DNA of 33,012 nt, from positions 1-33,012 of IMG/VR virus record IMGVR_UViG_3300045988_152528, one strand, 5' to 3'. The stretch's first letter is position 1, and each line of letters opens with the position of its first letter. The notes beneath the pieces were generated by a model. The model had not been told where the DNA came from. It worked only from the letters and a program-made list of their open reading frames with translations, and searched no databases. The position numbers and the translations under genes were made by a program. Source of the stretch: a virus. Shown here piece by piece: positions 1 through 33,012 of this stretch.

Positions 1-55
1 AAGTTACTCGGTTAAATTGTTATTTTTCAGATTCACCGGAAAAGTTTTATCTCAG
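1..55. repeat. Direct terminal overlap. 1-55 is identical to 32958-33012, a circular-contig closure; the unique circle is 32,957 bp.
   Basis: Read directly: both ends read aagttactcggttaaattgttatttttcagattcaccggaaaagttttatctcag. Confidence 0.95.
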
Positions 56-354
56 TTTCCGGTGAATATTTTCCATCCTGTCCACGTATATGCATTATTT
101 TTTTTTATACAAGAATTTATTGCTATTTTTGAAATACTGTATGACAATAAAATTACGGATAAAGTATCCCATCTATGAACAACAAAACCACTAGAATAGC
201 TAAAGCCGGACGGAACATTTTTACTTGGATTTGAAATAGTTATATAACTGAATCCATATCCGTTGAACAATGTTTGTAATATTTCGATAATATCATCTTC
301 GTCTCCGACTTCTATATATCCTTTTAGTTTGCCGTTGACCATCTCGCCATTTAA
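1..354. repeat. Left arm of a 354-bp inverted repeat; reverse complement of 28205-28558.
   Basis: Hand comparison of 1-120 and 300-354 with the reverse complement of 28205-28558 found no mismatch. The two translated ORFs are identical over 101 aa. The junctions diverge at 355 and 28204 and at 32957 and 28559. Confidence 0.9.
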
Positions 355-378
355 ATCAGATAAAAGCAAATTTACCAT
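52..378 (-). pseudogene. Orphan copy of the tail-fibre C-terminal module. The last 101 codons match 27512-28507; only 7 unrelated N-terminal codons precede them.
   Basis: Protein ...LNGEMVNGKLKGYIEVGDEDD...TGWKIFTGN is identical to the fibre C-terminus. No Shine-Dalgarno precedes the ATG at 378 (upstream reads gccgataacttt), so it is probably silent. Confidence 0.7.
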
Positions 379-421
379 AAAGTTATCGGCTTATATGTAT
401 ATGGGCCGATAGCTTTATGGT
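374..421. other. 48-bp imperfect palindrome just 3' of the serine recombinase gene. Candidate attP or recombinase-binding site; alternatively a terminator hairpin.
   Basis: accataaagttatcggc (374-390), a 14-bp AT-rich centre, then gccgatagctttatggt (405-421). The 17-bp arms have one mismatch. Confidence 0.4.
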
Positions 422-439
422 AAAATGAAAACCGTATAT

Positions 440-2008
440 TTACGGCTCTTTTGGGGTTTTAGGATATATATTAAGCGTGAAATTTGCAGTGGAACCCTGC
501 CCTTTTCGGTTTCGCTCGGTTTTTAGGTAGTCTGCTTTGATTAACACACTTTTTAACATTTCATTGCGGACGGAAACGTCATCAATGGTCCAATAGACAG
601 ATATAATATTTTTGACCTTCGGAATATAATCACGCTGGGCGCTATCACTTTCTATGGCATTATCATAGTCCCTCTTTAGCTTATCAAGTTCGACCCGGAG
701 AGTACATCTTTTTTCTTCAAGCACCCTTCGGCGCTCCTGGAAGGTTTCGATATCATAAATACCCTGTTCAAGCAGATCATAGGTATTGGATAATTGCTTT
801 TCGGTTTGACCATAGGCAGACTGCACACTTTTATAAGCAGCTTCCTTAAAAGAGATAATCGAGGCGTATTCGTCCTTTTCTTTTTCGGGCCAATCCAGTT
901 CATACTTTCTCAACCAGTCGGAAAGACTGGTCAGTAATTTTTGTTCCACAAGAAGCAGGGGAGCTGATATATTATTACATCGGCTATTAGGGCAGCGAAG
1001 AACCGGGTAATTTGTTTTGGTATTACTTCCGGCCCTTGCCATCATGGTTCCACATTTCGCGCAATAAATAAGACCAGATAGTGGATTTTGGAGCATTGTA
1101 ATACCAGTTTTGGGGATGGGCTTACATTTTCGTATAAGTTGGGCCTGTTCATATAATACTTCGCTTATAATTGGCTTAAATTTTCCTCGTACCTTTTTGC
1201 AGTCGTCGTTTTTGGGGCGGCTCTCTATGATCCTTCCGTCGATTAACTGCTTTTCTGGCTTTCTCCACCCCCAACGCTGATAGCCGGCATATACGGGATT
1301 GCGCAAAATATCTATAACGGAAGAAGCTGACCATTTGCGCCCGGTACGCGATGGCACTTGCATCAAATTAAGGCGTTCGCAAATCTGATAAGAACCCAAA
1401 GAAGCACCGTCTTCCTGTGAAGCAGTGTAAAGTTCATATATTAATTGAACAATTTTCGCTTCATCTGGAACTATTTCTAATACGTACCCTTTGTTTTCCT
1501 TCTTCTTGACCTTCTCATATCCATACGGTGCCGTTCCGGCAATATACCACCCCTCGTCAAATGCAGATACCCGGCCGCGCTGAATCCGCCGGTTAATGGT
1601 CTTGTATTCTCGTCGGGACATGAAAAGGTTAAATTCAAAATACTCTTCATCAAATTCGTTGTCAGGGTCATAAGTTTTTGACGGTGTAATGATTTTTGTG
1701 TGACTAAACTTAAATGCTTCAGCGACTGTACCCTGATCCTTTGTGTCGCCACGGGCCAATCGTTCCACCTCCATCACCAAAACACCTTCCCATTTACCCT
1801 GCATAACCTCAAGTAAAAGCTGTTGCATCCATGGACGGGCCGATATGGTTTCTCCGGAGACAATTTCTTTATAGACTGCACCGATAGGAAGCTTCATTTT
1901 GATTGACAGCTTAGTTAATTCCTGTTCATGCCGGGCCAGGGTTTCTCCTTCTCCACGGGCCTCTGCTTCCTGGTCCGCTCGACTCTTTCTTAGATAAATT
2001 GCATACAT
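440..2008 (-). CDS. Large serine recombinase (phage integrase type), 522 aa from the MYAIYLRKSRADQ start.
   Basis: N-terminal resolvase-type catalytic motif AIYLRKSRADQ; VERLARGD; PYGY recombinase domain; Cys-rich zinc-ribbon region (CAKCG...CPNSRC); C-terminal coiled-coil region. The ORF-track start at 2059 adds 17 Cys-rich residues and looks less likely. Confidence 0.85.
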   Translation of the reverse strand: MYAIYLRKSRADQEAEARGEGETLARHEQELTKLSIKMKLPIGAVYKEIVSGETISARPWMQQLLLEVMQGKWEGVLVMEVERLARGDTKDQGTVAEAFKFSHTKIITPSKTYDPDNEFDEEYFEFNLFMSRREYKTINRRIQRGRVSAFDEGWYIAGTAPYGYEKVKKKENKGYVLEIVPDEAKIVQLIYELYTASQEDGASLGSYQICERLNLMQVPSRTGRKWSASSVIDILRNPVYAGYQRWGWRKPEKQLIDGRIIESRPKNDDCKKVRGKFKPIISEVLYEQAQLIRKCKPIPKTGITMLQNPLSGLIYCAKCGTMMARAGSNTKTNYPVLRCPNSRCNNISAPLLLVEQKLLTSLSDWLRKYELDWPEKEKDEYASIISFKEAAYKSVQSAYGQTEKQLSNTYDLLEQGIYDIETFQERRRVLEEKRCTLRVELDKLKRDYDNAIESDSAQRDYIPKVKNIISVYWTIDDVSVRNEMLKSVLIKADYLKTERNRKGQGSTANFTLNIYPKTPKEP

Positions 2009-2099
2009 TATATCACTTGTATGATGTTTATAGAAGCAAAAACAACATATTCCTTTCATTTTTCTTGAACTGTGGTTTAATACATTCAGATACTGTGGA

Positions 2100-3600
2100 C
2101 TTTTGATTTTATCCTGTAGCTTGACTACTCAACAGGAGTGTATTGCCGCTACTTTTATCTGAATTGTTTATAGCTGGATGTTGCCGGAGTGTTTCGCTCT
2201 GAGTACTTATTTCAATCAAGTCTACGATGATAATCGTTGGTGGATATCACGGTATCGGACTTTATGAAAGGGAGGTACAACCTCATGATTTACGTAGGCA
2301 TTGATATTGCCAAACTCAACCATTTCGCCGCTGCCATTTCTTCGGAGGGCGGGATACTCATCGAGCCGTTCAAATTCTCAAATGACTATGATGGCTTCTA
2401 TCTGCTGCTTTCTAAACTGGCACCACTTGACCAGGACAGCATCATCATTGGTCTTGAATCAACGGCACACTACGGTGACAACCTTGTCCGTTTTTTGATA
2501 AGCAAGGATTTTAAAGTGTGTGTTCTCAATCCCTTATCGACTTCGGCTATGCGTAAAAATAATGTACGCAAGACGAAGACCGACAAAGTCGACACATTTG
2601 TTATTGCTAAAACCCTTATGTTGCAGGATCCTTTAAGGTTCATCTCCTTAAAGGATCTGGATTACATCGAACTCAAGGAACTCGGCAGATTCCGACAGAA
2701 AACCGTGAAGCAGCGCACCCGTTTAAAAATACAGCTGACTTCCTACATGGATCAGGTCTTCCCGGAACTACAGCACTTCTTTAAGTCCGGTGTGCATCAG
2801 AATTCTGTCTATACGCTCCTTAAAGAAGCGCCGACACCGAATGATATTGCTTCTATGCATATGACTCATCTCACTCATCTTCTCCAAACGGCTTCCCACG
2901 GTCATTTTGGTAAAGATACGGCCAGAGGATTAAGAATTCTCGCACAGAAGTCTGTCGGTATCCATGACAGTTCCTTATCTATTCAAATAACTCAGACCAT
3001 TGAACAGATTGAGTTATTGGATAGCCAGTTATTCCATACAGAGCTTGAAATGGCAAACCTTGTCACCTGCCTCCACTCTGTGATCATGACCATCCCGGGC
3101 ATTGGGACTACCAATGGCGGGATGATACTTGGTGAGATTGGCGATATCCATCGCTTCCCTACACCGGGCAAATTGCTTGCATTTGCCGGATTGGATCCGT
3201 CTGTTTATCAGTCTGGTAACTTCCAGGCCAAGAAGACCCGGATGTCCAAACGAGGCTCGCGTGTTCTTCGTTACGCTCTCGTAAATGCAGCACATAATGT
3301 CGTAAAGAACAATGCGACTTTCAAAGCTTACTACGATGCCAAGAGAGCCGAAGGCCGGACTCACTATAATGCCCTTGGGCACTGTGCCGGCAAACTTGTC
3401 AGGGTCATATGGAAGATGCTCACTGACGAAGTGGAATTTAACCTCGAATAAGAGGTCTGCATACCAATATCGATAGATTTTGAAAAAGCACCGTTAGGGA
3501 GCTTTATTAGAGTTACCCTTCTTTACCATCGATTAGAAAAATGAATTTTCGCCTAATTTATACTTGACTTTTCATAGCTGGTCTCCCTGCTAATTCATTG
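2100..3600 (+). mobile_element. IS110-family insertion sequence. Exact ends are not resolved; they lie somewhere in 2060-2284 and 3452-3631.
   Basis: Contains a typical IS110-family transposase. It is flanked by roughly 180-225 nt and 180 nt of non-coding DNA with no terminal inverted repeats, as expected for IS110. It interrupts the integrase/lysogeny region. Confidence 0.6.
2285..3451 (+). CDS. IS110-family transposase (DEDD N-terminal domain plus IS116/IS110/IS902 C-terminal domain), 388 aa.
   Basis: [14 protein letters not shown]... start preceded by aGGGAGGtacaacctc. Also [41 protein letters not shown] and [12 protein letters not shown], which are hallmark IS110 motifs. Confidence 0.9.
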
Positions 3601-3631
3601 TATGAAAAAATGTGCATAAAAATAACGCCTC

Positions 3632-3660
3632 TTGCCACGGCGTTCCAGGAATGATATAAT
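3632..3660 (+). promoter_or_regulatory. Sigma-A-type promoter: TTGCCA, 17-bp spacer, extended -10 TGaTATAAT.
   Basis: -35 ttgcca at 3632-3637, tg at 3652-3653, tataat at 3655-3660. Confidence 0.5.
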
Positions 3661-3716
3661 TCAACTATATAGATAGAACATATCTTCCTGAAATGTCAGG
3701 AGAGAATCTATAAAAG

Positions 3717-3750
3717 CCGTTCCTGTTGGCGCAGGGGCGGTTTTTATTTA
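3717..3750 (+). terminator. Intrinsic terminator on the + strand.
   Basis: ccgttcctg / caggggcgg stem (two G:U pairs on the + strand RNA), ttggcg loop, then tttttattta. Confidence 0.5.
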
Positions 3751-4940
3751 GGTATTAATTTAATTTTTATATCCTTGATACTTAATATATCATTTTCTTT
3801 AAGCATCAAATTAGTATATTGCTTGATATAAAGTGCCTCCGTTATCTTGTTTAATGATTGCAATAATTCGTCATTGACGTCAGAAGGATCGCCCATTATT
3901 TCGTTTATACCATAATCCATTTCATATGGTTCGGTCATTATATTGCCATTTCCTTCAATCCACACGACATCATACGTACCGGCTGGCAAATCATCGCCGG
4001 CAGCATACAGACCGTAGCCTAATTCTATAGGACGTGTTTCGTTTTTCTCTCGCTTGGACATGCCAGATATATTCGCATCACTGCATCCTGCGGAAATTTG
4101 TTGCGTACCGGTGACGGAAATAATGGTTCCACTGACAAGGACGATGTTGTGAAGCTCGTCTTTGCTCCAAGTATCTGTTATTCCATAATCTTCAAATTGC
4201 CGTTTGGTCAGACTGTCATCAGCGGTAAATATTTCGTTTAATGTGCCATCGTCAGAAAAGAGATTACCCGAACCCTTTTTACTGAAAAAATCATACGTTC
4301 CTTCCGGTATGTCTATACCAACAATATAATGGCCTGCCGTTAATGTGGTGGAGTATGCTTCGGTATCTAAAGTCGATTCAGTCGTACTTTCTGTTTCCGG
4401 AAGGAATAAGTTACCAGCTTCAGAAGCAGAAGTCATTATATCATTGTAAGCACTGTTTACTTCATCAAAGGAATTGGCAAAAGTTCTGTACGATGAAAAA
4501 AGCCCTGCAACCCATAAAAAGACTGCCGCGGTGGTTAGCATCGCTCGGCTACCACGTGTCCCCTTTTTGCAATACCACAGTAAAAAAAGGCCAATTGGAA
4601 AACAACATAGAAACATCAAAATTATTATAAACCAATTGCGTTGATAAAATTTTAAACTCGACAGATCTTCTTCGATGATATCCAAGTGGGGGAAATTTTC
4701 CTTAATAAGTTCAATTGTTTTTTTTATTTTGATATTAACTTTTTGAGTAAATGAAAAGCGGATGGTAGCGCCAGATAAAGTTTTAAAATCAAGATATCCT
4801 CTCTCTCCTTGTTTTGAAAATGCGTAATTAATTTGTTTAAGTTCTTCGTATGGGATATTCTTTCTGCTACCGAAGCCTGTAATCAGATTAGCTTCGGCTT
4901 TACCAACATAAAGCTCCTGAAAAACACCTTTAATACTCAT
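3744..4940 (-). CDS. Accessory membrane protein of unknown function (398 aa): cytoplasmic N-domain, two TM helices, extracellular C-domain with an internal duplication.
   Basis: TM segments WFIIILMFLCCFPIGLFLLWY and AMLTTAAVFLWVAGLFSSY. Repeated motif GHYIVGIDIPEGTYDFFSKKGSGN / GLYAAGDDLPAGTYDVVWIEGNGN. RBS ggaggg lies upstream of the ATG at 4940. Confidence 0.7.
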   Translation of the reverse strand: MSIKGVFQELYVGKAEANLITGFGSRKNIPYEELKQINYAFSKQGERGYLDFKTLSGATIRFSFTQKVNIKIKKTIELIKENFPHLDIIEEDLSSLKFYQRNWFIIILMFLCCFPIGLFLLWYCKKGTRGSRAMLTTAAVFLWVAGLFSSYRTFANSFDEVNSAYNDIMTSASEAGNLFLPETESTTESTLDTEAYSTTLTAGHYIVGIDIPEGTYDFFSKKGSGNLFSDDGTLNEIFTADDSLTKRQFEDYGITDTWSKDELHNIVLVSGTIISVTGTQQISAGCSDANISGMSKREKNETRPIELGYGLYAAGDDLPAGTYDVVWIEGNGNIMTEPYEMDYGINEIMGDPSDVNDELLQSLNKITEALYIKQYTNLMLKENDILSIKDIKIKLIPK

Positions 4941-4957
4941 AAAATTCCCTCCGAATT

Positions 4958-4987
4958 TTCCAAATTTTGGAAGATAATTTGTATAAT
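4958..4987 (+). promoter_or_regulatory. Candidate promoter with a 15-bp palindromic operator, between the divergent membrane-protein and HTH genes.
   Basis: ttccaaa-t-tttggaa perfect palindrome at 4958-4972; tataat at 4982-4987. Confidence 0.4.
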
Positions 4988-5008
4988 AATAGCAGTAAAA
5001 TATTAATT

Positions 5009-5206
5009 ATGGAGATACTGCTTGATAAAATAATGTACAATCGAAATTTATCTGTACGACAGGTTAGCTACATGACTGGTATACCGCGTTCTACGATATC
5101 TGATATAATTTGTGGACGAACAAGCCCTAGGTTAGACACTTTAGAGGCCATCGCAAAAGGTCTAAACATCAGCATCATAGAGCTTTTTGACTCCCCTTAC
5201 AAATAG
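5009..5206 (+). CDS. Small XRE-family HTH protein (65 aa from the ATG at 5009; the ORF track starts at a TTG at 4967).
   Basis: RNLSVRQVSYMTGIPRSTISDIICGRTSPRLDTLEAIAKGLNISIIELF is a canonical XRE/Cro-type HTH. Confidence 0.75.
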   Translation: MEILLDKIMYNRNLSVRQVSYMTGIPRSTISDIICGRTSPRLDTLEAIAKGLNISIIELFDSPYK

Positions 5207-5489
5207 TGTCCGGGTTCTCGGACAAATCATTAAATCAAGTTATATCTATTTATCGACAGACGTTTTAAGTTATAGATACAACAATATCCATACAGGGAGA
5301 CGAACGAATGTTCTGTAAAAGTTGTTGAGTATTTCTAAAAAGTATGATATTATGATATGAGAACAAACGTTCGAGAAATGGGGGCGTACATATGAATTAC
5401 AAACAAACACTGCATGAACTTATTGACTCTCTTGATGAAAATACTTGCAAAAAGATTTATCATCTGATTTTAGGCCTATTGGGGAGGGA

Positions 5490-5885
5490 TTAGCCCTTCC
5501 CAGGCTTATTATGCGCTTCATTTAAGCAATTCTCAAACTGTTTATATACGTAATCCCATTTATCGTCAGGAAAATAATACATCATTTCAACAAGGGCCGC
5601 TAAAACGGCTTTTTTTTGATTTGAAGCATTCCCCATGATATGGCCGAAGCGATTAAAAGCTATATCCATCGAATCCATTTCGTTAAACATTTCCCCATTA
5701 CCAGTTCTAAGCCAGGTTTCGTTTACATTAAATTCGCGGCAGATAGATTTCATAACAGCATCCATCGGCGTATTTCGGCCAGTTTCATAATTTGCGAGAG
5801 AATTTCTTTTCAAGCCAACCCTATCAGCAAATTCTTGCTGAGTCAATCCCAATGTTTTACGTAACGCCTTAATACGTTCTTTCAA
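5490..5885 (-). CDS. CI-like phage repressor: XRE HTH N-domain plus a C-terminal domain, 131 aa from a TTG start.
   Basis: KERIKALRKTLGLTQQEFADRVGLKRNSLANYETGRNTP. RBS GAGGTGA lies 5 nt before the TTG at 5885. A consensus promoter sits immediately upstream, inside the longer ORF-track call. Confidence 0.8.
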   Translation of the reverse strand: MKERIKALRKTLGLTQQEFADRVGLKRNSLANYETGRNTPMDAVMKSICREFNVNETWLRTGNGEMFNEMDSMDIAFNRFGHIMGNASNQKKAVLAALVEMMYYFPDDKWDYVYKQFENCLNEAHNKPGKG

Positions 5886-5910
5886 ATTTATCACCTCGCT
5901 TTCTGGATTA

Positions 5911-5939
5911 ATTATAGTATAAAAATGTGCTGATGTCAA
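5911..5939 (-). promoter_or_regulatory. Repressor promoter (minus strand), TTGACA-17-TATAAT.
   Basis: The reverse complement reads ttgaca tcagcacatttttatac tataat: tgtcaa at 5934-5939 and attata at 5911-5916 on the + strand. Confidence 0.7.
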
Positions 5940-5969
5940 CAAAAAAGTGTCGAAATCAACAAAATGCTA

Positions 5970-5998
5970 TTGACAATAGTCCTATTAGCACTTATAAT
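5970..5998 (+). promoter_or_regulatory. Early rightward promoter, TTGACA-17-TATAAT, divergent from the repressor promoter.
   Basis: ttgaca at 5970-5975, tataat at 5993-5998. The direct repeat tcaacaaaa occurs at 5936-5944 and 5956-5964 between the two promoters. Confidence 0.7.
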
Positions 5999-6032
5999 GA
6001 TGTTGTAAGCAACAAGAAAGCGAGGTGAAAAG

Positions 6033-6215
6033 ATGAAAACCAACAGAGATGACACCAAAAACATTGAGGCGAAACGCCTTGAACAGATCCGTTACATCAT
6101 GGAACACTGGGACGAATTACCAGAAGGACTTCAGGGACGCTTCAGGGGAACCATTGAAACCGCTCAAGATTTTTTGAAAGAAAAAATAAACCAGCCAACG
6201 CACATTAAAAACTAG
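6033..6215 (+). CDS. First early-operon protein (60 aa), in the Cro position; function unknown.
   Basis: RBS gcGAGGTGaaaag precedes the ATG. It is the first ORF after the early promoter. Confidence 0.6.
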   Translation: MKTNRDDTKNIEAKRLEQIRYIMEHWDELPEGLQGRFRGTIETAQDFLKEKINQPTHIKN

Positions 6216-6293
6216 GAGGTATAAAAGAAAAAAGCATGGAAACAAGTACAACCAGTCAAACATAAACTCTACCATAGGGAAGGAGGGCACCAC

Positions 6294-6461
6294 ATGGCAG
6301 TAGTCGAAATCATAAAAGACGGTGAGACAACAATCATATTCCACGATGATTATTGTAAGGACACCACAAAAGAAGAGATAGAAACCATAATGCGGCATAT
6401 AGCAAAAATTACATTGCCGCATATGAAAGCAGCCATGAAGAGGGAGGAGAATACCGGCTAA
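6294..6461 (+). CDS. Small hypothetical protein (55 aa), below the ORF-track cutoff.
   Basis: Hand translation MAVVEIIKDGETTIIFHDDYCKDTTKEEIETIMRHIAKITLPHMKAAMKREENTG. RBS gAAGGAGGgcaccac precedes the ATG. Confidence 0.6.
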   Translation: MAVVEIIKDGETTIIFHDDYCKDTTKEEIETIMRHIAKITLPHMKAAMKREENTG

Positions 6462-6483
6462 AGCCGGTTCGGGTGGACAAGCC

Positions 6484-6591
6484 ATGAAACAGGAACGAAA
6501 TCATTGCAATAACTGCCGGTATTACGGCCGCTGCCTGGAACGGAGCAGGAAATATCCCTGCAAAGACTACAAGCGGCGCCGCACCGGTTAA
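6484..6591 (+). CDS. Possible 35-aa Cys-rich basic mini-protein.
   Basis: Hand translation MKQERNHCNNCRYYGRCLERSRKYPCKDYKRRRTG. The RBS (gggtgg) is weak. Confidence 0.3.
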   Translation: MKQERNHCNNCRYYGRCLERSRKYPCKDYKRRRTG

Positions 6592-6604
6592 GGGAGGGGA
6601 AAAG

Positions 6605-6769
6605 ATGCACGTACACTATAAGAATGGTCCAGAGACAGTACGCCGGGCGCGGCAGCAGGACAAGCACTTAAACGAATACAGGTACATAAAGATACTTGAA
6701 ATAATCACACTTGCAATGTGCAGCGTTGTCATATTCCAGGCGGCCATACTGGCCTGGAAATGCATATGA
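6605..6769 (+). CDS. Small protein with a C-terminal TM helix (54 aa).
   Basis: RBS AGGGAGGGG lies 5 nt upstream. Hand translation MHVHYKNGPETVRRARQQDKHLNEYRYIKILEIITLAMCSVVIFQAAILAWKCI. Confidence 0.5.
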   Translation: MHVHYKNGPETVRRARQQDKHLNEYRYIKILEIITLAMCSVVIFQAAILAWKCI

Positions 6770-6822
6770 AAATATTGAAGATTTAGAAGCCGACTGCTGA
6801 GTGTCGGAGAAAAGAGGATGGT

Positions 6823-7026
6823 ATGAATAACCAAATCGAGAACAATTTTATGTATCATAGTCCAAAGGAGGGACAGCAGGAGAAGTACGAGGCAATCAGG
6901 AGTAAAGCGAAGGAACTGGCGTATCTGATTGATGATATGTGTCCAGGTAGCCGGGAGAAATCCCTTGCCATGACAAAACTGGAAGAGTCGGTTATGTGGG
7001 CGAACGCTTCCGTTGCCAGAAGTTGA
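6823..7026 (+). CDS. Conserved-looking small phage protein (67 aa), function unknown.
   Basis: RBS aaagAGGAtggt. The motif CPGSREKSLAMTKLEESVMWANASVAR resembles a widespread small phage protein family I cannot name with certainty. Confidence 0.6.
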   Translation: MNNQIENNFMYHSPKEGQQEKYEAIRSKAKELAYLIDDMCPGSREKSLAMTKLEESVMWANASVARS

Positions 7027-7265
7027 AAAATGAGGAAATAAAATTTGCTGACCTAACGGCAACACGGGGAGGTTGCGGCGAACCCTGAACGCCGCCTCTA
7101 TCGTTAGCGATTAACGAGTGTTTCCGCATTCTGGGCGTATGCGCGGAAGCTAAAGGTGATATCTGCATTAAGATATCGGATTTTGGTGGTTGAGAGACTA
7201 CTCCGAGGTTTGTCACTCGGCGCTAAAATGACATGGTGGCAACAGATAGCCAGAAAGGCGGAGAT

Positions 7266-7694
7266 ATGGATAAATACATAGCGAAGCAAATAGTATTGGC
7301 CCAAGTTGCCTCCGATGGAGGAAAAGGACAAGATGATGTATTATCACGCATTTCCTCCTTTCTCCCCATCGGGGAAATATATTGCAAAAAAGGTTATGAC
7401 GCGAAAGACGGTTGTATTATCAAGGCAATTAAGGCAATACAACGCAACCCACAAAGCGGGTTTAAGTATCATGTTAAAGTAGACAGAACATTGTATAACG
7501 GAGTACACGTTTTTATTGTTTACTTTAATTTCAAAATGGAAGGGGAAAGTTATCAGATATCCTTCCACACATTTTCCAACATGTGGAGATTTGTAAATAA
7601 AAAATGCTCCACTAGATGGAAAAAGAAATATAGTAGCAAAGAAAGTGCCATAAAATTGGCATATTGTTTAAAAAAGAAAGGGGAAAGAATATGA
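7266..7694 (+). CDS. Hypothetical early protein (142 aa from MDKYIAKQ).
   Basis: RBS aaaGGCGGAGat precedes the ATG at 7266. A long ORF in the operon direction. Confidence 0.6.
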   Translation: MDKYIAKQIVLAQVASDGGKGQDDVLSRISSFLPIGEIYCKKGYDAKDGCIIKAIKAIQRNPQSGFKYHVKVDRTLYNGVHVFIVYFNFKMEGESYQISFHTFSNMWRFVNKKCSTRWKKKYSSKESAIKLAYCLKKKGERI

Positions 7695-7784
7695 AAGCAT
7701 ATAAAGAGCAGGGAGTAATTGTTAAGCCATTTTGTTATAAGTCATTGACATCTCCAATGTCAGAGCATTTAGAGGAGGAACAGA

Positions 7785-7973
7785 GTGGACGAAAAAAATA
7801 AAGCCGAGATGGCAAAATTAGCAGAAAAGGCACACAAAGAGGCCACGGAGAATTGGACTGATGGTACTATGGAATGTTTTTGGTTTGATAACGATGGAAA
7901 TCTATGCATCAGATACAGCAGTGTCAAATGGTGGCACTATAAAGGAACAAAAGAAGGTTATGAATGGTGGTAG
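7785..7973 (+). CDS. Hypothetical small Trp-rich protein (62 aa, GTG start).
   Basis: Preceded by the conserved atttagaGGAGGaacag junction motif. Confidence 0.55.
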   Translation: MDEKNKAEMAKLAEKAHKEATENWTDGTMECFWFDNDGNLCIRYSSVKWWHYKGTKEGYEWW

Positions 7974-8074
7974 ACAAAATTTAACAAGAGCCGAAAAAGA
8001 AAAAGGCCCAGCACCCTGAAAAGCACTGAGCCGAGCTGTATACACAGCAATCACCTGCTTAAAGTATACGGCAA

Positions 8075-8118
8075 ACGGCCCTGAAAGTCAAGAAAAAGAG
8101 ACAAACAGGGCCGTTTTA
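8075..8118 (+). other. 9-bp GC-rich stem with a 22-nt loop and a T-run, just upstream of rep. Either a terminator or an origin hairpin.
   Basis: acggccctg (8075-8083) pairs with cagggccgt (8106-8114), followed by tttaat. Confidence 0.35.
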
Positions 8119-8158
8119 ATACTTGTTATACCCATTAAACATAGGACAGGAGTAGGAC

Positions 8159-8974
8159 ATGCCGTATTTAAAAAAGATATGTAAATTGCCCCACCGAATA
8201 GAGGTGGAAGAAGTACATAGCAGCCGTTATGGATGCAAAGGAATAAAGCCCATGCCCCGGCAGAAGAAAACCCCGGAGGAAGTAAAGAAGACAAACGAGC
8301 GAAACCGGATAAAGCGGCTGTACCGGAAAATTGCAATGAATTTTGATTATGGAGATTTCCACATGCAGTTAACATACCGGAAGAACGAGCGGCCGATGCC
8401 GGAGGAAGCAAGGGAGGTGATTAGGGAATTTCTCCGGCAGCTTCGAAAAGTCTACAAGAGCAGGGGACAGGCATTAAAATACATCATCACTACCGAATAC
8501 AAAGATAAAGCAATCCATCACCATCTGATTGTAAACGAAATCGGAATGACTGCAAAGCTGGTACAAAAGACCTGGGGGCGTGGAATTGCATTTATGAATA
8601 CGATTTACGAAGATGGAGACGTGAAAGACCTTGCCTTTTATCTGATTAAAGAATCAAAAAACAGCTTTAAGGACCCGGACACACCAAGTAAATTAAGTTA
8701 TTCGTGCAGCCGAAACCTTATCATGCCGATAGAAAAAGTAAAAATTGTATCAGCGAATACCTGGGCCAAGGAGCCGGTTCCACCGCAAGGCTACTGGATA
8801 CCAAAAGACAGCATCATCACAGGCATATCAAAAGTGACGGGATATCCATACCGGTATTACACATGCGTCCAATACAATCCGGAGACGATGGCGGATGAAG
8901 AAAATTATATCAAACCCAGAAGGAGGCAAAATGGTAATAAAATCAAACCGAACGATAAACCTAAACCGGGATGA
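8159..8974 (+). CDS. HUH-superfamily rolling-circle replication initiator (Rep), 271 aa.
   Basis: HUH motif AIHHHLIVN and a downstream catalytic-Tyr motif AFYLIKESK (YxxK), spaced as in pC194/phiX-type Rep proteins. RBS acAGGAGtaggac. Confidence 0.7.
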   Translation: MPYLKKICKLPHRIEVEEVHSSRYGCKGIKPMPRQKKTPEEVKKTNERNRIKRLYRKIAMNFDYGDFHMQLTYRKNERPMPEEAREVIREFLRQLRKVYKSRGQALKYIITTEYKDKAIHHHLIVNEIGMTAKLVQKTWGRGIAFMNTIYEDGDVKDLAFYLIKESKNSFKDPDTPSKLSYSCSRNLIMPIEKVKIVSANTWAKEPVPPQGYWIPKDSIITGISKVTGYPYRYYTCVQYNPETMADEENYIKPRRRQNGNKIKPNDKPKPG

Positions 8975-9206
8975 ATACCGGAAAATCAAGGGATATAAGA
9001 AAAATGACATGGAGGCTCTGTTAAGCGGAATCTATGACATGGCAATCGAAGATGAACGAGAGGAAATAAGGGCAGAGCTTTTAAAGGAATCCCAGGAGGC
9101 ACTTGAGAAGGCCATTGATATAAAGGGAATTGGCCCGGAGAGAAAAGCAATGATAAGAAGAAAATACAAAGAAGCGATGGAGGAAAAGGAACATGACGAA
9201 ACCTGA
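8931..9206 (+). CDS. Hypothetical acidic coiled-coil protein (91 aa).
   Basis: RBS agAAGGAGGcaaa precedes the ATG at 8931. It overlaps the rep 3' end. Confidence 0.55.
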   Translation: MVIKSNRTINLNRDEYRKIKGYKKNDMEALLSGIYDMAIEDEREEIRAELLKESQEALEKAIDIKGIGPERKAMIRRKYKEAMEEKEHDET

Positions 9207-9480
9207 CTGGACGACAAAAGAGTTTAGAGAGCCTTATTGGCAGCAGGCGAGAGAAATTCTCGCCACATACTCTGAAGAACTGCAAGTTGACACATCGGCA
9301 TTCGGAATTACATCCGGCGGAGCCATTGTCCACCTTGTCCCGGTAAAAAGAAGTAAAAAATCAGAAGCATTGTGGAAAAGGCTGGGTAAATTGAAGGGAT
9401 TTGAGGAAAGGAACAAAGTGATGCACTATACAAAGCCCTCTTTATTGTACGGGACTCTCGCACTCCCACTGAAGGATTAG
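9193..9480 (+). CDS. Hypothetical protein (95 aa).
   Basis: ORF in the operon direction with a coupled start overlapping the upstream stop; RBS ggaggaaaagga. Confidence 0.5.
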   Translation: MTKPDWTTKEFREPYWQQAREILATYSEELQVDTSAFGITSGGAIVHLVPVKRSKKSEALWKRLGKLKGFEERNKVMHYTKPSLLYGTLALPLKD

Positions 9481-9482
9481 AT

Positions 9483-9842
9483 ATGTACGAGGTCGAGATA
9501 AGAATCGGCGCGAACGCCAGTAAATATTGGGGCAAAATGCAGTTCGAGGCCAAAAATCAGATACATAAAAAAGAAATCGAAGGGGAACGAAGTGCATCAA
9601 AGCAAAGCAATACCCTCGAGGCGTTAATATGCTGTCTGAAAGCCTTAAATAAACCCTGCATGCTCAGCGTTTATTCCACCGAAGACTATATTATCAGCGC
9701 ATTCCAGCAGGGATGGTTTAAAAATTGGAAAAAGAATAACTGGAAAAACTCCCATGGAAACACGATCCGAAACGCCGACCAATGGAAAGAATTATGGGAT
9801 TTGCTACAGCCGTATCCACACCGGGTCATGAAAGGTGAATAA
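9483..9842 (+). CDS. RNase H-like protein (119 aa).
   Basis: SNTLEALICCLKALNKPCMLSVYSTEDYIISAFQQGWFKNWKKNNWKNSHGNTIRNADQWKELW matches the RNase HI pattern (nE..A...aL......i.tDS.Y.......W...W..ngW......v.N.dlW..l). The N-terminal acidic residue is not obvious. Confidence 0.6.
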   Translation: MYEVEIRIGANASKYWGKMQFEAKNQIHKKEIEGERSASKQSNTLEALICCLKALNKPCMLSVYSTEDYIISAFQQGWFKNWKKNNWKNSHGNTIRNADQWKELWDLLQPYPHRVMKGE

Positions 9843-10186
9843 TGTCAAGAAGCATTATGGAACCACGCGGCGCCTATGAATGTTATCACTGCGGAGATAC
9901 CCGGAACCTGGAAGAACATCACATCTTTTACGGCACAAAGCACCGGAAACTGTCAGAGCATTATGGATTAAAAGTCCATCTCTGCCCCGGGTGCCACCGG
10001 TACGCAAAAACAGGCGTACACGGAGGAAACAAAGAACTGGACGCCGAGTTAAAACAAGAGGCCCAGGAGCTATTTGAAGAAAAGTACAGTCATGAATTAT
10101 TTATGAAAGTTTTTCAGAAAAACTATATCACAGAAAAGAAACAGCCGATAGAACCCGGTTTTATCTGGCTGCCGGAGGAAGAATGA
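9842..10186 (+). CDS. Zinc-binding, HNH-like small protein (114 aa).
   Basis: CYHCGDTRNLEEHHIFYG...LCPGCHRYAKTGVHG: a Cys pair, HH, then a Cys pair/His arrangement. Confidence 0.5.
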   Translation: MSRSIMEPRGAYECYHCGDTRNLEEHHIFYGTKHRKLSEHYGLKVHLCPGCHRYAKTGVHGGNKELDAELKQEAQELFEEKYSHELFMKVFQKNYITEKKQPIEPGFIWLPEEE

Positions 10187-10326
10187 ATAGGACATGCACA
10201 AATTGCAACAGAGAAGATAGCTGTGACTGGCATGTGGCCGGAGATAGGGCCTGCTGCGAGAACTGGGAGCCGGACATCGAGGAAAAACGCCAGGAAGAAC
10301 ACCGGACAGCAGAAAAAGAATTTTAA
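10183..10326 (+). CDS. 47-aa Cys-rich mini-protein.
   Basis: ATGA start/stop overlap with the upstream gene. Hand translation MNRTCTNCNREDSCDWHVAGDRACCENWEPDIEEKRQEEHRTAEKEF. Confidence 0.45.
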   Translation: MNRTCTNCNREDSCDWHVAGDRACCENWEPDIEEKRQEEHRTAEKEF

Positions 10327-10484
10327 AACACTGTATCGGGCACTCGCCCTTTACATAGCAACCCGTTGACTGTTCGCTCTTTTTGGTTAATATATCACAA
10401 AATGCCACTTAAGCGAACCCTTGAGAGAGGTTAACTGGCCTCTCTCTAAAAAAAAACAAACCTGAAGATTTGGAGGTGAGAAAC

Positions 10485-10799
10485 ATGGAACGATTAACAT
10501 ATTTTACTAGCGAAAAAGAAAGTTGCCAGGTGAAAGGGGCCGATAACTGGACGTGCAAAGAAGTGTGCGAAAATTATGTACGGTGCGATGCATGCCCTAT
10601 TGATATTGCAATGCATCGTCTGGCAGCCTATGAGGATACAGGCCTGGAGCCGGAGGAGATAGAGGAGCTAAAAGAAAAAGGCACAACACAGAAAATGCAT
10701 AAGCCCAACCCTAACGTATATTGCTGTCCGGAATGCGGAGAAGTTCTTGATCCGATATGGGATTACTGTCCGTGGTGTGGACAACATGTAATAGATTAG
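10485..10799 (+). CDS. Cys-rich / zinc-ribbon protein (104 aa).
   Basis: RBS tGGAGGTGagaaac. C-terminal CCPECGEVLDPIWDYCPWCG ribbon. Confidence 0.6.
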   Translation: MERLTYFTSEKESCQVKGADNWTCKEVCENYVRCDACPIDIAMHRLAAYEDTGLEPEEIEELKEKGTTQKMHKPNPNVYCCPECGEVLDPIWDYCPWCGQHVID

Positions 10800-10834
10800 T
10801 TAATCAAAATGAAGATTTAGAGGAGGAACAGTAA

Positions 10835-11014
10835 ATGGATGGGGAAATAAATAGAACGTGCCCAATCTGCGGCAGCAAGTTAAAAGCCGAAGTGTATAGG
10901 ATGGAACACAGTAGGATTGAATACTGCGCTTATTGCGATAGCTGCAATCAGTTTTGTACAGATAACACGTCACCGTCCAGGGTTTTAGAAGAATTAAAGT
11001 GTATAGAAAACTGA
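10835..11014 (+). CDS. 59-aa zinc-ribbon mini-protein, below the ORF-track cutoff.
   Basis: Preceded by tgaagatttagAGGAGGaacagtaa. Hand translation MDGEINRTCPICGSKLKAEVYRMEHSRIEYCAYCDSCNQFCTDNTSPSRVLEELKCIEN. Confidence 0.6.
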   Translation: MDGEINRTCPICGSKLKAEVYRMEHSRIEYCAYCDSCNQFCTDNTSPSRVLEELKCIEN

Positions 11015-11037
11015 AGATTTTCGGAAGGAGGAGAAAA

Positions 11038-11220
11038 ATGAAATGTAAGAATAAACACATTAAGTTATCAGGAATGAAATTTGATAGCAGAAATGGATTT
11101 AAAAGATGTTGCCTGGAAATTATTGTTACCAACGACACAATAGGGAAAACAGTTTCTGTGAATGACGGGGAAATACAATTTACGTTTCCGGCGGATGAAG
11201 TGGCAAACTGGCTGAACTGA
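11038..11220 (+). CDS. Hypothetical 60-aa protein.
   Basis: RBS gGAAGGAGGagaaaa precedes the ATG at 11038. Confidence 0.55.
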   Translation: MKCKNKHIKLSGMKFDSRNGFKRCCLEIIVTNDTIGKTVSVNDGEIQFTFPADEVANWLN

Positions 11221-11240
11221 AGATTTAGAGGAGATGAAAA

Positions 11241-11501
11241 GTGAATAGAAAATGGGTTGAACATGCGGGAGTATATAAACTACTTTTCAGGCCATACGAC
11301 AAAGATATAGAATATGCCGCGATTACACAAGATAAAGATGGCGATTGGATAATTGTTTCAGAACCCTTAAACATTGAATATGACATTCTGGATGTGAAAA
11401 CTGTTGAGGAAGCTAAAGAAGAGGTGGAGGATAGGATTCGAGAAGCGTTGGAGGATGAAGTTGCTTATTATGAAAACCTTCTTAGACTTTTCGAAGAATA
11501 A
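11241..11501 (+). CDS. Hypothetical acidic protein (86 aa, GTG start).
   Basis: Junction motif tgaagatttagAGGAGatgaaaa precedes the GTG. Confidence 0.55.
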   Translation: MNRKWVEHAGVYKLLFRPYDKDIEYAAITQDKDGDWIIVSEPLNIEYDILDVKTVEEAKEEVEDRIREALEDEVAYYENLLRLFEE

Positions 11502-11535
11502 AAATTTTGTATGAGGATATAGAGGAGAGAAATTT

Positions 11536-11760
11536 ATGAGGTTTGAAATTGAAATTGAAGAACAGATAACGCGCAGAAACAGTTATTTTGTTGAAGTGGA
11601 AGACGAGGGAGAAGGAGAAATGCTTCTAAATTCGCTAGAAGACGATGTTAATGATGCAATACATCCGGATGATATTTTATGTGCAATAAAAAAACAGGGA
11701 TATCAAGTGGAAACATTTATCAGAGGGGCAGAGGACGTGGAATACGAAATAGTAAATTGA
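11536..11760 (+). CDS. Hypothetical very acidic protein (74 aa).
   Basis: RBS atagAGGAGagaaattt precedes the ATG. Confidence 0.55.
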   Translation: MRFEIEIEEQITRRNSYFVEVEDEGEGEMLLNSLEDDVNDAIHPDDILCAIKKQGYQVETFIRGAEDVEYEIVN

Positions 11761-11781
11761 CATTTTGGAGGTGAACAGAAA

Positions 11782-11994
11782 ATGAAATATAAAATGCTGA
11801 TAGATGCTAAGGAAGTGACATTAAGTTACCATAATCCAAATTACAAAGAAATGTTAGCAAATGCAATTGACTGTGAAAGATTAGACTACACTGATGCAAG
11901 AGCATTTAGAGTTGTAATCGATAATAAAGAATATAAACTACAAAATCAATATGTACTTTTAAAAGAAAATATAACTCTATATGTTTTAAACTGA
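11782..11994 (+). CDS. Hypothetical protein (70 aa).
   Basis: RBS ttGGAGGTGaacagaaa precedes the ATG. Confidence 0.55.
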   Translation: MKYKMLIDAKEVTLSYHNPNYKEMLANAIDCERLDYTDARAFRVVIDNKEYKLQNQYVLLKENITLYVLN

Positions 11995-12165
11995 AATTTC
12001 CAGAAGGAGGGATTATGAAAAAAATATAATGTCAAAAGGTTTTTATAAACTCGAAAAATTTATTGAACGCCTGGATAACGGCAGGACTAAAAATAATTAC
12101 AGACGGCTCCATGGATTACCGCCAATTAGGCGTAGGCGCTATTGACATTTAAAGGAGAAAGAGCA

Positions 12166-12387
12166 ATGGGAAGAATGTATGGAACATGTTCCGAGTGCGC
12201 AAACCGGCAGCAGGGTAAAAGATATTGGGGGAACCACTTCGGCCCAGGCTGCACCGCCGAACTGGACGGAGTACATCCGTTAGGGTGGGGACACCAGGAG
12301 GAAGACGAAGAGCCGGAGAGGAACGAACGCGGAATGATAGTGTGCAAACCCTGTTATTACTTCAGGGAAGCAGGAGAGGAAGAATAA
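12166..12387 (+). CDS. Cys-containing small protein (73 aa from MGRMYGTCSECANRQ).
   Basis: RBS aAAGGAGaaagagca precedes the ATG at 12166. Confidence 0.55.
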   Translation: MGRMYGTCSECANRQQGKRYWGNHFGPGCTAELDGVHPLGWGHQEEDEEPERNERGMIVCKPCYYFREAGEEE

Positions 12388-12388
12388 A

Positions 12389-12823
12389 ATGCTGAAGGAT
12401 GATTTGAAAGAAATAAAGCGAGAAATGCCAGACGGACTTGAAATACAGACAGGAGCTTGTTCGTTTTGCGGCCAGATGGGACAAATAGAAACGCTTATTC
12501 CGTGGGACCAGGAAAAAGTAAATGAAGCGGTCACAGAATTATGCGATTGCTACGGAGCAAAAGAATACGCCAGAAAAAAAGGACAGAAAGAACGTGCGTG
12601 CAAAGCAATCGAAGAGCAGTTCGGGCAGCAGGCGGATACAGAAGAGGCAGATGAACCCATAAGAAATTTACTGAAACACATTGCTGAGCTAATTGTGGAG
12701 GAAAAGCTTGATTCTGCATCACTGGATATCGGAAACGGATTAAAAGCTAAGTTGTCGATAACATCAAAAGGATGCATAAAAGTGGAGCGTAAGAAAACAG
12801 AGAAAGCAGTACAGGAAGCATAG
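12389..12823 (+). CDS. Hypothetical protein (144 aa) with an N-terminal Cys cluster.
   Basis: Start is 1 nt after the upstream stop; CSFCG...CDC motif. Confidence 0.55.
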   Translation: MLKDDLKEIKREMPDGLEIQTGACSFCGQMGQIETLIPWDQEKVNEAVTELCDCYGAKEYARKKGQKERACKAIEEQFGQQADTEEADEPIRNLLKHIAELIVEEKLDSASLDIGNGLKAKLSITSKGCIKVERKKTEKAVQEA

Positions 12824-12868
12824 AAAAAGAGCCGGGCTATCTTGGCGGATGCGGCCGACTCTAAAACT

Positions 12869-12894
12869 GGATAACTATATTATAACAGTTATCC
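12869..12894. other. 26-bp site of 10-bp arms around a 6-bp spacer, 35 bp upstream of the tyrosine recombinase gene. Candidate core recombination site.
   Basis: ggataactat-attata-acagttatcc. The 10-bp inverted arms have one mismatch. Confidence 0.35.
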
Positions 12895-12929
12895 TCCGAA
12901 AAATCAAATAAAAATAGGAGGACAAGTCT

Positions 12930-13964
12930 ATGATGAGCGGAACGATGAGTGCAAGTATGGTAATCAACAATATCCTTGTAGCAGCGAGTGAGTTTATAAT
13001 ACCTGACCGTATGGAGCAATTAAAATTAATCCTCTATATGAATCTTTGCGATTATACGTTTATCAAGAACGAAGACTCGACAGCAATTGTAAAAAGCGAC
13101 GATGATACGTTTGAGATTCTGCACGATTGGCAGAATCAGCTTATCATAGACGGAAAAACCAGGTCAACCATAAAGCAGTATGGGTACGAGATTAAAAATC
13201 TGCTTCTCTATGCCGGAACCGGAATAAGGGATATCCGGGAAAAGCATGTCATCGGATATCTGACGCGTGGGAAGGTGCAGAAGAAATGGAAAGATAAAAC
13301 GTACAATTCAAAGGTGCGTTCCCTCAGGGCTTTCTTCAAATGGGCTTACGAATATGATGTAATTACTACTGACCCAATGAAAAGAATAAAAGAAACAAAA
13401 GAAGAATATCGCATGGGTTCCATTCTGACGCCGGAGCAGCGCGAGATATTCCGGTGCTGTTGTAAGAATGAACGGGAACTTGCGCTGGTCGATCTCCTTT
13501 ACAGCTCCGGCGGCCGGGTATCAGAGATTATACAGCTTAACCGGGATAGTATTGACCTATCAAACCGGAGAGTAAACATCGTCGGAAAAGGACGGAAAGA
13601 ACGGGAGATCCGGTTCTCTGCGCAAGCCAAAGTACATATCGAAGGATATTTGCGGTCAAGGAAAGATGATAGCCAGGCATTGTTTGTCAGCCAGAAAGCA
13701 CCGCACAAACGACTTAGCGCCGATGGAGTGCGATATATTTTAAAAGCCATACAGAGCCGCGATATCAGGCTGAAGGGTTTGCAGATATCACCACACACAT
13801 TCCGGCGTACGTGCGGAACCGATATGATTAATCGCGGCGCGCCTGCGGAAATGGTACAGAAGAAGTTAGGACACACCAAAGTGGATACAACTTTACAGTG
13901 TTATGCAAAGATTAGCCAGGAGGCGGCCAGAGACGCGGAACGCCGCTATGGAGTAGCAGGATAA
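12930..13964 (+). CDS. Tyrosine site-specific recombinase (XerC/D / phage-integrase family), 344 aa.
   Basis: SAM-like N-domain; GGRVSEI (Arg box I); HTFRRTCGTDMINRG...LGHTKVDTTLQCYAK (HxxR...H...Y catalytic box). RBS atAGGAGGacaagtct. Confidence 0.85.
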   Translation: MMSGTMSASMVINNILVAASEFIIPDRMEQLKLILYMNLCDYTFIKNEDSTAIVKSDDDTFEILHDWQNQLIIDGKTRSTIKQYGYEIKNLLLYAGTGIRDIREKHVIGYLTRGKVQKKWKDKTYNSKVRSLRAFFKWAYEYDVITTDPMKRIKETKEEYRMGSILTPEQREIFRCCCKNERELALVDLLYSSGGRVSEIIQLNRDSIDLSNRRVNIVGKGRKEREIRFSAQAKVHIEGYLRSRKDDSQALFVSQKAPHKRLSADGVRYILKAIQSRDIRLKGLQISPHTFRRTCGTDMINRGAPAEMVQKKLGHTKVDTTLQCYAKISQEAARDAERRYGVAG

Positions 13965-14033
13965 CAAATCAATCATAAACGCCTATGGCGTGCATACAGG
14001 GACGGTTCGGCCGGCCGTTCCTTGAGGTGGAAA

Positions 14034-14300
14034 ATGAATAGAATAGAAAAATTGAAAGAGATAAAGGCGCATCACCAGGAGATGAGCCAGGAAGAGGGCG
14101 ACATTTGGGACAAGGATGTTGCCGCCTTAGAATGGGCGATTGGATTCATAAGAGAAGTTCAAAAAGAAAGGAAGAGGACGTTTGCGGCCAGATGGCAGCA
14201 GGCGACTAACGAGCTGCGCAAACATAAGGATATCATAAGAAATATACCAATCGTTCAAAAAGAACCGCCGGAAATATCGAAGGAGGAAAAATGGAATTAG
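14034..14300 (+). CDS. Hypothetical protein (88 aa).
   Basis: RBS tGAGGTGGaaa precedes the ATG at 14034. Confidence 0.5.
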   Translation: MNRIEKLKEIKAHHQEMSQEEGDIWDKDVAALEWAIGFIREVQKERKRTFAARWQQATNELRKHKDIIRNIPIVQKEPPEISKEEKWN

Positions 14301-14695
14301 AAAAGCTCTTCTCGGTTCAAAAAGACATGAATAAGTTAAAGTCACTTTATCAGGAAATGGCTGCCCACGAAAGCTTTAATCCATATAAAAAGAATATAGC
14401 CTCTGATATGCCAAAGGGAGCAGGAAGGAAAAGCTTTGGGGAATGGTACATCGAAGAAAAAGAGCGTATTGACAGAGAGGTCGAATATTACAAGGAGAAA
14501 TTGCAAGTAGACAGAAGGGAGCTGGACGAATACATAAGTACGGCGCCGTTTCCCGAATGCGATATAATACAATACAGGGTGATAAATGGAATGAATTGGG
14601 AAAAGATTGGAGATTTGATAGGAATGGATAGACGGACTGCGTCCAGGATATTTTACAGATACGTAAACTTGCCCACAATGCCCGTAAGAAAATGA
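14291..14695 (+). CDS. Sigma-70 region-4-like HTH protein; likely a late-gene activator (ArpU/RinA/DUF1492-like position).
   Basis: C-terminus DIIQYRVINGMNWEKIGDLIGMDRRTASRIFYRYVNL. It sits directly upstream of the HNH and terminase genes. Confidence 0.6.
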   Translation: MELEKLFSVQKDMNKLKSLYQEMAAHESFNPYKKNIASDMPKGAGRKSFGEWYIEEKERIDREVEYYKEKLQVDRRELDEYISTAPFPECDIIQYRVINGMNWEKIGDLIGMDRRTASRIFYRYVNLPTMPVRK

Positions 14696-14820
14696 TATAA
14701 TGATACTATGTAATAGTTCACGATGAACCTCCTTTTCGAAAGGCGCTTGCGCATAATGTGCAGGTGCCTTTTGCGTATCGGGAAAAGAAACAACATTGAA
14801 AGAAGAACTGGAGGTGGAGC

Positions 14821-15129
14821 ATGGCGAGAGAGTTCGCACGTGAATTTTACGACAGCACTGAATGGAAACTATGCAGGGATAGATATGCTAAGAGCGTTGG
14901 GAGACTATGCGAAGAATGTTTGAGGCAGGGAATATATAAGCCGGGAAAGATTGTGCATCACAAAACGGAGATAACACCGGAGAACATTACAAAGCCGGAG
15001 GTCACGATGTCATTTAACAATCTCGAACTGGTGTGTATGGATTGTCACGCGAAGCTACACGGAAGGAAGAAGAGATATTTTGTGGATGAGTTTGGAAATG
15101 TGACAACGACTCCCCCCTATTCAAAATAA
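14821..15129 (+). CDS. HNH endonuclease (terminase-associated), 102 aa.
   Basis: CEECLRQG...HHKTEI...NLELVCMDCHAKLHG. RBS ctGGAGGTGGagc. Confidence 0.85.
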   Translation: MAREFAREFYDSTEWKLCRDRYAKSVGRLCEECLRQGIYKPGKIVHHKTEITPENITKPEVTMSFNNLELVCMDCHAKLHGRKKRYFVDEFGNVTTTPPYSK

Positions 15130-15212
15130 TTTGTGAAAGAAAATTTCACCGAGTCCCCTAGAATGATATTCCGCTCCCATGCGCGAAGGACCCCTACCCA
15201 GGAAGGAGGAAA

Positions 15213-15554
15213 ATGGCAGCAAAAATAGTGACAGAAAAATCAGAGATAGCGAGACTTACAAAGATTTATAAGAACTTGCCGCCGAATAAATTTGCGGTGG
15301 CACAAGGGTTGATTGTGCAAGCGGCAAGACTCCGGGTAAGGCTAAATCAACTATGGGAAGACATTCAGGAGAACGGAGAGACGGAACGCTTTACACAGTC
15401 TGAAAAGACGGAGCCATACGAACGGGAAAGACCGGCGGCCAGACTGTTTACTTCGACGGATAAAAATTATCAGGCGATCATCAAACAGCTAAACGAACTT
15501 ACACCGCCCAGCAGTAATGAGGGAAAGCTGAAGGAGCTGATGAAGGATGGATAA
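15213..15554 (+). CDS. terS: Terminase small subunit (P27-family-like), 113 aa.
   Basis: Position immediately 5' of TerL; LPPNKFAVAQGLIVQAARLRVRLNQLWEDIQENGE pattern. RBS GGAAGGAGGaaa. Confidence 0.75.
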   Translation: MAAKIVTEKSEIARLTKIYKNLPPNKFAVAQGLIVQAARLRVRLNQLWEDIQENGETERFTQSEKTEPYERERPAARLFTSTDKNYQAIIKQLNELTPPSSNEGKLKELMKDG

Positions 15555-17199
15555 TTACATACTGAAATATTATCAATCAATTCAGGACGGCTCCGCAGTT
15601 GTTGGGAAATGGATTCGATTATTTTACGAATACATCATAAAAGGGCTGGAAAGCCAGCAGTTTATATTTGACCAGAAAAAGGCAAACAGGGCTATAAAAT
15701 TCATTGAAACTTTTTGCCATCATTGCGAAGGCAGGGATGATCTTCTGAAACTGGAGACATGGCAAAAATCCACTGTGTCAATTATGTTCGGTATCGTTGA
15801 CGAGGCGGGAATACGAATTTTCAGAGAGTTTCTAATTGTCATCGGAAGAAAAAACGGAAAAACACTGTTTGCATCCGGGATTATCGCTTACTGCTTATTC
15901 CTTGACGGAGAGTATGGAGCAAAGGTGTTTTGTGTAGCCCCGAAGCTGGATCAGGCTGATTTAGTGTATCAATCGTTCTGGCAGACCATTCAAAAAGAAC
16001 CGGAATTACAAGCACTAATAAAAAGACGGAAATCAGATTTTTATGTGGAAAGCACGAACAGCAGCGTCAAGAAAATTGCTTTTAACGCAAAGAAGTCGGA
16101 CGGCTTCAATCCACATCTGACAGTTTGCGATGAGGTGGCCAGTTGGCCGGGGGACCAGGGGCTGAAACAATATGAGGTCATGAAATCGGCCTTGGGTGCA
16201 AGAAAGCAGCCAATCATTCTTTCAATCAGCACATCGGGGTATATCAATGAGGGAATCTATGATGAGCTGGTAAAAAGAGCAACCAGGTTCCTGCTTGGAG
16301 ATTCAAAAGAAAAGCGCCTGGCGCCATTTTTATACATGATTGACGATGTGGAAAAATGGAACGACATCAACGAACTGAGAAAATCGAACCCAAACTTAGG
16401 TGTGTCGGTATCAGTGGATTATCTGATAGAAGAAATTGCAATCGCAGAAGGAAGCTTAAGTAAAAAAGCGGAATTCATGACGAAGTACTGCAATATTAAA
16501 CAGAACAGTACACAGGCATGGTTATCGGCACAGGATGTAGAAAAATGCTGCGGGAATCCATTGCGACTTGAAGACTTTAGAGACTCCTATTGCGTCGGAG
16601 GGATTGACCTATCTCAAACAACAGACCTCACAGCCTGTACGGCAGTCATTGAAAAAGATGAAAAATTATACGTCTTAGCGCAGTTTTTCTTGCCTGCGGA
16701 AAAGATAGAGGAGGCAACGATAAGAGATGGACTTCCCTATCAGGCATATGTGCAGAGAGGGATACTGAAGCTATCGGGGGAAAATTTTGTTGATTATCAA
16801 GACTGTTTTGACTGGTTCAAAATGCTTGTCGAAGAATACAGCATTTATCCCCTTCAGACAGGATATGACCGCTATACGGCCCAATACCTGGTACAGGATA
16901 TGAAACAATATGGCTTTCACATGGATGACGTTTATCAAGGCTACAACCTAACGCCGGTAATCCAGGAGACGGAAGGGATGATAAAAGATGGAGTGGTTTG
17001 CATCGGAGATAATGACCTATTAAAAGTACATCTGTTAAACATGGCATTAAAGATTGACGCAGAAAGCGGAAAACGTAAGGCAATTAAAATAACACAATCG
17101 GATCATATCGATGGAGGAGCCGCACTACTGGATGCTATGACAGTGAGACAAAAATGGTATGGAGAGATAGGAGGGCAGTTGAAAAATGGGGCTGTTTAA
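15547..17199 (+). CDS. terL: Terminase large subunit (Terminase_1-like), 550 aa.
   Basis: Walker A IGRKNGKT; Walker B-like LTVCDEV; C-terminal nuclease region. The size and position are typical. Confidence 0.9.
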   Translation: MDNYILKYYQSIQDGSAVVGKWIRLFYEYIIKGLESQQFIFDQKKANRAIKFIETFCHHCEGRDDLLKLETWQKSTVSIMFGIVDEAGIRIFREFLIVIGRKNGKTLFASGIIAYCLFLDGEYGAKVFCVAPKLDQADLVYQSFWQTIQKEPELQALIKRRKSDFYVESTNSSVKKIAFNAKKSDGFNPHLTVCDEVASWPGDQGLKQYEVMKSALGARKQPIILSISTSGYINEGIYDELVKRATRFLLGDSKEKRLAPFLYMIDDVEKWNDINELRKSNPNLGVSVSVDYLIEEIAIAEGSLSKKAEFMTKYCNIKQNSTQAWLSAQDVEKCCGNPLRLEDFRDSYCVGGIDLSQTTDLTACTAVIEKDEKLYVLAQFFLPAEKIEEATIRDGLPYQAYVQRGILKLSGENFVDYQDCFDWFKMLVEEYSIYPLQTGYDRYTAQYLVQDMKQYGFHMDDVYQGYNLTPVIQETEGMIKDGVVCIGDNDLLKVHLLNMALKIDAESGKRKAIKITQSDHIDGGAALLDAMTVRQKWYGEIGGQLKNGAV

Positions 17200-18370
17200 T
17201 AAAGTGTTTAAAAGACCAGTAAAAGGCAATGCGGCCGATTTCTTTCAGACCTTTACCGGATACACGCCAATCTTTACAAGTTGGAATGGTGCTGTTTATG
17301 AGAGCGAGCTTGTCCGGGCCGCGATCCATGCGAGGGCAACGCATATCAGCAAATTATCGGTCACTCCGCAGGGAAGCGCAAAGCCAAAGTTACAAACGAA
17401 GTTAAAGAATGGGCCAAACCAATGGCAAACATGGGGGCAGTTTCTATACCGGTTATCAACGATTCTTGATGTACAAAACACAGCGTTTATTGTTCCAGTA
17501 GAGGATGATTACGGAGAGATAACCGGAATATATCCGATTCTTCCGTCACTGTGCGAGATAAAAGATTACAGAGGGGAACCGTGGCTTTCTTACACATTCC
17601 AAAATGGGAACACGGCTGTAGTCGAAATGAATCGATGCGGCATTATGACAAAGTTTCAGTATTCGGATGATTTTTTTGGAGAGTCAAATACGGCACTGAC
17701 ACCGACAATGGAGCTGATTGATATTCAAAATCAGGGGATACAAGAGGCAGTTAAAAACTCGGCAACCTTCCGATTTATGGCGCGGGTTACTAATTTTACA
17801 AAAACAGAAGACTTGACAAAAGAACGGGAACGTTTTACAAACGAAAATTTAAAAAAAGAATCCGGCGGAGTTCTGCTTTTCCCCAATACATATTCGGATA
17901 TCAAACAGATACAATCAAGCCCATTTGTGATTGATGCACAGCAGATGACAGCAATCAAAACAAACGTATTTAATTATTACGGGGTAAACGACGACATACT
18001 ACAAAACAAAGCCTACGGGGATGCATGGAGCGCATTTTACGAGGGGGGAATCGAACCGTTTGCCGTTCAGTTTTCAGACGTCACAACAAAAATGCTGTTC
18101 AGTGAAAAAGAACGGGCCGCAAAATCATTCATCATGGCGACGGCGAATCGACTGCAATATATGAGCAATTCAGAAAAGTTAAACGTATCAGCGCAGATGG
18201 CAGACCGGGGAATCATGAACCGGGACGAAATCAGAGAAATATGGAACCTTCCGCCGATCCCCAATGGAATGGGGCAGGCGTACAGTATCCGAGGGGAATA
18301 CTATCTCCTGGGAATTGATGGAAGCATAACAAAGAAAGGGGATGACCTGACAAGTGGCACTGACAAATAA
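17186..18370 (+). CDS. Portal protein (HK97 family-like), 394 aa.
   Basis: Follows TerL with an overlap; YESELVRAAIHARATHISKLS motif typical of HK97-type portals. Confidence 0.85.
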   Translation: MGLFNKVFKRPVKGNAADFFQTFTGYTPIFTSWNGAVYESELVRAAIHARATHISKLSVTPQGSAKPKLQTKLKNGPNQWQTWGQFLYRLSTILDVQNTAFIVPVEDDYGEITGIYPILPSLCEIKDYRGEPWLSYTFQNGNTAVVEMNRCGIMTKFQYSDDFFGESNTALTPTMELIDIQNQGIQEAVKNSATFRFMARVTNFTKTEDLTKERERFTNENLKKESGGVLLFPNTYSDIKQIQSSPFVIDAQQMTAIKTNVFNYYGVNDDILQNKAYGDAWSAFYEGGIEPFAVQFSDVTTKMLFSEKERAAKSFIMATANRLQYMSNSEKLNVSAQMADRGIMNRDEIREIWNLPPIPNGMGQAYSIRGEYYLLGIDGSITKKGDDLTSGTDK

Positions 18371-18992
18371 ACAGATTAATAAACTGGAAGATGGCCGGGA
18401 ATATCGAGGCATGACGATGAGCGTCAGGGCCTTGGAAGAAGAACCGGACGCTATGATGGTAGAAGGATACGCAACTACATTTAATCAGCCCTATACCTTG
18501 TGCGAGGGCAGATATTACAAAATAATCGAGCAGATAGACCCAGGAGCCTTTACGGAATGCGACATGTCGGATGTAATCATGCAGTACGATCATGAAGGGC
18601 GTGTGTTCGCGAGAAATAAAAACAATACGTTGAAGCTGGAAGTTGATTCCGTGGGGCTGAAAATCACAGCGGACCTATCAGGGACAGATATCGGACGTCA
18701 ATTATATCAGGAGATAAAAGGCGGATATACAGATAAGATGTCGTTTGGATTTACGGTAAAGGAAGACCAGAAAACCTATACGGAAGATTACGAAAACGAC
18801 GTTGAAACCTGTCTTAGGACAATAAAAAAGATAAGCAAGCTATATGATGTCAGCCCGGTATCAATACCGGCCAACGATGCGACATCAATTAGCGCCCGGA
18901 AATTTAGCGACGGAGTGATCGCGGAAATTGAAGCGGAGAGACTGGAACGGGCGAGAAAATTAAAAAAACTAAATTTACTGATGGAGGTATGA
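18354..18992 (+). CDS. Prohead maturation protease (HK97 / S78 family-like), 212 aa.
   Basis: VEGYATTFNQPY...GAF...MQYDHEG...SFGF pattern, located between portal and capsid. The start codon is uncertain (GTG at 18354 or ATG at 18411). Confidence 0.8.
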   Translation: MALTNKQINKLEDGREYRGMTMSVRALEEEPDAMMVEGYATTFNQPYTLCEGRYYKIIEQIDPGAFTECDMSDVIMQYDHEGRVFARNKNNTLKLEVDSVGLKITADLSGTDIGRQLYQEIKGGYTDKMSFGFTVKEDQKTYTEDYENDVETCLRTIKKISKLYDVSPVSIPANDATSISARKFSDGVIAEIEAERLERARKLKKLNLLMEV

Positions 18993-18993
18993 A

Positions 18994-20184
18994 ATGACAA
19001 TTAAAGAAATGATGATGAGTGACATTGAAGAGAGAATGGCAGCGATTAAGACGGAAATGGAAAACAGGGATGCCGATCTAGATGCACTGACAGAAGAAGT
19101 TAGGCAGTTGAAAGAACGCAGAGCAGAACTGGAAGCGCAGGCGGAAAAGAGAAGAAAGTTAGAGGATGACGTCAGGGAAAATGGAGTGACAACAAGAAAG
19201 CTGAAAGACCTTGGAGGAGAAAATGAGGCCGAGGCACGGGCGAAAAAGTTTGCAGAGACAGGAAAAACCAATGTCAAATCAGAAGAAGTTCGTTCTGTTC
19301 TGGTAAGCGGAGGGAAGCTGGCGACGCCGACACAGGTAAGCGGTATTAACGATAGTGTAGGAAAAAAAGTATCAAGCATTATTGACTTGGTAAAAATCGT
19401 CAACTGTACCGGCATGGGGAGTAATAAAGTTGCCTATATCGATACGGACGCGGCAGCGGCAGACAACCAGACAGAAGGAGAGGCGGCCACGAATAAAGAG
19501 CCGACCTTTGGATTTGTTACCATCACGCCGGATTCCGTGGCTGTTTTATCATACATCTCAAAGCAGGCGAAAAAACAGACACCGCTTGCCTATCAGCAGA
19601 AGGTACACGAGCAGGCGTTAATCTCTTTGAGAAAAAAAGCTGCAATTTTGGTTACAACAGCATTAAAAGAATCCGACCTGAATGAAACAGTCGCCGCTAC
19701 AGTAACCGGCTCTAAGGGCGTCATTGATGAAAAAACCTTAAGAAAAATCACACTGGCATACGGGGGAGACGAAAGCGTCGTTGGTGGAGCTGTGCTGTTT
19801 TTAAACAAGCTTGACCTGATTGCGTTTGGAGATGTAAGAGGAACGAATGAGAAAAAGGCGGTATATGAAATCGAACCGGATACAGATAACCCCAATACCG
19901 GAATTATCAAAGACGGCGGCCTGTCGGTGCGTTACTGCATCAATAGCAATTTGACTGCCTGCGCCGGAACTACACAGTCTGCATCAGCCGATACGCTGAC
20001 GATGTTCTATGGAAATCCACAGTGTTTCGAACTTGATTTATTTTCTGATTATGAAATCCGCATATCAGAAGATTTTGCCTTTGATAAACTCATGGATACG
20101 ATCCGGGGAGATGTGGAAATTGGAGGAGATGTTGTAGTGAAGAACGGATTTGTGGCCCTGAAGATTCCAAAAAGCGGAGCGTAA
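18994..20184 (+). CDS. Major capsid protein (HK97 fold) with an N-terminal coiled-coil delta/scaffold domain, 396 aa.
   Basis: Charged coiled-coil N-terminus (residues ~1-100), then a capsid-like body. Position is after the protease. Confidence 0.85.
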   Translation: MTIKEMMMSDIEERMAAIKTEMENRDADLDALTEEVRQLKERRAELEAQAEKRRKLEDDVRENGVTTRKLKDLGGENEAEARAKKFAETGKTNVKSEEVRSVLVSGGKLATPTQVSGINDSVGKKVSSIIDLVKIVNCTGMGSNKVAYIDTDAAAADNQTEGEAATNKEPTFGFVTITPDSVAVLSYISKQAKKQTPLAYQQKVHEQALISLRKKAAILVTTALKESDLNETVAATVTGSKGVIDEKTLRKITLAYGGDESVVGGAVLFLNKLDLIAFGDVRGTNEKKAVYEIEPDTDNPNTGIIKDGGLSVRYCINSNLTACAGTTQSASADTLTMFYGNPQCFELDLFSDYEIRISEDFAFDKLMDTIRGDVEIGGDVVVKNGFVALKIPKSGA

Positions 20185-20197
20185 AAAGAAGGGATAA

Positions 20198-20482
20198 TTG
20201 GCTATGCTGGAAAAAGTGAAGATGGCACTGAGAATCAAAACGACAGCCTTTGACTCGGAGATAGAGGACCTTATCCAGGCGGCCCTGAAGGACTTAGAAA
20301 TCGCAGGAGTAAGCAATAAAAATCATGACGATCCATTGATTGGCCGCGCAGTAATTACATACTGCGCGGTGTATTTGGGACCGGGCGCCCAAATGGAACG
20401 AATGAAGGCAGCCTATGACGAACAGAAAGCCCAGATGCAGATGGCAACCGGGTACGGACTGCCGGAGGAGGAAGGGCTGTGA
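20198..20482 (+). CDS. Head-tail connector (gp6-like), 94 aa.
   Basis: LEKVKMALRIKTTAFDSEIEDLIQAALKDLEIAGV is the classic gp6-like N-terminus. Confidence 0.75.
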   Translation: MAMLEKVKMALRIKTTAFDSEIEDLIQAALKDLEIAGVSNKNHDDPLIGRAVITYCAVYLGPGAQMERMKAAYDEQKAQMQMATGYGLPEEEGL

Positions 20483-20787
20483 AAAATGAAGAATGTATAC
20501 TGATAACCAGAAAAGCGACTGGAGCCGACATTTCCAATAAGGAGACGGGGGTCTTTTGTGAAAAGAAATCGGTAGTAAGAAACGAATATTACGCAGCTTA
20601 CGCCGTTGGACTTCGGCCAAGGTTAACTCTAACCATATATCAGCCGGATTACGAATTGAGTTTTGTGGAAAACGATGACGGAACCATAGAGGAACCATCA
20701 CAAGTCATATACAACGACAGAAAATATAATATATACCGAGCGTATGAAGTGCAGGAAAATGATGAAGTGGAATTGACGATTGGGTGA
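20479..20787 (+). CDS. Head closure protein (gp8-like position), 102 aa.
   Basis: Gene order and size; overlapping starts and stops. Confidence 0.55.
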   Translation: MKNEECILITRKATGADISNKETGVFCEKKSVVRNEYYAAYAVGLRPRLTLTIYQPDYELSFVENDDGTIEEPSQVIYNDRKYNIYRAYEVQENDEVELTIG

Positions 20788-20791
20788 TGCT

Positions 20792-21244
20792 ATGAAAGTG
20801 AATATGGATTACGAGGAGTCGGTGAAGTCAATTGACGAGATGTTGAATGCTCTTCCGAAAGAGTTGCAGAACCAGGAAAAAGCAGTTTTAGGGAAAATCG
20901 GGAGAAACATTAAAAAGAATGTGGTCCGGTTCCTGCACAACTCCGACGTTGAGACAAGGGCAAAACAAATTATGCCGTCAAACTATGACGGCAGCAGGCC
21001 ATATATCCATCTGAAGGATGACGTGCAGTCGAGCGTCAGAAAAGATAAGATGGGAAATTATTATGTGAGCGTGCGCGGAGGGAAAATGACAGGATATAAG
21101 TGGGGACCGGTCAGCGATGGGCATATAGCTAGGGACGGCGTGTCATTTGTACAGGGAACTAATTTCATGGCGCGCGCGGTAACTGCGTCTGAAGGAGACA
21201 CAAATAAAATAATCGACGAGATGGTGAAGAAGGTGGTGCAGTAA
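20792..21244 (+). CDS. HK97 gp10-like tail/neck component (150 aa; the ORF track uses a TTG at 20780).
   Basis: Gene order; ...FMARAV... C-terminal pattern of the gp10 family. Confidence 0.6.
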   Translation: MKVNMDYEESVKSIDEMLNALPKELQNQEKAVLGKIGRNIKKNVVRFLHNSDVETRAKQIMPSNYDGSRPYIHLKDDVQSSVRKDKMGNYYVSVRGGKMTGYKWGPVSDGHIARDGVSFVQGTNFMARAVTASEGDTNKIIDEMVKKVVQ

Positions 21245-21570
21245 TGGAAATAAAAAGCTTGATTGTAGAATCATTAAAGATACCTGTCATTGAATTGTTT
21301 GAACCAATCATACCTCCATGCGCAACATGGTCCCATCTTTCGGATACGTCGGGTCTGGAAGGTGATGGAGCCGAAAGTGAAGGACTGGAAGGATATCAAA
21401 TTGATGTTTGGGACAGAAACCGGGAAACAATCAAAACAAGGGCAAGAAAACTGAGCGAAGACATCCAGATGAACGCATCAACTACAATACCGGATATTAC
21501 ATACATGTATGACACAAACGGGAAAGCGTGGCGTGCCATGATCCAGTTTTCGAAAATAAGAGAGGAGTAA
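21244..21570 (+). CDS. Tail completion / neck protein (108 aa).
   Basis: Gene order only. Confidence 0.45.
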   Translation: MEIKSLIVESLKIPVIELFEPIIPPCATWSHLSDTSGLEGDGAESEGLEGYQIDVWDRNRETIKTRARKLSEDIQMNASTTIPDITYMYDTNGKAWRAMIQFSKIREE

Positions 21571-21573
21571 AAC

Positions 21574-22167
21574 ATGGCGGTAAATAAATCAAAGAAAACA
21601 AATCGTATCAATATCAAAAACATGGTTTATGCACTGTTAACAAGCGATACAGCGGCTGGGACTGAATATGGAGAGGTAAAGCCACTTGGGAAGGCAATGC
21701 AGGTGCAGCTTACACCGTCGCTGGCCTCCGGTGTACTGTACGGAGAGGGAGCGCAATCAGAAAACATTGCAAAGTTGAATGGAATAGCCGCAGTATTGGA
21801 CGTTAACAAAATTGCAATTGAAGACCGCGCAGAAATCCTGGGGCATAAATACGAAAACGGAATCCTGATCGAGAAAGCGGGAGACGAAGCTCCATTTTTA
21901 GCGGTTGGATTTGAAGTGGAAGGGACCAACAAGTGTAATGAATTAGTTTGGCTTTTAAAAGGACGGGCGCAGCCGTTTAACGGAACCATGCAGCAGTCGA
22001 CAGACAGTATCAACTTTTCAACAGACAGCATTACAATTAATTTCGTTCCGCGTGATTTTGACGGAGAGTTAAGATACTTTGCAGATACAGCAAACGCGGA
22101 CTTAACAACAAAGCAAATCGAAGATTGGTTTAAAACCGGACCGTCAACGCCGCCGGCAGCGAAATAA
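21574..22167 (+). CDS. Major tail protein (siphovirus tube, phi13-like), 197 aa.
   Basis: Position directly before the chaperone pair and the tape measure; size is typical. Confidence 0.75.
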   Translation: MAVNKSKKTNRINIKNMVYALLTSDTAAGTEYGEVKPLGKAMQVQLTPSLASGVLYGEGAQSENIAKLNGIAAVLDVNKIAIEDRAEILGHKYENGILIEKAGDEAPFLAVGFEVEGTNKCNELVWLLKGRAQPFNGTMQQSTDSINFSTDSITINFVPRDFDGELRYFADTANADLTTKQIEDWFKTGPSTPPAAK

Positions 22168-22178
22168 GGAGAATTGCA

Positions 22179-22556
22179 ATGGCAAAGTTTATTGATATTA
22201 GTCCAGCCGAAGAAATCGTATTAAGAGACCCAGAAAATAAACGAGAGTTACACGGAATTTTCAATATGAAGTGTGTTTTTATATTTCAAAACAAATTGGC
22301 AGAGATGAAAATTAATAAGGACACGTTACAGAAAGTTGATATGCTGGCTCTGTGCCTATTTTCTGCGGTGAATGCTTCGGAGGAAATGGAATTAAGTTAT
22401 TCGGATGCGGCGGTGCTGTCAAAACGTATGGCGCCTTCTTCCGGGGCGGAAATAATAAGAATGTTCAATGAATCATTAATGAATTCTTTGGATGAAGAGA
22501 GGCAGGAAGAAATAAAAAAAATTATGGATCGGCTCATGACGAATCTGTCGCTATAA
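22179..22556 (+). CDS. Tail assembly chaperone G (125 aa).
   Basis: Position between the tube and tape measure genes. Contains the slippery heptamer near its 3' end. Confidence 0.75.
   Translation: MAKFIDISPAEEIVLRDPENKRELHGIFNMKCVFIFQNKLAEMKINKDTLQKVDMLALCLFSAVNASEEMELSYSDAAVLSKRMAPSSGAEIIRMFNESLMNSLDEERQEEIKKIMDRLMTNLSL
22514..22520 (+). other. Programmed -1 ribosomal frameshift heptamer A_AAA_AAA, producing a G-T fusion (22179-22795).
   Basis: The zero frame reads ata|aaa|aaa|att. From 22520 the -1 frame (aat tat gga tcg gct cat gac ...) is open with no stop and runs into ORF 22574-22795. Confidence 0.7.
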
Positions 22557-22795
22557 ATTTTGATTTTGATTATTTGTATTATATGTACTGTATCAAAATG
22601 AAAAGAACCGATCCGGAGTTTTGGACATCTACATTTAGAAAAATCATAAAGATGATTGACATGTATGTAGATGAAAAAAACATGCAGAATGCGGCAATTA
22701 ACGAAGAAGTATACGAATCAAAATATTTTAACGATAGAAGAGAAAGTGAAACGATAAGCAGCATGAAACAGATCGAGGGGTGGGATATTGGGTAA
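22520..22795 (+). CDS. T extension of the tail assembly chaperone. It is in the -1 frame and expressed only as the G-T fusion.
   Basis: 22574 is in the -1 frame relative to 22179. No convincing independent RBS. Confidence 0.6.
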   Translation, partial: NYGSAHDESVAINFDFDYLYYMYCIKMKRTDPEFWTSTFRKIIKMIDMYVDEKNMQNAAINEEVYESKYFNDRRESETISSMKQIEGWDIG

Positions 22796-24458
22796 CACAT
22801 ATAAAAAAACAATTGTGTTAGGTCTTGACTATTCGGATTTTTCGGGAGGCATTACGGAGTGCAACCGAAAAATGGGAGTTTTAACAGCGGAATTCAATAG
22901 AGCATCGGAAGAGGCTAAAGTATACGGAACGGAAACAGACCAGCTCAGAATTAAGCACGATTTCCTCACTCAGAAAATCGAATTACAGAAAAAGATTGTT
23001 TCTGAAGCTGCAAAAAGCTATGACAAAGCAACAAGTGCAAATAAAAATAATGAAAAGGCGGTAGATGCCGCGGACAAAGCCCTTTTACAACAAAGGACAA
23101 GTCTTTTGAAATTGGAAGGACAATTGAAAGAGACGGAAAAGGCAATGGGGGCAGCGGAGAAAAAGAACGATTCATTTGGAGAATCCATACGAAAAACAGC
23201 AGATTTTTTCGGAATAGAAATGAATCCGGCTTTGGAATCATTCGCTTCTAAATTTGACGGAGTAAACAAGCAGTTGTTTGAAGGAGCTGCCCTGATAGGG
23301 GGAATTACGGGAATATACGCAAATCTCAGTCTCGAGTTATCCAGAACGGCCGATAACCTATTGACACTATCATCAACAAGCGGATTATCGACAGATACAT
23401 TACAGGAATTACAGTACGCTTCAGAATTTGTTGACGTATCAGTTGAAACAATGAACGGGTCGATGGCAAAAATGATTCGGACGATGTCAGACGCGCGGGA
23501 CGGGAATAAAGATTTACAAAAGGAGTTTGCCAGACTTGGAGTGAGGTACAAGGAGACAGACGGGACGTTGAGAGATGCCGAAACAACGTTTTATGATTTA
23601 ATCGATGCATTGGGAAATGTAAACAATGAAACAGAGAGAGACAGTATGGCGATGGATATATTTGGACGCTCCGCAAGGGATTTAAATCCATTAATCGAAG
23701 CTGGCAGCAAACGCCTAAGAGAACTTGGAAATCAAGCGCACGAGGCGGGGTATGTGTTAAGCAATGACTTATTGCAAAGTGCAGGAGAGCTTGACGATGA
23801 AATGCAGGAAATGAACAGGAAAGTAGAGGCGGTAAAATTACAATTGGGAATTGCCCTGCTTCCGATACTTACAAAATTAGTAGATATAATAGGTTCAATT
23901 CCAACGCCAGTTCTTGTGGCGTCTGCGGTTTTTGGCACCCTGCTTATAGTGTTCGGATTTGTAACAAAAGCTATCATATCTTTCAGGACACAATCATTAT
24001 TAGCTGCCGCCGCATCTGCAACGCTTGGAGCTGGGGGAGCATCAGCAACGGCGGGATTGGCTCCGCTATTAATAGTATTGCTTGCAATTGCAGCGGCTAT
24101 TGCCTTGGTCGTTGGAGGGGCGTCGGCCATAAAAGAGTCAATGAGCGAAGTAAAAACGGTTGGAAATGAAATAGTAAATGCGGCACAAAAGAGCGGACAA
24201 TCGAAACCGAAATATAATGCCAGAGGAACAGAGTATTACGGTGGAGGTGAAACTTGGGTAGGCGAAGAAGGTCCAGAGCTTGTAGAATTGCCGCGTGGCA
24301 GCAGGATATATAGCAATCGCGATTCGTCAAGGATGAAAGGTTCGGGAAATACTTACATATTCAACATCCAGTCGGAAAATGTGAAGGAATTTAACAGGCT
24401 TGTCGAAATGGCAGAACGGGAACAGATGGCATACCGAACGGGGGTGGCAAGAATCTAA
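22788..24458 (+). CDS. Tape measure protein (556 aa).
   Basis: Coiled-coil N-half, hydrophobic Ala/Gly-rich segments (LLAAAASATLGAGGASATAGLAPLLIVLLAIAAAIALVVGG), and position after the G/GT pair. Confidence 0.85.
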   Translation: MGNTYKKTIVLGLDYSDFSGGITECNRKMGVLTAEFNRASEEAKVYGTETDQLRIKHDFLTQKIELQKKIVSEAAKSYDKATSANKNNEKAVDAADKALLQQRTSLLKLEGQLKETEKAMGAAEKKNDSFGESIRKTADFFGIEMNPALESFASKFDGVNKQLFEGAALIGGITGIYANLSLELSRTADNLLTLSSTSGLSTDTLQELQYASEFVDVSVETMNGSMAKMIRTMSDARDGNKDLQKEFARLGVRYKETDGTLRDAETTFYDLIDALGNVNNETERDSMAMDIFGRSARDLNPLIEAGSKRLRELGNQAHEAGYVLSNDLLQSAGELDDEMQEMNRKVEAVKLQLGIALLPILTKLVDIIGSIPTPVLVASAVFGTLLIVFGFVTKAIISFRTQSLLAAAASATLGAGGASATAGLAPLLIVLLAIAAAIALVVGGASAIKESMSEVKTVGNEIVNAAQKSGQSKPKYNARGTEYYGGGETWVGEEGPELVELPRGSRIYSNRDSSRMKGSGNTYIFNIQSENVKEFNRLVEMAEREQMAYRTGVARI

Positions 24459-26167
24459 TGGGAGTATCAACTATAACTGCGGTATATGATACATACGTCA
24501 ATAAATTTTCGGGTCCTTACGCAGACAGCGGGGAAATGATGGTATCCGGGAATAATTCGTTTGGAGTTATCCAGTTCAATATTCCGGCATTAACCGATAT
24601 ATCAATATCATCGGCAAAACTAAGATTGTACTGCAAGGAAAGCGATGCAAATAAAAAAATATTTGCAAAACTTTACGACATATCATCCAGACTGCCGAAC
24701 GGGCTGCTTTACAAAGATTTCGCCCAGTATGCTAATAAAGTAGTGCTGGAATCAGGAGGGAATTTCGTTTTTCTGGCAGAGTCTTCTTCGTATAACGCTT
24801 GGATCGAATTCGATATTGCAAATTTAATAACAGGAAATTTGGGGAAAAACAATTTCACTCTGTCAATCGATTCCAGCGGAGGAGACCGCAGAGCGTTATT
24901 TTCCACAGTCGAAGGGGGGAACCCAGCCCAAATCGTAATCAACTATACAGATTCAACCCCACTCCCCCCGACATTAAAGCACCCGATTGGGGATATTTTA
25001 GAAAACTCGGGAACCGTCACGTTTGAATGGGAATACAATGCTGGGACATCGACCGGACAAGCGAAATATGAATTTGGATGGAAAATGCAATCTGCTACGG
25101 CGTGGAATTCAAGTACGGTAACATCGTCCAACAAATACCACACGATGGATGCGTCAAGCTTTGCAAATGGAGTTGTAGAATGGAGGGTAAAGACCTATAA
25201 CGCAAAAGGGCTAAGCTCGGAGTTTTCGACCGCCCAATTTTTTGTGGTAGGAAAACCACCAACCCCGGAAATAAGCAGTGTAAAAAACAACGCAATAACA
25301 GAAATTAGATGGGAGGCAGCCAAAGCAGAGGAAGTTGCCGCGCAAGTCAGGATAACAAAAAATGCAGTCACTATATACGACAGTGGAAGAATTGCCGGAG
25401 GGATTAATGATGTTTATATCCCTGATATAATGCTATCAGATGGGATGTACGCTGCATTGTTAAGGATATCAAATCTTTATGACATGTGGAGTGACTGGAT
25501 ATCCAGAACGTTTACTATTTCGGGAACAAAGCCGAACAAGCCAACATTAAAAGCATACAATCAAGGGGATTTTGCGGTACTTGAATATTCCGGGAATGCA
25601 ACGACGTACTTTATATATCGTTCCGAGGATGAAGGGGAATTTATTCCAATCGCACAGACGGCAGAAAAACGATATGAGGATTTTACAATGTGCTCGGGGA
25701 AACGATATCGGTATTTTATAAGGGCGTACACGCAATCTTATACAGATAGCGACATTACAGAAGTGTACATATCATATAAGGGAACGTACATTGCTCCGGT
25801 CGACAATCTAAAAAAACGGATTAGGCTGATGCTGTCAGAAGACGAAGAGATGGAACTGGGCATCGGTACAGAGCGAGAAAAAAGCCTGAACACTTACACC
25901 GGACGAAATTATCCGGTGATGGAAATAGGAGATTTAATCACAAGAACAATCAACTTATCCGGATTTTTATACGCCGCAGATGCGAGATATCTAGAAAGTC
26001 TAGTCAGCGCGGGAAAAACATTTTGCGTAAGGAACAAAGAATATAGAATGTTCTGTTCGGCCGGTTCCCTGTCTATGACACAGAAATTATTCTTCGGCGG
26101 ATACAATGTTGGAATTACCATGACTGAAATTGACTATGAAGAAAAGGTGAGGTTTGACAATGTATGA
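24458..26167 (+). CDS. Distal tail / baseplate protein with Ig/FN3-like inserts (569 aa).
   Basis: Gene order after the tape measure. Repeated beta-rich segments (FEWEYNAGTSTGQAKYEFGW, VEWRVKTYNAKG). Confidence 0.55.
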   Translation: MGVSTITAVYDTYVNKFSGPYADSGEMMVSGNNSFGVIQFNIPALTDISISSAKLRLYCKESDANKKIFAKLYDISSRLPNGLLYKDFAQYANKVVLESGGNFVFLAESSSYNAWIEFDIANLITGNLGKNNFTLSIDSSGGDRRALFSTVEGGNPAQIVINYTDSTPLPPTLKHPIGDILENSGTVTFEWEYNAGTSTGQAKYEFGWKMQSATAWNSSTVTSSNKYHTMDASSFANGVVEWRVKTYNAKGLSSEFSTAQFFVVGKPPTPEISSVKNNAITEIRWEAAKAEEVAAQVRITKNAVTIYDSGRIAGGINDVYIPDIMLSDGMYAALLRISNLYDMWSDWISRTFTISGTKPNKPTLKAYNQGDFAVLEYSGNATTYFIYRSEDEGEFIPIAQTAEKRYEDFTMCSGKRYRYFIRAYTQSYTDSDITEVYISYKGTYIAPVDNLKKRIRLMLSEDEEMELGIGTEREKSLNTYTGRNYPVMEIGDLITRTINLSGFLYAADARYLESLVSAGKTFCVRNKEYRMFCSAGSLSMTQKLFFGGYNVGITMTEIDYEEKVRFDNV

Positions 26168-27263
26168 TTTATCACAGAATGGTTATACCGATAGACAAAT
26201 CAAAAAACTTCTAAAGGAAAACAGGCAGATATCCTTTGAATGCGACCTGTTAAACAGCCAGGAAAAATACGTCAAGACATTGCACAGCATAAAAGGAAAC
26301 GTTTCTTTCGATGCTGGAGCGGAGATTATGGGAACGGCGTCGTTTTCGATGGCGGAAAAAGAGGTACAGGGGATAAATCTAGTTGATGCAAGATTGGCAG
26401 CCTATATGCTGCTTTTATCTCCTGCCGGATGGATTAGATTTCCGCTTGGTGTTTACATCATGACATCACCGCAGATTTCTTCGTCTGGAGGACATACAAC
26501 ATATAATGTGGATTGCTATGACAAAAGTGTAATTTTAAAAGAAGACAAGCTTACTGATCGCCTATATATACCACAGGGGGCAAAATATGATCAGGAAGTT
26601 CGGAGAATTATCGCCACGGCGGGGGTGACAAAAGTAAGCATCGAGGGAGGAAACTTAACTGTGCCGAATGCGTTGGAATTTGAAATTGGAACGGATAAGC
26701 TGACGGTGGTAAATGATTTATTATATGCAATCAACTATAATCCCTTACATTTTGACCGCACTGGGACGGCCGTATCGGAACGTTACATCGTACCGAGCGG
26801 ACGCCGGGCAGAGGACGAGTACCTGACGGACGGCCTAAGTATCATAAGACCGGGAGCCAGCAGGAAGCAAGATTTATATAATGTACCAAACGTTATAATC
26901 AGATACGTGGAAAACCCGGACGCAGAACCATTGCGGAGTGAATATATAAATGATTCTGCGGACAGTATTTTAAGCACGGTAAGGCGCGGAAGAAAAATTG
27001 TGGATATTGAGGCGGTGGATGATATAGCGGATCAGGCCACGTTGGATGATTATACAAAAAGGGTGGCGGTGGAAAAATCACAAATCAATGATTCTATGTC
27101 GCTGACAACTGCATTAATGCCGCACCATGGGTACAAGGATTGTTATTTTGTACGACACGACAAAATGGGGATGGCAGAAAAATTTATTGAAAGCTCCTGG
27201 TCGATGGAACTTGCGATAGGCGGGAGCATGACACACAATATAAAAAGGATAACGCTAATATGA
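26154..27263 (+). CDS. Tail-associated / baseplate hub-like protein (369 aa).
   Basis: Gene order only. Confidence 0.45.
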   Translation: MTMYDLSQNGYTDRQIKKLLKENRQISFECDLLNSQEKYVKTLHSIKGNVSFDAGAEIMGTASFSMAEKEVQGINLVDARLAAYMLLLSPAGWIRFPLGVYIMTSPQISSSGGHTTYNVDCYDKSVILKEDKLTDRLYIPQGAKYDQEVRRIIATAGVTKVSIEGGNLTVPNALEFEIGTDKLTVVNDLLYAINYNPLHFDRTGTAVSERYIVPSGRRAEDEYLTDGLSIIRPGASRKQDLYNVPNVIIRYVENPDAEPLRSEYINDSADSILSTVRRGRKIVDIEAVDDIADQATLDDYTKRVAVEKSQINDSMSLTTALMPHHGYKDCYFVRHDKMGMAEKFIESSWSMELAIGGSMTHNIKRITLI

Positions 27264-27508
27264 TGTTTGATAACAACAAAGATAAAATCAGGGAAGAAAG
27301 AGAGTTTTATGGACGGGATTCAGAATCTTTTCGCATGGCAGAAGTGGCGGCGCTATCCGGCGGCCGCCCGATTGTAAAATTTTATGGAGAAACAAAAAAT
27401 AGTCAGAAAGCATATAAGTATCTTTCGGGCTATTCGCCGGTGGTAGGAGATAAGGTCATAATGGCCAGAACCGGCGGAACCTACGTAATTTTAGGAAAGG
27501 TGGTATAA
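27260..27508 (+). CDS. Small tail-tip/baseplate protein (82 aa).
   Basis: Gene order; overlapping start. Confidence 0.4.
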   Translation: MMFDNNKDKIREEREFYGRDSESFRMAEVAALSGGRPIVKFYGETKNSQKAYKYLSGYSPVVGDKVIMARTGGTYVILGKVV

Positions 27509-27511
27509 GGC

Positions 27512-28507
27512 GTGACACAAAATGTAATTTTAAATTTAAAGTCTCCCCAGGCCATACAGACAGATATTGCATTTACGCAAGGAGACTACGGAGAAGCAAA
27601 ACTGACAATTGCGGTGAAGGATGACGAACAATACATAACCGGAGACACTGGGGCCAGCATTTCCTTCCTTCGTGCAGATGGAAACATAGTGACGGGAGAA
27701 CTATCTGGAACGCAGGGAATGTACGGATATACCTTTGCGGGAAACGAGCTGGAAACATCAGGAAAGACAGTGGCAACCGTAACAATAGAATATGATGGAG
27801 GGAGAGTTTCAACAGCGGCTTTTATTTTTACAGTAAGGTACAATCCGGCCTATGACAAAAAAATACCGGCCGGACCATATATAACGGAACTTGAAAAAAT
27901 CAAGAATCAGGCACAGACATACGTTGAATATCTTTCGGCACTAATAGAACAATTGCAGCCGGATATAGGAAGTGCCGCACTAACAAAAGCCGACCTAGTG
28001 AATGGATACACACAGACGGTTGCAGGGATAAAAGCGTTTGACGCAGCAGCGGCGAAGACTTTAAAAGAAATTGTTGACGGAAAGATTGACGCGACGAAGA
28101 TTGTTAATAATCTTCTCTCCACGGACGCATCCATGGTATTAAGTGCGGCACTTGGGCCGATTATTGACCAGCGGTTAACTGACCTACTGGAAAAATATAA
28201 TCGGTTAAATGGCGAGATGGTCAACGGCAAACTAAAAGGATATATAGAAGTCGGAGACGAAGATGATATTATCGAAATATTACAAACATTGTTCAACGGA
28301 TATGGATTCAGTTATATAACTATTTCAAATCCAAGTAAAAATGTTCCGTCCGGCTTTAGCTATTCTAGTGGTTTTGTTGTTCATAGATGGGATACTTTAT
28401 CCGTAATTTTATTGTCATACAGTATTTCAAAAATAGCAATAAATTCTTGTATAAAAAAAAATAATGCATATACGTGGACAGGATGGAAAATATTCACCGG
28501 AAACTGA
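27512..28507 (+). CDS. Tail fibre / receptor-binding protein with a BppU-type N-terminal domain (331 aa, GTG start).
   Basis: The N-terminus ILNLKSPQAIQTDIAFTQGDYGEAKLTIAV resembles the BppU_N Ig-like domain, followed by a coiled-coil middle. The AT-rich C-terminal 101 aa lie inside the inverted repeat. Confidence 0.75.
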   Translation: MTQNVILNLKSPQAIQTDIAFTQGDYGEAKLTIAVKDDEQYITGDTGASISFLRADGNIVTGELSGTQGMYGYTFAGNELETSGKTVATVTIEYDGGRVSTAAFIFTVRYNPAYDKKIPAGPYITELEKIKNQAQTYVEYLSALIEQLQPDIGSAALTKADLVNGYTQTVAGIKAFDAAAAKTLKEIVDGKIDATKIVNNLLSTDASMVLSAALGPIIDQRLTDLLEKYNRLNGEMVNGKLKGYIEVGDEDDIIEILQTLFNGYGFSYITISNPSKNVPSGFSYSSGFVVHRWDTLSVILLSYSISKIAINSCIKKNNAYTWTGWKIFTGN

Positions 28508-28558
28508 GATAAAACTTTTCCGGTGAATCTGAAAAATAACAATTTAACCGAGTAACTT
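28205..28558. repeat. Right arm of the 354-bp inverted repeat: fibre codons 232-331 plus 51 bp of 3' flank.
   Basis: Reverse complement of 1-354. Confidence 0.9.
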
Positions 28559-28585
28559 AACAAAAAAGAAAGGAAGATAGGGAAA

Positions 28586-28984
28586 ATGAATAAAGACAAA
28601 CTAATTTTAAAAAATGAAGCCGAAATTGAGCTTGAAGCCGGAGCCAGCTTGGGGGCCTTGCAGGTCGCATCCGTTGACCGCGCTGCCATGCTGGCGACCT
28701 GGCAGCAGTTGAGGCCAGACAACCTGTCGCAAGTGCAGATTAAAAACGGCGCCGGGCTGACAGTCGGAACCTATACCGACCTTGTGCTGGTGTCTGAAAC
28801 GTCCGTGGTGGCACCCGACGGTAAGGTACTGACAACTTATAGCCTGCGCCCTAAAACAGACGTGGAACGGCTTGAAGAAAAAGTGGCAGCGGTTGAAGCG
28901 GGGCAGCAGGTGCAGGACGGGGCCATCAATGATGTAGCCACATTGGCGGGAACACTGGCAGAACAAGCAGGAGGGATGTCATAA
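28586..28984 (+). CDS. Hypothetical protein (132 aa), markedly GC-rich; occupies the post-fibre position typical of XkdW-like genes.
   Basis: RBS aaGGAAGatagggaaa. The composition differs strongly from the flanking fibre tip. Confidence 0.55.
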   Translation: MNKDKLILKNEAEIELEAGASLGALQVASVDRAAMLATWQQLRPDNLSQVQIKNGAGLTVGTYTDLVLVSETSVVAPDGKVLTTYSLRPKTDVERLEEKVAAVEAGQQVQDGAINDVATLAGTLAEQAGGMS

Positions 28985-29097
28985 TGGGAAAATTTTACGG
29001 GTTAAAAATAAGGGCAGGAGAAATGGCGCTGGAAGAGGTACAGACGTGGTGGCGGCCACAGGTTGAAAAATGGCTGAAAGAGAATCCGGCGGAGTAA
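28984..29097 (+). CDS. XkdX-like mini-protein (37 aa).
   Basis: Hand translation MGKFYGLKIRAGEMALEEVQTWWRPQVEKWLKENPAE. ATGA-type overlap with the upstream stop. Size and position just before the holin match the XkdX family. Confidence 0.5.
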   Translation: MGKFYGLKIRAGEMALEEVQTWWRPQVEKWLKENPAE

Positions 29098-29109
29098 AGG
29101 AGATAGACA

Positions 29110-29604
29110 ATGAAAAAAGAATATGTAATTGCAATTCAGGGAGCATTGGCGGCGGCCGGCGCTTTTTTAAGTGACAGGCTGGGAATCCTGTACCCCGTAT
29201 TATGCGTTTTAATGGGGATGATGGTCTTAGACTATATCACGGGCATGCTTGCCAGCAAAACAGAAGCTATTGACCATCCGGATGACAAAAGATATGGATG
29301 GAGCAGTAAAAAAGGGGCTAAAGGTATCATCAAAAAAGTTGGTTATCTGTGCGTGATCGCTGTGGCGATGGTAGTTGATTATGTAATAGCTAGGGTATCT
29401 GGAAGCCTTGGAATTGCAATGCCGACAAACGCGTTTTTCGGCCTTCTGGTGGCCGTTTGGTACTTACTGAACGAATTACTGTCTATCATTGAAAACGCTG
29501 GCAGAATGGGCGCTGCGGTGCCGGATTGGCTGCTTAAATATATCGCGGTCTTAAAGGACAAGATTGACAGCAACGATTATGGACAGGGTGACAAGCAGAA
29601 ATAG
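29110..29604 (+). CDS. Holin (phage_holin_4 / toxin-secretion holin family-like), 164 aa.
   Basis: Multiple TM segments, the VLDYITGMLASK motif, RBS aAAGGAGatagaca, and position 5' of the endolysin. Confidence 0.8.
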   Translation: MKKEYVIAIQGALAAAGAFLSDRLGILYPVLCVLMGMMVLDYITGMLASKTEAIDHPDDKRYGWSSKKGAKGIIKKVGYLCVIAVAMVVDYVIARVSGSLGIAMPTNAFFGLLVAVWYLLNELLSIIENAGRMGAAVPDWLLKYIAVLKDKIDSNDYGQGDKQK

Positions 29605-29680
29605 AGGGGCGGTGATCCTTGCATCTTCCGGCCGGTGGGGTTATACCGGCGTTGCGGCGTCGCAACAACAGTACATAGGC

Positions 29681-29704
29681 CCCGGGGAAATCCCGGGACT
29701 TTTT
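29681..29704 (+). terminator. Short GC hairpin plus T-run between holin and endolysin. Possible attenuator or terminator.
   Basis: cccgggg-aaa-tcccggg followed by acttttt. Confidence 0.35.
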
Positions 29705-29722
29705 ACAAATAGAGGAATGTAA

Positions 29723-30568
29723 ATGGAAAATGCAGTAAACAAATTGATTCAGACGGCGAAGAAATGGAATGGATACCTGGAAAAGAAGAGCAATAAAGAC
29801 CTGGACAGTTTTACGGACAACGCTGGCAGCAATAATTACACCTGCTTTGCCAGGGACTATTATAAGCATACCGGGCATAATCTCCAGGCGCAGCCTTGGT
29901 GTGCGATGTATGTGTCAGATGTGTTTGTACAGGCCTTTGGCCTGGAGACGGCCAAAAAGATGCTGGGCGGCGCGTTGTATCATTATTGCCCGACGGGGGT
30001 TAACCAGTTTAAGGCAGCCGGCCGGTGGAGCAAAACACCGGAGCCGGGAGCGGTTATCTTCTTTACCAACGGGACACGTGCCTATCACACTGGTATCGTG
30101 ACGCAGGTGACGGCCAGTAAGGTCAAAACTATCGAGGGAAATACTTCCGGAGCATCAGGCGTGGTCGAAAACGGTGGTGGAGTCTGCGCAAAGTCATATG
30201 ATAAATCATACTCCCGTATCCTGGGATATGGATTACCCGATTGGAGCCTTGCGAGAGAGCCTGAGATTTATCGAGAAGGCTTTATTCGGGCGGCCGATGG
30301 AAAACGTTGGTGGTATCAGTACAAAGACGGCAGCTACGCACACAGCGGCTGGTACTGGCTGATGGAGGTCACAACAGGAACATCTGCATGGTATTTGTTT
30401 GATGCTGCCGGATATATGCTGACAGGCTATCAGACAGCACCGGACGGACGAAAATATTTCCTTTGCCCGGACGAAGGGACCGAAGAAGGAAAGTGCATGG
30501 TAACGGACGACCAGGGAGCATTGCAGATTGCTGAGTATGACGAGATTGTCAGACGGTACATAATTTAA
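29723..30568 (+). CDS. Endolysin: N-terminal CHAP-like amidase/peptidase plus C-terminal cell-wall-binding (CW_binding_1-type) repeats, 281 aa.
   Basis: QPWCAMYVS (catalytic Cys context), AYHTGIV (His). The repeats GWYWLMEVTTGTSAWYLFDAAGYMLTGYQ and RWWYQYKDGSYAHSGW are typical clostridial wall-binding repeats. Confidence 0.8.
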   Translation: MENAVNKLIQTAKKWNGYLEKKSNKDLDSFTDNAGSNNYTCFARDYYKHTGHNLQAQPWCAMYVSDVFVQAFGLETAKKMLGGALYHYCPTGVNQFKAAGRWSKTPEPGAVIFFTNGTRAYHTGIVTQVTASKVKTIEGNTSGASGVVENGGGVCAKSYDKSYSRILGYGLPDWSLAREPEIYREGFIRAADGKRWWYQYKDGSYAHSGWYWLMEVTTGTSAWYLFDAAGYMLTGYQTAPDGRKYFLCPDEGTEEGKCMVTDDQGALQIAEYDEIVRRYII

Positions 30569-30613
30569 GCGTACTTCAGTCTCTAAAAATTGACTGGTGC
30601 TGATTTTGTCACA

Positions 30614-30642
30614 TTGACAAAACGGTTCTGTAATGTTAAAAT
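30614..30642 (+). promoter_or_regulatory. Promoter TTGACA-17-TAAAAT driving the CRISPR-repeat-containing transcript.
   Basis: ttgaca at 30614-30619, a 17-bp spacer, taaaat at 30637-30642. No ORF follows. Confidence 0.6.
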
Positions 30643-30694
30643 AAAAGAAATCCAGAGTATTAAATACTCTGCGCATCGTAATATCAACTTAACA

Positions 30695-30729
30695 GTTGCT
30701 GTTCGCCCGTTTCGGGCGTGGATTGAAAA
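30695..30729 (+). CRISPR. Solitary type I-C-like CRISPR repeat unit; core is 30701-30729.
   Basis: gttgctGTTCGCCCGTTTCGGGCGTGGATTGAAAa. It has a 6-bp GC hairpin followed by GTGGATTGAAA, the conserved 3' part of I-C repeats (compare GTCGCGCCCCGCACGGGCGCGTGGATTGAAAC). It occurs only once in the window. Confidence 0.7.
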
Positions 30730-30771
30730 AACTACTTCATTTAAGCTATTGGAAGTTTCTGTTAAGTTGCA

Positions 30772-30805
30772 AAGCGGACCAGGTGCATCTGGTCCGCTTA
30801 TTTTA
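30772..30805 (+). terminator. Intrinsic terminator; possibly doubles as a degenerate second repeat hairpin.
   Basis: aaGCGGACCAG-gtgcat-CTGGTCCGCtt followed by atttt. It is preceded by gttgc, the same 5 nt that precede the true repeat hairpin. Confidence 0.65.
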
Positions 30806-30819
30806 AAGATGATTATTAA

Positions 30820-30858
30820 AAGCCCCTCAACCGCTTTTTATAAGCAGAAGAGGGGCTT
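30820..30858 (-). terminator. Possible terminator of the cas7 operon (9-bp stem, long loop).
   Basis: aagcccctc / gaggggctt arms. On the minus strand they are followed by tttaataat. Confidence 0.3.
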
Positions 30859-30874
30859 GCCATGTTATAGAATA

Positions 30875-31756
30875 TTACCAGCCTTCTATCACTTCAGGTT
30901 CCAATCCTGGAAGATTAAGCAATTCCGCCTTGTAATATGGGGGTACGTCCATAGGCGAAAATTGCAGGGTGCGGAAGACTTTCACAGGAGAATATTGACC
31001 GTTCGGGCAATTATGTTCCCACCAGTATAATCTATCCAACGTCATACTTCCGGCTGGGCGGGCGGCAGATGAATCATTCATAAACATATTTATGATGGCA
31101 TTTTTGATTGCCAGTGCATCACCATATGTGAATCCTGTAATTTTTGCCAGCTGTGGATAGATTGAACCACGAAAGACATATGCCCCATGATCAATCTGAT
31201 ACCGGGTCCCCATTGTATCGCTTGACCTTTCAGACCTTGACGAAGGGTCATTTGAATTAACTGATTTTGTCAAGTTTTTCTGTATCACGGTTATATAATC
31301 CAAAGATACGGCGTCTTGAATTGAAACAGGTCCCCGGACACATTCGGATATACCTGCTTCTTCTTCGGATTCTTTTGACGCTTTGGAAGATTTGAAAGCA
31401 AATACTTGACCGAATGCCCGGACATCAATCCATTTTTCACAGGCAATTTTACGGTAGGAAGTCCTATCTTTTGATTTCGCGGCCTGAACCATGTCTGACT
31501 CCGCTTTTACCTTGCCGTGAAGACTTTTCTGTTCATCCAGCAGTTCTTCTTGCTTAACAACAAAAACATCATATCCATTTTCTGAAAGGCGATCTCTTAT
31601 TTTTCGCTTTAAGCAGACGTCGGTAATGATTCCATTTCCGTTAAAATCTTGTCGCGGGACGTTTCCATTAATCGGATCGCCATTCGGGTTACATCTTTCT
31701 GCAACAATAATACCGCAGAAATCAATCCTGTTCTTCAATACGGCCGAGGTATCCAT
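30875..31756 (-). CDS. cas7: Cas7 (Csd2/Csh2 family, type I-C-like Cascade backbone subunit). Solo phage-encoded copy, 293 aa.
   Basis: NRIDFCGIIVAERCNPNGDPINGNVPRQD...GIITDVCLKRKIRDRL; DVRAFGQVFA; VRGPVSIQDAVS; SDTMGTRYQIDHGAYVFRGSI; TGFTYGDA...MFMNDSSAARPAGSM. These are all hallmark Csd2-family blocks. RBS AAGGAGGGGGacg precedes the ATG at 31756; the ORF-track start at 31780 is less likely. Confidence 0.9.
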   Translation of the reverse strand: MDTSAVLKNRIDFCGIIVAERCNPNGDPINGNVPRQDFNGNGIITDVCLKRKIRDRLSENGYDVFVVKQEELLDEQKSLHGKVKAESDMVQAAKSKDRTSYRKIACEKWIDVRAFGQVFAFKSSKASKESEEEAGISECVRGPVSIQDAVSLDYITVIQKNLTKSVNSNDPSSRSERSSDTMGTRYQIDHGAYVFRGSIYPQLAKITGFTYGDALAIKNAIINMFMNDSSAARPAGSMTLDRLYWWEHNCPNGQYSPVKVFRTLQFSPMDVPPYYKAELLNLPGLEPEVIEGW

Positions 31757-32090
31757 CGTCCCCCTCCTTTTCCCGGACAAAAATCGTAAACCGGATGAAA
31801 TCTAAAGTATAGGGAGTTGGTTTGCGCGAACCGGAATCCCAGTTTTCGATTGTACGTAACGAAATATGATACATAGCTGACATTTTCGCCATGCTGACAT
31901 TAAGTCTTTTGCGCAAGCCTGGAAAATCCAGGCTTGCAAGTTTGAAAATTAATGATAAATCTTTCGTAATTTCATCGGTATCGGATGCTTTGTCCATCCA
32001 TTCCTGCCAGCCGAGGGTCATTATAAACTCTTCCGGCTCATTGTGCTTGACAGCTTCATCACATAGTCTAATAAATGTAGTATATAACAT
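31722..32090 (-). CDS. HTH DNA-binding protein (122 aa), Aca-like by position.
   Basis: C-terminal MAKMSAMYHISLRTIENWDSGSRKPTPYTLDFI is an XRE/MqsA-type HTH (..TlqnWE.GrrkP). RBS AAGGAGGaacaagag precedes the ATG at 32090. Confidence 0.7.
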   Translation of the reverse strand: MLYTTFIRLCDEAVKHNEPEEFIMTLGWQEWMDKASDTDEITKDLSLIFKLASLDFPGLRKRLNVSMAKMSAMYHISLRTIENWDSGSRKPTPYTLDFIRFTIFVREKEGDDGYLGRIEEQD

Positions 32091-32213
32091 CTCTTGTTCC
32101 TCCTTCTTATAACCATTTAAACAATTCGCCATCTTTTTAAAATGACACGCTGTAATTTATCATAATCCCATAGTTTTACGATTCTTCTTCCTCTTCTATT
32201 GGCCTCCATAAGA

Positions 32214-32606
32214 TTACTTCAGCCTTCGTTCCTGTTGTGCTATCCATTTTTTGTATAGATCAATATCTACGATAATATAACGATTCTCGTTGATATCATC
32301 AAACCATTTGATGTCTTGCCAATGCATTGAGGGACCTTCAGCAACATCATCATCATAAAAAAATACAATCTCCTCCCGCTTGTCGAGACATTTTAATATA
32401 TATGACTCATGCGACGAATGGTCAATTTTCCATTTGTTTTTTAACCAATGGTATTCCGCAACATTTCTACATAATACCACTATTTCCGGATAATAATGTT
32501 CATATAAATCTAAATGCTTTTTAATTTCTTCTATTGTTTTTGCCTTCATAGCTCTCTTCTCTCTTTTTTTGTCATGACGATAGATAGGCAACCGTATTAT
32601 AACCAT
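32214..32606 (-). CDS. Hypothetical protein: 130 aa, or 112 aa if it starts at the ATG at 32549.
   Basis: ORF in the operon. The start at 32606 overlaps the upstream stop, suggesting translational coupling. No recognisable motif. Confidence 0.55.
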   Translation of the reverse strand: MVIIRLPIYRHDKKREKRAMKAKTIEEIKKHLDLYEHYYPEIVVLCRNVAEYHWLKNKWKIDHSSHESYILKCLDKREEIVFFYDDDVAEGPSMHWQDIKWFDDINENRYIIVDIDLYKKWIAQQERRLK

Positions 32607-32851
32607 AATACTGTTTCGCCTTTGTAATGGCGGATATTTCCATCCTCACGAACCATGCGAAGCGGGGTATCCTCAATCTCGCCATCTTCCCAAATGTTTA
32701 ATCTTACTTCCATAACATCCGGGTCAGAAAATGCTTTTTCTGCTGCGTCATACGCTTCATCATAAGAATCGTACCAGTCGGCCATATCGGCGGTGTTCCA
32801 ATCACTATCACTGTTTACAGATTCGATATTAACTGCATACTCTTTTTTCAT
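32597..32851 (-). CDS. Small, highly acidic protein (84 aa), first gene of the operon. Anti-CRISPR-like by size, charge and position.
   Basis: RBS aAAGGAGAGacgaaa. The sequence is rich in D/E/W (SDSDWNTADMADWYDSYDEAYDAAEKAFSDPD). Confidence 0.65.
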   Translation of the reverse strand: MKKEYAVNIESVNSDSDWNTADMADWYDSYDEAYDAAEKAFSDPDVMEVRLNIWEDGEIEDTPLRMVREDGNIRHYKGETVLWL

Positions 32852-32901
32852 TTTCGTCTCTCCTTTTTGTTTGAAATTGCTTACCTCTTGTTTATGTATT
32901 T

Positions 32902-32930
32902 ATTATACCACTCATTGAGTGGTATGTCAA
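32902..32930 (-). promoter_or_regulatory. Perfect consensus promoter TTGACA-17-TATAAT (minus strand) with an embedded 21-bp perfect palindrome (32905-32925) as candidate operator.
   Basis: The reverse complement reads TTGACAtaccactcaatgagtggTATAAT. The palindrome ataccactca-a-tgagtggtat spans the spacer and the -10 box. Confidence 0.75.
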
Positions 32931-33012
32931 GAGAAATATCAATTAAATTTAAAAATAAAGTTACTCGGTTAAATTGTTATTTTTCAGATTCACCGGAAAA
33001 GTTTTATCTCAG

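What the first reader, a model, noticed from the sequence alone, without database searches (positions are those of the whole stretch)
28205..33012. 354-bp inverted repeat brackets the whole 4.4-kb lysis and anti-CRISPR arc, next to a serine recombinase
Seen in sequence: 1-354 is the reverse complement of 28205-28558; I found no mismatch in the stretches I compared. In the circle these arms delimit a 4,399-bp arc (28559-32957) and a 27,850-bp arc. The arms hold the last 101 codons of the tail fibre plus 51 bp of 3' flank. The serine recombinase gene lies 86 bp from the left arm.

Established knowledge: the phage P1 C-segment and Mu G-segment are invertible tail-fibre cassettes flanked by inverted repeats, with a serine invertase adjacent.

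Inference: this is not a classic host-range switch, because a crossover anywhere in the arms leaves the fibre ORF unchanged. Inversion would instead swap which block follows the late operon: lysis genes as drawn, or the acr-cas7 operon when flipped. In either orientation the genes next to each arm stay co-directional with incoming transcription. The other possibilities are a scar of fibre-tip module exchange or an assembly artefact.
Basis: partly seen in the sequence, partly recalled or inferred. Interest (0 to 1): 0.65.

Follow-up and report, generated by a model that had tools for sequence, protein, structure and literature searches.

The report
Duplicated tail-fibre tip cassette of a shufflon
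The 354-bp inverted repeat is real: it is one swappable receptor-binding "tip" of the phage tail fibre, present both in the expressed gene and in a silent inverted storage slot of a tip-shuffling (host-range) system common in human-gut Clostridia prophages; the neighbouring serine recombinase is simply the phage integrase.

Summary
In detail: 1-354 and 28205-28558 are 100% complementary in a circular 32,957-bp genome. MEGAHIT assemblies recover both arcs as unitigs ending in exactly k bases of the arms, so the repeat is not an artefact.

The interpretation needs revision. Each arm runs from an in-frame 12-bp core, TTAAATGGCGAG (Leu-Asn-Gly-Glu), to a 23-bp end motif, AAATAACAATTTAACCGAGTAAC. 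That makes each arm one mobile tip cassette, which I call W.

In about 45 related loci the same core starts 29 cassette types on at least six fibre scaffolds. Relatives carry different cassettes in an expressed slot and a silent inverted slot. Two near-identical prophages, L027 and L028, have the two cassettes reciprocally swapped at 100% identity. Other lineages carry a Rin-like tyrosine recombinase inside the cassette cluster.

The window phage is a W/W "homozygote". A second homozygote, L025, has a 400-nt perfect repeat. The serine recombinase is the integrase: its attP core, ATATACATAT, lies at 393-402, in the gap beside arm A.

Flipping of the lysis/Cas7 arc is possible but unsupported. 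Every informative relative has the lysis genes directly after the fibre.

This is a new variant of the known Rin/Min type of tail-fibre shufflon. The enzyme acting in this lineage is unresolved.

The parts
28205..28558 (+). Arm B. This is tip cassette W in the expression slot, fused in frame to the constant part of the fibre (100 codons + stop + 51 nt).
   Evidence: Relatives L002, L003, L004 and L009-L013 are 86-98% identical up to 28215-28219. They then carry unrelated tips, and homology resumes at about 28530.
1..354 (-). Arm A. This is the same cassette W in the silent, inverted slot at the prophage end. Window 32958-33012 repeats 1-55.
   Evidence: At this position L003 carries a different cassette and L029 carries W at 98% identity. 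L027 and L028 share the 48-nt outer flank (355-402) at 100%.
28205..28216 (+). Crossover core '5m', TTAAATGGCGAG (Leu-Asn-Gly-Glu), in the expression slot.
   Evidence: The window has only two matches at up to 1 mismatch, both at the arm ends, against 0.22 expected by chance. The core is invariant at the start of every cassette aligned.
343..354 (-). Crossover core '5m' in the silent slot.
28534..28556 (+). Terminal motif '3m', AAATAACAATTTAACCGAGTAAC, at the end of the expressed cassette.
   Evidence: 0.02 matches expected by chance. In heterozygous relatives it forms a 23-26-nt inverted repeat around the arc. It is the inner breakpoint of the L027/L028 swap.
3..25 (-). Terminal motif '3m' of the silent cassette, also present at 32960-32982.
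27512..28204 (+). Constant N-terminal part of the fibre / receptor-binding protein (231 codons from the GTG start; BppU_N plus a fibre repeat).
   Evidence: Pfam BppU_N E = 1.6e-11. The region is 92-98% conserved in relatives that carry different tips.
52..378 (-). 108-aa ORF made of 8 unique codons plus the silent cassette. It is probably not a gene.
   Evidence: It matches no family. No promoter or Shine-Dalgarno sequence is seen upstream. No gene with exactly this 108-aa product is on record in the public assemblies; a gene starting at the same position is called, cut by the contig end, in L047.
28559..32957 (.). The 4,399-bp arc between the slots. It holds the 132-aa gene, holin and CHAP endolysin on the + strand. 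On the - strand it holds Cas7 (type I-C), a weak HTH-like protein, a 130-aa gene and an 84-aa gene.
32902..32930 (-). Consensus sigma-70 promoter of the 84-aa/Cas7 operon, inside the arc.
   Evidence: TTGACA, 17-nt spacer, TATAAT, 12 of 12 with an extended -10.
380..415 (.). attP of the serine integrase. It is the palindrome AAGTTATCGGC..GCCGATAGCTT, and the common core ATATACATAT is at 393-402.
   Evidence: Homology with prophage junctions stops at 402 on the silent-slot side (L027, L028) and at 393 on the integrase side (L046, L048).
440..2008 (-). Large serine recombinase, the phage integrase. It is 522 aa as called in public assemblies, and the ORF extends to 2059.
   Evidence: One search finds the identical protein next to the C-terminal half of a GH18 gene and then host genes.
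12930..13964 (+). Armless XerC/D-like tyrosine recombinase. It is the only in-cis candidate for the tip invertase of this lineage.
   Evidence: Pfam Phage_integrase + SAM_4. It is 27% identical (E = 3e-39) to the recombinase embedded in the lineage-B shufflons. It is conserved at 96-98% in lineage-A contigs.

Best explanation
The two arms are two copies of one exchangeable tail-fibre tip cassette, W. W is about 100 codons and is the presumed receptor-binding domain.

One copy is fused in frame to the constant N-terminal part of the fibre; this is the expression slot. The other copy lies inverted and silent on the far side of the lysis/Cas7 module, at the very end of the prophage next to attP; this is the storage slot.

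Each cassette begins at the core TTAAATGGCGA(G/T). The last cassette of an array ends at AAATAACAATTTAACCGAGTAAC.

In this phage family, recombination at these short sites moves cassettes between expressed and silent positions, as in a shufflon. An inversion between two inverted 5m cores brings a stored tip into the fibre but also flips the arc. An inversion between the two 3m motifs turns the arc back, so the lysis genes again follow the late operon. The net product is a reciprocal tip swap.

The window phage is a loss-of-heterozygosity state with W in both slots. The simplest route to it is one homologous crossover inside the 4.4-kb arc between two swapped isomers.

In this state switching is phenotypically silent. 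The 354-bp perfect repeat is left as a substrate for homologous inversion of the arc.

What is shown and what is inferred:
- Shown: the cassette anatomy, the shuffling among relatives, the reciprocal swap, the reality of the repeat, and the integrase and attP.
- Inferred: site-specific catalysis, the two-step order of inversions, the origin of the W/W state, and the enzyme. The enzyme may be a Rin-like tyrosine recombinase supplied in trans, or the phage's own XerC/D-like recombinase at 12930-13964.
For: 1. The arm ends coincide exactly with the two motifs.

2. Lineage-A relatives are 92-98% identical upstream of the core and then carry unrelated tips. L001 and L004 are 99.85% identical over 10.7 kb yet carry W and MIKTAD respectively.

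3. There are 72 cassette instances of 29 types on at least 6 fibre scaffolds. Nine types occur expressed in one genome and silent in another. The same left context is joined to different cassettes, and the same cassette to different left contexts. The junction always lies inside AAATGGCGA.

4. L003, L027-L029, L032 and L034 have the same split layout with different cassettes in the two slots. L029 stores 8 cassettes, and W is the one next to the arc.

5. L027 and L028 sit at the same host site with 99.2-99.7% identical flanks. Their two cassettes are exchanged at 100% identity (294 and 402 nt). The breakpoints lie in the 5m core (17-nt overlap) and the 3m motif (27-nt overlap), and the arc is not inverted.

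6. L015 and L019 (99.8% identical flanks) have the cassette groups on either side of a tyrosine recombinase gene swapped and inverted, with 34-nt 3m overlaps.

7. That recombinase gene is bracketed by a 3m-type inverted repeat in L018 and L031. The same holds for a 63%-identical relative in L059/L060, whose cassettes start GTTAAATAGTAATAT. The TTAAAT core is therefore shared by both site classes and by distant systems.

8. A second homozygote exists: L025 has a 400-nt 100% inverted repeat made of another cassette type.

9. Independent assemblies confirm the repeat in the window phage.

10. There is precedent in the Rin shufflon of Bifidobacterium prophages, which has an 11-bp rix site and a tyrosine invertase (PMC6109161).
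Against: - No recombinase lies inside or next to the cassette system in the window or in other lineage-A loci. The window's tyrosine recombinase is 14 kb away and only 27% identical to the embedded Rin-like enzymes.
- The intermediate with a flipped arc, which the two-step model predicts, was never seen in a heterozygous genome (0 of 6).
- The comparative data would also fit rare homologous or double-crossover exchange at the conserved cassette borders.
- The receptor-binding role of the tip is inferred from position and variability only. The structure prediction failed and no solved homologue was found.
Confidence: 0.8

Rival explanations
1. The repeat is a functional switch that flips the 4.4-kb arc, so that either the lysis genes or the acr/Cas7 operon follow the late operon. 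The adjacent serine recombinase, or RecA, would drive it.
For: - The geometry is correct. The arc holds convergent gene blocks, so each orientation keeps the genes co-directional.
- A 354-bp perfect inverted repeat is an adequate substrate for homologous inversion.
- One k=127 contig, L024, walks from the fibre through the arm into the 84-aa side of the arc. That is the flipped join.
Against: - All four junction sequences are identical in both isomers for any k below 354, so the L024 walk proves nothing. L022 and L023 walk the other way.
- All 17 related contigs have the lysis genes after the fibre, including 6 where the orientation is unambiguous.
- The Cas7 operon has its own consensus promoter.
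- The serine recombinase is the integrase, with attP beside it.
- The repeat ends exactly at cassette borders that the whole family shares.
Confidence: 0.08
2. The repeat is an assembly artefact. Either it is a collapsed or mis-joined repeat, or it is a chimaera of two isomers (W/other and other/W) in a mixed population.
For: - The window is a short-read circular contig with a 55-bp overlap.
- W occurs in the expressed slot in some genomes and in the silent slot in others, so such a mixture is conceivable.
Against: - Three MEGAHIT contigs, from two assemblies (k = 127 and k = 119), have lengths that equal arc + 2k: 4,653, 28,104 and 28,088 nt. The two k=127 contigs are 100% identical to the window over the stretches read, and the 127 nt of arm were seen at both ends of the small-arc contig and at the one end of the large-arc contig that was read.
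- A second cassette at comparable depth would have broken the contigs at the fibre junction. No alternative cassette is attached to this backbone in those assemblies.
- L025 shows the same state in an NCBI genome.
Confidence: 0.03
3. The repeat is a passive scar with no dedicated switch in this lineage. Cassettes are exchanged only occasionally, by homologous or microhomology recombination between co-infecting phages at the conserved cassette borders. The silent copy is a leftover with no role.
For: - No invertase gene lies adjacent in lineage A.
- Some lineage-A phages, such as L026, lack a silent cassette altogether.
- Both copies in L025 carry a mutated core, AAATAGCGA.
- Mosaic exchange of receptor-binding-protein heads between phages is well known (established knowledge).
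Against: - The L027/L028 exchange is reciprocal and 100% identical, between genomes more than 99% alike, with breakpoints in 12-27-bp motifs.
- Extreme combinatorial shuffling occurs exactly at a 9-bp core.
- The same sites serve lineages that carry an embedded tyrosine recombinase.
- Arrays of up to 8 in-frame silent cassettes are maintained.
Confidence: 0.12
4. The second copy is expressed as a free 108-aa tip protein, for example a receptor-blocking superinfection-exclusion factor or a decoy.
For: The ORF 52-378 has its own ATG, and the same 8-codon leader is present in L027 and L028.
Against: - No promoter or ribosome-binding site is found upstream.
- The leader differs or is absent in other silent slots, and internal cassettes start with CAA, GTA or TAA.
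- No gene with exactly this 108-aa product is on record in the public assemblies, although a gene starting at the same position is called, cut by the contig end, in L047.
- In the prophage the ORF abuts a disrupted host gene.
Confidence: 0.04

Closest known systems
Rin shufflon of Bifidobacterium breve/longum prophages (Mavrich et al. 2018, PMC6109161). Rin-like loci are also noted in Eggerthella lenta prophages (PMC8778435).
   Same: - A constant N-terminal receptor-binding-protein segment plus several short variable C-terminal cassettes.
- A short asymmetric repeat at the start of every cassette: 11-bp rix there, the 9-12-bp AAATGGCGA core here.
- An armless XerD-like tyrosine recombinase beside or inside the cluster. 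Here this is seen in lineage-B relatives L015, L018, L019, L030, L031, L059 and L060.
- A gut Gram-positive temperate phage.
   Different: - In the window lineage the silent cassettes are separated from the fibre by the whole lysis module and a Cas7 operon (4.4 kb), and no recombinase is adjacent.
- A second motif class, 3m, brackets the central segment.
- The site sequence is unrelated to rix.
- The host is a Clostridia/Lachnospiraceae-type bacterium.
- One cassette pool is shared by at least 6 different fibre scaffolds.
- The window itself carries the same cassette twice.
Din-family serine-invertase tail-fibre switches: Mu G/Gin, P1 C/Cin and the p15B Min multiple-inversion system.
   Same: - Alternative fibre C-termini are stored in inverted orientation.
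- Inversion at the constant/variable junction changes host range.
- Min has several cassettes and crossover sites.
   Different: - Those systems use an enzyme of about 190 aa, 26-bp gix/cix sites and a Fis enhancer.
- Here the only serine recombinase is a 522-aa integrase with its own attP.
- The sites here differ from gix/cix.
- The invertible segment here carries lysis and anti-defence genes instead of tail-fibre assembly genes.
Tail-fibre shufflon of BV01-like Phocaeicola vulgatus phages (preprint PMC13596623).
   Same: A multi-cassette shufflon overlaps the distal end of a tail-fibre gene in a human-gut temperate phage. It has 10-bp directional motifs and a flanking recombinase.
   Different: - A Bacteroidota host.
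- A compact 1.7-kb locus.
- A different motif (TGGGAGAACT).
R64 plasmid shufflon (Rci/sfx).
   Same: - Multiple inversions swap C-terminal segments of an adhesin (PilV).
- The sites have only one conserved arm plus a spacer, like the silent 5m sites here (from established knowledge).
   Different: It is a plasmid pilus system with an Rci-specific sfx sequence. No homology was tested.

Membership tests
Din-family invertible tail-fibre segment (Mu G/Gin, P1 C/Cin, p15B Min) | A small (about 190 aa) serine invertase encoded next to the segment. | tested here: not met
   The adjacent enzyme is 522/539 aa with Resolvase + Recombinase + Zn_ribbon_recom domains. It matches phrog_95 integrase at E = 1e-88, against 6e-15 for DNA invertase. 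It has its own attP, and integrated copies exist.
Din-family invertible tail-fibre segment (Mu G/Gin, P1 C/Cin, p15B Min) | Inverted crossover sites at the constant/variable junction of the fibre gene, with two different C-termini in the segment. | tested here: inconclusive
   Inverted cores sit exactly at the constant/variable junction. Relatives hold two different tips. In the window both tips are the same cassette.
Rin-type tyrosine-recombinase RBP shufflon | A constant N-terminal gene segment plus several variable C-terminal cassettes that can each be fused in frame. | tested here: met
   There are 29 cassette types, all in frame with Leu/Gln/Val-Asn-Gly-Glu/Asp. Nine types are seen both expressed and silent.
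Rin-type tyrosine-recombinase RBP shufflon | A short conserved repeat at the start of each cassette that marks the crossover point. | tested here: met
   AAATGGCGA is invariant. Junctions between left contexts and cassettes always fall within it. The window has 2 matches against 0.22 expected.
Rin-type tyrosine-recombinase RBP shufflon | An armless tyrosine invertase encoded beside or inside the cassette cluster. | tested here: inconclusive
   This is met in relatives L015, L018, L019, L030, L031, L059 and L060. It is not met in the window. The window's only tyrosine recombinase is at 12930-13964, 14 kb from the fibre, and is 27% identical.
Rin-type tyrosine-recombinase RBP shufflon | Different configurations occur among near-identical genomes or within one population. 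| tested here: met
   Among genomes this is met: L027 versus L028 shows a reciprocal swap, and L015 versus L019 differ likewise. Within one population it could not be tested, because no read tool is available.
Large serine integrase with attP (for the neighbouring recombinase) | A palindromic attP next to the gene, and prophage junctions that share a short core with it. | tested here: met
   The attP palindrome spans 380-415 with the common core ATATACATAT at 393-402. One junction is seen in L027 and L028 and the other in L046 and L048. The host LysM-GH18 gene is split between the two ends.

The most novel reading that the evidence does not exclude
Lineage-A phages such as this one may run a split shufflon that has no invertase of its own. 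The lysis cassette and an anti-CRISPR module (solo Cas7 plus a repeat-like RNA) ride inside the invertible segment. Two site classes that share a TTAAAT core (5m and 3m) would allow a double inversion that swaps tips while restoring gene order. The enzyme would be supplied in trans by co-resident prophages of other tail types. Those prophages draw on the same pool of at least 29 receptor-binding cassettes, giving a communal host-range library for a guild of gut prophages.
Probability: 0.3. Interest if true: 0.7.

Novelty: new variant of a known kind. Interest (0 to 1): 0.55.

Why it matters
- Tail-fibre shufflons driven by tyrosine recombinases have been described in Bifidobacterium, Eggerthella and, recently, Phocaeicola phages. 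Two literature searches here found none described for Lachnospiraceae/Clostridia prophages.
- The 84-aa marker gene of this prophage group is listed in 858 blocks of the public assembly collection, so the group is common in the human gut.
- One cassette pool is shared across siphovirus-like and myovirus-like fibre scaffolds. This makes the family a natural system for studying how temperate gut phages retarget hosts quickly.
- The split layout and the recurrent "homozygous" states show how such switches decay.
- The case also gives a practical warning. A long perfect inverted repeat around a phage lysis module can be a duplicated cassette rather than a regulatory switch or a misassembly. Short-read contigs cannot report the orientation of the enclosed segment.

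Tried and rejected
Isomer ratios could not be measured.
- GenBank phages: megablast of 27000-33012 found no match.
- Exact-protein look-ups of the 108-aa ORF and the 539-aa form of the recombinase found nothing. The 522-aa form of the recombinase worked.
- Structure: single-sequence AlphaFold2 of the fibre gave pLDDT 36, which is unusable, so no fold search was run. A sequence search of the PDB gave only chance-level hits.
- Rfam at gathering thresholds found nothing in the window.
- Contig L024 as proof of a flipped isomer was rejected. With k=127 below the 354-nt arm length, the four junction sequences are the same in both isomers.
- The serine recombinase as invertase was rejected, because its attP and integrated copies were found.
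- An IMG/VR scan for the junction between the 3m motif and the 84-aa side found only lineage-B'-type loci and L003. No contig had a fibre joined to the 84-aa side.
- Complementary distribution of the XerC/D-like and Rin-like recombinases was only weakly informative. The scan finds close relatives only.
- Decoding the two motifs as a classical two-arm tyrosine-recombinase site was inconclusive. Only a 4-bp dyad, CTCG..CGAG, surrounds TTAAAT.

Full report
**1. The observation**

The window is a circular contig. Bases 1-55 repeat at 32958-33012, so the genome is 32,957 bp. Positions 1-354 are the perfect reverse complement of 28205-28558.

Arm B covers the last 100 sense codons and the stop codon of ORF 27512-28507, plus 51 nt of 3' flank. 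That ORF is 331 aa with a BppU_N domain and a fibre repeat. Arm A lies 85 bp from the stop codon of a recombinase gene on the minus strand.

The repeat is not an assembly product. In MEGAHIT assembly ERZ925849 (run ERR527186, k=127) the small arc is a 4,653-nt contig, which equals 4,399 + 2x127. It is 100% identical to the window and has 127 nt of the arm, inverted, at both ends (L036). In the same assembly the large arc is a 28,104-nt contig, which equals 27,850 + 2x127 (L047). A k=119 assembly of another sample has a 28,088-nt contig, which equals 27,850 + 2x119. These lengths are what a de Bruijn graph produces around a true inverted repeat longer than k.

**2. What the arms are**

Related contigs from IMG/VR and from metagenomes are 86-98% identical to the window up to 28215-28219. 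They then carry completely different sequence, and homology resumes at about 28530. The arm is therefore a replaceable module.

Alignment shows that every such module starts in frame with TTAAATGGCGA(G/T), which encodes Leu-Asn-Gly-Glu/Asp. I call this core 5m. The last module before the downstream genes ends with AAATAACAATTTAACCGAGTAAC, which I call 3m. In the window these motifs occur only at the ends of the two arms.

Across about 45 loci I counted 72 cassette instances of 29 sequence types, on at least six unrelated fibre N-termini. These include the 232-aa BppU_N type of the window and a 127-aa type in phages with Baseplate_J/Tail_P2_I genes. Nine types are expressed in one genome and silent in another.

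The same left context is found joined to different cassettes, and the same cassette, including W, to different left contexts. The junction always falls inside AAATGGCGA. L001 and L004 are 99.85% identical over 10.7 kb upstream yet carry different tips.

**3. The second slot**

At the position of arm A, L003 carries a different cassette in inverted orientation. L029 stores eight in-frame cassettes there, and the one nearest the arc is W at 98% identity.

The decisive comparison is L027 versus L028. These are two prophages at the same host site with flanks 99.2-99.7% identical. The cassette expressed in one is the silent cassette of the other, and the reverse also holds, at 100% identity over 294 and 402 nt. 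The breakpoints lie in the 5m core and the 3m motif, and the 4.5-kb arc keeps its orientation.

The same logic appears in a second lineage. L015 and L019 have 99.8% identical flanks. The cassette groups on either side of a 340-aa tyrosine recombinase gene are exchanged and inverted, and the recombinase segment is bounded by 34-nt 3m overlaps.

That recombinase has Phage_integrase and SAM_4 domains, is XerC/D-like, and lacks an arm-binding domain. It is bracketed by a 3m-type inverted repeat in L018 and L031. A 63%-identical relative in L059/L060 is bracketed by TATAAACATTTAACAAAGTA, and its cassettes begin GTTAAATAGTAATAT. The TTAAAT core is therefore common to both site classes and to distant members. 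This is the pattern expected of recombinase crossover sites.

**4. The recombinase next to arm A**

This enzyme is a large serine recombinase with Resolvase, Recombinase and Zn_ribbon_recom domains, and it matches phrog_95 integrase at E = 1e-88.

Homology between the window and the prophage ends of L027 and L028 stops at window position 402. Contigs L046 and L048 carry the identical 522-aa protein followed by the C-terminal part of a GH18 gene and then host genes. Their homology to the window stops at 393.

The common core ATATACATAT (393-402) lies at the centre of a palindrome spanning 380-415. The host gene that is split encodes a LysM-GH18 protein. The enzyme is therefore the integrase. 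Its closeness to arm A follows from the storage slot lying at the end of the prophage.

**5. How it most likely works**

Shown:
- The cassettes are bounded by 5m and 3m.
- They are shuffled among genomes exactly at those motifs.
- A reciprocal swap between the expressed and silent slots has occurred between near-identical prophages.
- Related lineages carry a Rin-like tyrosine recombinase inside the cluster.

Inferred:
- An inversion between inverted 5m cores brings a stored tip into the fibre but also flips the arc.
- A second inversion between the 3m repeats restores the order fibre, then lysis genes.
- Only restored genomes are likely to lyse and transmit. This would explain why all 17 fibre-arc contigs are canonical, including the 6 heterozygous ones that are unambiguous.
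- The W/W state of the window, and the 400-nt perfect repeat of another cassette in L025, follow most simply from one homologous crossover within the arc between two swapped isomers.

In the W/W state tip switching changes nothing. The long repeat can still support homologous flipping of the arc.

Contig L024 walks from the fibre through the arm into the 84-aa side of the arc. For any k below 354, however, all four junction sequences are identical in both isomers. This contig, and the canonical walks of L022 and L023, say nothing about orientation.

The enzyme for this lineage is unresolved. The candidates are the phage's own XerC/D-like recombinase at 12930-13964 and a Rin-like enzyme supplied in trans. 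The XerC/D-like enzyme is 27% identical to the embedded one and is conserved in lineage-A contigs. A trans supply is plausible because other lineages use identical sites and cassettes and integrate at the same host loci.

**6. Comparison with known systems**

The closest described system is the Rin shufflon of Bifidobacterium prophages. It has a constant Rc segment, Rv cassettes, an 11-bp rix site and an armless tyrosine invertase (PMC6109161). A similar shufflon has been reported in BV01-like Phocaeicola phages (PMC13596623). The classical serine systems are Gin, Cin and Min.

The family found here meets the cassette and crossover-repeat criteria. It meets the recombinase criterion only in sister lineages. 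It does not meet the Din-family criteria.

It differs from the known systems in four ways. The lysis module and a Cas7 operon lie inside the invertible segment. A second site class is present. No adjacent invertase is found in this lineage. One cassette pool is shared by several tail types. Two searches of the paper library found no description for Lachnospiraceae or Clostridia phages.

**7. Verdict**

The feature is a homozygous state of a tail-fibre tip shufflon and is a new variant of a known kind.

My confidence in the cassette and slot interpretation is about 0.8. My confidence in site-specific catalysis within this lineage is about 0.5-0.6.

Noticed in passing
window 30614-30805 (+), core 30695-30732: A solitary type I-C CRISPR-repeat-like unit, GTTCGCCCGTTTCGGGCGTGGATTGAAA, lies between the endolysin and the solo Cas7 gene. 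It sits behind an 11/12 promoter (30614-30642) and before a strong hairpin terminator. The 165-nt stretch folds with z = -5.7. A 25-mer of the unit is exactly conserved in 16 related loci. It looks like an RNA anti-CRISPR (Racr) of the kind described in PMC10651486.
   Followed up: partly
window 30875-31780 (-): A solo Cas7/Csd2 (type I-C) gene scores 258 bits against TIGR02589 (cut-off 182) and E = 2e-65 against Pfam Cas_Cas7. It lies in an operon with a protein that has a weak HTH-like match and with 130-aa and 84-aa proteins of unknown function. The exact 84-aa protein is indexed in 858 blocks of the public collection. An anti-CRISPR role is plausible but untested.
   Followed up: partly
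window 380-415, plus L027/L028 and L046/L048: The prophage integrates into a host gene encoding a LysM-GH18 protein. The N-terminal 260 aa lie at one end of the prophage and the C-terminal 140 aa at the other. The 10-bp common core is ATATACATAT. A gene split by an element that carries a large serine recombinase resembles the intervening elements of sporulation genes. That resemblance is from memory and was not tested.
   Followed up: partly
window 2018-3582: An IS110-family element (DEDD_Tnp_IS110 + Transposase_20; ORF 2237-3451) is inserted between the integrase gene and the 398-aa gene. It is present in the ERR527186 contigs L047 and L049. It is absent from the otherwise 97-100% identical prophages L046 and L048.
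   Followed up: yes
window 6823-7026 (+): The 67-aa early-region ORF corresponds to a gene whose product carries a precomputed Pfam hit to Acb2_Tad1_hairpin in L046 and L047. This makes it a possible anti-CBASS or anti-Thoeris sponge.
   Followed up: no
L025 7495-7894 and 12203-12602: A prophage in NCBI assembly GCA_046989105.1 has a 400-nt, 100% inverted repeat of another cassette type around the same arc. Both copies carry a mutated core, AAATAGCGA.
   Followed up: yes
L029 5975-7895: An array of eight tandem in-frame silent cassettes fills the storage slot of one lineage-A prophage. Internal junctions read AAATAACAAT(G/A)CAAAATGGCGAG, so the cassette tail AAATAACAAT precedes each next core.
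   Followed up: partly
window 28205-28558: The cassette is much more AT-rich (31% G+C) than the genome (42%) and the arc (44%). This fits a module that circulates among different phages.
   Followed up: no
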